A stretch of DNA of 64,000 nucleotides. Source: Elsinoe ampelina. Lineage: Eukaryota. The notes beneath the pieces were generated by a model. The model had not been told where the DNA came from, searched no databases, and saw only the letters and a list, made by a program, of their open reading frames with translations. Of this stretch, positions 1-64,000 are shown piece after piece; positions within the stretch are counted from its first letter, which is position 1; every line of letters starts with the position of its first letter. The DNA is taken from positions 1 to 64,000 of the forward strand of contig ML992510.1 of assembly GCA_010093995.1 (NCBI GenBank), read 5' to 3'. Both the position numbers and the translations under genes were made by a program.

Positions 1-280
1 AGTAAAATACGCTTACTAATGCACGTTAAAATATCAAAAAACACGAAAATTTCACGAAAAGTCACGTTGTAATTACTATACTCTTTAGAGTATAGTAATT
101 ACCTACTTAACCACCCTACCTACACTACTAAAATAAGGTAGATTATAACTACATAAATACTTAACCTAGTATACTAAAAGATAGCTAAATTAAAAGAACT
201 CCTTAATAGTAACAGATTATAGATTAAGACAATAACTATCTAATTTAATCATGAATTGGTGGAGTAGTAGATAAGTATTT
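1..280. repeat. AT-rich, RIP-like degenerate sequence (edge of a mutated repeat region)
   Basis: Very AT-rich, with abundant TpA and few CpA/TpG compared with the rest of the window. The composition fades out by about 300. Confidence 0.7.
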
Positions 281-627
281 AGTTCCACCAGGGGATGAAC
301 TGAATCAGGGTCCTTCTTGGCGCTCCAGCTTATACCTCGGTTGACAAGTACAGGCATTACGACCATTTCGACAGCTATATTCGACAGTGCATCAGGATGG
401 CAATCTCTAGCGTTAGATCCGATCAAAGATATCGTTCGAAGACAATTGTCTCCATTCGTGCATCTGAGTGGTGGGACCAGTGTGGTTCTGACAAGACCGT
501 GGACAAGTTGCTCATCTCGAATGGTTAAATATGAAGGAATTGCGGGGCTTTCTGGTTGGTCGAGGCCCGACAACTTTGCCCTGTTTTGGCGGCAAACGGG
601 CGGCTGATTGGGGAAGCACATGTCCAT
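110..627 (-). pseudogene. Probable gene eroded at its 3' end by RIP-like mutation
   Basis: ORF 217-627 has an internal CTAAC...TAG acceptor-like signal near 410-420. The frame continues into the AT-rich DNA, interrupted by TAA/TAG codons compatible with CAA/CAG/TGG transitions. Confidence 0.35.
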
Positions 628-879
628 TGATTTCCATGAACCACGACTTTGTGAGCTTCACCTATCTCGAAATTCACAGCTTTATTTTGCCCCGAAACTC
701 GCCTACAACCATACGCACAGCAATCAGCGACACAAACCCAACATTCAAGCACAAGTCCTTTGAAAACCCACATCTCCCGATCCCGGTCCTTTCATGGTCT
801 CGTGAGACTCGAAATCTGGCCACCAGGCCGCCCCACCATCAGATTATCCAACCAGACTGCCACCAATTTACCGCGCAAC

Positions 880-1557
880 ATGACCAGCACCAAGCGATTA
901 CAGAGGGTAAGTGACGATAGCAGCCAGGACTGACCGATTCAACTCCGCTCTCACATTCACTTCGTCACTCAAGACTGACACTTTGCCAGGAACTCGCCAA
1001 GCTCAACACCACGCCCCTCGCCCCCGGCATATCACTCGTCTCGGCCGACAACCTGCAAGAATGGCTCATGGACATTCAAGTCATGGACGACAACCCCATC
1101 TACGCAGGCAAAGTGTTTCGCCTGAAATTCACCTTCAGCACCAGCTATCCCATTGGTAAGTTTCTTCCCTTTCCCTCTCCCCCCTCCCCACTTTCTCATT
1201 CCTATCCATATTACCCCGTCCCCTGTCTCCATATCCACCCCCTCCCTCGCCTCTCTCCGCCTCTCCAGCCCCGCTAAACCCTCCCAAGAAGCCCCGGAAG
1301 TCGTCTTCCTCCGCACAACCAAGCATGAAATCCCCCTCCACCCCCACGTCTACAGCAACGGCATCATCTGCCTCGACCTGCTCAGCAGCCAAGGGTGGTC
1401 GCCAGTGCAGAACGTCGAGTCGACGAGCTTGTCCATCCAGAGTATGCTGACGGGGAACACGAAAGCGGAACGGCCGCCCGGGGATGATGAGTTTGTGAGG
1501 ACGAATAGGTTGAGGCCGAGGGATGTGAATTTTGTGTTTCATGATCGAGATGTGTAG
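880..1557 (+). CDS. Ubiquitin-conjugating enzyme E2, UBE2W-like (3 exons: 880-906, 990-1155, 1289-1557)
   Basis: Spliced product MTSTKRLQRELAKL...FRLKFTFSTSYPIEAPEVVF...HPHVYSNGIICLDLL...WSP carries the E2 active-site Cys. Both donors are GTAAGT. Confidence 0.9.
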
Positions 1558-1827
1558 CCGAGTCACGGGTGGGAGGGCGAGGAGGGAGGGGGTCGGGGAA
1601 AGGGCATGGTTTGGAGTTTGGCATGGGGAGTGAGAGTAATGATTTACGACGTCAGGAGGACTACTACGGTCAAGGTAGCATCAGAGGGAATGGGAATCAT
1701 TTTTTCATTTCAGACACCACCGAATGCATGAACCGGACCATGGCGAAGCACATACCAGCACTCTCGCTCGATCTTCCCATCCAGCCATCCGTGATCGCCG
1801 GCGCGCATCTTCAACAGCTTCGTCTCT

Positions 1828-2570
1828 CTACTCGTCATCCTCCTCCTCGTCCGCCTCAATCGTGCTCATCGCGATACGGTCCAGATCTCTCTGCCCGCTC
1901 TGCGTGATCCTGCGCCCTCCCTTCTCCTCATCCTGCTCCAACACGCCGATCTTCTCCAGACTCTGCATCACCTTCCTGTCGACAGACCCGGACGCATCCA
2001 CGTGGTGCGATGGTCGCGAACCACGGTTCTTCTGGCCACCGTGGGCCTTTCGCAGGCGGCCTACGCCGACGGTCTTGCGGAGGTAGATGTGGCGCGCGAT
2101 GGCGGCGGCGCGGACGTAGTACCTTTGCAGAGAGTCAGTGGTGGTTCTTGGCATGGGCGCGCGAAGCAGGTTTGGGACAAGATATACGTACCAGTCAATG
2201 CTTTGCGGTGGGAGTTCCTTTGCGTGCGACGTCTTGACTGTGTCGACCCAACCTGTAGATAATGTCAACCTTTGTTCCCTTTGCCCAGTCGTTTGTATAG
2301 GGCTGGTGTGTGGGTGTTTTTCTTGCTCCACTCTTCTCGTGACATTATCCCCCGGTGTTCCACGGGATTCAGGTTGGAAGATATGGACTGTTGCTCGATG
2401 GGCGATAGTAGGTGGTTACGGACCTGGGATGGGGAGCTTGCCCTGGCGCTTCAGGAAAGCGGCGTAGGCGGTGATGAATTTGTCGGCCTGCGAGGTGTCA
2501 GATGGTCGAACAGAGGGCATTGTGGTACGTGGGTAGTTACTTCGACATCGCGAACACTGACGCCTGGCAT
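1828..2570 (-). CDS. RPS19: 40S ribosomal protein S19 (eS19), 4 exons
   Basis: MPGVSVRDVE / ADKFITAYAAFLKRQGKLPIPG / WVDTVKTSHAKELPPQSIDWY / YVRAAAIARHIYLRKTVGVGRLRK...GQRDLDRIA. Confidence 0.97.
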
Positions 2571-2801
2571 GGTGGCGGTATTTGTGGTGAATTGAGCGTT
2601 CGTAAGAAAGTAGTGCTGTCGCTGTCGTTGAGGTTGTTCGTTGGACGTCGAATTTCTGCAGTGTGGTTTCTGCCGCTTGGCGGTGAGTGTGGGCCGCACT
2701 GCGGGAGTGGCCGATGCAATAGCCTTGGCACAAGCATCACTTCCCATTCGCACACTTTCTGCTCCTCTGCAATACTCGAATTTTTGGGCAATGGTATTCT
2801 C

Positions 2802-4652
2802 CTAATTCCAGGTCGGGGCACGTCTAAGGCCGACTGCATATCTTACATGCAGCTCATTGACAAAATGATCATGCCTCACACCGGGCGGGCGCTTCTCAGC
2901 GAACAACTCCAACGCATCCTGCAACCTGAACCCCAAGCGCTCAATCAGGTAAGCAATGATGAAGAATCCCGTCCTGTTGAATCCGTAGTGACAGTGTACC
3001 CCAATGACTCCATTGATATTCTCCTCCTTCAGCTTGGCCCGCAAGCTGTCGATGAGCAAGATGAAGGACCGAACCTCGTCCACAGTAGGTGGTAATTTAC
3101 TGACGGTTGGAAACTTGTGATACTCGATGCCGCCTTCTTCCAGACCTTTCGGATCGTAGACTGGACTATCGTGACTGATGTCACATACCATGGCGACTCC
3201 TTGAGACATACCGGACTTGACGCTCCACCTTTGAGTAAAGACTTTCGGAGTATGCTCCTCATCAACCTCTCGAAGTGTCTTCATTGCGCGAAAGATATTG
3301 GCAATTGGCTCCGAGACTGGTCGAATCCGTTGCCATTTCTCCAGATTCTTGACATCCCATTTTCCTTCAGTAGTCAGGTGCTGGAGTTGCCAGCCGATTG
3401 ATAGCCGTTGGTCGACGTGAGACGCGAGAAAGCCTTGAACGAGACCAGAGACTACCCGCACGGTCGATTGCGCATACATGAGGCCGTGGCCTGCCGGAGA
3501 CGGCAGTATCGCAGTCTTGAAGACGAACGGAGGTGCTTTGAATGACTCAGATGCCGTCGTTGCTGTTAGGGTAGATTGACCTTGCGAGGCTGAAAGCGTG
3601 GCCGCGTCTTGGATCTGGTGATTGCCCAACGCTCCACGCAAATCTCGAATGTGCTCCGTGATGATATCGACGTTGTTAGCTGGAGTGACCTTGTCGTCCT
3701 CTCCAGCGATGCAAAGCAGTGGTACCGATATCTTTGACCAGATCTCAGGGCCAGGTATCGTGATGTCATTTGAGAAGCCAGCAACGAATCTGAGAAACAC
3801 CGGTGATCGACTCTGTTCATTAAATCGTAGTTGCAGACGTCTGGTCTGCTCATCAGCCCCTTTGCCAACGAAGCGCTCTACGCTTGCGCTGTCCAGCCCA
3901 CCTCTACGATCTAACATGCGGAAGGCGTCGAAAAGCATGACGGGGACATAAGGGACTAATTTGAGGTTGGACTTTTGGCGGGTCTCCAGGGCTTCTGCTC
4001 GAGGGCATATCGCGATCATGCCGATGACATGGGTGGAGATTGAGAAGGATAAGGGCGAAGCCTTCGAAGCCAGCAAAGTGGCGAAAGAGCATCCCAGACT
4101 ATGGCCAATCAGGACCACCTTTTGGTCTGCTTGGACATCCCTATGCTCCGCTATTGCAGTAGCGATTAGGCTGACCAGGTTTTCAAACTTGTATGCTTCC
4201 CAAGCGTGAGGTTCAAATTCTGACAGACCACATCCTGGTAAATCAATGGCGAGACATGGTCCAACATTGACTAGGTTGGTCAAAAGACCACCAAATTGTG
4301 CGACACTACCTCCCAGACCATGGATGAAAACTAGGAGAGGGAGAGGTGTGGGTTTGTCAGGAAGCTTGTCTGCTTGCGGATGTGGATGGAAGAAAGTCCG
4401 AATGGAAGGGTAGGTAATGCCATTGACCGTGTAGGATTTCTGTTTGGAGTGCTTCTTGAGCAGACCGGGATCAGTCGATAGAGCATCAACGTCTACATCT
4501 TCCGGTGGTGGGCCGGGTGGACGCCCTCTTCTCAGGTACCATGCCACAGCCAGGCTGCCCGCAAAAGCGGTGCCCGAGAGGAGGAGCGCCAGGCCGAGTA
4601 CCATGCCAACAGGCGCTTTTCGGAATCGAGTCAGCCCACCATAACGGTCCAT
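2802..4652 (-). CDS. Fusion of N-terminal TM segment, alpha/beta hydrolase and cysteine-type RNA 5'-triphosphatase (DUSP11/RNGTT-like)
   Basis: Hydrophobic MVLGLALLLSGTAFAGSLAVAWYL. Hydrolase motifs HGLGG, GHSLG, GEDDKVT, AGHGL. C-terminal P-loop HCHYGFNRTG at 2967-2996. First ATG taken at 4652. Confidence 0.85.
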   Translation of the reverse strand: MDRYGGLTRFRKAPVGMVLGLALLLSGTAFAGSLAVAWYLRRGRPPGPPPEDVDVDALSTDPGLLKKHSKQKSYTVNGITYPSIRTFFHPHPQADKLPDKPTPLPLLVFIHGLGGSVAQFGGLLTNLVNVGPCLAIDLPGCGLSEFEPHAWEAYKFENLVSLIATAIAEHRDVQADQKVVLIGHSLGCSFATLLASKASPLSFSISTHVIGMIAICPRAEALETRQKSNLKLVPYVPVMLFDAFRMLDRRGGLDSASVERFVGKGADEQTRRLQLRFNEQSRSPVFLRFVAGFSNDITIPGPEIWSKISVPLLCIAGEDDKVTPANNVDIITEHIRDLRGALGNHQIQDAATLSASQGQSTLTATTASESFKAPPFVFKTAILPSPAGHGLMYAQSTVRVVSGLVQGFLASHVDQRLSIGWQLQHLTTEGKWDVKNLEKWQRIRPVSEPIANIFRAMKTLREVDEEHTPKVFTQRWSVKSGMSQGVAMVCDISHDSPVYDPKGLEEGGIEYHKFPTVSKLPPTVDEVRSFILLIDSLRAKLKEENINGVIGVHCHYGFNRTGFFIIAYLIERLGFRLQDALELFAEKRPPGVRHDHFVNELHVRYAVGLRRAPTWN

Positions 4653-5612
4653 TCGTCGGCCGCTGAGGACAATGAGGGATGACGCTGAAGTGTGAGTGGC
4701 ATGGTCGATGTCTAAAAACGTGTTGCGACGAGCCCGACCGCCTGTCCTGCCGTCAATAGGATGATGTCGTCCGTAGCCAATCAGATCACGCGCTGCAGAA
4801 CGAGGATCCGATCCACAAAGCACCTTGGAGTCGGCGTTTTGCGTTCAAGTTCCTCTTCTCCTACACCTCCTCACCTCTCACTACCTATTGTAGTTCGGTT
4901 ATTGCCATCAACAGACAAGTGGACCACGTCTTTAGGACCACGTCTGGACAATACCATTTCCAACCTGCGATACAGGTGTTCGTTTGCCGGCTGCAGCCGC
5001 TGGCTGTGGTTGACAGGTCTCACCGTCGAAGCGACCATGCTCATGTTCTCTCACGTCCATGTCATCTCAGCAATGACACGCATTGCTATTCTATATTGTC
5101 AGGTTGGTCGTTACATCACACCCGCCAGCCGGCTCTATTCGTGGAGCCCGGCGACACTGAAAGACCTGCTCCTGCAAGTGCGGCTGAACCAAAACAGCTT
5201 TCAGCCGCGTCCACAGACACCAGACACGATTCTTTCGCCGTCAGGCATTTTCGTCCATCTGTCGCTTCCTCTGTCCTTGGCTAACATTAGCGCCACCTTG
5301 CCTTTGCTCTTGGAGTGATCGAACCTGGTCGTCCCCTCGGATGACGGACTGACCTCGTTGGCCAGCAGTACTCCAAGCGAGCTTTGACTGGCCAAGACGC
5401 CTTTCAGGATCTCTACCTCCAAACATGAGACATTGCAACTCTGAAACTACCAAGTGTAAAGATATGGACATGTGCCAGGTGTTCCCAGTATTGCGATGTT
5501 CCTCCTTGAAAATAATGCGATGCCCCTCATCTTCCTTCCATTCGACAATTTCAAGCTTCGATATACGGGTAACTGACGACACACATCAAGCAAGTCCGAA
5601 CTTCAAACCATC

Positions 5613-6556
5613 ATGAGGGGTTTCTCGAAGTACGCTTTATTCGCCTTAGGCATGGCCGTATTTGAGGCCAGAATGGCAATGGCTCTCGACATGGACAACG
5701 TCATCCAGCAAGTGCTAGGGACCGATGACGGCGACGATGCAGCTACAGACGCTCTTGTACAGCACGCAGCTACTGGTATGGGCATGAAGTCAGACGATGT
5801 GGATGACCTTCTCGGCGATGACAAGCCCATGAAGGATGATAGCCCTTACAAAGGACTTGTGCGTCATTTCCGAAACACACTGGGCACGAAGCTAATGTTA
5901 TACAGTTCGGAAGCGAGGATGGCCCCACCAGTACTGTCGGCGAGAGTTACAGCCCCATGCCTCAAACCACTGCGATTCCCACAGCCACCGGATCATCAGC
6001 TGCAAAGCCTACATCTATTGGTCCATACTCAAACAGCACCTCGACTCACAACCACACAAGACCTGGTAGCACCCCTGCTGTTGCCAGCAAGACCGGTTCA
6101 GCTGACGCCTGCGAACCTACTGCCGGGCCCACTCCGACTGGCAGATATAGAAGCAAGGCGAATGAGACGTGTAAGTTGGTTTTCGTTGCCTATGGAATTT
6201 CGCTGACATTTTCCAGGTCTTGGTGGTAAGTCACAAATGATTAAGGAAACCCATCACCACATATGTTTTGCACGCTCCTCCATCGCCACTGACACAGGCC
6301 GCTTCTCACATTTGACGACCATAGCTAAATTTTGCCAGGCACAACCTCGAATTCCCACACTACCAGTTCAAATTCGACCCATCTCGAAGGCTCACCAACG
6401 AGCACCGGCAAGAGCAGTCCCTCGCCCAGTCCCTCTCTCAGGCTTCCAGGGCTCTTCGATAGCGGCGCTGTCAACGGACACCTGCTATATCAGGAGACAT
6501 TTGGAGGGGTATACGCAATGGTCATGGTTGTGGTTGGAGCAGTGCTTTTCTTATAG
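5613..6556 (+). CDS. Secreted, probably GPI-anchored Ser/Thr-rich cell-surface protein (4 exons, including a 9-nt microexon at 6217-6225)
   Basis: N-terminal signal-like MRGFSKYALFALGMAVF, acidic region, S/T/P-rich linker, and hydrophobic C-terminus GGVYAMVMVVVGAVLFL*. Canonical introns join the frames. Confidence 0.7.
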
Positions 6557-6852
6557 GAGATGGCTGCGGTTACGATGGTATGAATTGACCATGAGGCCGA
6601 CTTATGAGACAACGGATTTCCTAGGGTAACGCATTGAATGACATTGATGACCCATGTCCTAGGCGCCGTGATTATACTTGTGGATTTTATTGGATGACGT
6701 CCTGTGCGTGGCGGGGTTCAAGCTTTCCTGAAGTCGAGCAACGTTCTCCAAGCGTCACTGTCATCTTCGATCGAGCATGTCGATCGTCAGGGCGGTGTGC
6801 CGATTCAGCCATCATCTTCATCGACAACATCACGAGTCCATCCACAGAAGCC

Positions 6853-8740
6853 ATGTACGGTCATCTGCCGCGCGCTGTCGACCGGCCTGTCGAATGTGCA
6901 TTGACGGTGAGCCGATATCATGATTAGCTGACCAGACAGCTGATGGGGATGTCAGGGAGCAGCGATACTGCAAAGTCCATACTTTAATAAGGGTTCCGCC
7001 TTCACGGCAGAGGAGAGGAAGCTTTTCGGCCTTCGAGGTCTCCTGCCGTCCAACGTGCAGACTCTCGATGAACAGGTCAAACGGGCCTACGCCCAATACG
7101 GTTCACGCACCAGTGACATTGCTAAGAACACCTTCATGACCAGCATGAAAGAGCAGAATGAGACTTTGTACTACAAGGTGAGATGCACGACGCGGCATGT
7201 GCTCAGTCGAAAAGATATTAAGAAGTATTGATAGCTCATTCTCGATCACTTGAAGGAAATGTTCTCCATCATCTACACACCTACCGAGGGTGATGCGATT
7301 GCCAACTACTCGAGGATCTTCAGAAAGCCCGAGGGATGCTTCCTCAGCGTCAATGAGCCTGACCTAATCGAGCAGCAGCTCGACTCGTTCGGTGACCCTG
7401 ATCATGTCGATATCATCGTTGTCAGCGACGGCGAGCAGATCCTAGGCATCGGTGATCAGGGTGTTGGTGGCATCCTCATCTCGATAGCCAAGTTGGTTCT
7501 GTACACTCTGTGTGCTGGCATACACCCGCACCGTACCTTGCCTGTTGTCCTTGATTGCGGTACGGACAATCAGGAGCTGCTAGATGACGAGCTCTATCTA
7601 GGCAATCGACACAAGCGAGTCCGAGGAGAGAAATATGACGCTTTCGTTGAAAAGTTCGTGACGACAGTCAAGCAACGATACCCCAAAGCATACCTACATT
7701 TTGAGGACTTTGGTCTCAAGAACGCCCGGCGTATCCTGGATCGCTACACCGATCAGCTCTCCTGCTTCAACGATGATGTGCAGGGCACAGGCTGTGTGAC
7801 CCTCGCAGCCATCTATGCCGCCACTCACGTCGCTGGTCTTAAAATGCAAGACATCCGCGTCGTTATCTTCGGGTCGGGAACTGCTGGAACAGGAATCGCA
7901 GATCAGACAGCGGACGCCATCGCTGTTGAGTCGGGAAAGAGCTCTGACGAAGCTCGAAACCAGATCTTTTGCGTGGACAAGCCCGGACTACTGACCACCG
8001 CAACAGATCTTACCCCTGCGCAAGAGAAGTACGCTAAGGATCCTGCCAAGTATCCTGTAGGTCAACACAAGGATCTGTTATCAGTCATCAAGTCTGTCAA
8101 GCCTCACGTTCTCATCGGTACAAGCACCCAGCCAGGCAGCTTCACAAAGGAAGTGGTCCAGACAATGAGTGAGCATCTGGATGGTACTAGACCGATCATC
8201 TTTCCGCTATCGAATCCTACAAGACTCCACGAAGCCATCCCGAAAGACTTGTTGCATTGGACAGATGGTCAAGCATTGGTTGCCACTGGAAGCCCCTTTG
8301 ATCCAGTCGAGATCAACGGGAAGAAGCTCGAGATAGCCGAATGCAACAACTCGACCTGCTTTCCGGGTATCGGTCTCGGAGCCGTTCTTTCCGGCACAAA
8401 GATGATGACGAAGGAGATGTTGGTAGCAGCGACCAAGGCTCTCGCGGCAGAAGCCCCGGCAATGAAGAGCGAAGACGGCGCACTTTTGCCGGACGTGGTG
8501 GATGTGAGAAGGATCAGTGTCGGAATAGCTGCAGGTGTGATCAAAGAGGCGGTCAAGAATGGATTGGCCACAGTACAAGGCATTCCGGAGGATGATGCAG
8601 CGTTGAGAGACTGGATCGAAGTACAGATGTGGACACCTGAGTACAGAGAGTACAAGAGGGTGGAACCAGGCACGACAAGCAAGGAGGCTAAGGGAGAGAT
8701 GGGCAGCAAGGGACGAAGACATGCGCCAGATGCGTCGTGA
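6853..8740 (+). CDS. Malic enzyme (NAD(P)-dependent malate dehydrogenase, decarboxylating), 3 exons
   Basis: FNKGSAFT, IIYTPTEG, SDGEQILGIGDQG, HFEDFG, FNDDVQGTG, GSGTAG, PLSNPT, ATGSPF. Confidence 0.95.
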
Positions 8741-9098
8741 TTGGTACCAAGGTATATAGATGTGGTCGCACGGCATAGTCGTGTGGTGACACAGACCCTG
8801 GATCACCCCTCTTGTGCAATGTGACCAATGTGATACGGAGTATACACCAGAAGTCAGCCGATTATTATTATTGTACAGGAAGTTTCTCATGCTCCACAAA
8901 GGCGTCTTTATCAAGAAGCTAAGATAGGAGGGGTGGTGCAGGGAATTGAGGCGCAGGTCACGTGCCATCAGCGGGTTCAATTACATGTTGACTTATCCCA
9001 AGTGCACCTTCCACTTCAGCAACCACAAAAATTCACCATGATTTCTCGATAACATCATCGCCACTGCGAAGCAAATCTCACGGCCACCACGATCCAGG

Positions 9099-12000
9099 AT
9101 GCCTAGCTTTACAATAGAAGCGCCTGGCGAGGCAGCTCCGCTCACGGAACAGGCTCTTCTTCGCGCCCTTGCAGCTGCCAGCAGCCGTGATCAGAATCAA
9201 ATTCAGAGCGGTACTAAGCAGCTGCAGCAATGGGAAAAGTCAGAAGGCTTCTATAAATATCTCCAGAGCATCTTCATTGAACGATCGCTCCCTCTCGAAG
9301 TCCGATATCTGGCCATCATCCAGCTCAAAAACGGCATCGACAAGTATTGGCGCAAAACAGCCACGAATGCCGTCAACAAGCAAGATAAATCAGTCATACG
9401 CGACCGTCTTATTTCCAGTGGGGTCTACGAGGAGGACAATAAACTGGCACTGCAAAATGCTCTCGTCATCGCTAAAATCGTGCGCTTTGAGTACCCGCAG
9501 GACTGGCCAGACGCCATCTCATCTACCTTGAATGCTATTCGAGGCGCAGCACAAGACGTTACATCTCAGAACCTGGAGAGAGCACTTTTGATCTTGCTCT
9601 ACATCATCAAAGAGCTCAGCACAGCAAGAATCCAGAGAAGTCGCACGAATCTCCAGGCCGCCACTCCAGAAATCCTGACTGTCTTGGGGTCGCTGTATGT
9701 GTCTAGGGTAGAACAATGGCAGACCACTCCCGATGCCGGTCGCCAAACTGAAAGGCTCATGACACAAAGTCTTCTGTGCATCAAGACCCTCCGCCGCCTA
9801 GTCATATCTGGCTACGAGTTCCCCAATCGGGTTTCTGAGGTGTGCGAGTTTTGGCAGATGACCCTCCGTCAGGTCGACACCTTCATAAATATTATGCGTC
9901 AGACGTCTTCGCAAAGCAGTTCTGCTCAACTGCTCATACAGAAGCACCTCTTACAGCTGTCAAAGTTTCATCTCGAGATGGCCGAGAAGCACGCCGCCGG
10001 CTTTGTCCTACTGCCCTCCTCCTTGGATCTCGTCAAAGCATACTGGGGATTCGCAAGGACATACGCCGAGTCATACGGGTCCAAGTCGACCGCAGCGATC
10101 GATGCAGGCGGTGACGACGATGGTGACGCCGAGGCTATGGCATCTGAGAAGCTCACTTTGCGAGGTCTCCTGCTTATCAGAGCATGCATACGGATGGCGT
10201 TCTTACCAGTGCATACGTTCCGATACCGGCAAGAGGACGAGAAAGAGGAGAAAAGGCAAGCTGAAGGGATGATCAAAGACAATCTGTTGTCACAAGATTT
10301 TGTCGAAGAGATCATGAGCACGGTGATGACCAAGTTTCTGGTTCTACGACAGAGCGACTTGAGGGACTGGACCGACGAGCCAGAGGAATGGGTCTTTCGG
10401 GAGGAGAATGAGAGTGAGGACATGCACCTCAGTGTCAGAGCTTGTTCAGAACGACTTGTATTGGATCTCTCGACACATTTCAAGAGCACTCTGACTGGAC
10501 CGGTACTGGGACTATTCCACAATGTGGTTGGTAAGTCGTTGGCGAGGTCCATCAATAGGATTTCAAGCTGACCCGGTAGATGTCAACAACAACGATATCC
10601 TGTTCAAAGATGCTGTCTACGCTGCGATCGGTATGGCGGCTGCGACTTTTAGGAACGACGTCGACTTCGATGCACTCCTTACATCGACACTGGTACCGGA
10701 AGTTCAGAAGCAACATCAGGGTTCTAATATCTTCAGACGCCGTATCGCTATCTTCTGTGGTCAGTGGATACTCGTAAAAGCATCCCAAGACAGTAAAGCT
10801 GTGATCTACCAGATTTTCGATCATCTCCTCAACCCCGCCGATTCTTACAACGATCAAGTGGTGCGCATCACGGCAGGGCGACACTTCAAGTACATTGCGG
10901 ACGATTTTGAGTTTGATTCGGCTAAGTTTGCTCCTTATGCAGAGTCTATCATCATGCGCCTCATGGCTCTGATCGAGGAAGTGGATTTGACCGCGACAAA
11001 GATGGCTCTGCTTGACACTATCAGCGTACTGATTGAACGCTTTGAGCATCATGTAGGCATTTCAACCATGACTGGGGGAAAGAAACTGACCATCGTAGAT
11101 CGAGCCATTCGCCGAGCGTATCGTTGCCATGCTCCCACCACTCTGGGATCAGTCTGGCGAAGAACATCTTATGAAGCAGTCCATCCTGACCATCCTCGCT
11201 CGTCTGACCAACGCACTGAAAGAGCTTTCAACGAGGTTCCACGCCATGCTCATCCCGATTATCCAGTCAACCGTCCAGCCCGACGGCGAGTTGTCCACTT
11301 TTCTCCTTGAAGAAGCTCTCGATCTTTGGCAATCCATCATCCTCCAGTCCAAGTCACCTACTGATGATCTGCTCTCTTTGATGCAGCATCTATTTCCTCT
11401 CCTCACCTTCGCCTCCGAGACTCTACGTGAGACACTCACGATATTGGAATCATACCTCTACCTCTCCCCATCCACACTCCTTTCTGACGACCTTCGTCTC
11501 CCAATTCTCAAAGCGCTATCGCCGTTGATTGGTCCCAAGTCAAAGCCTGACGCCAATGGCCTGGCCTGCTCCATCACCGAGCTCATGATCCGCACTGCTT
11601 CCTCACTCGGCGGTCCAACCTTCACCAAACAATTCACTTCAGATCTCGTCTCCACATCCATCCTCCCTCGGATCCTCTCCTCTCTTCGCTCCGCTTGGTC
11701 AGCGCATTGTACCACAGGTCCTCTCGCCAAGCTTCCCGCTGTAGATGGCATAGTCGAGACAGACTACTTTGCCATCCTCTCTCGACTCATCCTTGCCGAT
11801 ACGGAGACCTTCATTCAAGCTATTACTTATACCCCTCTCGCTTCCTTGGACGATGAAGAGGGCATCATCCCATCTGATCCTTTGCCAGCGGAGAACAATC
11901 TCTCATGGCTACTCGAAGAGTGGTTCTCCCACCTTGATAATGTGGGCGATCCATCGAGGAAGAAACTTTTCCTCCTGGCGCTCACAGCCTTGCTGGACAC

Positions 12001-12379
12001 CGCGCATCCTGCAGTCTTAGGTAACCTGCAGCTACTGATGGGTCTATGGACGGACGTAATCACCGAGCTGTGCGACGTGGACATCGACCCTATCACCAGC
12101 GAAGGATCTGGAGCTGTCAAAGGGGAGGACAGTCTGGTCTACAACGACATCAGTGAGCTGACCTGCATTGGAGAGGGAACCGTCGAGGCACCGGAGGATA
12201 CGAGACGACGAGAGGTCTCCTTCGCGGACGAGGTACATCGCGTCGGGGTAGTGGGCTGGATCAGGAGAAAGCTGGGAGCCGCAATACAGAGAGTAGGAGA
12301 AGGCGTATTCAGAGAGGAGTGGCTAGGGAGGGTGGACAGAGATGTGGTGGCGGCTTTTGGCAGACTGGGCGTGATGTGA
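9099..12379 (+). CDS. Importin-beta family karyopherin, importin-11/Kap120-like (introns about 10532-10579 and 11053-11098)
   Basis: IBN_N-type segment VRYLAIIQLKNGIDKYWRK, IAKIVRFEYPQDWP, W..EPEEW acidic loop, HEAT-like helices across three ORFs. Confidence 0.9.
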
Positions 12380-12683
12380 TCATGAGACCTTACCTGACGG
12401 TCATAACAGAGATACCAGATAGACGTTATGACTGTGCTGCCAACCAGTCACACCTATCGTAAAATAAAGTCGAAGCATTCCATGACTAGTAGAGAAGCTT
12501 GGATCACGTGCATACTTCACTCGGTACTTGCACGGGTCAAGCGCCGACCATTGACCCATTGATGAAGAATAAGAAGGAGTCCGATATTTGACAGCTTTCT
12601 AGGCAAAATGCTACTCCGGAATCGAAAAGCGGTGAAGCGGAGTCAATCCACTTGTACCACAGTAGGCGTACTTCCACCACCAC

Positions 12684-13211
12684 CTAAGCAGGAGGGAAGA
12701 CAGCAAAAGTAGGAGCGCTCTCTTTGACCCAACCGAGACGGTCCTTTCCGTACATCTCAATGGACGGACCGAAAGATTTGCGGCCGTCCTCGATCAGACC
12801 GGTGCGAACAATGATCTGATCCCCGCCCATGACCTCGGCGAGATGGTAGATGTGGGTGGTGCAGTTGGGGCAGTAGTAGCAGTGGACGTCCTTGCCTGGG
12901 ACGTGTCAATGACTGTAGTATGTGAGGGCATGGTGCATTATACCGGAGTCGCCCTTGTAGATGTACTCCTTGAGGGCATCGGCGCCCTTGGTCAACTTGA
13001 GAGCGGACTTGGGAGTGACAGAGTTGATGGTGTAGGCGCCGCCGGAGAGGATTTTGCAGGCGTCGCAGTGACTGTAGCCGTTTCAGTAAGCGTGGATGTA
13101 CTGTAGTGCGTGCCGGGTTGCTGACCAGAGAGCATGTTTGGCCTGCTCTGGACCCAGAGTAGCTTCGAAGGCGGTTTGGCCACAGTGGCATGCTCCGCTG
13201 TAGGTCGACAT
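12684..13211 (-). CDS. GFA/CENP-V (Mss4-like) zinc-binding protein, 3 exons
   Basis: Spliced product MSTYSGACHCGQ...HCDACK...Y..KGDSG..VHCYYCPNCTTHIYH...IEMYGKDRLGWV. Confidence 0.85.
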
Positions 13212-14385
13212 TGTCAGGACTTGGTAGTAGTGCTTGAGAAGGCTGAAGTTTGGAGGGGTATGAAAGATCGAGAGATGTGATTGTATGTGTCTGTAGCATG
13301 AGAGACGAACTGACGAGGCATTTATACTTGATACCATGGCCGCTTCTTCTTGCCAGTGCCACTCGACTTACTCGATTGATAGGCTGCTTCGGTTTTTGTC
13401 GACTATCACAGCGTTTCATGCACGCGAACGAGATTCTATTGGAAGTAATGAAGGTGCTGCCTCACAGCCAGCCTTCATTTGTGCCGAAGATCGTGGCCGG
13501 CACGGTATGTGCCTGGCGTGCACTGGAGATACACTTGAGAGCGACTGACGGCGGCTACTATCAGTGCTTCTGTCCGAATGCCACAGTCATTTGGGGAGTC
13601 GGGAACGCTCAATCAAAGATGGTGGCTTCAGGTAAAGCATCTCGACGCGCTCAAGCTGTCGTCGGACGCGTTCGGTTCATGCTTCCTTGCCGCAATAGAA
13701 AGCTTGATGGCAAGGATCAGCTCTGATTGGGACGTTTTGGCGAAGGACAGATGGGTATGGAGGGGTCATCTGCGTCACCTGTTGAGGAAGACTTGTGTCC
13801 GGATCGGTGACCGAGAAGTCGATGATCAGGGATAGCAGCAAGAGGTGAACAGACTGGGACAGCATGAATCTCCACGTGCAATGCTGAAATCGGCCCGGCT
13901 TGGGTCGTACGTCGCCGCGCCCTATGCTTTGTTACTGATCGAGATCCAGTCCTGGCGGTGTTCGTGTCGAATCAAAGTGCAATTTCCGGAAAAGCAAAAC
14001 AAGAGGGACAGATCTGACTGAGGTAGCGAGGATGCCCACTCTCGCTCAAGAACCCGCAGCGTAGACCTGCGTCTGCGGCCCGCTCGTGCGATGTCAGTGT
14101 TAGTGATAGAAGGAAAGTCGCAGGAGGAAGGACGAATGCTTATGTAAAAAGCCAGCGGTCTTCGTCCATCAGGGTACACACATCAGTCAAGATATTCGGC
14201 GGCATTACGAATCACCCATCGTCTGACTATTTGTTGGCATGTTCACTAAACGTCAATTCGTCCTTGGGGTATCATATTCTAAGACCGTAAACACCTCCCG
14301 AATGCCTTGTTGCTCTGACGCTGAACCCTCGACTTGTCAATCCATGCTCCCTTCCTCTGTTCTCCCCCCAGTCGAGCGGACAGTC

Positions 14386-15540
14386 CTATGCGGCCAACCA
14401 GATTGGAAAGTACTCGCAATTGCGGGCGTTCACGGGACCACCCTCCTCGCATAGATCAAAGACTGGACAACGACCACACGGCGCCTGCGTCAAGCCATTC
14501 TCTTCAAGCTCTTGGTCGTCTGTCGACAAGAGTCCATCCTGCAATCCGTTCTGCATCATCTTTGTGCCTCCCTTGATTCCCCGAATGGTTCGATAGCCAG
14601 AGCCGATGCGTTCTACCCTCTCATCCATGACCAGCATCTCCATGAAAGACTGGATGTCGTCAACCTGGAGATGATTCTTGATGAAGCCGCTATTGCTCAG
14701 CATTTCGAATATGTCCGATGCTGTGGGATAGCTCGGATGACCTGGCGGAAACGCGACCTGGACATCGATCCTGTCGTACTTCTTCTTTCTCTTGGCCAGA
14801 TCCTCAATATCACCTCCATCCGCATCCCTCTTTCTTTTGTGTGATGTCCCATTGATCCTTGTAGGAGATCCCGGCTCTTGCTTGATATGTGCTGGCTCAC
14901 CCAGTGGTGCCATCGGAGATACTGATCGCTGTCGTTCGACCTTTATTGTCTTGTGATCCCAACTCCTACTCTCGACGTATTTGATGATGACATTGGCTGA
15001 GATACCGATCATTTCCGAATCAAGCTCGCCATCCGAGTGCCATGGTCCTCCGACAACATCTTCGCCCGGCGCAAGGTGCGAAAGAATGTATGACTTCTGA
15101 GTTGGTGCTTTGATGTTCTTCACGGTTTTGACGAGGTCGAGGCTCTCGAGCTTCTTGAGGATCTTTGTGATGAGGTTTGGTGCCAGATTTGTCTTGAGCT
15201 TCAGGTAACGAGTCCATGCTCCACCAAGTCCTTGCATCTCGATGTGTGTGTACACCATGGATTCATCCTTGGTCAATTTGCGGAGCTTTTCGGCGACAAC
15301 CCTGGTTCGGAGAGCGAAGACCGTCTTACCTTCTAGACCCAAGAAGCGGACCAGATAGCTATTCGACAGGTTCTGCAAGAGGAGCATCAAAGTGTCTTTG
15401 TCGGGAGCAATGCCGGTATTCATCAACTCTTCCTGGGTAAAATTCTTGGCTTTGCCTTCGTCGCTCGCGTTGCTGGCAATGGTCATCTGCTCGTACAGAG
15501 CTTCGCTCTGCTCTTCGAGCTTGACCTCCGTCTTCACCAT
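14386..15540 (-). CDS. RPC34: RNA polymerase III subunit C34/RPC6
   Basis: Winged-helix region (G..GAW...LKLKTNL...LKKLES..LVK.VKN), GGPWHSDGELD, and C-terminal PCGRCPVFDLC...NC.YF Fe-S motif. Confidence 0.92.
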   Translation of the reverse strand: MVKTEVKLEEQSEALYEQMTIASNASDEGKAKNFTQEELMNTGIAPDKDTLMLLLQNLSNSYLVRFLGLEGKTVFALRTRVVAEKLRKLTKDESMVYTHIEMQGLGGAWTRYLKLKTNLAPNLITKILKKLESLDLVKTVKNIKAPTQKSYILSHLAPGEDVVGGPWHSDGELDSEMIGISANVIIKYVESRSWDHKTIKVERQRSVSPMAPLGEPAHIKQEPGSPTRINGTSHKRKRDADGGDIEDLAKRKKKYDRIDVQVAFPPGHPSYPTASDIFEMLSNSGFIKNHLQVDDIQSFMEMLVMDERVERIGSGYRTIRGIKGGTKMMQNGLQDGLLSTDDQELEENGLTQAPCGRCPVFDLCEEGGPVNARNCEYFPIWLAA

Positions 15541-16587
15541 CTTCGAATCCCATTCACAAACGTTCCTGGAGGGGTGTGAGAGAAAGGTGGTGCGGGGCTC
15601 AAATTTATTGAAGACTGCTGGTCAATGCGTGAAGTGGAGTCACCAAAGTGAAAAATCCGGTCCGACTTCTCCTTCACTTCTTCACCTCAAATCGTACATT
15701 CACTCGTGCCCGATGCCACACAGTGCATAGTAATTTGAAGTCCTCGGCACACGCCACAATAAAGAAACAATACAGTCTATGGCCTCGGACTCGGTAAGCA
15801 TGGCTGGCCGTAGACCAGCAAGGCTAGGTACAGCTTTTCACTATTGCGATCGTGTTTTGCATTTTGCTTTCTCATGTCCCCAGCAGCATGCTATTCAGCT
15901 TCTCGACTCGCGTTCCGCGACCCTCGTGCGAGCTCGTTCATTTGAGCGGGACAGCCATCCCAAGTCGCGTTTTGCGATGAGGCGGCTGTGAGCATATCAT
16001 GGCACTATCTTTCAGGGTAGATGCTGCAAGAAGATCTCAACCGTGCCTCATAGATCATACCGAGCCTCCATATCGGACATTTTGCTTAGTGTGACTCCTT
16101 GCGCACTGACATGACTGTTACTCACGCGTGCCCACCCACGTTTCTTGCAGGAGTTTGCGTCCCTTCTCCGTAACTCGAAGTGTGTGGCTTATTGCAATAG
16201 CTATTGCGACACGAGAAGCTGATACAGAGATCTGGTAGTTACAGGCGTGGCTAAGAACTACCAGAACTATCTGTCAGCCTGATTAGAGGCTCACAGATTC
16301 TGTGTTGACGGATTTATAGGTGTAGCAAGTCCATACTTAGCTGAGATAGTGTTCCACAGGACTCAAACTTTTGCAAGTGGAGAGGTATGCATCTCCTCCA
16401 AATCTGCTGTGTTCTTGTTGAATGCCTCGCAATTGCTCTTTTCACATTCGACACCTCAATCGATGCTCCCAACAACACTAGAGCAGCAATGACCAGCGCG
16501 TGGATCGAAGAGTTCCGGCTTGAAGTTGGACTTCCCACCCAAAGCGCTGTGTCGTGCCTTAACCGTTCGATATCCTTTAAACAAATT

Positions 16588-17351
16588 ATGCATATCGATC
16601 CTCGCTTTACCCCCGACGCACCTCGCCAATGTCTCAATCCGCACGCAAATTGTCCAGCAACACAGAGTCGCCGCTGGTGCCTTATACAACCTGGCTCTAT
16701 CCTCTCGGGCCCTACATGTGCGAGGCTTGCTACATATACCACATCAGACACAACCGCCATCGTCCACAGCGTCTGATTGACCTGGCCATTGCCCGACAAG
16801 TTATACGGAGCAAAGGATGCTGTTGGTGGTGTTGGACCATCTTCACCGGCTCACCAAACCAGATGCCACATTGAATTAGGAGTCTTGACGTCGACATTTG
16901 TACGGGATGTTACAGTCTCTGGAACAAACACAAAATTCTCGTGCCGGTCGTCAACATCCACATTCCAGAGAGTTTCTTCACCTGTGACAGGGAGAATTGC
17001 CGTTCTGCGGACGGAACTCTATCCAAGGGATGGTTCTTCGAGACAAAGAAGGAGCTAGCTGGCAAGTTGCAGTGTTTGCACTGTCACAAGATAATCACCA
17101 AGATGACCAAGACAGCCTACGGCAAAGCGAAGGAGCAACCCGCACGCCGTGTCAACATGCAAGACTGTATAGCCCAGACAAAGGCGTACCTGCAGTACTG
17201 TGTTGCTCAGGTTGACTACTGTCATGCTGGACAGGACCCGGAAGAACGCCATACGGTGATGAGAGAGTGGGCGGAGGATGCAACTGCCCGCCGGAAGGAT
17301 GAAGAGGAGGCCGGAATGAGGCATTACACCGATCGTATTCCTGCTTTATGA
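16588..17351 (+). pseudogene. Disrupted Cys-rich (GATA-like C4 finger) gene, paralogue of 25152-26597
   Basis: Needs one frameshift at about 16705 and read-through of an in-frame TGA at 16872-16874. The conceptual protein aligns motif by motif with ORF 25248-26597. Confidence 0.7.
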
Positions 17352-18369
17352 GGTCACCCTTGGCAAGCTGGCTGTCATTGCAAGGTACTTGCGCATGACC
17401 TTTGATGTGGAGAAAAGCGACAGCCTCTATGGTGGTGGATCGTGGAGAGGATATGACCTGACACACCGGCAAACACCCTGAAAGTTGGTGTAGTGCCCTC
17501 GCCTGCTGGACCTCTAAGCCATTCCTCGTGGAGGACTAGATGCCGTGCCTCAAGAAGAAGGATAACAGCCGGCCGATACTACCAGATGGAGCCTTATCTC
17601 GAGCGTTGCCGAGAACTGTCGCTGAACCTGTAGACATTGTACGTACAAGGAGCGTAACAAGGTCGACGAAGAGACCGAAGTAGACGATTTAGCTGGAATC
17701 TCCCATTAAGATTACACGCAAGAGCAAGAGATCCTCACTCTTAAACTTCTCGTTCCCGACAATGTACTGTGCTTCTTGCGTCACAGCCTCGCACGTAACC
17801 TAGATAAGGTACTCGGGATTGACGCGGAGCAGGAAGTTGGCGAATGTTGAGGTGATGAGGACGCTCAGTCAACCAGAGATGCCGTCACTCAAGATAGAAA
17901 GGCCCTCCGAGTACTTCCGGAGCTTGTAGACGAAGACAGATATACTCCATCGGAAACGAGCCTTGCGGAGCGAATGGGGAGTAAATCCAGTTCAATCAAA
18001 ACGTGCTGAACGTACCGTCTTCGATGACTTTGAGTATGAGACATGAGTTAGCATCTGTGGAACCAAAGCCTCTACCATGAGCAGACATGCGGCTACTGTA
18101 GATACCACTGTTCACAAGGAGATGTGGACCACGTGACCATAGCTTGACGACAGGCAGCTATAGCCGAAAACCTGCTTAGAAATAAGGTTTAGCGCGCCGT
18201 CAGAAAACGCAGACTTCCAGACCTCGACCTCACCTCACTCTCAGAATATTCGACAAGTTGATTCAGCAATTGCGACGCTCCTCTCTGCTCTGCGCTGCGA
18301 CTGCTGCTACTGACAACCGCAATAGTATCGTGATCAAGAGACTAACATCATCCAAGTTCACCAGACATC

Positions 18370-19969
18370 ATGACGAAGAAGCGCAAGGCCCAAAGCCTAG
18401 AAGACGTCCTCGCGCGCCCTTGGTGCTACTATTGCGAGCGCGACTTTGACGACAACAGGATCCTCATCGATCACCAGAAGGCCAAGCACTTGAAGTGTTC
18501 GCAATGTACTCGTCGTCTCAATACTGCCGGTGGTAAGTCTGCCAAGCTCTCATTTTGATTCCCTTCTCACAATTTCCAGGCTTGGCTGTCCATATGGACC
18601 AGGTCCACAAGACGACTCTGAACAGGATCGAAAACACTGCTCCTGGTCGCGAAAATCCCAACATCGAGATCTTCGGCACCGAGGGCATTCCCGATGATGT
18701 CAAACAGGCCTATATGGAGAGGAAGACTCAGGAATTTTATGCCAATGGTGGCAAGGTCTCTCACGTTCCATCCGAAGGCCAGCAACCCTCCAAGAAGGCA
18801 AAGAAGACGGAGACACCAGAGGAGATCAAACAGCGTCTTGCTGAATTCAGGGCAAAGAAGGCAATGAATGCTGCCGCCAAGAACGGAGCTACTGACGGAT
18901 CCGGTACCCCTACTGTAAGTGCTGTGTTAATCCTTCACACCTGATTTCATCCACTGACCCCCGACAGTCTCAATCTCAGACTTCCACGCCTCACAACGTC
19001 AACGCGGAGGGTCCTGTCCAATCACCTCTTGCCAACTTCGGTCCTAGCATGATTGGTGGTGGTGGATACCACGGGGTTCCCTACGCTGGATCTCCTCCCG
19101 CACTTCCAGGGCCATATGCACCAAACGTTCCTCCGCACATGCCATTCATGAATGGTCATCCGAACCCGCATCCTCTCCCTCTCTTTCCCGGCGATCACCA
19201 CTACTTCCCAAACCCGGCCATGTCTCCCCCAATGTCAGGCATGCCCCAGTATCTTGGTCCCGGACCTCAGCCGCACATTCAGCCTAACGGAGCTGTGTAC
19301 ACTCCCAACTGGCCAGCTGACCATTCGTCAAACAACAATGGCCGGGCCTGGGAAGCACATCGTCAGCCTGCCAAGGCGTTGCGCGACGGAAAGGATTCAG
19401 CGCCCCCTTCAACCAAGCACTCTGTGCCTCGCGGTGCGCCGCCTGCTTCCGTTCCGGGGCAAAACAGTCTCCCTCCAGCGCCAGGTCTTCCCGCACGTCC
19501 GTCTTTCGATGCCCCTCCGGTCAGTCGCTCTCAGATGCACGAACTCCACCAGGGTCACAAAGTCCAGGAGAATAAGGGAGTTCCGGAACCAACTTCAAAG
19601 ACTGGTATGACCGATGACCACCATGTTCAGCATCACATGACACATGCGAATGGCAACGGCATCAAGCACGAGCGCAAAGGATCCCCCGAGATGAAGAAAG
19701 AAGCTTTCCGAGAAGCTGCCCACTCGGTTGCGCCAGCGGCCAGGGCTTCTGAAGGGAATGCAAAGACAAACGACAGTAAGTCTGCCAAGATCAAGAAGAG
19801 ACTCAACCTTGTTGTCAAGGACCACGAAGTTTCACCAGAAGAGAAGATGTCACGTATGGCACGCTACTCTTTCAAACCACGCAAGCCAGATGGGTATCGT
19901 GGTCTTCTAGAAGGTGGTGTCGCCCTTCCTCATCGCGGTGGCGTCATGGCCGGCGGCAAATTCCAGTGA
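18370..19969 (+). CDS. C2H2 zinc-finger protein, BuGZ/ZNF207-like (3 exons)
   Basis: [54 protein letters not shown], Pro-rich middle, SPEEKM..MARY tail. Confidence 0.9.
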
Positions 19970-20645
19970 GTCCATCGACAAGCCGACAACCACGAGCCGA
20001 CCAGTAAAGACACTATATCAGTCAGGACGAAGATGGTCCAAGCTAAGTCTTTGCTTCTTCCTTTGTAAACAACATCAGCAGCCTCGAACGATACCCAGCA
20101 TTCACTTTCGGACGAGACTCCTCGTTCATGGCGCCGTCTAATCTGGATCTGCTATTCGTCTGCAGATCACATCACGAAAGTCACAAAGGATCGAGTCAAC
20201 TGGATCCGTAAGTGGACCAATGGTTTGTGGCTCTACTTCTCCCTTCACTGCAATCACACATGAGTACTTCTCACGAAGCGTCTTGCACTGTCGCAATGAC
20301 TGCTAGAATGATTGACTGCACAAGTGGAGGAATTTTTCAAGAGCTTGTACTCGTATCACAAAGCTGACCATTGAGATGGAGAGGAAAGGAGAGAACCAGC
20401 ACGGCAACGGCAGTGCGGCATGTACCAATACAGAGTCTCTCATCAATGGAATCAGCTTCAAACATATGCTCCCACTTGCTTATTTTGTGACCGCTGCCCC
20501 GTGCCTTGGTGCTTTGTGCGAAGCGCCGCTCTCACCTTTCTCAAAAAAAACGCCAAGACCAAGCTCCGCAATTTCGACCTCCCATCTCCCACCTCACCAT
20601 TCCCTCCATTGCATGCAATTGCCCTCCCAAGCACCCACAGCAACC

Positions 20646-21268
20646 ATGTCCGACGCAGAGATGGATATCGACGAGAAGCCTTCGCAGTCCAAAAAGGGTA
20701 CCGGCAACTCCTCCGATCCGCGCACAACGGCAGGCGCAGTAGCTGTTCGCAGCATCGAAGGCTGGATCATCCTGGCGACGAACGTGCATGAGGAGGCGGC
20801 CGAGGAAGATCTGCAGGACTTGTTTGGGGAATACGGGGAGGTTAAGAACTTGCATATGAATTTGGATAGGAGGACGGGGTTTGTAAAGGTGAGTTGTTCG
20901 AGGTGAGGCAGGAGGGGGTGGGGAGGCACCTGGAGGCTCGGTCACGAGAGACTAGATTGCGGGTCCCTTGCAACAGCAGAAGAAAGGGCACAGAGAGACT
21001 TATCAGACGACTTGAAGCTGACAGCTGCTAGGGTTATGCATTGATCGAGTACCCAACTCTCAGCGAGGCACAAGCTGCTGTGGAAGGCGCGAATGGAACG
21101 AAGCTCATGGACCAGACCATTGGAGTAGACTTTGCCTTTGTCAGACCGCCACCTGCACCTAAGGGAGGCAGACAAGGAGGTGGTGGAGGTAGGGGAGGGT
21201 TCAAAGGCAGAGCAAGGAGCAGGAGTCCTGGAGCGAAGGAGGATGGAGAGGAGAAGAATGGAGATTGA
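20646..21268 (+). CDS. RBM8A: Exon-junction complex RRM protein Y14/RBM8A (intron about 20889-21031)
   Basis: [22 protein letters not shown]...[21 protein letters not shown]...VDFAFV, RS-like tail. Confidence 0.93.
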
Positions 21269-21697
21269 AAGAATGACAAGGGGAATGATACCATGACAGC
21301 AATGGGGCCCTCAGATGATCACTAGCAAAGCCTTCGCAGGGAATGCGGTAGGGGGAGACATGAATTGACGCCGGCCAAAGTGCAGAGTACTAGGCCGGTG
21401 CGAATGAAGAAGGGCAAAAAGGTGAGCCACTTTCAGACAAGAGCATTGATCACAGGCAGCTGACTGCACATAGCTCCGCGAATCTGTCGTCCGTACACAT
21501 CGCGTCGATTGGATAGACCAAGAATGTGATCACGTGCCCACACCATCCGACATTTCCCACTCTTCAGAACCCGCACTACTGACCCACCTCATTCACTTCC
21601 ATCTCTCACAACCACAGCTACTCAGTACTTTCCGTCCAACTTCTCTCCACTCGCTGAAACAACTTCCGATAGACTGGATTCCTTGGGCTTTAAAAGA

Positions 21698-22050
21698 TGT
21701 CCGACCGCAAAATCAGATTGTCTTCCTACGACCACGAGTGACTGATCTTGCTAACTGCTCTGGCGCAAGCATCCGGCCGCACTCTCGAAGACCAGTCTCA
21801 TCACGAATGGAATAGAGCAGAGGACGTCAATACTGTGATTTGGATTCCCAGGCACGGCTGGCCTCCGATCTCTCACGACGACGAGGGCTACGAGATATGG
21901 GACACAAAGACTGTGCCACCTCTCACGTTTCATCTGGATTCTGCGGAAAAGCCTCCTATCGATGGCTGTACATACTTCCCTGGTATGAGAAAAGTGCCGC
22001 CATTCTTTGACCAGATGGTGAATGACAAAGGAGGTCGCACCATCATCGGC
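21698..22050 (+). pseudogene. Possible spliced gene fragment abutting the Helitron breakpoint
   Basis: GCTAAC...AAG acceptor-like signal near 21750-21768, followed by about 95 open codons (…VIWIPRHGWPPI…) that run into antisense Helitron sequence. No family recognised. Confidence 0.25.
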
Positions 22051-24348
22051 ACCGCTTGCGAATCGTCCATCATGGTACTTCACCAGAAGCTAAATGTAGT
22101 CTTGATACGACACCGTCATTTGGCGAGGTGTAAGGGGTCAGCCTGGGCGCGAGGGTAGAGTGTCGGAAACGCCAAACTTAGTAGCTTCTGAGTCTGGTTG
22201 AATTCTGATAGTGGTGTTGATCAAACGCAGGCATTCGCATATGGACTTCTTGGTTGGTAGCTGGCTGAGGCACCGATGCATCTAGTTCACGACGAATACG
22301 TGAGGCATTTGTCTCCTCAGCAAGGAGGTTGGGTACGGCTACTGTCACAGGCCCGGCGTGCGCGTCGAGATCGGTCTCGTCGGCGCCTTCAGCATACTGC
22401 GACGAAGGATTGCTTTAGTTCAGTACCGACCGTTGGTTGTGTACATCATTCGGACCAGTGGATGGCGCGACCTCCTGAGTCTGAATCTGATCCGCAATGT
22501 CACTGTCAGAAGGCAATTGTGCTAAGGCAACTTCGTCGATCACAACGTCGCGATGTCCAGGATGTTTTCCGAGCAGGAAGATAAGCCAGCTACGGACAGC
22601 TGCCCGTCTCAGTCCTTTGAATTGACGTTCTGTCTGATCTTGGCCAAGGTCCGCTGGCTTGATGATTACGATCTGGAGATCCTTCGGGAGCAGGGGTAGC
22701 TGGTCCCACACTTGACCAACATTCTGGAGGAAGATGATGATGTGGCCACGGTATTTCCATTGCTGTCCTCTAATCTGGTATAGCTCGATGTGGACATGGA
22801 CGCGAGCGATTAGCATTTCCTCAGCCTGGGTCAAGACTGGAAGTTCAGTTGGGATGTCGCCAGGATCCATGTCATTATCGGCGGAGAACAGAAGAGGCCC
22901 ATTGTCGTCGGGAATGCTAGTATCACGCCTTGTGCAGCGAGCACATATGCCAGTGACCACGTTCGGCCCCATGTCGAACCACCTCTCTTTGCAAGTCGTA
23001 CAGTACTCCATCTTCTCGTCTCCAAGGGCAGCTTGGAAATCTTGAATGTAGCCCCAGTCTCTGTCAGAGAGAGCAGGACGTGCTAGGGCGGTCTGATGAT
23101 CAGGTGACTGGACGTCAAACGGCGGGTCTGCAATATGTAGGCCACTCCTTTGTTCCGACACTCTACGTGCTCTTTCGCCAGGCCGCTGACAAGGGGATAC
23201 GGCTCGACCGAATACACCAGGATATGGTAAGCGACTGTCGGAGGACGGACGGCAAGCGTTGCAAGTGAGTCTATCTTCTTCGGATGTTTGAGGGTGTAAG
23301 AAGGCTTTCCGTTGTACTTCATGTCGACCGGTCATGCACCACTTTAGTTGGCCCGAGATCTCGAGGTGTTTATCTTCGCACCACTGGCAGCAAGGCTCTT
23401 CCGGGTCATCCACGTACAGTGCTCGACGGTCTCGTCTTCTTCTGACTTGACAGCGCGAGCACTCGAACCATGGCTGCTCGGTTGGGGACGCTGGGCTGCT
23501 TGGGAGACCAACCCCGGAAGCACGACGGCCAAATGGAGTTACCCTACGACCCCTGCTCGGACGACTGGTTTGAGGTGTTGTAGGCGAGCTACTCACATCC
23601 ATGTCATCAAGACTGCCAGTGTCGCTACTAACGCCTGGACTTGAGCCCACAGAATTGATCGTAGATCTGACAGATGACTGTTGTACATCTTGTTGAGGGG
23701 GTGGAGACTGTAGCTGTGGTGATGGAGCAGGAAGAACAGGCCTCGGTTGTGGATATTGGCTTGCCCTTCTGTCTGCTCTTTCAGCGCGAGCGTTGATATT
23801 GGCGTCTCGGCGTGCACCCGCTGCGCGAGGTGAATCTTGACTGTCTAGCCCCCGCCTGAGATAGGATGGTCCAGGCTCTGGTCATCTTCTGCTGGACTGC
23901 TCTGCGGATCATCTGGAGTGCGCGATGTGGCCAGAGGATGCGCCGCAGGTCGCAGTGGTGGAGGAGCTCGCTGGCTCGATGGCGATGGGAGCTGTACAAA
24001 GGAGGCTCGTTTGCTGGACTGCGGTGCGGTGAAGTTACCGTACGGATATGTTGATGGGGTAATGCGTTTGGGAGTCGCTTCTGCATGGTTGTCTGCGATT
24101 GGATCCTCATTTGGCGATAGTCGACGACACTTCCGACATTGCTTGCCTTGACGGGTGGGATTTCGACTATCAGCGAACTCGTACCATCTGAAAATACGGC
24201 GACAGTTAGTGCAACGTTTGACACTGTCAATCGCTGTCAATTCGGCCTTTGGTGCCATTGGTGGTAGTCCTGGATGTCCTCTGTCTGGGTCTCCCCCGGA
24301 AGGCGCACCGATGGCAGCTATTTGGCCCTGGATTTCTGCCATTTCCAA
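22050..24348 (-). mobile_element. Degenerate, 3'-truncated Helitron-like element (N-terminal Zn fingers, DUF6570-type region, start of Rep/helicase-like N domain)
   Basis: C..CKERWF...C.RC, FSADNDMDPG..P.ELPVLTQAEEMLIARVH..Y.GH...F.Q. Across frameshifts: PLSEFN...LLSLAFPTLYPR..AD...PR...VSY.DYI*LLVKYHDGRFA. Several frameshifts and stops; no HUH or PIF1 motifs remain. Confidence 0.85.
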
Positions 24349-24909
24349 AGCAAAGTTTTGACGTCACGAATCGACGACGTGGCGCAGCTTTGAAGATAGC
24401 GCAAGGACTTGCAGCTGTCGGATTCTTGGAAGACCTCCGCACGTGCGCATGGCACCGGTCGATATAGCATCACTCACTCCTCGAGCTCGCTTCATGCAAA
24501 CGCTCTGAAGGCATTATACTTCTTAGAAGAGCGTCTCATGGCCCTATTACACCCTTTCAGCTTCGATTCTGAGCAATTACGGCCATTTAGTGGTATTGAA
24601 GCGCTGTCTTTATTTTGGTGGTGATGGCTAACTGATTCGCCACCTGCGCAGCGCGCCAAGCAGACCGACAACCTGAAAACCTCAGTATACTTTATTTCAT
24701 AAATCGGACGCTTCTGCTTGACTGAATTCTGCTGGACCGACTTGGTCCCCGGCGTCCTCAGTGTTCGGTTGCACTAGCCTCTTATGTAACGTCGTCAAGG
24801 GACCGCCTGATTCACGAGGTAAGTCAAGCACGGTAAGGTATACTGTACCAAGATTTTTCGGTTGTCAGTCACACCTCAGAAAGACAAGACTTGTATGACT
24901 ACCCAGCAT

Positions 24910-25080
24910 CTGGTAGGAATACTGGTGCAAATACTACCAAGTCTCAGTGGCAAGTCTCAGGTCTGCTGTTTGTGCTTAGATACTACTCCCTCACTATGAG
25001 TCCTACCAGAACTGACGATCACATCTTGAAGTCGGTCATTTCTGGTAGTAACTCTACCATAAGTCCTACCACAACTGACA
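24910..25080. repeat. Cluster of CTACCA(G) motifs in both orientations
   Basis: CTGGTAG 24910, CTACCAA 24934, CTACCAG 25003, CTGGTAG 25042, CTACCAT 25054, CTACCAC 25066. Includes the imperfect direct repeat AGTCCTACCA(G/C)AACTGAC twice. Confidence 0.6.
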
Positions 25081-25151
25081 TTTCTTAGTATGGGTGTATG
25101 TACGTTCCAAATGTGACGGATACGGTAACCTAAAAACCATGGCGGGGATGA

Positions 25152-26597
25152 CCCTTCGGCGCGTTCACAGCTGAAGTTAGCTGTTTCACCCCGCTGGCTC
25201 CCGGGCCCCCTTGGGCTGAGGGTTTACTGCCGGACAAGACGGGGATCGTGGGTGGTGCAAGCGACATCAGAACAGACTCACCAGATCATCTATGTACCTC
25301 CTGCAAAAACCATCAGAATGCGCTGCAAGCCCATCGACCGCAAGCACTGATTGACTTTGTCGCCGTCTACAAAGACTTGGACAGTTGCTTCTGGTGCAAT
25401 ACTGAAGAAGAGAGTGGGAAATTGGTCGATACGCGCCCCGTTTTCGGTATGAAATTGTGCCTATCCTGCTGCGTCCGTTGGCGGGACAGATCGCGGCTGC
25501 ACCTCCAGATTGGAGTCCATATTCCTTCGACCTACGAGTTCAAGTGTCAGCATCCGAATTGCAAGCTTGCCGACAAGAAGCAAGCACAAAAATGGTACTT
25601 CCCAGACGACGAGTCGGAGTTTGCGGGCAAATTGCTCGGTCTTGCCTGCTACACGTCAACTAGAAAGAGCAAGCCCCATCAGTACAACGAGTCGATCACA
25701 AATGCACTCCATCCAGTCTCTTCACAGGATATCACAAGGGAAAATGCGGGCGGGTACGAGGTGTACTGCACGATCAACATGGGCTTCCTTTCCACGAAAC
25801 AGACGGAGCTTTCGCGAGTCTGGATGATCATCGGCTGGGCATCGACCCGTCTCATGTCGATGTCGACCCCACCTGTCCTGGATTTGCTAGTAACGCGTTT
25901 CTTCAAAGAAAGAGTGCAACGAGGTCTGACCCTCCTGGCGGATCTGGAGGATGGAGAATATCCTCCCAAGAAGAAATTGAAGGGCGGAGACCTCAAGAGG
26001 GCTGTCGCGTCCGAGCGAAAGGGGTCGAAGCCGACCACTACCGGGGATGATGATGCAACGAACAAGATTACGACGGACAAAGTTACGACTATCGCATGGG
26101 GCGCTACGACATTTGGTCCTCCTCGCCGTCGTCTCAATGACGTTGTGGCAGAAACGCTCAACCGCATCCATCGCCCTGCCGTGACTGACAATGATCGAGA
26201 GATCGACGAAGACGACATGTCCACGGAAGAGAGGAAGGAAGACAGCCATCCACCCGCACGCCCTGTTCAGACCTTCCTGTCATTCCCGTCGACCTTGCCA
26301 GGATGGGCGGATCCCATACGTTCGCGACTGAATCAAGCAAGAACTTCTAGCGGTAGAGAGCAGGAAAAATATGATACGAATCTTACCTCATCCACATCGA
26401 CAAGCCCGACAGACAGCGTCTACTCGAGACAGCATCAGACGAAGCTGTCCACTGCCGACGACGACAAAAGAGATGAAGCTGTCCCTTCTGTGGAATCCGC
26501 GCAATTGGGATCGACAACCTTGTCTACCTCAGCATCGTGGGAGGACGTCATGCGATCCCGTCTCCGACGATCGAGAACACATTTCCCACCCACATGA
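25152..26597 (+). CDS. Uncharacterised Cys-rich (GATA-like finger) protein; start unresolved, possibly pseudogenised
   Basis: Open frame of about 480 codons with LCTSCK...HRPQALID...CFWC...LCLSC...FKCQHPNC...WYF...AGKLLGLAC, NLS-like PPKKKLK and a disordered tail. No in-frame ATG before the fingers. Confidence 0.55.
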   Translation, partial: PFGAFTAEVSCFTPLAPGPPWAEGLLPDKTGIVGGASDIRTDSPDHLCTSCKNHQNALQAHRPQALIDFVAVYKDLDSCFWCNTEEESGKLVDTRPVFGMKLCLSCCVRWRDRSRLHLQIGVHIPSTYEFKCQHPNCKLADKKQAQKWYFPDDESEFAGKLLGLACYTSTRKSKPHQYNESITNALHPVSSQDITRENAGGYEVYCTINMGFLSTKQTELSRVWMIIGWASTRLMSMSTPPVLDLLVTRFFKERVQRGLTLLADLEDGEYPPKKKLKGGDLKRAVASERKGSKPTTTGDDDATNKITTDKVTTIAWGATTFGPPRRRLNDVVAETLNRIHRPAVTDNDREIDEDDMSTEERKEDSHPPARPVQTFLSFPSTLPGWADPIRSRLNQARTSSGREQEKYDTNLTSSTSTSPTDSVYSRQHQTKLSTADDDKRDEAVPSVESAQLGSTTLSTSASWEDVMRSRLRRSRTHFPPT

Positions 26598-27368
26598 CGG
26601 CCATCATCATCAGCTGAGAGTCCGATAGCTCCCCAATATCTCCTTTTTGGAAGCAGGTCTCAGGTGCCAATGGACATTTGCTTGCGAGTGTGCTTGAGGA
26701 ACGAACGATCAATCTCAACTATAGTCTAGTCCACCGGCGTATAGAGGTATGCTGCTATATCTCTCTATGAAGTTTAGTGACAAGTCTACAATTACCCTGG
26801 TAGTAATTCCACCTCCTAAGACACATATTCAGCTATAGATGGCCGAGTAGTCATGGCGTCGTGTTCGGGTCATCTCGAGACAATGGACAGGAACGTCATG
26901 CGTGCTGACAGGAGCGGAAGTGCGTAAGGCGGCTGGTACGCAGAATAGAAACTACCAGACGACCACAACACGACATCAATCCAGTAGGTCTAATAACGGC
27001 GCGGAAATCGAAGCTGTAGTGCATTCCAGCGATTGTGGCGGGGGACGTGAGCACGGTCCGGATGGTCGCTCGACCTACTAAGGTAGCAGATCAATACATA
27101 GCCACAGCATGTCTGGTAGGAATTGAGTGACTTCGAGCCATACAAATGCACAGTCAAAGCGAGTGGTCGTTTGTAAATGATGGTCTGGCGAAGCTTCCGT
27201 TGAGCATAATGGTACGGGTTGAATGTCGTCCGCAAGCTAAACCAGCAGCTTGAGGGGGAATCCGTCAACATGTATCAAATTTTGAATCCTGTAGAGCAAA
27301 CGTTATCAGCAACGAAGGTTTAGCTGCAAGAAAGTTTATGCAGCAAAGAATTTCCATGAGGATGGCTA

Positions 27369-27523
27369 ACGTCTGCCCCGGGGATCTGGCCATCCCCTAG
27401 AACTGGCCACCCCAAGTTTGGAAGGTGAGAAGTAGGGTATGACCCTACTGACAAACCAATCATCAGCCGCAAATCGCCAGGGTGGCCAGTTCTAGGGGAT
27501 GGCCAGATCCCCGGGGCAGACGT
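27369..27523. mobile_element. MITE of the Tc1/mariner pogo-Fot1 type, 155 bp, 44-bp perfect TIRs, TA target-site duplication
   Basis: ACGTCTGCCCCGGGGATCTGGCCATCCCCTAGAACTGGCCACCC at 27369-27412 and its exact reverse complement at 27480-27523. Flanked by TA at 27367-68 and 27524-25. Confidence 0.92.
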
Positions 27524-27763
27524 TACGAACAGGCCAAGACAATCGACAAGCTCGAGATCGACGAATGTCTCGGCAATGTGGGGCGGAAAGCCTTGGCGGA
27601 TGACGGTAGCGGTGGCGCACAGGCCAGGAGGTGTTCAGCGGCGCGCAGATTTCCCTCGGCCCTTTTTCCATAACCACACATTATTCTCCACATGTCTATG
27701 ACACCGTTCGCCGGTAAGACGGACGAAATGCTATCGATGCCTGAAAAGTATGCCGTGGCCAAG
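27476..27763. promoter_or_regulatory. Five PacC/Rim101 consensus sites (GCCARG) upstream of the ENA ATPase
   Basis: GCCAGG 27476, GCCAAG 27533, CTTGGC 27592, GCCAGG 27623, GCCAAG 27758. Confidence 0.55.
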
Positions 27764-28245
27764 ACTAGGGACGGACGTCACCTGCCGGTGTTGAGCATTC
27801 TTGCCTCCCAGAGAGCTCGGCACATGTCTTGGTACGGGAATATAGGAGCATGAGTCTTGGTCATGGCAACACAGGTAATAATATAAGCAGCAGCGACTGC
27901 CCCTTTCCATTCCGTGGGTAGGTTCCATACAGACCGTTTACTTTCACTCTTCTCTTTGATACGATCATACACCCTGTAGCAGTCCCTGCATTACCCGGAC
28001 TCATTTGTCGATTGGACCAACCGCCAAACACGGCGCTGACAAGGAGGAGTCTGGCCCAACACCTGTGCTGAAGTCTCCATGACATACAAAAGCTACTACC
28101 ATTCATCCAACACAATCCACGACGCTGTTCGTGGACACAAATATCGAAAGAAGCGAAAAGTTACTCGTCAACTACCATCTGCATTGGTCAGCCATCGAGC
28201 GCGTCTCCTACCAATTCCATTCCTGGACAGTACCTCGGAATCGAG

Positions 28246-31200
28246 ATGACCAAAGGCACCAATCGTCTGGCGGGCCACGTCAGTGGCCAGTCGAACCGTC
28301 CGCTGTCAAAGCCCGCCCACAGCCTGTCTGTCCAGCAAGTCCTCGACGAGCTGAACACCGAAGCATGGTCCGGCATCGACGAAGGCGAGGCCAAACGCCG
28401 ACTTGACGACTATGGTGCAAACGAGATAGGCGATGTCGAGGGCGTGTCTATCTGGAAAGTCCTAGTCGCTCAGGTCGCAAACGCCATGACGCTCGTCCTT
28501 ATCATGGCAATGGTCGTCAGTTTTGCCATCCGGTCATGGATCGAGGGAGGTGTAGTGACCGCGGTCATTCTGCTCAACATCGTTGTCGGCTTCTTCCAGG
28601 AGTACTCTGCCGAAAAGACGATGGACTCTCTCCGCTCTCTGAGCTCGCCGACAGCTCGACTCATCCGTGGTGGGCAGCAGATGACTGTCCCGTCCAATGA
28701 AGTGGTCCCAGGCGACGTCATCGAGATCAAGACTGGTGATACGCTCCCAGCAGACGTCAGGTAGGTACCATATCCACAATTGATCGATACTCGCTGACAA
28801 TAGCAGGATCTTCGACGCTGTCAATTTTGAGACTGATGAAGCCTTGCTGACAGGCGAATCACTGCCAGTCCGCAAGCAAGAAGACACTACATTCCCCGAC
28901 GACACTGGACCTGGAGACCGGCTCAACGTCGCCTACAGCTCGTCCAACGTGACCAAAGGGCGTGCCAAAGGTATTGTCTTTGCGACTGGCCCATTCACCG
29001 AGATCGGCGCCATTGCTGCTCAACTACGTGAGACAGAGTCAAAGGTCCGCCCTGTCAAACGCAAAGAGAATGGAAAAGCCAAGCCACATCGGTATCTGGA
29101 GGCATACACCTTGACTTTCACAGACGCTATCGGACGCTTCCTGGGTGTCAATGTCGGTACACCGTTGCAAAAGAAGCTGTCAAAGCTCGCCATCTTGCTC
29201 TTCGGGATCGCTGTAGTCTGCGCAATTATCGTGCTCGGCGCCAACGAGTTTAGTGAGCGACAGGAGGTAGTCATCTACGCCGTCGCCACGGGTCTCTCGA
29301 TGATACCGGCTAGTCTGGTCGTCGTGCTGACCATCACTCTGGCGGCCGGGACAAAGACTATGGTGAAGCGACATGTCATTGTGAGGAACCTGAAAGCTCT
29401 AGAGGCTCTCGGAGGTGTGACAGATATCTGTTCGGATAAGACAGGTACCTTGACGCAGGGCAAGATGATCGCTCGTGGCGCTTGGATCCCTGGCAGGGGC
29501 ACGTACACAATCGAAAATTCCGACTCGCCGCAAGACCCAACGGCCGGGCAAGTTCGTCACCACGACGATGCTCCGCATCAACTTGACCTCAAGGCCGGAG
29601 CGGAAGCTGGCGGGACTGTACTTTCCTCGGAGCAGGTCGGGCAGCACAATCAGGGATATCTCGAAAACTTCTTGCGCGTGGCGGCGCTGGCCAACCTGGC
29701 TGTCGTCAAGCAGGACAAGGAAGGAGCATGGGAGGCACGTGGGGATCCAACAGAGATTGCGATCCAAGTCTTCGCTGCTCGTTTCGGGATGAACAGGTCC
29801 AGCCTCGTCAACGGCGAAGGCAACACCTGGGATGATCTTGTCGAGCTTCCATTCGACTCGGATGTGAAGAAGATGTCGGTCATCATGACGCACTCCACTG
29901 GAAACCACGTCTTTACCAAAGGGGCCGTGGAGCGAGTCCTCGGCAGCTGCACGGATTACTCATCCGATGAAGGGGGCGAGTCGACTGCGGTGACTGAGGA
30001 ATTTAAGCAGGGCGTGCTAAAGAATATGGAGGCCCTGGCAAGTCTCGGCCTCCGAGTCCTCGCCTTGGCCAGTAAGCCGTGGCCTCACGACGTCGAAAAG
30101 GGCGCCGAGGTCGATCGTGCCGCGGTCGAATCTGATTTGGTCTTCCGAGGGTTGATCGGGTTGTACGACCCGCCTCGAGCAGAGTCCGCCCCTGCTGTAC
30201 GCCAATGTCATGAAGCCGGAATCGAGGTACACATGCTCACGGGAGATCACCCCGAGACAGCCAAGGCCATTGCCATTGAGGTCGGAATTCTGCCTTCCCA
30301 AGACAGGATGAAGAGGATCCCTCGCGACGTGGCCGAGAAGTTGGTCATGGCGGCTTCTGATTTTGATAAGCTCACGGACGATGAGATTGATGAGCTGCCG
30401 ACGCTTCCTCTTGTGGTCGCCAGATGTGCACCGAGCACAAAGGTCCGCATGATTGAAGCGCTGCATCGCAGAGGTCGCTTTTGCGCAATGGTAAGTCGTT
30501 CTCCTTCCAGAAGTGATCGGGCAGAATACTGACACGGTGTAATAGACTGGAGACGGAGTCAATGATTCGCCTTCCCTGAAGCGAGCCGATGTAGGTATCG
30601 CCATGGGCCAAGCTGGGTCCGACGTCGCAAAGGTTTGTTAGACACTCGATACCATCTCCGAGACAGACCCGCTAATCCCGATTCAGGAAGCTTCTGATAT
30701 CGTGCTGACCGATGACAATTTTGCATCAATCCTCGCGGCTATCGAAGAAGGACGCAGGATCTTAGACAATATCCAGAAGTTCGTGCTCCATGTGCTGGCC
30801 GAGAATGTCGCACAAGCCGGTACACTTCTCATCGGTTTGGCCTTTAAAGACAACACTGGTTTATCTGTCTTTCCACTCGCACCAGTGCAAGTCGTCTGGA
30901 TCATCATGGCAACCTCTGGTCTACCTGATATGGGCCTTGGCTTCGAGCGAGCTGTCCCGGTTATCCTTCAGCGTCCCCCACAGTCGCTGAAAGCTGGAAT
31001 ATTCACCACAGAATTCATTGTCGACATGGTCGTGTACGGCCTCTGGATCGCGGCTCTGTGTCTGTCGAGCTTTGTCCTCGTGGTGTATGGATTCGGCAAT
31101 GGCGAGCTCGGAACGGGCTGTAACGAGACGTACAGCCAGACCTGCGAACTCGTCTTCCGTGCCCGCGCCACTACCTTTGCATGCCTCACTTGGTTCGCCC

Positions 31201-31628
31201 TCTTCTTGGCTTGGGAGATGATCGACATGCGCCGCTCTTTTTTCCGTATGCAACCAGGGTCGAAGCGATGGTTCACACAGTGGATCTTGGACATTTGGCG
31301 GAACCAGTTCCTCTTCTGGGCCGTCATCGCTGGCTTTGTGACGCTGTTCCCGCTGATCTACATTCCCGTGTTGAATACTGTCGTTTTCAAACATGCTCCG
31401 ATCGATTGGGAGTGGGCTATTGTCTTCATCGCGGCCGGGATCTTTTTCGCTGGTGTTGAGTCCTGGAAATGGGCAAAGAGGATCTTCTTCCGCCGTCGTG
31501 CGAAAAACAAGATGGGGCACGCCTTCAAGGATATGGATGTTGAGGATCGGGTGTTTGGCAGATTCTACGAGGGAGGTGACCTCAAGTCAGATCAGAGTTC
31601 GGAGGAGAAGAAAGACGAGGTCGCTTGA
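28246..31628 (+). CDS. ENA1: P-type IID Na+/K+-exporting ATPase (ENA type), 4 exons
   Basis: [47 protein letters not shown] signature [21 protein letters not shown]. Confidence 0.95.
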
Positions 31629-33551
31629 ATCGATGTCAAGCCGGATTTTCGTCCCGCAGCATGTATGCAGGCGTCTAGATATTGGGGAGGGGTTTCCCTT
31701 GCTGGGTTTTACCTCCTAGCGAGCACAAAATGGTCATTAGACGTGTACTTTCCAAGTCCGAAGATGATGATCAAGTATAGACAAGTTCGAGCTCAGACTT
31801 GAAGACAGATTCGATGACGGGTCCGAAGATTGAACACCAGAAGATTGAACACTAGAGATCTCATGCATGCTCTAACGTAATGCCCCTGGGGGCCTCTGCG
31901 GTGGCATTAGAGGGATAGAGATCAAGTCGATGAGCAGGCATACAGCGCCGAGCCGTTCATCTAAAATATCGAGACAATCAGGGCCAGCCATGTCGAATCA
32001 ATAGGGCCGTGAAGCTAGCGCACATCCGGGCATAAACCGTGAACAAAACGATCAGGCTTTCGTCCAGAGCCCCTTGATGGAGTATTGCCGCCGTCGCCTG
32101 CCACAAACCAGCCGTGGAAGTCCATCCGCTAGCTGGACCGATATTGCCAGCCATCCACATTCATCCCGCTTGCTGTTCAAACCTGAAGCGGCTTGAGCGA
32201 CAGCTAGAAGCTGAAGTGTTGTCACTAGCCTGCTTCAATTGGAGGCGTGAGGAGATGAGATAAGATTCCTTGTCAGATACTGTAGAGTAGTTCCAAGCCC
32301 GCACGGCTTGCAGTATGCATGACCCAGCAGAAGGCGGAACATGTCGCAAAGCAGATTTGGTCTTGGAAGCGGATGGTCCAGGTTATAGAGACAAGTGAAT
32401 TCATAAATCGGAGTATTGAATGAATCGTAGATAAGGCCTCTGATATCCCCAAGCGAGCGGCACGAAATGTACAGAGTTATGTGCCGTGAATGGTCATAAT
32501 TTTGCGCCTCGTGTGGACGAGCGAATCTTCGCGAACACGATTACCCTCTCACGCTCTACACTCGTATTTTGCAATGTGAACCTGTGAAATCGATGCTCCC
32601 TAGTAGGTATTTGGCAGATGTGAGTCTATTTTCTGTGTTTCTTTTTGTTGTTGTTGGTTTGTGGGGCCGGTTCTGGAGCGGCGAAAATTCTATATCAAAT
32701 CCAGGTGCGGTTCACAACCTCTCATCGTACTCCACCAAAAATGATCAGAACAACTCCAAATTGCACTAGAGGATGGAGAGATGCATGGAGAATGATCTCG
32801 GGAGCAAAAAATCGAAGAAATCTCCGTTTGACGAAGACGCGATTCGAACGCGCGAATCTTTCGATACTGCGATTTTGTCCTGGTGCTATAACGCCTCAGG
32901 AACCTGAACACAGCGCCATGACCACTCGGCCACTTCGCCAAGATAGCCATTGAATTACGCGTAAAACATTCATATCATTTTTGCTGTGTTTTGGATCCGT
33001 TGTTGGTCTAGGAAGCTGTCCGCGGTGGGAGCAACATTCAGGCACGTAGGGCGGCCAATCACACTCTCGGTATGCCACAGTGAAGTTGCCACGAAGCTAT
33101 GATTGTCTGCGGTTGAGGAGCAATGACAACATCGTAAGACTTAATTCACTAGCGGTGCAGCAAGGCTCGCATGCCACGAGAGGCTTTGGGTGGCATTCAG
33201 GGGTTCGCCACAACACACATGACCAAGACTTCGAGCTGAATGAGCTGCAACTAGAATACGTTGACAGTGATGTGACAGCAACGTTTTAACGTTAATATAT
33301 CAAGCAGATCGGAGTGAGTCCACGTAAATCATTCCAGCACCAACCTGATACTCGGCTCGTTGTAGCATCCGGACTTCAAGTACTACCGGTACGTGCAACC
33401 AGACACATCTACAACTCTGGAAGTGATCAGGAGCCATCATATGAGCAGAAATGAGCATTGAGTCACTACTACAAACGAAGGTATCTATCCAGACTCCGAG
33501 CCTCCGACCAACCCGCTCGCAAGCTCACTGCCTTCTGCTCCTCGGCTTTCC

Positions 33552-35484
33552 CTAAAAGTTCTCCATCAAGTGATACCTCTCCCCCTTCCTCTCCAACGCA
33601 TCCTCCACCTGCTTCATCACCCCCAACACCTTCTCCTCCTCCAACCTCCTCCCCACAATCTGCACCCCAACCGGCAGTCCCGCCATCTTCCTCGCATCAT
33701 AAAGCGTGTACGCCCCCCTCGCCACCCCGTTCAGCTTGCGAAGACTAAAATCAGCAGGTAATGCGTCCTTGACCGGATCCACGCGAGTGACTGGCAAGAC
33801 ACCACAGGAGTAATCCAGCAAGTTGAACAAGAAAGTATACCCACACGAGCTGACGGCTTCTTTCATTCCATCATGAGGGACGGCGGGCGTGGCGTTGGGC
33901 ACAGTGAGGAAGGCATCCATGTACCCATCATCGCCTGCCTTCTCCTTCTCAGAGGCAAAATGCTTCGTCTCCTCGGACAAAGTGGCGAAGCTAGTGGCCG
34001 ACGACAGAGGAGGGGAGGGACTATCGCTCGATCTGCTCCCGTTCATGCCATCAGTGAGTGTGGCGGTACTGGAAGAAGCAGAGGGGAAAGTGACGCCGGT
34101 CCACCACTCGTACCATTTCGCCTTGAAGGCTTCGCGGCGGGCGACGAGTTGCCAGTTCTGGTAGGCGGATTTCGGGGAGAAGACGAGGATGAGGCCAGCC
34201 CAGATGGGGTCGCGTTGGACGTAGCGCACGTAGAGGTAGTAGAGGTAGCGGATGGGGGAGGGAAGGGTCATGATGAATTCCATTTGGCTGGCGCCGGGGT
34301 CGGTGCTCTCGCCGGTGCGGAAGAAGGAGCGGAAGGTTTTGGTACCGTCTGCGTTGAGGAGTTGGGAGGCGATTACCAGGGCTTCGTATGGTAGGGCGTC
34401 GGGCGGTGGAGTGAGCTCGACGATTTCGTGGCCTGCTGATTGGAGTGCTTCGACGGTGGTCTGGAGTGCTCTGGCGCAAGCTGGAGAGGGATCGATGACA
34501 CCGTCAGTACGAAGCACACCGATTCGGAGTTTCCGAGACGAAGACGTTGTTGAGCTGTAGACTTGTTCTCGCCACTCGATAGGGTGGACGGTGTGGTCAT
34601 ACTTCCATGGCTTACACTGGATGAGTGCTCGCGAGAAGTATGTCAGGTCAAAGAGGGTGCGAGCCATAGGGCTGAATACGGACGGAATGCCCTCCTGGCC
34701 TGGCATTGAGGTATCAACGCCCGCCTTGGGCCATCTACCGGTCGAACAGCGAAGGGAGTAACAGCCAGAGAAATGTGCAGGTGCCCGGACGCTACCGGCG
34801 ACGTCGGAGCCAATACCGATTCGCGATCCTCCAAAAGCCAGAATAGCGCCTTCGCCGCCTGTACTGCCACCCGGGCTGTAATTGATGTTGTGCGGATTCT
34901 TGCAGCGTCCCCAGAGATCGTTGGTAGACTCGAATGATAGTAAAGTGATGGGCAGTGCGGTCTTCACAAACGGTACAGCACCAGCATCCTTCAAAAGTCG
35001 GACAAGACCACCGTCTTTGCTGACCGGTTTGAAGGTCTTTGCAGAGTAACCGACCGAGGTGTCATAACCAGCAACATTGATCGAGTCCTTGAGAGAGACA
35101 GGGATACCAGCAAGAGGCCCTTGCAGATTGATGGAGCCTTCCTTGATCCATTTCTCAGCACCAGAGATCATGATCTCGGTCAAGCAGTTGGTCTTCTCGT
35201 GCGCTCGGATCGCAGCTTTGCCATACGACCTGAGGACATCCGCAGCAGATGTCGCGTTGGATTGTACATCCTGAACCAGCTTGTCGATCGGCGCATGGAG
35301 AATGTTCAACTCATGTGGTGAAAAGGCTGCATGATAAGACGGCTCGAGTGCTGCTATGCGGTCTCTGCGCTCCTCCTGTTTCCGTTGGCTATGCCGAGTC
35401 AACAAACTGATATCAAGACGAAGGCGAACGCGGGGTAGCTACTGACCAGTCACGCCGATGTTGAAAGTATGATGTTGGGCCCAT
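33552..35484 (-). CDS. Amidase-signature family enzyme (acetamidase/FAAH-like), 2 exons
   Basis: PVSLKD, PGGSTGGEG, GSDVAGSVRAP (Lys-Ser-Ser triad), GLPVGVQIVG. Short first exon MGPTSYFQHRRD. Confidence 0.92.
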
Positions 35485-35802
35485 AATGGCTAGGAACAAT
35501 GACAGCTAATTTACAAAATACTCAGATGTCCATGTCAACACCACTTGAAGCTAAATGGATAGCAATCACTGCACGAGGTGGCTCGGAATGAAACATGCGA
35601 GAGGTAAAGTAGAAGAGGCCGACGTCAAGCGCGCGGGATCGGCCCTCGCTTAAACTTGCCCGAGCAAGACATCATTCTCTCTCCTCTCTCTCCGAACCTC
35701 CGAGCCTCGACAGCTTTCTCCGCAATTTGACTTTCATCTCTTTTTCGGTATCTACCTTAGGCTCTTTGGAAGCCACGGGTTCACGGGTTCTCTCGTACTG
35801 CC

Positions 35803-36543
35803 ATGTCCGGGACCAGGACAGCCTCAACTACAGGGGAGACATCTAATACGCCATCGGTACAGCAGCGGGCCACCATATTCAGCCGTAGCGAGCACGACCG
35901 GCTCTCGTTGCCATTCCCTGCTCGTCTGAGCTTGTCGTTCATCTGTAGCTCCTTCACCGGTCTTGGTTTGGGATCATACTATGGCGCTCAGTCTGCTGGA
36001 CTACGGTTCAGAGCCGAGAACGCTCATCGGCTGCCCACGTCAGAGGTAGGATGGTTTCTATACCACAAGAGCAAGAATTACCATGCGATGCTTGGAGGAG
36101 TCAAAGAGGGCATCAGGATGGGGGCGAAGCTTGGAATATGGGGTGGACTATTCTTCTGGATGGAGGAAGGTGTGGACAGGACGCGGGGAGCCGTTGTGAG
36201 AGGATGGACCGGTTTTCAGGACCGCAGAAGAGCAGAGAAGGGTTGGGAAGAAGCTGGGCTTGAGAAGGTTGACTTCATGGACGGACCTCCAGTATGGGTA
36301 CAACGGGACTTTTTGAGTACTACAGTGGCAGCACTCGGAACAGCAGGGGCATTTAGTGCATGGAATCGCTTTTCGCTGCCAACCGCTGCGAGGGCAGCGA
36401 GGATGGGATTAAAAGTAGGCCTAGCTTTTGGACTGCTACAGGACTTTCTTGGGTACTTTAGAGGTCGCCGGCTGGGTTACGTCGAGTTCATCAAGCGCAG
36501 GTTCTCCAGATCACGAGACAGGCAAGGTCTCACAACAATCTGA
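35803..36543 (+). CDS. Conserved fungal membrane protein, Tim17/Tim22-like Gly-rich helices
   Basis: 246-aa ORF with GxxxG-rich TM-like helices and RFRAENAHRLPT..GWFLYHKSKNY. Confidence 0.7.
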   Translation: MSGTRTASTTGETSNTPSVQQRATIFSRSEHDRLSLPFPARLSLSFICSSFTGLGLGSYYGAQSAGLRFRAENAHRLPTSEVGWFLYHKSKNYHAMLGGVKEGIRMGAKLGIWGGLFFWMEEGVDRTRGAVVRGWTGFQDRRRAEKGWEEAGLEKVDFMDGPPVWVQRDFLSTTVAALGTAGAFSAWNRFSLPTAARAARMGLKVGLAFGLLQDFLGYFRGRRLGYVEFIKRRFSRSRDRQGLTTI

Positions 36544-37777
36544 ACGGATGTTTTGACCACAGACACAACAAGTTTGCGGGTCGATACACCATATTAGCAG
36601 TCCTGACGACGAGACCCGCAAATTACGTTGCCTTCTGTCAGCCCCAGTGGATTGTTCCTCAGCGGTGTTGCCAGGAACTCCACCTCGTAATACTAGCGTC
36701 TCAAGGGCCTGAACAACTCGAGCCACGAAGATACAGCCGATCAGCCCTCGTTGTGGAAAGTTGGTCGCTCAATCGGATCGTTTCAAGGAACAACCGAAAC
36801 TGGCGAGCTTTGTTCCACCGATTCAGGTGTCTTTGAAACGCCCTCCTGACATGGATATAGATAGCAGAGTGGTTATAGCGCTTCGTCCAGGTTTCTGAGG
36901 CTCTACATTTTCAGATATCAACGTCGCAGGATCGAAAGGTGCTTTACCTGCACGCTCTGTCACTGCTCATTGGCTGTGCACAGCTCACTGGACATCCTGG
37001 ACATCCTGGATGGCAGCCAGCTCCAGTGACGCACATGAAGGGCGCGCTGTCAGAGCCGCCTTATTCGCTGGACACTGTGGTAGTGCCACGTCTGTGCCAG
37101 ATGGCAGGCGGAACAGATCATGACAGCAGCAAGGGGGAAGGTCCCCACTTGTCGTTGCACAACGAGGCATGTGTCGAGCACAATGTTGTATTCGCAAGCA
37201 CACTTTTACGTAGAGGACGTCCGGCGAAGTATACTTTGGCATCGAAGTAGCATTGTGTAGCATTGTACAATAGCTATACCCTCGCTAGTACAATACAGCG
37301 GTAGCTGACAAAAATTGCTCCACGCTCGCAAGAAATGGTTGGGATTCAGCACATGTCGTTGCCTGCAACCGAGCTTGTCGGGACGGCCCATTGCATACTA
37401 GAGCTCGATATGATCTGACCGGGATACCTCAAGTGGACCGTGGGTAGTCAGACTTGTGTCGCCGTGGTATGCCAACAATGCAAATGTCTCTGCTGGCGGA
37501 TGATCCTCCTGCCCGTCATTATTGTGCTCTTAACGAATCGTGGTCGACGGCGGGTCAGTCCGCACGTGTTTGCATGGTGACCACTTGTGGATCGTCCAAA
37601 GCTTGAAAACCACTTGCGCTGGGAAAAATTTCACTCTTTCTTTATCTGTAATCATTGACTCATTTTCTGTGCTGATCCGGTAACCCTGCCGTGCTGCATG
37701 TGAAAGGGCTCCAAAGGCTCCAATCACCACCGCCCTGCCAGCGAATAAACTGACATTTTTCTTTTCCTCCCGCCGCA

Positions 37778-38713
37778 ATGTCTGCCCAACCCGTCTCCTT
37801 TGCAGAGCATCCTCCGCACGGTCACCCTGATAACAAGGGCCCGAGCACTCAGAAGGACGACAAGCCTTCCACCGCTTCGCATCCACCTCCTACCAAGCCA
37901 GATCCCACCACCGCGAAGCCTTTTAGCAAGATCAACCCGCAAGGCACGACAGGACCAGGGAACAATGCCTCCCAAGGAAGACTCGCCGCCTCCCATGCCA
38001 CCGGTCAGTACTTACAACTCAAGCCCTGATAGCTCACTGACGAAAGTCCAGGTCCCGCCCAACTCGCCGATCTTGAGGTGAGGCTTCGGAAAGCCATCAG
38101 ACAATTCCCCGACTTCCCACAAAAGGGGATTCTCTTCGAAGATATCCTACCCATCTTCGCCAATCCCGCCCTCCACAACGACCTCATCAATGCCCTCGAG
38201 CTCCGAATCAAGCAATCCTTCCCTTCAACCCCCGACGTAATAGTAGGACTCGAATCTCGCGGCTTCCTCTTTGGACCTACCCTCGCAAACCGACTTGGAG
38301 CCAGCTTCGTGCCAGTGAGAAAGCAAGGCAAGCTCCCAGGACCCGTCGAGACCGAGGCTTTTGAGAAAGAGTATGGCAAGGACTATTTCCAGATCCAGCA
38401 GAGCGCTATCCAGCCTGGCCAAAAGGTCCTGGTTGTGGATGATCTGATCGCAACTGGAGGATCTGCAGCTTGCGCAGGTAATCTCACGAAGAAGCTTGGG
38501 GGAGAACTGCTCGGATATGTCTTTCTTATGGAGCTTACCTTCCTCAATGGCAGGGAGAAGCTGGATGCGCCGGTACATACTTTATTGGCTGGACAGGAGA
38601 GCAAGGAGGATGATATTGACAGCAAGCTTCCACTTGGACGGACGAAGGAACCCGCGGACGAGGTCAAGCCCGTACAGGACGCGGGTGGTGCTGCTGCAGA
38701 GAAGCGACCTTGA
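37778..38713 (+). CDS. APT1: Adenine phosphoribosyltransferase (intron about 38003-38051)
   Basis: FPDFPQKGILFEDI, VGLESRGFLFG, VRKQGKLPG, EKEYG, PRPP motif VLVVDDLIATGGS. Confidence 0.95.
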
Positions 38714-39054
38714 TTGATCACAATAGAGTAATAATAATATCGAGAACATCTTGAGCCAGATGATCGAGCTGCACGTGAAAGCCCTCGACCATCACCGAGG
38801 TTCAGCTTCGAATTCTATATCTGAACCTGATCCGTGAATAATACAATGCATGACAGACGCAGATATCCATCAACACGATTCACTACCCATTGGAACGTGT
38901 TGCAATGCCCCTGTCCAGCAACCACATCCCACCTTTGGCAAACATTTCCCACCCCCCACCAGCGGGGTTCCGAGATCGGCTAGCAACGGAACTGGCGGGG
39001 TCCACAGTCCATTCTCAACACCGACTCCATGTCGATATCTACTTTCTCCACCCC

Positions 39055-39819
39055 ATGTCTCTGATCCTGAAAAGAGCACCAATCCGCCTTTGCTCAACCC
39101 AATTGCTGCCACGCTCCTACACCTCGGCTTCCCGCTTCAGCACCACCCCCACCACCCTCAAAGCAGCAATGGAAAAGATCTCCACCACCGACGCCGCTCC
39201 CCCAGCTGGGCCTTACGTATGTCTACCTCCTCTCCATCCTCTCCCTCGACTCATCCTCTCCACAACGGCCTAATCCCACACTTGATATCCATCAATTACG
39301 AACACCCCATCCTTCCACTACCTTCTGTGCCTTGTCCTTCGCTGTCCTTCACCCCCCCCCTTGTCCCCTTCCCTTACCCTCTCCTGCTAACCTGCAGCAA
39401 AGACCCAAGCAATCAAAACCACCCCCTACATCTACGTCTCCGGCCAAATCCCCGCCGATAAAGAGGGCAACCTCGTCAAGGGCTCCATCGCCGAGCAGAC
39501 GACCGCATCATGCGAGTCGGTCAAAGCCATCCTCGCCGCGGCAGGGAGTTCGATCGACAAGGTCGTCAAGGTCAGTCCTTTTTTCCCCTTTCTTTCCCTC
39601 TGCCGCCGTGCCCAATATGCTGCTATATACATTGCTGCTGAGGGATTTGTCTCTGACGAAGTGCAGGCGACCGTGTTCCTCACGGATATGGCCAACTTTG
39701 CCGAGATGAACGGGGTTTATGAAAAGTATTTTGCTCATAAGCCCGCGAGGAGCTGTATCGCCGTGTATCAGTTGCCGAAGGGGGTGCCGGTTGAGATTGA
39801 GGTTATTGCGCTCTCGTAG
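39055..39819 (+). CDS. RidA/YjgF imine deaminase (Mmf1/Hmf1-like), 3 exons, with mitochondrial-type presequence
   Basis: PPAGPY/TQAI...YVSGQIP...KVVK/ATVFLTDMANFAEMN.VY..YF.HKPARSC.AV..LP.GV.VEIE. Second in-frame ATG at 39169. Confidence 0.92.
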
Positions 39820-40097
39820 AGAACCACCGACGGATGCAGCACATAGATGGCTGGTAAATGGCGCGAATGAAAAGTCGTGCTTGAGAGGTTGTATCCATTG
39901 CAGCTGTCTATCTCAGTGTACCGAGCCTTGCCGCTGTTCTATTCTGATTACTCCGTGACCTGAGTCGCTTCCCGATCGCTAATCCGAAAGCCGGTCTATA
40001 CAAGCTTCCCTGGCCTTTCGCGATGCATAAACACACCTTGCACTTGCCATCAGATAGTACCCAGCACATTGTCGTTCCTTCTCGCGGACCGTGGCTT

Positions 40098-43000
40098 CTA
40101 CTTCCCAACATCCAGACCCCTCCGCCTCATCCCCTGCCGGAACATACTTCCGATATCACCCCCCTGCGACCCCTTCTTCGCCACCTTGCCCCTTCCCACC
40201 GCTTCCCCGCCTCTCTTCCTCTTCCCTTTGACAGGCTTGCCCTCGTCCTCCCCCTCCAGCTCCGCGTCAGGGTAAAGGGCATCCTCATTCATGCTCGGTG
40301 CTTCCCTCCCGCTTCTCGCTCGACGGGTGCGGGGACGGTCTTGCCATTCTTCTTCCTCCTTGACGTCTTCCGTTTCAGGTGAAGGGTCTTTGGTTTCTTC
40401 AGGCTCGTCATCGTCCTCGGTGGTGTCGTCATCGCTGGCATCGGCCGTGCCGTCGTTCTCGAGTTGCTGGTAAAACATGTTCTCGACCTTCTTTTTGCCC
40501 TCGTCTTCGCCGTCGAAATTGGCGTCTTCGATGCCCTCGGTGGTGTCGGTCTTATCGCCATGGACGGCTTCGTCGAGGCGGAGCTTGATCTCTCCGAGTT
40601 GAAGGATGGTGTGCTCAATCGTGCCCTTGGTCACGAGGCGGACGACTTCGACTTCTCGTTCCTGACCGACCCGATGGGCGCGGTTCTCGGCCTGAATTTC
40701 GTCCTGGGGATTGAAGCCTCCTTCGAGTATGACTACTTTGTCCGCCGCGGCGAGGTTGATACCTGCGCCGCCGGCCTTGGTGGAAAGCATGAAGACTTTG
40801 ATCTCGGTGTCGTTCGTGAAATCGTCGATGAGCATCTGGCGCTCTTCCATCTTGGTTGATCCATCAAGTCGGACGAAGCGGATGCCTAGTGTTGACAAGA
40901 CGGCTTCGAGGATATCGAGCATAGTTGTGAATTGGGAGAAGATCAGAGCGCGCGAGCCATTCTCGATCCAAGTAGTAAGCAGATCGCGTAGTACGGGGAT
41001 TTTGCCGGACAGCGTCATCCACTCTTCGTTCTGCAGCGTGAAGGGCCGCGGGATGTAGTCACCTCGTTCATAGCAGAATTTGTGCAGCCCAAAATCGCCA
41101 CCCTTGAGATCCTGAGTCAAGTACTTCCATACCAGCTCCGGCGGATTGTCCCGGAATTCAGACCGACGATCTTTGATCAGAATGTCTTGCAATTCGCGGA
41201 GACGTGCGTCGGTGTAGATACGTCTCAGGAGAAGAGGATGAAGAGCCGCGAATCGTAAGGAGGTCATGTGCACCGATTGTGCTGCCGCAGCTGCTTTGCG
41301 TACCTTCGCAGGGACTTTGACGTTCGCCTCGTGCTCGTCGCGGGCCTTCTTAGCTTGCCGGACCAACTTCCGCCACAATTTGGCTTGCTGCGGGGCCATA
41401 TCGCAGTACTGCACGCGACGAGTCTTTGCTGGCAGAATAGAGAGCACCTGTGCCTTCTTGCGGCGGAGGATGAATGGAGTAAGCATAGCTCTCGCGCGCT
41501 GAATGCGTTGCGTCGATAGCAGAGCGGTGTTGGATGTATCTTTTGTCGTTGCCTTGTTCTTGAAGATGCTCCTCAGGTTATCGGATGCGTCCTGGAATAC
41601 CTCAGGCATGATGAACCCAAGCAAAGAGATCAACTCTTGTAAGTTATTCTGCAAAGGCGTTCCAGTGAGCAAAAGTCGAAATTCAGGCCTGATCCTACTG
41701 AGCTCCTTGTGTCTACTAGAATCCGCATTCTTCAGCATATGTCCTTCATCGAAGACGCAGACCCGTGGCTGAACTCTCTTCCTCAAGAACTTGTTGTCAT
41801 CCTCCTTGGTGGCGATGTCGTAAGTGGTGACAATCACATCGATATCATCGATTTTCTCCTGGATCTCGACGCGGGCGTCTTCCCTCTCGCGTTGCGATCC
41901 GTAGTAAGCTTCTACTGCGATGGCTGGGCAGAAGCGCTCAAATTCGCGCAACCAGTTCTCAATCGTAGATCCAGGGACCACAACAAGGTGGGTGCCATCG
42001 GTGCCAGTCTCTTTCAGATGCGCGAAGAATGAGATGACCTGGCAAGTCTTTCCAAGACCCATATCATCGGCAAGAATACAGCTGAGCCGCTTCGACCATA
42101 ACAAGTTCAGCCAATTGAGCCCTGTGACCTGATAGTCCTTCATTGTTAGATCCTTACTCATATTCTCCGGCTGCTTGAGCAAGGCAGTGTGAGAACGCTT
42201 CTTGACAGGTGAAACAATAGCGTCGTCTTCGGCGAGGCTCATAGGCGTACCAATACCGGAGTCGTGGGGATCATCCAGCTTGGTCATGTCTAGCTCGCCC
42301 TCTTTGGTTTGTCCGTGGGTCCACTGCTTCATCGTTTCTAGGATCGGCTCGCCTCGCTTCTTGCACTCCTCCACCAGCTTGTCCACTGCGGCGTATCCCT
42401 CCCACATCTCTTCGCTGACGTCGACAACTTTCTCACCGAGGTTCTTCTTTGTTCCCCGCTTGCCAGTCTTCGTGGTAGTTTCTCTGGTAATGCCGCGAAC
42501 TTTGTCCAAAGAAGTGAATGGGCGCTCAGCCAGGATAAATTCCGCAACGTCCAACTTCTCGTTTGCCAGATCAGCCAGTGCGGCCGCCGAACATTCATTG
42601 AAGAACTTCAATAGGGATGTGTTCTCCGTACTGAATTCTGGCTCTGGCTCGGCCGCAGAATCGTCGGAAGAAACGTCCTGTGCAAGATCGATCCCCTCAT
42701 CAACATCTTCTTCAGGTTCTTCTTCAACCTTCTTACGCCCCTTCATCAATCTACCGCGCTTCTTGACTGCAGGAGGCGGCGAAGAGGTGATGAGCTGTGG
42801 ATCTGGCCTCTTGACTGTTCTATTGATGTCCGACTTCGCCTTGTTGTACTTCTCGCGCAAAGACTTGTCTGCGTGCACGACATGCTTCATCTTGGGTGCC
42901 AGAGGCTGCAACAAACGTCTGTCGCTCTCGATGTCTGACGAAGCCAGATCGATAGGATCGGAAGCCTTACTTCCACTCCTGTCATTCGCATCCCCGTCAT

Positions 43001-43967
43001 CAAAGAGATCAGCACAGGCGTCCTCGAAATTGCCCTTTTTCTTAATGAGGGCATGATACAATTTCGAGACCGGCATGCCTGGTACAACACCCTGCATGCG
43101 CTCCACTTTACTCCGGACAATGAAATCTTGAATGTCATCCAGGGTCATGTCGTCTATCGGCTGCGCTTTGGCAGGCCCTGCCTGTCTTGCAGAGATCGGG
43201 CGTGGTCTTCTTGAGGCTGAACCATACGCACTTGACATGTCGTCCGCAACCTTGTTGTACGCGAAGCGACCGAGGTTAAGGCGGTCACCGGTGCTCTCTT
43301 GGGAATCCGTATTCCGGCCTGTACCACCACGCACGAAAGTGGTTGACCTGATGCCAGCATTCAAGTCGTCATCATCGTCGTCCGAGAGGGGAGCGATAGG
43401 CGGGTCATCGAAAGCAGAGGCAAGATCCTGTGAATGTTGCGTAGTCTGTGAAGCTGGACGGATTTGTGTTCTTGTTTGCGTCGCAGCTGTACCTGGCCGG
43501 CGAAATGCAGTCCCGGGTGGTGCCATCATTGATGCAACTGGCCGTGCAGGGGACGGCTTCAGAGGCGATGAAGCGAGGACCTCTACCTCAGGGGACGAGC
43601 GTGGATGCAAGGGCCTTGCCAAAGGTTGTGTAGGTTGGGTCTGAAACGGCACCGAGGGCTGCAGTGAACTCATGGTTTGTGCAAAGATACCACCGCCTGT
43701 TTTAGCCTGTGTTGGACGCATTGATTGCGATTGCGATTGCGATTGCGATTGCGATTGCGATTGCATCTTCTGTGGTTGACTGCTAATGGGCCGCTTGTAT
43801 TGCGAGAGTGGCTGCGTTGGTACTGTCTGGTGGTCATATTCTTTGAACAGCTCATCCGCACTGTCGTCGTCGGAGTGGTATGTAACAATCTTCTTTCCAG
43901 GCTGGGTATAGTCTAGCCTTCTCCTTTTATGTGGGGTTCCCTCTGAGATAGGGTCGCTGTCAATCAT
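40098..43967 (-). CDS. SNF2-family chromatin remodeller, Fun30/SMARCAD1-like
   Basis: ILADDMGLGKT, DEGH, LLTGTPLQNNL, FSQFT, LSTKAGGAGINL, QAENRAHRVGQ; CUE-like segment. Start taken at MIDSD (43967), uncertain. Confidence 0.92.
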   Translation of the reverse strand: MIDSDPISEGTPHKRRRLDYTQPGKKIVTYHSDDDSADELFKEYDHQTVPTQPLSQYKRPISSQPQKMQSQSQSQSQSQSQSMRPTQAKTGGGIFAQTMSSLQPSVPFQTQPTQPLARPLHPRSSPEVEVLASSPLKPSPARPVASMMAPPGTAFRRPGTAATQTRTQIRPASQTTQHSQDLASAFDDPPIAPLSDDDDDDLNAGIRSTTFVRGGTGRNTDSQESTGDRLNLGRFAYNKVADDMSSAYGSASRRPRPISARQAGPAKAQPIDDMTLDDIQDFIVRSKVERMQGVVPGMPVSKLYHALIKKKGNFEDACADLFDDGDANDRSGSKASDPIDLASSDIESDRRLLQPLAPKMKHVVHADKSLREKYNKAKSDINRTVKRPDPQLITSSPPPAVKKRGRLMKGRKKVEEEPEEDVDEGIDLAQDVSSDDSAAEPEPEFSTENTSLLKFFNECSAAALADLANEKLDVAEFILAERPFTSLDKVRGITRETTTKTGKRGTKKNLGEKVVDVSEEMWEGYAAVDKLVEECKKRGEPILETMKQWTHGQTKEGELDMTKLDDPHDSGIGTPMSLAEDDAIVSPVKKRSHTALLKQPENMSKDLTMKDYQVTGLNWLNLLWSKRLSCILADDMGLGKTCQVISFFAHLKETGTDGTHLVVVPGSTIENWLREFERFCPAIAVEAYYGSQREREDARVEIQEKIDDIDVIVTTYDIATKEDDNKFLRKRVQPRVCVFDEGHMLKNADSSRHKELSRIRPEFRLLLTGTPLQNNLQELISLLGFIMPEVFQDASDNLRSIFKNKATTKDTSNTALLSTQRIQRARAMLTPFILRRKKAQVLSILPAKTRRVQYCDMAPQQAKLWRKLVRQAKKARDEHEANVKVPAKVRKAAAAAQSVHMTSLRFAALHPLLLRRIYTDARLRELQDILIKDRRSEFRDNPPELVWKYLTQDLKGGDFGLHKFCYERGDYIPRPFTLQNEEWMTLSGKIPVLRDLLTTWIENGSRALIFSQFTTMLDILEAVLSTLGIRFVRLDGSTKMEERQMLIDDFTNDTEIKVFMLSTKAGGAGINLAAADKVVILEGGFNPQDEIQAENRAHRVGQEREVEVVRLVTKGTIEHTILQLGEIKLRLDEAVHGDKTDTTEGIEDANFDGEDEGKKKVENMFYQQLENDGTADASDDDTTEDDDEPEETKDPSPETEDVKEEEEWQDRPRTRRARSGREAPSMNEDALYPDAELEGEDEGKPVKGKRKRGGEAVGRGKVAKKGSQGGDIGSMFRQGMRRRGLDVGK
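43723..43764. repeat. (GATTGC)7 microsatellite encoding a (QS)n tract
   Basis: Seven perfect hexamer copies inside the Fun30-like ORF. Confidence 0.9.
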
Positions 43968-44468
43968 CTTGACTTGGTGTGTCCTTCTCACATATGTTTT
44001 GGGAGTTCCAGCTTTTGGTATCCCGCGGGCCTGTAGTATTGCATGCGCAGGCTCCAAGATAGGTGTCGCGGTAGGTTCAGAACATCCTGGTAAGTTAAGA
44101 CAGTTTTGTGAAGGCAAATGTGCGGTGTATGGCGTGAGTGTGTAGTGATTGTTGATTCCAAGTGAGACTGGGCTGTTGGAAAAAGGGCCCTCTCCTCTTG
44201 AATTCTGACGTATTTTTCGGGGTTGCTGTCGGCGCGCCGCGAGCGCGTCAAACCAATTTCAGCCGCATTGGGACTAGTCTCAAAGGGTCTGGGCATTGGA
44301 GCATCAGGACTGCACGTGATGGATGGTGGATCTTCACAACCTCGAACGATCAAGCCCTAACACAGGATAATCGACATCACTGCGAAAGCTCCCAAGACAA
44401 GACACGAGGATACCGCAGCGGCACTGACTGAGCACAACCGGAAGCCACTCCCTGTCTAAGCCGCCACC

Positions 44469-45059
44469 ATGGCCACCCAACGGCGCATCATCAACGCAGA
44501 GAAGACACATCTTGATGCAGACGAGCAGCCGGCGAAGTCGGATATCAAGCCCGCTGTACCACCGTAGGTCAAACGATACGATCAATCGTCAAGGAAGCGC
44601 TCATGCGACCTAGCTCCGTCATCATCAAGCTACTAGGCTTCACCTTTGCCATGGTCACATTCCCCATCAGCGCATACTTCCTAACGAGAGACTTTCTCTT
44701 CTCTGGTAGGTCACCCTCTTCTCTCCACGACGCGCTTCTATAGATCGGATCTTCCTCCATCATGTTCCTCCTGCTCCGCCTCCCCTTCTCCTATCGTCCC
44801 TCTGCCTTCCTTCGAGCTTCCCTTCATTCCTTGATCTTCTCTACTCCTCATCCCCCCCGTTCTCGTCTCTCTCTACTCTTAGGCGTCCCTGGCTGGTAAT
44901 TACCCAGCTGACCAATTCCAAGGCAATTCCACCTTCGCCGGAGCCACCGCGGCAGTAGTGGCCAATGTAGTCCTCATCGCCTACGTCGTGGTAGCATTCA
45001 AAGACGACGCCTCGGAGCGAGCGGAAGAAGAGGAAAAGGAGAAGAAGAAGAGTCGGTAA
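44469..45059 (+). CDS. VMA21: V-ATPase assembly factor Vma21, 3 exons (absent from the ORF track)
   Basis: Spliced product MATQRRII...PAVPP/SVIIKLLGFTFAMVTFPISAYF...FSG/NSTFAGATAAVVANVVLIAYVVVAFKDD...EKKKSR*, with a KKXX ER-retrieval end. Confidence 0.92.
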
Positions 45060-45613
45060 CGACCTCTTTGTCACGATTCATGCCGGATTAGTAAGTGGGC
45101 AGGCGGAACTAAGGAAATTCGGGTCCTTGGTTGAGCCTAGAGGTTGTGGTAAGGACGAGTAGGCAACGGGAAGAGAGATTGGCAGACCACTGACGTGATT
45201 CCACGGTCTCATCCTCGTCGCCAGCTACAGGGCACGCCACATCGCGCATATGCCCATCACGTGGCACATCTAGGAAGAGAAATAAGAGCATAGCATGATC
45301 CTATCTACTGAATGCGTGCCACCAAGCAAAAAACGGGGCAGCAAGTGTCCTCCATACCAAGTTCCCATTCGTGCAGTCATGTATATTCTCCCCATCCTCC
45401 GCCAATCTTCCCCCTCCACCTTGAAGAATAGGTCGATCTCACCTCCTCCACAACAAGTGTTCTCCCGTTGTAGAGACATTACTACCCTCAGGACTGATGG
45501 ATATGCGGGTCAAGAATACAATTACCCCATGCCCTCTCCGCCTCTCCCCACCTGTTCGTCATTCGAGGCAGTTTCTCCCACCCCATCCGACTTCACCTGC
45601 CATCTGCCATGCT

Positions 45614-46939
45614 CTAGTTCTTCTTACTGAACCTCCTCCCCAACCAACTCTGACGCTTCTCCTGCTTCGGCGTCGCATTCGAGGGCAACGACCCTCCCTG
45701 ATGCGGGATGTGTCTGCCTTCACCACCGCCACCACCACCCAGCTTGATCGGGACTCTCGGAGGCTGCGCTTCAGAATGCTGCTTGAGCGGAGATCCGTTC
45801 TGGCCCTTTGGCGGTGGGGCTGGTGGGAATCCGTATGCATCCGTCTCCTCCTGGATGGTGGTGCTGCCGTTACCGTAGCCGTCGTGCATGCTGTAGTTGT
45901 GCTCTGGGCTTTGGCCCTTTCCGTTGTTGCCATTCGCGGCTGCAGCGCCGTGGAGACGCTCGAAGGAGCTGTTTTGGCTGCTGGGGTCGGTCGAGTTCAT
46001 CCAGGGACCGGTGCTGTCGCTATTGTTGGTCTCGTATGAGCCGTTGTAGTGGCCGTATTGTGGACCATTGTAGCCTGGTCCTCTGCCCATCGCTCCTTCT
46101 GACATGCCTCTGCCGAATCGCTGACGGGGAGGGGGAGGTGCGCCGCCGTAGTTGTCGTACTGGCTATCTGGTCGGTTGTAGTATCCTGACATGCCGTTAT
46201 ATCTACCACCATTGGGACCGCCATGGCCTGTAGTATGTCAGTCTATGTGGTACCATGTTTACTGCTCGTTACTGACCTCCCATGTAGCTGCTCCTCCTGC
46301 TGGCATGGTGATGCTGAGGGTGATCATATTCGGATTCTGCGGCTTGTCAGGAATGCTCCACAGGTATGACTCAGTATTCTTACGTGATCTCTGATGTGAA
46401 CGGCGACTGTATTCTCCATCAATTGCCTTCTCGAATGACCGAATCGTGTCGAGTGGTCGCTCCCATCTCGGACGTGTGGGATTGGAGAGGTCAGGCTCGG
46501 CTTCAACGGTGTCAGCGGTCTTTCGACGTCAAGCTATTATAAAACTCACCAATGGTATTTCCTTGCGCATCTTTCGCCTGAATATTCCTCACGGAGTCCA
46601 AGGTGACCTTTTCCATAACATTGCGGGCTCCATACAAGTCAGTAACAGAATCACGGATTGCTACTTCTACAGCCATGATGTGTGTGCGGGATGTCGTCGG
46701 AACCAGCGGGGTGGTAATTAGGATAGCAACTCACAAGCTGGCTGCAATTCTGAGATTGCGGCATTGGGATTCGCCTTTGATTCTCCTCTCAGAAATGAAT
46801 CGCGCCTCTCCTTCTCAGCCCGCTCGGCGGTCGACACTGGGCCATTGCTCTTATCGGACCTGACTGAGAACGAGCGAGATCCCGTGCGTGGTCTGCGACC
46901 GCCGGGAGAGACGGGGGTCTGTGGGTCGTTGCTCTGCAT
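45614..46939 (-). CDS. DUF2406-family fungal protein, 4 exons
   Basis: KANPNAAISELQP...KDAQGNTI.EPDLSNPTRPRWERPLDTIRSFEKAID, basic C-terminus EKRQSWLGRRFSKKN. Confidence 0.85.
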
Positions 46940-48434
46940 AGCGCTGGCCGACGGAGATAAGGATGTGAGTCGTAGAGTGAGAGACTGAGACGGTGATTAA
47001 TTAGATGGCGGTGGTCGTTGAGCGAGCGACGGGTGTAGGACGGTGAGTGATAGATGTTGGTGATGTAGAATGAAGAAACACGAGTCCGGAGAGGTTCGGC
47101 AGAAAGGTGAGGAGCCTGTCTGGAGCTGCAGCTCTTTTGCGTCGTGGTACGAGTACAGTAGTGCTGAGTTGCAGCGCGGCGACGAGGCACAGCCCGATGG
47201 ATTAGACGTGGGATCGGAGACAGATTACGCGTGCTGGACAAGCTTTGCACCTAAACCCGGCTAGCACGAGAAGAAATGTCTGGGGGAGGGCTCCCGGCCG
47301 ATCAAGGAAAAATGGTCAGACCAGGACGAGAAAAGTGGCTGAAAGGGCTTCTGGTTTGCACAAACTGCTTTGAGACACTGCGAGGAGAACCTTGAGGACG
47401 AGATGCGAGTGGACAGCGGCGAGTGGAGATGGCGGGGGAGCACGGAAAATGCAATCTCTGGCAGGGACGTTCGTGGGATCGCTCTCAACATTCTTCGCAT
47501 GTGTCTCTCAATCAAAAATGGCATTTCTGCCCTTCTCCTTTTTTTCTTGACACAGAACGGCTATCCTAGTCCTGTTCCCCAATGGTGAGGCGTCAAGCTA
47601 AACCAACTTTTCCCACCAGGTGTCAGGCTCTTCGGACCTCCGCAGGTGTTGAAGCAGAAGGTGGTGGTCAGCGGTAGTTTGTACACGGCTGGATGAGGTG
47701 CTCCCGCGTCGTCCGCCGTGTGCCGCCAGCGAGTTTGCGACCTGATCGAAGCTCTGTCGTCGCTGTTGCTGATCAGCTCTGGTCGCAGCCAATCGTCCTC
47801 GTTGTCTCCTGTCGTTCGGCGTCGGAGCGTTGCAGATCAGCGCATCTGGTCCCCACCGGTGAAAGCAGAGTTATGTCATTGCTCCGATCTGATTTCTCGT
47901 GAGAGCAGAGCCTCAACAACGTTATCGTTCCGAACAATGCAGCCGGTTGTCAGATACCAGTGCCTCGAGTCAGAACATGCAGGGCTGGCAGTATATTATC
48001 TGGGTCCTCCTGTCAATTCTGGATCTGGTTCTGAGGAGTCGCCCGGACCAGCCACGGAGCAATTTATTCCCTGCCTCCCCGGCTTTGCCCCTATGGCTAC
48101 CCGACATTCTCCCTTACCACTGCTCGAGCAAGCCGAGCCCATCCATCCACTGCTGCAAGCCATCAATGCTCAAGCAACTCATGCAACCACGTGATGAATA
48201 TGCTCAAGCACTCAGCACCACTTCACACGGAGAAAGAATTGAAAAGGTGAACAATTATGATTCTATATCCCAAAGTCTATACGTAATTTACAAGAAGCGA
48301 ACCTTCATCCTAGCCAGTCAATACCAGGCCACCACCATTCCACCCGTCGACAAAATTAAAAGGTCATCAGCAATTTCGTATCCATCGCGTGTGTCCCGTA
48401 TCATGTACAATCTCTCCCTCCACCCGCGCGTACT

Positions 48435-49668
48435 CTAGCTGCAAGTACCGAACCCGGGCTGGCATCCACCACCGCAATGGTCGACGCTGCTCCCGCACCA
48501 TCCCCATTGGCTACAGCAGCTGCCCGTACCTGACGGGGCACCCAAGCAGGTACGTCCGTTGGCACCACACTGTCCGTCGATGGTGGTGGGGAGACCAGGG
48601 TTGTTGGTGGGGGTGTTACCTGGAGCCGAGGAGGTGGTCGATGGAGGAGGAGTGGTGCTGCCGCCGTTGCAGGTGGTAGTGCCTGGTGCGGCGCGGTACC
48701 AATTCTCGGCTGGGTCGCCGAGACACTCGCCGACGGTGACGAAGCGGTAGCCTGCGCGCTGGCCTTCTTGAAGCATGTGCTCGGTCAGACGCTGGACGGT
48801 GACCTGGTGGATGTCGTGGGCGAGGACGAGGGCGTTGCGAGGATTCTTTGGCGAGCCATCGGCGTTGAAGAAGTAGTCCGAGTAGATCTTCTTGGCGTTG
48901 TCGATGTCGTTGGTCGCTGGGTTGGTGTAGCGCCAGTCGTTGGTGTCGAGGTCGACGCTGATGGTGTGGTAGCCGAGTCCGCCGAGGCGGGTCTCGCACT
49001 GACCGTCGCATTCGAGGTAGGGAGGACGAAGGTAGGTTGGGACCACGCCGATGAGGTTGCGGATGGCCATCTCATTGTAGAAGATCTGGTTCTTGAAGCT
49101 TGTCTCGTCCAGACCGTTGAGAGATGGGTGGGTCCAGGTGTGGTGGCCGATTTGATGTCCAGCTGTGTATGCCCTTCTTACAACAGCCTGGTAGTTGCCG
49201 GAGCCGGAGCCACAGCTGTCCATACCACCGGGCTGTCCATTGTTGCCAGCTGGGAGCAGTCAGTATGTGAAAATCTCGAGTCATCTGATTGTGGGACTCA
49301 CCAACGAAGAGAGTTGCCTTGGCATTGTACCTCGCCAGAATGTCAAGCAGCTCGGATGTGTAGACTGAAGGACCGTCGTCAAAGGTCAAGGCGATTGTCC
49401 TGTCGGCGGTACAGCTGCGGATGGTAGCACCGAATGGAACATTGCCTCTTCTCGAGCGGTCGATGAATTCGGTGGTCTCGCCAACAGGGACGGTACCTGA
49501 TTGACGTTTCGCTAGAGAAGCAAAGTACTGCTTCTTTGCCTCGAGCTGCTCGTCGGCTCCGCTGGCACTGCGAGCCTTGAGGTGGTAAAAGTGAGGCTCC
49601 TTTGGCGAGCTCTCCGGAAGAGCATTGGCAACAGCCAGAAGTGAGAAGAGGAGGCTCTTTGAAACCAT
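48435..49668 (-). CDS. Secreted chitin deacetylase (CE4) with C-terminal CBM18/hevein domain, 2 exons
   Basis: Signal peptide; CE4 motifs TFDDGP, HTWTHP, RPPY, DTNDW, LAHDIH; hevein-type CG...C...CCSQWGWCG....C..GCQ..FGTC. Confidence 0.93.
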
Positions 49669-51367
49669 GTTGGCTGTGAACGAGTGACTGTCAAGTGAGG
49701 AGAAAGTTCAAGGGTCGTCCGAAAGAAGAAGTGAGTGTGGTGGAAGAAGTGAAGAAACACCCACAGACTATATATCAATGTCCACGTTAGGCGAGAGTGG
49801 AAAAAAACTCGAGCAAAAAAGGCACAGTACCACTAGTCATGCAGATCTTCGTATACCAGAAATCCTTATCCTTCATAGCGCGCGCGTGGCGGGTCCCGAG
49901 TGACCCAAAAGATGACACTCTATGCAGGCAGGAAAGGCACCGCCATCCTCATGAGTTCGCCCATACAAGGCAGCGGTTCACCAGAAGTGGATCCTCTGCT
50001 GCGTCAATGGCACGAGGTCATTCGCTGGTGCCTCTACGACCCTTGTGTTCATCAGTTTCGGTATAGGGCTGGCTGGGAGACACTAGACGGCCTCTTCATT
50101 TCCACGCCCAGCACCTGCGCCGCTGCAGGGAGGAAGGAGCACATGGAAGGAACAAGCAGGGCGGCGTCCCATGATTCGGGACAGGTGGTTGGCCTGGGCG
50201 AGCGGGCTTGGACGGGCAGGGCGCTAGCGCAGATCATGGCATCGCAACCAAGCGGAAATCAGAGGAAACGCTGGGTGGAAATCTCTCAATGCTGGTCTGT
50301 GGGTCCCCCGAGTTTCGCTTCCTCCGCTTCCCATCCTCGGCAGCATCTTCCAAGATAGGGCATAGTGCGATCGACTCGACCTCTATCCATCTTTCGACAA
50401 TCTTGCTCCGCTTACTCAAGACCAAGGAGTTTCACTCGTGCTCCAGTCTATATCACACCGTATCCGACGCAAAATGTGACGGTCAGACTGTCATCTCCTG
50501 ACGGAAAGCCCTGCATGGTACTTGACTGTACTATTGCCAGACTCAAATGAAGCGTCATCTCGCTCGTGTTGACCGTGCATGCCAAGCAGGACCGTCGGCG
50601 AGCGGAAACCCAAATGTGGCGTCTCGCGCGTGGTGCTTTCGTCTTTAGCCTCTATCTACTGCAGGCGATGTTGCCTGCAAGTCACGGTCGGGTGATTTCT
50701 TTTCTGCGCCGAGTGCGGCAAGGTTCCCACGAGTTTGGTGAGGAACGGTACGGTGAGTACTTTTTTGGCAGGGCAGGTGGAAACTCCGGATGATCCCATG
50801 CAGGGAATTCAGAAAAACAATTGCATTGTGGATGCTGTGTTATCGATGGTGGGCTGGTGTTTGTGACACACATACATGACGACTGTATGTAGGACATCTA
50901 CTTGATGCAGCGCGCACAAGACCACCGCATGGATGCCAATAGTCTTGTGTACAACACCGCTGTCACTGTCATCCTTCATTTCCGGATTCCACCATGCGCC
51001 GCTTTATCGTTTCATTTTACTCAGTCTTTGTCGCGCTGCGGCACATGCGCGGGGCCCTACCTTCTTCGACCTCGGAACGACAAGTGCTTGGCTGATTGTT
51101 AGCTAGGTGAGACTTTCTCTTCGCTTGACTTGACAGTGCAGTGTTGCTGGGCATATGTCAAAGAAGTTAGGGCCTATGCAGGCATTGCGGAAGAAGTGTT
51201 CGGCTTCGCAGAAGTACTGTACTCGCGCATCGACACGTGACCTCTCTTCTATTCAGGCTTCCTATTCTTCATTTCCTTCCGTCAGATCACGACCATTCTT
51301 GTCGTCGTCCTCGGTGCGAGTATCAGGCAACCCCGCTAGCTCAACTTTCCTTCTTGTCACCATGACA

Positions 51368-52986
51368 CTATCGTCCCATCTTCTTCACCTCCATGTATCG
51401 CAACGGCGCATAAACCAATCCCGCCCAAGCAAATCCCACGTAATTGCCGAGCTGTGTCCGTCGTCAGTCATCTTCGTGTACACCTGACCACGCTGCCTTT
51501 TACTCACATCGGCTCCATAATCTCCCATGAGCGCTGCAATAGGTCCAATATACCACACCTGAGCCATGCACAGTATACTGCCAGCCCAACCTATCAAAAA
51601 AGCGGTGAGTGCAGCGGCACCTAGCGGCATCCTATTCTTGTCATTCCACGCATCCCAATCCCATCCAACTTTGCCGCGTCGGAAGAGGAAATGCTCTTCG
51701 AGGAAAATGGCCACCCATATTGCTACCCAATATCCCATCAGCGCTAAGAAATTCGTAAAAATGGCCGCTAGGCTACTCCGTCCTGCAATGGCACACACGG
51801 TGTAAATGATCACGCCAAGCAAATTCCAGACAATACGAGGTATCTGCAGGAACCACCCGCCTAGAACCTGAAAGTCAACGCTACTGCTGTACGTCGGGAC
51901 GATCATGTTGGAAATAAGGCCGAGTGCCACAATGACCGAGCAGAATGACCCGAATGCTCCGAGAGGTGCGTATCCTTCTACCAGTAGTGCTCCTTGCGAG
52001 ATGGCATATGATTCACCCCATTCCGGGACCGTATTGACGCCTGATGCGAGGCCGATCCCGACCATAAAGGCAAAAGTAAACGACACAGTCAGGCCGGCCA
52101 TGGTCATGCTGAACACTTTCCATCTTGGAGTCTCCTCGGGATAGTAGACGAAATAATCCGCTGCGCCGCCCGAGTAGGTGATTGCAGCTGCAAGGCACAA
52201 ACTAAAGAATGATACCCTATGGCCGACAATAGTCATGGGGTTGCCTTGAGAAGGTGTCGTGAGATCGAAACGAGGACCTGCTACACCAGCCAAGATCGAG
52301 AGGACGATCAGTTGAGGTAACCAGGAGTACCGCTCGTAGTAGTGGAAGATGCTGTAGCCAAAGGTGGTGACTCCCCAGGTGATTGCGCTTGTGATGACGA
52401 TCCCGACGATTGTTGACATTGATCCTCCCGGAGATACTGCTGATAGAATTTGACCAGCAATCACAGCGTCGATCAGAGCATACCCAAGCAACACGATAAG
52501 ATTGAGCAAAACCACAAGCTTTGCAGGGTACCATCCCATCGAGTACCTCGCCAGCACCATACTCCTGTTACCACTTCGAGGCCCGAAGGTAGCAAAGTAT
52601 GCCACAGGAAAGCATCCTACTAGCATGCCAAAGACGGCACACAAAGAGCTATCCAGGAACGAGAGCGAAAACGCTGCAGGACCAAGCATACCCAGAGTGA
52701 CATTGTTGGCGGCCAGATTCACACTGAGCCAGAAGAGTGCGATCTGAGTATACCCAAGATTCTTAATGCTGTGGCGTTCAGAAGGCTCAACACGCTGAAT
52801 GCCTCTGGCCTCGAGATTGTAGTACGCGACAGTCTGCTCGAACCGCTTCAGGCTTGTCACAACTTTCGCCCATAATCCAGTGGATTGACCAGGACCACCA
52901 TTGGCAGTCGTCACCCCAGCTGGCGCGAGGACTGGGGCTCCTTTCTCCTCATCCCGAGATTGCTGGCGTTGAGCATGTTCCGACAT
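51368..52986 (-). CDS. NCS1 (purine-cytosine permease, Fcy2-like) transporter; probable thiamine/thiamine-precursor carrier
   Basis: LEARGIQRV, WLSVN, FGPRSGNRSMVLARYSMG, ADYFVYYPE, FLALMGYW, CMAQVWYIGP; multiple TM helices. The last exon LGNYVGF...KKMGR* follows an intron near 51450-51506. Confidence 0.9.
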
Positions 52987-53040
52987 TGTACGCAATCAGA
53001 CCTGTCGACAGTCAGCTGCCAACTAGAAAACGGTAAGCAG

Positions 53041-53140
53041 AGCATGATTTTCTTTCGCTGGAATTATCCAGATCAAGTTCAACCGTGTAATCTCAGAACA
53101 CTCGACTCGTGAAGAATCGAGTGAACACCGGTCTCATGCT
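53041..53140 (-). promoter_or_regulatory. TPP (thiamine pyrophosphate) riboswitch aptamer in the 5'-UTR intron
   Basis: Minus strand reads AGCAUGAGACCGGUGUU-CACUCGAUUC UUCAC GAGUCGAGUG-UUCUGAGAUUACACGGUUGAACUUGAUCUGGAUAAUUCCAGCGAAAGAAAAUCAUGCU. P1, P2, P3, CUGAGA, P4/P5 and GCGAAAG are all present. Confidence 0.96.
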
Positions 53141-53699
53141 TTTCGCAACAATACCTGAGATCATTTGATAGTCGCCCTGTCTGGATAGCCCGTTGGTCGA
53201 GATGCATGCCGTGACATGGTGACTACCTTTTGAGTCGTGTCCGGTCCTTCGCTGGTTTGTATCTCGTTTTGATTCAATTGTTTCAAAGGTAATCGGCAAT
53301 GATGACTCGCTTTTGTGAAGCAAAAAAATTGATGGCGGGGTGATGTCGACAAGATTGCCCCTCCGGTATCCCCCCCCGCAATTTTTTCAACCATTTGCCA
53401 GCCAATCGGGGTCCTTTCAACAAAGCATGACGTCGGGCTTCAATTGTGACCGCCCACTGTGCTCTGCACCTTATTACACCCGACCTACAACCTGCAATAT
53501 ACATACCTGAACTGGTCGCGACAGAGTTCGTAGCACCTGCGCGAATACATCACCTCTGACAGTCCTGCCCCCAGCATGAGCCACACCTCCATATCACACA
53601 CCACCTCAGCGCTCTCTCGACGACGATAGCATCACCACCACCACACCGCCCGTCAACCCCCCTCCACCACTAGCCCCCCTCCACCTCCCCCCTTCCAAA

Positions 53700-54953
53700 A
53701 TGAAACTCATCAAACAATCCATCGACGCCCGCACCCTCTCCGGCAGCGCCACCCTCCTCCCCACCTCCTCAGAAGACATGTGGTCCGCGCACAACCTCAT
53801 CTCACCAGGCGACCGCCTACGCGCCAGTGCCATCCGACGCGTGACCACCCAAGCCGCCTCCACCGGCTCTACGGTCTCGCAACGGGTCCACATAACCCTC
53901 ACCATCGCCGTCACGTCCGTCGACTTCGACGCCCGCGCCTCGGAGCTGCACGTCTCCGGCCGCGTCGCGAATGAGAATCCCCACGTCAAGCTGGGCCAGT
54001 TCCACACGCTGGATCTGGAGCTGAATCGGAATTTCACGCTCGAGAAGGAGGACGGGTGGGATAGTGTTGCGCTGCAGACGTTGAGGGAGGCGTGTGATAC
54101 GGAAAACAGGGCCGAGGTGTGGGCGGTGTTGATTGAGGAGGGATTGGCGAACTTGTGTGTGGTGAGCGAGGGGACGACGGTGGTGAGGCAGACTGTGACG
54201 ACGAGGATGGGGGATAAGACGTTGCCGGGGTATGGGAGTGCGGTGGAGAGGTTCTTTAGGAAGGTGCTGGATACGTTGGTCCGGGCGGTGGATTTTGGGG
54301 AGTTGAAGCCTGTGTTGGTGGCGGGCGTGGGGTATACGGGGCAGAAGTTTTTGGCGTTTGTGAAGGATCAGGCGCAGAAGACGGGGGGAAAGGGGAGGAG
54401 TGGGGATGGGAAGGAACTGAGGGCGTTGTTGGACAAGATTGTGTTGGAGAGGGCGACGAACGCGAGTCTGGGGGCGTTGAAGGAGGTGCTGGCCAGTCCG
54501 GGGGTGCAGAAGAGATTGAGTGATACACGGTTTGCGAGGGAGACGGGGTTGCTGGACAAGATGTTTGAGAGGATGAGGAAGGATGATGGGAGGGTGGTCT
54601 ATGGTCCGAACGAGGTGATCAAAGCTGTCGACGCTGGGGCCGTGGGGAGAGGAGGCGGAGTTCTGCTCATCAGCGATGAGCTATTCCGCAGCTTAGAGGT
54701 TGGTGAGAGGAAGAAGTGGGTGTCCCTTGTGGACCGGGTGAAGGACAGAGAAGGCGGCGAGGTCCGCGTGCTGAGCAGTATGCACGAGAGCGGAAACCGA
54801 CTCAAAGGTGTAGGTGGAGTAGCAGCGCTCCTGACCTTTCCCATTTTCGACGAAGACGAGCTGGAGGGTGGTGCTGTGCAAGGTCAAGGCGCGCAAGCCG
54901 ATGGAGCGGCAGATGGCGATCAAGGGGATCCTCTGGGCGAAATTGAGATGTGA
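53700..54953 (+). CDS. DOM34: Pelota/Dom34 ribosome-rescue factor (divergent middle domain)
   Basis: MKLIK...LLP...EDMW.AHNLI.PGDRLRASAIRRV, GQFHTLDLELNRNFTLEK..GWD, YGP.EV..A...GAV, SSMHESG. Confidence 0.92.
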   Translation: MKLIKQSIDARTLSGSATLLPTSSEDMWSAHNLISPGDRLRASAIRRVTTQAASTGSTVSQRVHITLTIAVTSVDFDARASELHVSGRVANENPHVKLGQFHTLDLELNRNFTLEKEDGWDSVALQTLREACDTENRAEVWAVLIEEGLANLCVVSEGTTVVRQTVTTRMGDKTLPGYGSAVERFFRKVLDTLVRAVDFGELKPVLVAGVGYTGQKFLAFVKDQAQKTGGKGRSGDGKELRALLDKIVLERATNASLGALKEVLASPGVQKRLSDTRFARETGLLDKMFERMRKDDGRVVYGPNEVIKAVDAGAVGRGGGVLLISDELFRSLEVGERKKWVSLVDRVKDREGGEVRVLSSMHESGNRLKGVGGVAALLTFPIFDEDELEGGAVQGQGAQADGAADGDQGDPLGEIEM

Positions 54954-55487
54954 GGCGCATGCTTCGTCTTCCCATTCAGATGACGAGCGGCTGCGTTGCA
55001 CGACCGAGATCGAATCTCTCTGCTTTGAGCTATAGACGAAGGACATAGCGACCAGCGTCGTTGGACGGACGGATCCGAAGCTGGGCAAAGGAGGTGAGGA
55101 CTGATCTCCAAGCACATGGTGGGCCCTTACATGTCCTGCAGGTGGCGGTAAGAAGTTTTACCAGACCCCTTCCTCACGAAGTGCGAGTCGTCCCACGATT
55201 CGAGCTACCAAGCCAGGTCTACCCTCCCTAGTAGCTCTGGTGAGCGCAGCATGAAGCCCCTGAGGTCACCACATGTCATGAAGCAACCTACGGCGGGTTG
55301 GTCAGATCTAGCTGGCATGATCAAGGCGAGACGATTGACGCTACAGCAAACTGGAACTGCCTTGCGGCAAATGCACTATGCCAATCAATACCAGGATGCG
55401 GTATGTGTCAGACTCCCATGAATGCAAACTATACATAACCCTTACCCTTTTTACCTTACCCGTCCCATCGCCCTTCTCATCGGCGAC

Positions 55488-58400
55488 CTAGGCAAGCTGC
55501 GCCCTCAAACTATACACCTCAAAAGCCCTCACCTCCACCGCCACACTATTATCCCTGACTTCCAGCTCCTCCTCATCGTCCTCGAGCAAGTTACACCTGT
55601 ACACCTTCTTCACCTTGACATCCCCAAACTTGACAATCCCCCTCGCCTGACCACCAAGACTATCATAGATCCTCAGCACGACACTCTTGCCCTTTCTCAC
55701 CGGCAAACCAGTGTAGCCCTTGTCGTCCGCCAACCCACTGGAAGGCGCGACATCCTCGTCGTCTTCGGCGCGCTTGATGGTGTCCAGCACGAGACCTCGA
55801 TCAGCGTCCGAGTTGGGGATGAGTTTGAAGCTCTTGTTCAACAACGACTCCACGCTGGCGATGTCGTGGTGCCCGCGGATCCGCGTGGGGAAATTGAATT
55901 CAAACCCGGCCTTGACTGTCTTTTCACCTAGAGGACCAACGTGAGGCATGATAGCCCAGCGGATCTTGTGCTTGCCCATATCCGCGTGGGCGTCGGGAGC
56001 CTTGGGGCTGCGGAGGAGGGAGAGACGCATGAGGCTGCCAGCCGTCGCGAAGCCGTATTTGGAGTCGTTGAGGACGGACACGCCGTAATTGGATTCGCTG
56101 AGGTCGGCGAATTTGTGGCAGCAGACTTCGAATTTGGCCATGTCCCAGGAGGTGTTGTAATGGGTTGGCCGTTCGATCAGGCCAAATTGGGTTTCGTAGG
56201 TGGCGGTTTGGGATCGGAGGGTGGTGGGGAACTCGACCTTGAGGAATTTCATGGTCTCGTGCCAGTCGACTTCTGCGGTGGTCTCGACGTAAGAGTTGAT
56301 CAGTGAGTCGGGGTCGGATGGGTCGTGGTTGAGGGAGATTGTTGTGAAGATGCTGGATTTGTCGGAGATGATGGTCTTGGTTTCCAACGACACACGAGTC
56401 GATGAGGAGACGACAATGCGGGATCTGGAGTTGGACTTGAGTTCCTGGCGAGACTCGAGATGGAAGACTTCCACATCCCATGCTTGCCAGTACAGAGGCT
56501 TGTCGTCAAAGAGGACGAGCTGATTGGCTTTGGCACCCTTGGGCAGAACTTCTCGTGACGCCCGTTTGTCGTAGATGCTGGTGATGACACCATTGCTGAC
56601 CTCCACGTCGAAAACTGTGTTGGAAAGTAGGAAGATGTCGGCACTCTTCTCCCGAATAGATGCACCCTTCGAGTAGGACACCGGCACTACCTTGGACACG
56701 CTCTGGCCAGACTCTGCCATGTAGAACTCTTCCTGGCCATCAGCAGTGACGGCTCGAGAAAGGTTTGAGCGGTCCCAGCCAAGGGTGTTGAGCGCGTATC
56801 CTTTATTGGCGATCTTTTCCTTGAAACCTAGCGCCGACAAGGCATCGTGTAAGAGCTTCTCCCCTGTCTTGAAGACTTGAGCATAGATCTGAGAGAGTCA
56901 GTACGTCGACTGTGCTAACATTCATTTCGACCGACCTCATCCGAATCATCGTAGCACATCTCGATACAACTTCCCGGCAAGCAGTCGTGGAATTGGCAGA
57001 GTAGCACATTCTCCCACATCTCATCTATCTCCTTCTTTGGGTACTTATAACCAGTGACCATGCCCGTAACGGATTCTTGGATACTTGCAAGCGTCGCGTA
57101 GTACTCAATGTCGTGTAGTAGGATCTCGGAGTGTCTGTTGTTCCACTTGTTGTTCGCCTGCGTGGTGTAGGTACCTCTGTGCAATTCGAAGTAGAGTTCA
57201 CCATACCAGGTGACAAAGGGCGTGCTCTCTTGCTTCTTCTCCAACGCGGCAAAGAATTCATCGACAGACTCTGCGATCTTCACTCTCGGAAGGCGGCCGA
57301 TCTTGTCTGCCATGCCTCTCTCGCGTCGTAGCTTCTCGATCTGTTCCCACGTCGGACCACCACCTCCATCACCCTTGCCAAAAGGCAACAGAGATGTCGG
57401 ATCCTGGTCAAGAGACTTGTGCTGTGTGACACTGCGAGTGACATCACCGAAATGTGCGTCGGCAGTGTAGGTCTCGCATGGTGCCATGTGGCACAACACT
57501 TGACTGCCATCTAGCGATACCCAGTTGAAGGTGGTGTGCGGGAAATTGTTGATGTTGTTCCAGCTCAGCTTTTGGGTGAAGAACCTGTTCATGCCTGCAA
57601 GGCGACAGAGCTGCGGTAATTGGGTAGAATAGCCAAAGGTGTCAGGCAGCCAGAATGTTTGACAGCGTTGGCCAAATCTGCTCTCGAAATAACGCTGACC
57701 GTACACGAATTGACGCACGAGTGATTCACCACCTGGCATATTCGTGTCGTGCTCGACCCAGCTGCCTCCGATGGGCTGGAAAGTACCCTCCTTGACCTTT
57801 GACTTGACTCTGTCGAAAGCCGACGGGTAAATCTTCTCCAGCCATTTCCACTGCTGTGCTTGTGAGGCGACAAAACGATGCTCTGGGTATCGCTCGAGCA
57901 GATCGCACTGGTTCATCCAGGATCTGACAACCTTTCGCTTCGTCTCCGCAAAAGGCCACAGCCAGCAAGTATCGATGTGGCAGTTTCCTATCGCATTTAC
58001 AATAGCGGGGTTGTCATTGTCATACACCTTGGAAGAGTTGACGTTGCCAATGTATTCCTGAGCAATCTTTCTCCCAGCAACGATCGAATCATGGGTACCA
58101 CCGCCAGCGATGAAAGTGTCTATGATCCTGTTGCAAACTTGCTGCGCCTCGTGCTCCTCCCATGAATCTGTCGGGAACTCCCTGGCCGCATCACCGATGA
58201 TCCAGAAGTCGATATACAGCTGCCGAGCTTCCAGATCAATAGCCACGATATCCGCAGTATGTAGCTGGAAGTAACGGTCCTCTTTTGGTGGCTGTATACT
58301 GTCACCACCAGCGGCGTTGCCGAACATTGCATTGCAGGCCATCTCGACATAGAAGACATGGGTCTTGCCATCGTAGTACTTCTTTGGGAGGATCCACTGG

Positions 58401-58948
58401 GCACGTTCTCCGTTACCAGTCAGACCCTGAACCGGATCTCCGTCTTCCGTCCATACTAGGCCCTCGTTACCAGCGTCCCAGTGGAACTCCAAGTGGTTCT
58501 TGTCTGTCAACTCTTTCGGAACGGTGAGGTGTACTCGGAACCAGTGGGTGGTCCAGCTCGGCCCGAATGAGTCCCACTTCTTCGCGGGTTTGAAGTCGTG
58601 TGAGGTGGCCTCTTTGAAGGAAGGCCGCGATTGACCAGGGGGAGACCAGACCTCCAGCTTGACATGGGGGTCACCAGAGACTCGAGCTTCCTCGATCTTG
58701 CTGGAGGACGGTCAGGGGACGGTATCGGACTGCCATAGAATACCTACGCTACAAGGCCCTGCTCTCTGTATTGGCCGTTGTCTGTGAATTGGCGCAGTCT
58801 GCCTTGGTAGATGGAGTGTATCTGTCCATATTAGGCTCCAGCTCTAGCATGATCACTCTGGTCGATCTACCTGCTTTCCCTTTGGTCTCTCGGCCAGCTT
58901 GGGATAGCTAGCTGCGAGAGCTGACGTTGGCTTTGTTTCTCCGCCCAT
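55488..58948 (-). CDS. AMS1: Vacuolar/cytosolic alpha-mannosidase, GH38 (4 exons)
   Basis: FGPSWTTHWF, GNCHIDTCWLWP, WLPDTFGYS, GKGDGGGGP, ELYFELHRGTYT, QFHDCLPGS, RPTHYNTSWD.AKFEVC. Confidence 0.95.
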
Positions 58949-59269
58949 GTTTGCAGGATTGTATACAGAGGAAGAAGGCTGCCTCAAGGTGAGGAGGGGT
59001 GTTTCGAAGCTCTGCCCTGTTCAGGTCCATCTCAAGTTACCCCAGGTGACGCCGTTAGCTCCGCACTGGCGCTGCACTTCTGACTAGCCTAAACCAACTT
59101 AGCGTCGATCCATATTGGTCGGAGTTCGGGAGTCCTGCATGACGGAGATCGCTACTGAGAGCCTCGGTTGATGGCCCCGCATCATCACCCTTGCACCATG
59201 AAGCTGACGATCCGAAAGTGACGGGAATGACATATTTCTTCCCTTGCACTTTGAGGATATGGCCAGAAC

Positions 59270-60396
59270 ATGGCCTATCTGTCGCCTACTTCCGCCGTAA
59301 GTCGCCCACGTAGCGCAATCAAGACGCGATTTCTAACACTGATCAGGCCGCTCTAGCACGATTGCGCGCGTTCGTACCTCCGCCGACAAACTATCACTCT
59401 TTACCGATCACAAGACGAGCCGCAGTGCTGATCCTCTTATTCGCTGACCGAAGCGGAGGACTGCGAGTTGTGCTCACAATCCGGAGTACGAAGCTAAGAA
59501 ACTATGCTGGACAGGCCGCACTCCCAGGTGGAAAGGCCGACTCGTTAGAAGAATCACCATGGCAAACCGCTCGACGAGAGGCTTGGGAGGAGATTGGCCT
59601 GCCGATAGGAGAAGGCGAAATCATGAAAGGTTGGAAAGTGGAAAGACTCGGCGAATTGCCATGCAACCTGGCCGTGACAGAACTGGGAGTCCGACCATGC
59701 GTGGGTTACCTCTCGCCCTCAGTGCCCAGTGCGGGAGATGCAACGAATGCATCGAGGAAGAGCAACGACTCGCCGGACCCGGTGAAGGACCTGCTCCCGA
59801 CTCTGGATGCAAAAGAGGTTGCCGCAGTGTTCACCGCGCCATTTCACAATTTCCTCAGGAAAGAGGATGAAGATCCGAAAGTCAGGAGAAAAGTCCCTGG
59901 CAAATGGTACAACGGCACCTGGGTTAGTTGGCACGAAGAGGCTTGGAGAATGCATCAGTTCTTCGTGCCGAAAGGACTCGTATTCCGAAGCGAAGAGGAG
60001 CAGACGGGCGACGAAGACAATCCAGCAATTGGGGATACAAATGCATCTGTATCCGGTGCTGCAAATGGCAATGTTGACGGTAGTCAGTCGCGCCAAGGAA
60101 AGGGACCAAGTCTCAGAAACAAGGTCGTGGAGGAAGCGCGAACAAAAGAGAAAGAGGCTGCTCCGGCAGTGGACCCTCTGGACGAAGCGAGATACAAGGT
60201 CTTTGGCATGACCGCCAGGATACTGGTTGATGCTGCGAGAGTAGCATACGGCGAAGAGCCTGATTACGAGCACAACAGCCACTTTGGAGACGAGGATATG
60301 ATTACTCGACTCATGAAGATGGGACGATTGGCTCCGATCAAGAAGGAAGGAGAACGACTGACGAGAGATGTAATGTCTGCTGCTGCCAAGATGTGA
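59270..60396 (+). CDS. Nudix CoA pyrophosphatase (PCD1/NUDT7-like), probably peroxisomal; 2 exons
   Basis: RRAAVLILLF, LTIRS.KLRNYAGQAALPGGK...TARREAWEEIG, VFGMTA; ends in PTS1-like AKM*. Confidence 0.88.
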
Positions 60397-61057
60397 GGCG
60401 AGCATGTGACAGGATCGCCCTGCACAAGCAGATCTTTGTCGTTGTCTCAAACATTTCTTGTACATACATACTTGAAGCATACATCAATTCCAGTGGTGAA
60501 TGGCCCCCACAGATATTGTCATTGACTTTGTGAACAAGCCCACATCTCGACGTGAAAGTCGCACAAATTCAGGCGCGGCCCATTCAGCTGGTGACCCTGA
60601 GGAACTCAGCCCCGCTGTGTCTCTATCACACACCTCTTGAAACACTTTGCTGACCCCAACTCTTGATTTGTGTCCCTTCTCTTCCACAACGAGGACGGCC
60701 TTCCGAGCGACCATACTCCGAGCTTGACCAATCGGTTCTGCCTCTCGGGCTCCTTTTGCGATATTACCAACCTGCTCTTCCTACCACAGTACCTAGAGAA
60801 GCTCTACCCACCGTCCAAAAGCAGGCAGCTGCGAGCTGCGAACAAGCCGAGATCATGTCTTGTAAGTCACTCTGTGCCTGGGCAATACGAACAGTCTGCC
60901 CGACAGAAGCTCCATGGCAATCGCGACTGTGCACAAAGGCATCCCGGTCTTTCTTCGTTCAATGCTTCGAGTCTGCTCCTTTGCACTCTTGCACGCATTG
61001 CAACCCAATCCCTGATATATCCTCAACTCCAATTCCTATACACCTAGACTGACCATC

Positions 61058-62449
61058 ATGCCAGTCGCGAATATGATGAGCAAGCTGCAGGGCCAGCCTG
61101 ACAGCTACGACAAAAAGTATGTACCGATTGCATTTCTACAAAACAGTCAAGCATAAGAGCTGGGAGATCATCGGACTGTATTAGGCCAGGACTAACCCTG
61201 CACAGATCGAAATACAGGTTCGGCAAGACACTAGGTGCAGGCACCTACGGTATCGTCAGAGAGGCCGAATCTCCGCACGGCAAGGTCGCGGTAAAGATCA
61301 TCCTCAAGAAGAATGTCAAGGGCAATGATCAGATGGTCTACGATGAGCTCGAGATGCTGCAGAAGCTACGACACACACACATTGTCAAATTCTACGACTG
61401 GTTTGAATCGAGAGACAAGTACTATATTGTAACCCAGCTGGCTACTGGAGGAGAATTGTTCGACCGCATTTGTGAGAAGGGTCGCTTCACCGAGAAGGAT
61501 GCTTCGGGTACGATCAAGCAAGTACTGGAGGCTGTAGAGTACCTACACAAGAACGACGTTGTGCACAGAGGTACGATTGCGCTCAGTGAGGATAGCGCAC
61601 ACCAGGCGGACTGACTCGACCAGATCTGAAACCAGAGAACCTTCTCTACCTCACAAAGGCCGAGGACTCATCGCTGGTATTAGCAGACTTCGGCATTGCA
61701 AAGCATCTCGACTCTCCTGATGGTATGCTCAAGACGATGGCTGGCTCATTCGGATATGCAGCTCCAGAGATTATGCTGAAGCAAGGTCATGGCAAACCTG
61801 TGGATATGTGGTCGATGGGGGTTATTACCTACACACTACTCTGCGGGTACTCACCATTCCGAAGCGAGAATCTCCCAGATCTGATCGATGAGACCAAGCA
61901 CGGCCGCGTCATCTTCCATGAGAGGTATTGGAAGGATGTCAGCAAAGAAGGCAAGGAATTCATCCTGACGCTACTACAACCTGAGGCGGGTAGCAGAGCG
62001 ACTGCGTCGGTGAGTAGTGCTTATGTGACCGGAAAGACTTTGCTGATCTCGGATAGCAAGCACTCAAGCACCCTTGGATCGCCGGCAAGGTCGCAGGCGA
62101 CCACAACTTAATTCCCGAGATCAAGGCATACCTGGCAAAGGCTCGCCTAAAGCGAGGTGTGGAGATGGTCAAGCTCGCCAACCGTATCGAGTCCCTCAAG
62201 ATGCAGGAGGACGACGAAGAGGAAGCGCAGTCGCCACATCCAGACATTCCGAAAGGCGCCGACGCACTTGCCGGCCGGACCGACAGCAAGAGTGTCAAGT
62301 CAACGCAGAGCTCTGGGTCTGGCAAATCAAGATTGAGCAAGGCTGCGAAGAGTGCGATATTCCGCGAGGTCGTGCTGGCAAAGGTGAGGGAGATGAAGGC
62401 TGAGAACGAGAAGACGCAAGTAGCTAGTGGCACGATGAAGCCGACATAG
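61058..62449 (+). CDS. Calcium/calmodulin-dependent protein kinase (CmkA/Cmk1-like), 4 exons
   Basis: [40 protein letters not shown], CaM-binding [17 protein letters not shown]. Confidence 0.93.
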
Positions 62450-63003
62450 CAGATGGCGAAGTGATGTGTATTCGATCAGGGTAGTATGGCGCTGGTGTGT
62501 TCCTCGACAGCTATCACCGAAAGCTGCAGTAGCGAGGAGCTCAGTACTTCTTATTCAGCATCGCGACCTAGGATGAAAGACCACGGATCGTCGTAGGTCC
62601 AAGAATGAAATGATACGTCAATTGCATCACACTCAATGACCCTGATGTGCTTTGGCTAAGTTCAACCAAGCATCCGGAAAAATAGACATGCCATTTTCCC
62701 AAGCCAGCGCCCCCTCCCCTCCCGAGGTCGTGCCCCCGCTTTGCTGGTCTCGGCAAACCGGTGGGAGCTGACCTGGCCCCGAACATCTCTCCTCTTTGGC
62801 ACTAAACCTGTGATGCCACCTTCCGAACAAATTATGACATGTGCTCTTCGGGCTATCATCCCCCGGTAGCGTGATGGCTACAGACCTTGGCCAAGCAGGC
62901 AGGTAATCCGAAAACGATGGCATGAATGTGATTTAATGGAGCGAGTCGCTCTCTCGTGAGTAGATGCGGTGAGATCCTTTTACGCTCTTCCCGCATTTCT
63001 GTC

Positions 63004-64000
63004 ATGGTTAATAATAGACTCTTATCCCTTCTGGGTGCCATCGCGACTCCTGCCTTCGCGGCATGGATCGTACCAGGTGGCAGATGGTACGACACGGCCA
63101 ACAACCTCGTCAATGCCCACGCTGGCGGCATCACACTGGACCCAGCATCAGGTCGCTACTTCTGGTACGGAGAATACAAGATCCAAGGTCAGGTTGAAGG
63201 TGGTGGCGTCAAAGCGTACAGCTCGACTGATCTCGCGACATGGAAAGACGAAGGCATGGCTCTCCAGGCCATCGAAGGACATCCTTACCTCGACCCAAAG
63301 ATGATCATTCAGCGACCCAAGGTTGTCTACAGCGACGTCAGCAAGGAGTATCAGATGTGGTGGCATGCCGACAATTCCACTTACGGTCTTCTCCTACAAG
63401 GATATGCAAAGTCTTCCACTCCTGCCGGACCGTTCGAGTTTGTCAGCGCAACTGCTCCACTAGGAAACTGGAGCCAGGACTTTGGCATCTTTGAGGACTA
63501 CAAGGACGGTAAGGTGTATGCTCTGTACTCGAACGGCGACCGACGCGAGGGGAGGGATGTGTACTTGACTTCGTACAATGAGGACGTTACAGCCCTGGAT
63601 CAGGTTGTCCATCGCTTCGACAAGTATGATCTCGAAGCGCCTACAATCATTCAGACGGAGCAGAGCTACTATGCTTTGATGTCACACAAGACTGGCTACA
63701 GGCCAAACAATGTGGTAGCTTTCCGTGCGGACAATTTGGCTGGGCCGTGGTCGCAGCCTTTCATCATTAACCCCTTGAATACTCGAGGCTTCAACTCGCA
63801 ATCCGGCTTCTCCTTGCGAATCAATGGCACCGAAAAGACAACATATTTGTACGTCGGCGACCAGTGGGACTCCAACTCGCTCTGGGAGAGCCGCTACATC
63901 TGGTTGCCAATGGAAATCGACGACGAGAAGAAGACCCTTGACCTGGTCTGGCATGATGTGTATGACCTGAACATGTAAGCATGCCCTTACTTCAGAACGT
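63004..64000 (+). CDS. Secreted GH43 glycosidase (exo-beta-1,3-galactanase-like subfamily); probably continues beyond the window
   Basis: Signal peptide, NAHAGGI, WYGE, YSSTDL, QRPKVVY, EAP, SQS, GDQW, Y.WLP. A GTAAGC donor at about 63975 overlaps the apparent stop. Confidence 0.85.

Follow-up and report, generated by a model that had tools for sequence, protein, structure and literature searches.

The gene at 51368-52986 on the minus strand raises a question: is this permease of an Elsinoe-like Dothideomycete controlled by a TPP riboswitch that acts through splicing, and by what design would such a switch work? We addressed this in the window, i.e., the whole 64,000-nucleotide stretch of DNA that was analyzed, together with RNA-derived contigs and orthologous loci. 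The reading that we favor, with a probability of roughly 0.8, is a TPP riboswitch of the fungal Type I (NMT1) design that lies within an NCS1 (Fcy21/Tpn1-like) permease gene, in the intron of its 5'UTR. This core reading holds because of an Rfam match, spliced RNA contigs, the arithmetic of the upstream open reading frames (uORFs), and conservation among orthologs.

The permease gene and its upstream TPP aptamer

The coding part of the gene and the aptamer upstream of it comprise the following features:

51508-52986, minus strand: coding exon 1 of the NCS1 permease, 493 codons, Pfam PF02133
51452-51507, minus strand: CDS intron of 56 nt, GT..AG, its joint found in both RNA-like runs (X1 and X3, see below)
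51368-51451, minus strand: coding exon 2 including the stop codon, completing a 520-aa protein
53032-53142, minus strand: TPP aptamer, RF00059; P1 formed by 53140-53134 with 53047-53041, P3 long, P3a absent

A Pfam search matched residues 80-476 of the permease to PF02133 with 70.4 bits, against a gathering score of 23.5. The best match of the protein is from Elsinoe batatas and has an equal length, with 505 of 520 residues identical (97%). Its TIGR00800 score of 153.3 bits falls under the cut-off of 353.1 of that prokaryote-annotation model, and a phmmer search of the permease against PDB sequences gave nothing at E <= 0.01. Close homologs carry the source names FCY21, fcyB, vitamin B6 transporter, and NCS1 nucleoside transporter; our label Fcy21/Tpn1-like is taken from such names and denotes a probable likeness.

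Using the full-length covariance model, we matched RF00059 at 53032-53142 on the minus strand (model positions 1-105) with 44.5 bits, which is below the Rfam gathering score, and with an E-value of 1.8e-5 over 64 kb on both strands (2.6e-7 in 901 nt). A preliminary description of this DNA, made from its letters, had placed a TPP aptamer at 53041-53140 on the same strand, and this assignment passed the Rfam check. In E-value mode, the aptamer is the best Rfam match in the 64-kb window. Rfam gathering mode reported only a tRNA from the window and not the 44.5-bit aptamer, its cut-off of 54.3 bits for RF00059 being a curation threshold and not a structural feature. The CUGAGA junction and the P4-P5 pyrophosphate-sensor sequence, whose nucleotides are the ligand contacts of TPP aptamers, are both present.

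An ortholog search had been proposed in the preliminary description as a check, and it came out positive. Counted by the core motif plus a P1/P2 anchor, an aptamer lies just upstream on the coding strand in 60 of 80 metagenome loci encoding the permease, or 60 of the 70 with enough upstream DNA; ten ortholog-like loci, each with 733 nt or more of upstream sequence, contained no aptamer. RF00059 matched all 17 of the positives tested and, in addition, 8 of 18 loci that a stricter first motif had missed. Just 1 of these 25 matching loci exceeds the gathering score of 54.3 bits, so that low RF00059 scores typify the class. The default Rfam threshold misses this class systematically, passing 1 of 25 ortholog matches and 0 of 1 in the window, and this shortfall matters for fungal genome annotation.

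Among 46 distinct orthologous aptamers, 38 columns are invariant while the encoded proteins are just ~57-73% identical to the query; the CUGAGA and P4-P5 sensor columns are invariant throughout. Base pairing is kept in 90.1% of cells, versus 31.8-49.6% when the partners were slid, and at 9 of 28 pairs both partners have changed (in P2, the base of P3, and P5). P1 and P4 are uninformative in this respect because they are almost invariant. On these sequence comparisons, we regard the aptamer at 53032-53142 as real.

Splice forms and upstream open reading frames

The leader of the gene was resolved into the following features, in which a slash marks the exon-intron boundary:

53227-53305, minus strand: constitutive part of 5'UTR exon 1, without an ATG; its 5' end is approximate
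53225-53226, minus strand: distal 5' splice site, AAG/GTAGTC, the donor of an mRNA free of upstream ATGs (uATGs) and presumed to be the 'ON' form; joint in X3
53155-53226, minus strand: alternative exon extension, kept only with the proximal donor, with uATGs at 53217, 53207, and 53164
53153-53154, minus strand: proximal 5' splice site, CAG/GTATTG, 15 nt upstream of P1; joint in X1
53011-53015, minus strand: branch-point-like CTGAC, 10 nt before the acceptor, a candidate read from the sequence
53002-53003, minus strand: shared 3' splice site AG (CAG at 53004-53002); the next exon runs from 53001, 15 nt before the ATG at 52986

Two runs labeled 'RNA?' (X1 and X3) were taken as RNA-like from their spliced contigs: both splice the 56-nt CDS intron and, therefore, behave as RNA. 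Contigs of these runs show the presence of a form, not its absence or level. In X3, the main contig (contig 7; 2393 nt, depth 266) skips 53002-53226, with GT..AG on the minus strand, and ends at 53305; among 5'UTR joints, X3 shows only this 53226 junction, whose donor lies 87 nt upstream of P1. In X1, a single 55-nt contig (contig 3; depth 10.3, shorter side 25 nt) skips 53002-53154, contig 4 (53153-53293) is unspliced across the distal donor, and another unspliced contig (52975-53182, depth 7.3) spans the whole intron. The two runs, of unspecified growth conditions, show opposite isoforms. Contigs end near the transcript start, at 53305 in X3 and at 53293 in the exon contig of X1.

Both 5'UTR introns, of 153 and 225 nt, enclose the aptamer and end at the same acceptor (53003-53002), which is used in three RNA-contig joints and is followed by the main ATG at 52986. 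Orthologs have CTGAC- or CTAAT-like motifs at the position equivalent to 53015-53011. The RNA contigs correct the 5' structure of the permease gene. The proximal donor at 53154 and the CTGAC motif with its CAG acceptor 15 nt before the ATG are where the preliminary description had put them, the donor and the acceptor now being tied to contig joints. Its distal donor at 53506 is found in no joint; X3 uses 53226, 280 nt away.

After proximal splicing, the uORFs from 53217, 53207, and 53164 have 18, 47, and 20 codons, respectively, and the last two cross the main ATG out of frame. There are no uATGs after distal splicing, three after proximal splicing, and five in the unspliced form. The 20-codon uORF from 53164 had been noticed before, but the uATGs at 53217 and 53207 had been missed. 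It had been claimed that distal splicing removes the ATGs between the donors; splicing from 53226 does so and leaves no uATG, but an exon ending at 53507 would itself bring in as many as three out-of-frame uATGs, their number varying with the transcript start.

A predicted masking helix and the proposed working of the switch

One further feature was predicted from thermodynamics:

53156-53187, minus strand: predicted anti-aptamer strand, pairing with aptamer positions 53065-53095

In the predicted fold, the partners of 53187-53156 within the aptamer are the 5' strands of P5 and P4, the 3' strand of P2, and CUGAGAU. When 53195-53030 was folded, the minimum free energy was -49.6 kcal/mol with the masking helix versus -45.4 kcal/mol with the aptamer enforced. 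In the former fold, the GU of the proximal donor and the exon bases just before it have a probability of 0-0.2 of being unpaired, and this pairing is predicted to hide the end of that exon. Shuffle tests of the window's own complementarity were weak, with z = -1.1 for a 40-nt window and 195 of 500 shuffles of a 30-nt donor segment matching its energy.

The orthologs point in the same direction, in comparative statistics that come from related and not independent sequences. Over 46 ortholog loci, pairing between the 40 nt upstream of P1 and the 3' half of the aptamer averaged -22.1 kcal/mol, compared with -14.7 kcal/mol for control windows. A GCAG upstream, able to pair with CUGC of the P5 3' strand, accompanies 17 of 17 aptamers of the CAGG/CCUG type versus 5 of 27 of the CUGG/CCAG type. 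GAUCAAG/GU occurs in 31 of 47 distinct loci and its aptamer partner CUUGAUC in 33 of 47; the GAUCAAG/GU motif is absent from the window. On a more speculative reading, this co-varying of the uORF region with the P5 3' strand across the family may amount to the first comparative proof of a masking helix in this as yet unvalidated riboswitch class. The arrangement of donors is also shared: of 53 distinct loci, 32 possess a GTACG distal donor 65-81 nt ahead of P1, all 32 with a uATG between the donors and 27 with a uORF that crosses the main ATG out of frame.

That the aptamer binds its ligand, which way the switch turns, and that a masking helix forms are all inferred, and we suggest the following mechanism. 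Transcription would start near 53305, and the donors at 53226 and 53154 would compete for the acceptor at 53002. Without TPP, 53187-53156 would pair with the 3' half of the aptamer, leaving the aptamer unfolded and the proximal donor buried; the distal donor would then be used, the 72-nt stretch with its three uATGs removed, and a 94-nt leader produced that permits translation of the permease. With TPP, the aptamer would fold and free the proximal donor, so that the mRNA would retain the uATGs or remain unspliced. As two of the uORFs cross the main ATG out of frame, permease synthesis would be expected to fall. Both donors, each of the three uATGs, and the anti-aptamer stretch offer precise targets for mutation. 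The NMT1 logic that the preliminary description had proposed, i.e., an aptamer in a 5'UTR intron, two donors with one acceptor, and uORFs only with the proximal donor, finds its support in the Rfam match, the contigs, the uORFs, and the orthologs.

Alternatively, a functional aptamer might act mainly by causing the intron to be retained or spliced slowly and the RNA then to decay, through occlusion of the branch site or 3' splice site, and with donor choice and uORFs secondary. The unspliced X1 contig at depth 7.3 alongside the proximal junction at depth 10.3, the end of P1 just ~25 nt from the CTGAC motif, and the five uATGs of the unspliced form all fit such an output. Against it, two distinct donors are in use, the layout of two donors with an intervening uATG is kept in 32 of 32 evaluable loci, and the conserved complementarity is aimed at the proximal donor and not at the branch site. 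We consider retention as the main output unlikely.

Less probable still is the same switch with its distal donor at 53506 (AG/GTATGT) and a first exon further upstream. The sequence at 53506, GTATGT, fits the fungal donor consensus well, but a junction from there occurs in neither RNA-like run (X1 or X3), whereas the 53226 junction is in the dominant X3 contig. Depth over 53306-53451 is close to zero in the contig data, and the contigs covering 53452-53900 are continuous with a divergent pelota gene on the plus strand; an adaptor-like loose end at 53480 marks a molecule end, with pelota-side coverage running upward from 53452/53480. The uATGs of an exon reaching 53507 would also defeat the 'ON' state, and 53506 lies about 370 nt upstream of P1, far from the 65-81 nt of the ortholog distal donors. 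That the aptamer is a decaying relic without a regulatory role, and both junctions splicing noise, is just as improbable: the sub-threshold RF00059 score and the possible loss of function raised for the 'nucleoside transporter' class in a published modeling paper (PMC8786325) are set against core nucleotides that are all retained, the 38 invariant columns despite protein divergence, compensatory changes in P2, P3, and P5, and a low score that is typical of the class.

Cargo and relation to known systems

The cargo is the least certain part of the Type I reading. The preliminary description had inferred a salvage transporter for thiamine or HMP/thiazole, a claim that finds no support beyond the riboswitch association. 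CytX (TIGR02358) is the only thiamine-related family match of the permease, and its score of 20.8 bits against a cut-off of 309.85 led us to reject membership. Bacterial CytX, a putative HMP transporter of the NCS1 family that is under TPP riboswitch control, is likewise an NCS1-superfamily permease associated with this type of switch. The cargo may be a precursor feedstock, HMP or vitamin B6, instead of thiamine, which we consider possible but doubtful. HMP is suggested by the analogy with CytX, and vitamin B6 by the automatic naming of close homologs as 'vitamin B6 transporter'. Fungal NMT1/THI5 makes HMP, consuming PLP, and thiamine starvation induces the B6-synthesis paralogs of yeast. Were the B6 reading true, a B1-sensing RNA would control the import of another vitamin that feeds B1 synthesis. 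Literature on AN4526 and Fcy function yielded no substrate information for the riboswitch-bearing clade, and A. nidulans FcyC has no recognized transport function according to the passages of PMC8306328 that concern it.

Two known fungal designs offer a comparison. Neurospora crassa NMT1 and THI4 are 'Type I', with alternative 5' splice-site control and uORFs (Cheah et al. 2007, as relayed in sections of PMC3597705 and PMC5882874), and their riboswitches mask a 5' splice site using P4-P5 nucleotides (same section of PMC3597705). As in NMT1, the 5'UTR intron in the window houses the aptamer, a single acceptor serves two 5' splice sites, and uORFs come only with the aptamer-proximal donor. The complementarity of NMT1 aptamer nucleotides to the proximal donor region may be matched here as well, by a predicted helix for which the local shuffle tests are weak and the family-level signal is strong. 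In the window, this helix would draw on the CUGAGAU core together with the 5' strands of P4 and P5 and the 3' strand of P2, in contrast to GAUCAAG with CUUGAUC in most orthologs. Unlike in NMT1, the regulated gene encodes a transporter and not a biosynthetic enzyme. Regulation of a transporter through a choice among alternative 5' splice sites is shared with the TPP-repressed NCU01977/DUR31, the 'Type II' example, which uses long-range alpha-alpha' pairing over about 530 nt and carries its aptamer within an intron of 650-900 nt that separates coding exons, the gene being that of a urea/SSS-family transporter (both from the relevant part of PMC3597705). In contrast, the window has 5'UTR introns of 153 and 225 nt in an NCS1 gene, which places the locus outside Type II. 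An NCU01977-like alpha element near 53460 was considered and dropped, given a distal donor at 53226 and a gene of another family.

The closest relatives are in the TPPsw-NUC class, for which PMC5997356 and PMC8786325 cite Moldovan et al. 2018. The pairing of a TPP riboswitch with a 'nucleoside transporter' or Fcy21/Tpn1-like gene under Type I regulation, which the preliminary description had treated as nearly new, is already listed for Ascomycota (PMC5882874 with its Supplementary Data S1; PMC5997356). Examples include Aspergillus nidulans AN4526.2 and Aureobasidium namibiae (PMC5997356; PMC5882874; PMC11683625), and Dothideomycete members are among those in Supplementary Data S1 of PMC5882874, in which Elsinoe and Sphaceloma have 0 occurrences. 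In the portions of PMC5882874, PMC5997356, and PMC8786325 that treat it, the class is described as computational, without experimental validation; it is because no experiments exist that a loss of function was raised as possible (PMC8786325, same portion). Like the members of TPPsw-NUC, the permease in the window belongs to PF02133, and the locus is a further, Elsinoe-like member of a pairing and a Type I design already known in Ascomycota. In contrast to the class as so described, which those portions present as known from genome scans alone, both splice forms are seen here in RNA-derived contigs, making this locus a transcript-supported example.

The TPP aptamer and the permease gene

The preliminary description placed a TPP aptamer on the minus strand, upstream of a permease gene. 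On that strand, a GCAUGA/UCAUGC P1 encloses a stretch resembling P4-P5 as well as a CUGAGA junction, and Rfam in E-value mode supports the placement with a match to the whole RF00059 model at 53032-53142(-) (44.5 bits, below the gathering score; E = 2.6e-7 for a scan of 901 nt and 1.8e-5 for all 64 kb). RF00059 was the best match among all 4227 families in the full 64-kb scan; in the alignment, P3 is long and P3a is absent. The default gathering-score scan of Rfam reported no TPP element in the window. The 3' end of the leader intron reads as had been described:

Features read from the sequence
53015-53011, minus strand: branch-like CTGAC
53004-53002, minus strand: acceptor CAG
52986, minus strand: main start codon, 15 nt past the acceptor

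The downstream ORF encodes an NCS1 permease (PF02133, 70.4 bits; cut-off 23.5) of 520 aa once a 56-nt intron (51507-51452) is taken out. It shares 505 of 520 residues with an equal-length Elsinoe batatas protein, followed by relatives in E. australis (86% identity) and Sphaceloma murrayae (85%). These matches place the window in an Elsinoe-like Dothideomycete. Homologues are named FCY21, fcyB, vitamin B6 transporter, or NCS1 nucleoside transporter in their sources. The model of CytX, a bacterial HMP transporter, scored only 20.8 bits, short of its 309.85-bit cut-off, no sequence match was present among solved structures, and the literature searched yielded no transport data on the clade. Thiamine, HMP, thiazole, and vitamin B6 are alike candidate cargoes.

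Elsewhere in the window, Rfam matched a tRNA at 32829-32939(-) (39.5 bits; gathering score 29). It has an extra arm and, past the anticodon-stem 5' strand, a 35-nt insertion that is probably an intron; ARAGORN found zero tRNA in the window.

Two splice donors and three leader forms

We compared the locus with assembled contigs from two sequencing runs, X1 and X3, which come from different studies, are labeled only "RNA?", and have unstated growth conditions. In both, the 56-nt GT..AG intron of the coding sequence is spliced out and the intergenic stretch 53306-53451 is almost without coverage; hence, they behave as RNA. Such contigs attest the presence of a form, neither its absence nor its amount. 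Two raw RNA runs, X12 and X16, yielded zero reads on the locus and so have no bearing on these forms.

The main X3 contig (2393 nt, depth 266) ends at 53305 and joins 53227 to 53001, using a donor AAG|GTAGTC at 53226. An X1 contig (55 nt, depth 10.3, shorter side 25 nt) joins 53155 to 53001, so that the proximal donor proposed at 53154 is indeed used. X1 also holds an unspliced contig spanning 52975-53182 and an exon contig (53153-53293) that runs past 53226 unspliced. The distal donor had been placed at 53506, and this assignment was not supported: no contig of X1 or X3 has a joint there, coverage from 53452 (X1) or 53480 (X3) upward runs unbroken into the neighboring pelota gene, and the X3 joint uses 53226 instead. 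An exon ending at 53507 would itself add up to three out-of-frame uATGs.

Leader forms and their upstream start codons
Spliced from 53226 (assuming a start at 53305): 94 nt, no uATG
Spliced from 53154: 166 nt, uATGs at 53217, 53207, and 53164
Unspliced: 319 nt, five uATGs

The uORF from 53217 has 18 codons and stops 21 nt ahead of the main ATG, while those from 53207 (47 codons) and 53164 (20 codons, as anticipated for proximal splicing) extend over the main ATG in a different frame.

The divergent plus-strand neighbor (53452-54953) encodes a pelota/Dom34-type protein with eRF1 domains 1-3 and an ATG near 53697. Given where the pelota-side RNA contigs end (53452 in X1; 53480 in X3, with an adaptor-like loose end), its 5' UTR would be ~220-245 nt long and the divergent transcript ends only ~150-175 nt apart.

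Conservation in environmental orthologs

With a protein profile of the query permease, we recovered 80 environmental (metagenome) loci. The preliminary description had suggested an aptamer search in orthologs, and in 60 of the 80 loci, the aptamer core and a P1/P2 anchor lie on the coding strand, a short way upstream of where the protein profile matches. Ten of the other 20 have less than ~110 nt of upstream DNA, too little for a test. The remaining ten (L013, L018, L031, L032, L035, L039, L043, L044, L045, and L074) lack the aptamer despite at least 733 nt upstream, and Rfam at E <= 0.1 likewise found nothing in the seven of them that were scanned; the ten may be paralogs, losses, or loci with aptamers further upstream. 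Rfam matched all 17 motif-positive loci tested (25.6-56.1 bits) and 8 of 18 loci missed by a first, stricter motif, yet only 1 of these 25 exceeded the gathering score. Sub-threshold RF00059 scores are therefore a property of the class. The gathering score misses this fungal riboswitch class almost entirely, the window's match included, and default annotation pipelines will not flag its members.

On an alignment of 46 distinct aptamers, the TPP fold pairs 90.1% of cells, compared with 31.8-49.6% with slid partners, and both-sided changes occur in nine pairs of P2, the P3 base, and P5. P1 (53140-53134/53047-53041 in the window) is almost invariant, with GCAUG/CAUGC in 44-45 of 46 aptamers and AUG in both strands, whereas protein identity to the query is only ~57-73%; structure by itself would not call for such invariance.

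Orthologs have a proximal donor 9-21 nt upstream of P1 and, in 32 of 53 distinct loci, a GTACG donor 65-81 nt upstream. A uATG lies between the two donors in all 32, and in 27, with acceptors chosen heuristically, proximal splicing leaves a uORF that runs out of frame over the main ATG. By position, the window's donors, 15 and 87 nt upstream of P1, fit this pattern; site 53506 does not. Common to many orthologs is a ~13-codon uORF between the donors (e.g., L025:640-720 and L019:1290-1356); it includes a conserved stretch resembling GAGUAGCAG and ends in GAU CAA G|GU, and part of this uORF could base-pair with the P5 3' strand.

Across 46 loci, pairing between the 3' half of the aptamer and the 40 nt preceding P1 averages -22.1 kcal/mol, compared with -14.7 for more distant upstream control windows (Wilcoxon p = 5e-13, over related and hence non-independent sequences). 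GAUCAAG|GU stands at the donor in 31 of 47 distinct loci and CUUGAUC in the aptamer in 33 of 47. Upstream GCAG, which can pair with CUGC of the P5 3' strand, accompanies 17/17 CAGG/CCUG-type but 5/27 CUGG/CCAG-type aptamers; for upstream CUGG, the counts are 1/17 and 9/27. The window itself departs from the common form, with the donor GAUCUCAG|GU. The predicted ligand-free minimum free energy of 53195-53030 is -49.6 kcal/mol (-45.4 with the aptamer enforced), with 53187-53156 paired to 53065-53095, a segment covering the P5/P4 5' strands, the P2 3' strand, and CUGAGAU. This predicted helix would bury the proximal donor; shuffle tests on the window alone gave a weak signal for donor-aptamer pairing.

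Relation to known riboswitches

This riboswitch/transporter pairing is not new in kind because the class is already published for Ascomycota, including Dothideomycetes. Supplementary Data S1 of PMC5882874 lists Aureobasidium namibiae (Dothideomycetes; 5' UTR, Type I, nucleoside transporter); Elsinoe and Sphaceloma are absent from it. In PMC5997356, this class (A. nidulans AN4526.2 among others) is likened to Tpn1 and Fcy21, and its members are said to be "putative transporters" in Moldovan et al. 2018. PMC11683625 counts 26 "TPPsw-NUC" sequences, and PMC8786325 presents the class as lacking experimental validation. The window's locus makes a modest addition: support from transcripts and a picture, across the family, of the anti-aptamer, the segment complementary to the aptamer.

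In NMT1 and THI4, according to PMC3597705, a 5' splice site is masked by P4-P5 nucleotides of the aptamer as long as TPP is lacking, and the alternative product bears uORFs when TPP is abundant; PMC5882874 calls this design Type I. The aptamer, both junctions, the unspliced form, the uORFs, and the conservation with covariation observed here fit that design. By analogy, aptamer nucleotides would mask the proximal donor without TPP; TPP would bind the aptamer, and the alternative product would then carry uORFs. The long-range NCU01977/DUR31 type was rejected: it occupies an intron of 650-900 nt that separates coding exons in a urea-family transporter gene, whereas the window has a 5' leader intron in an NCS1 gene.
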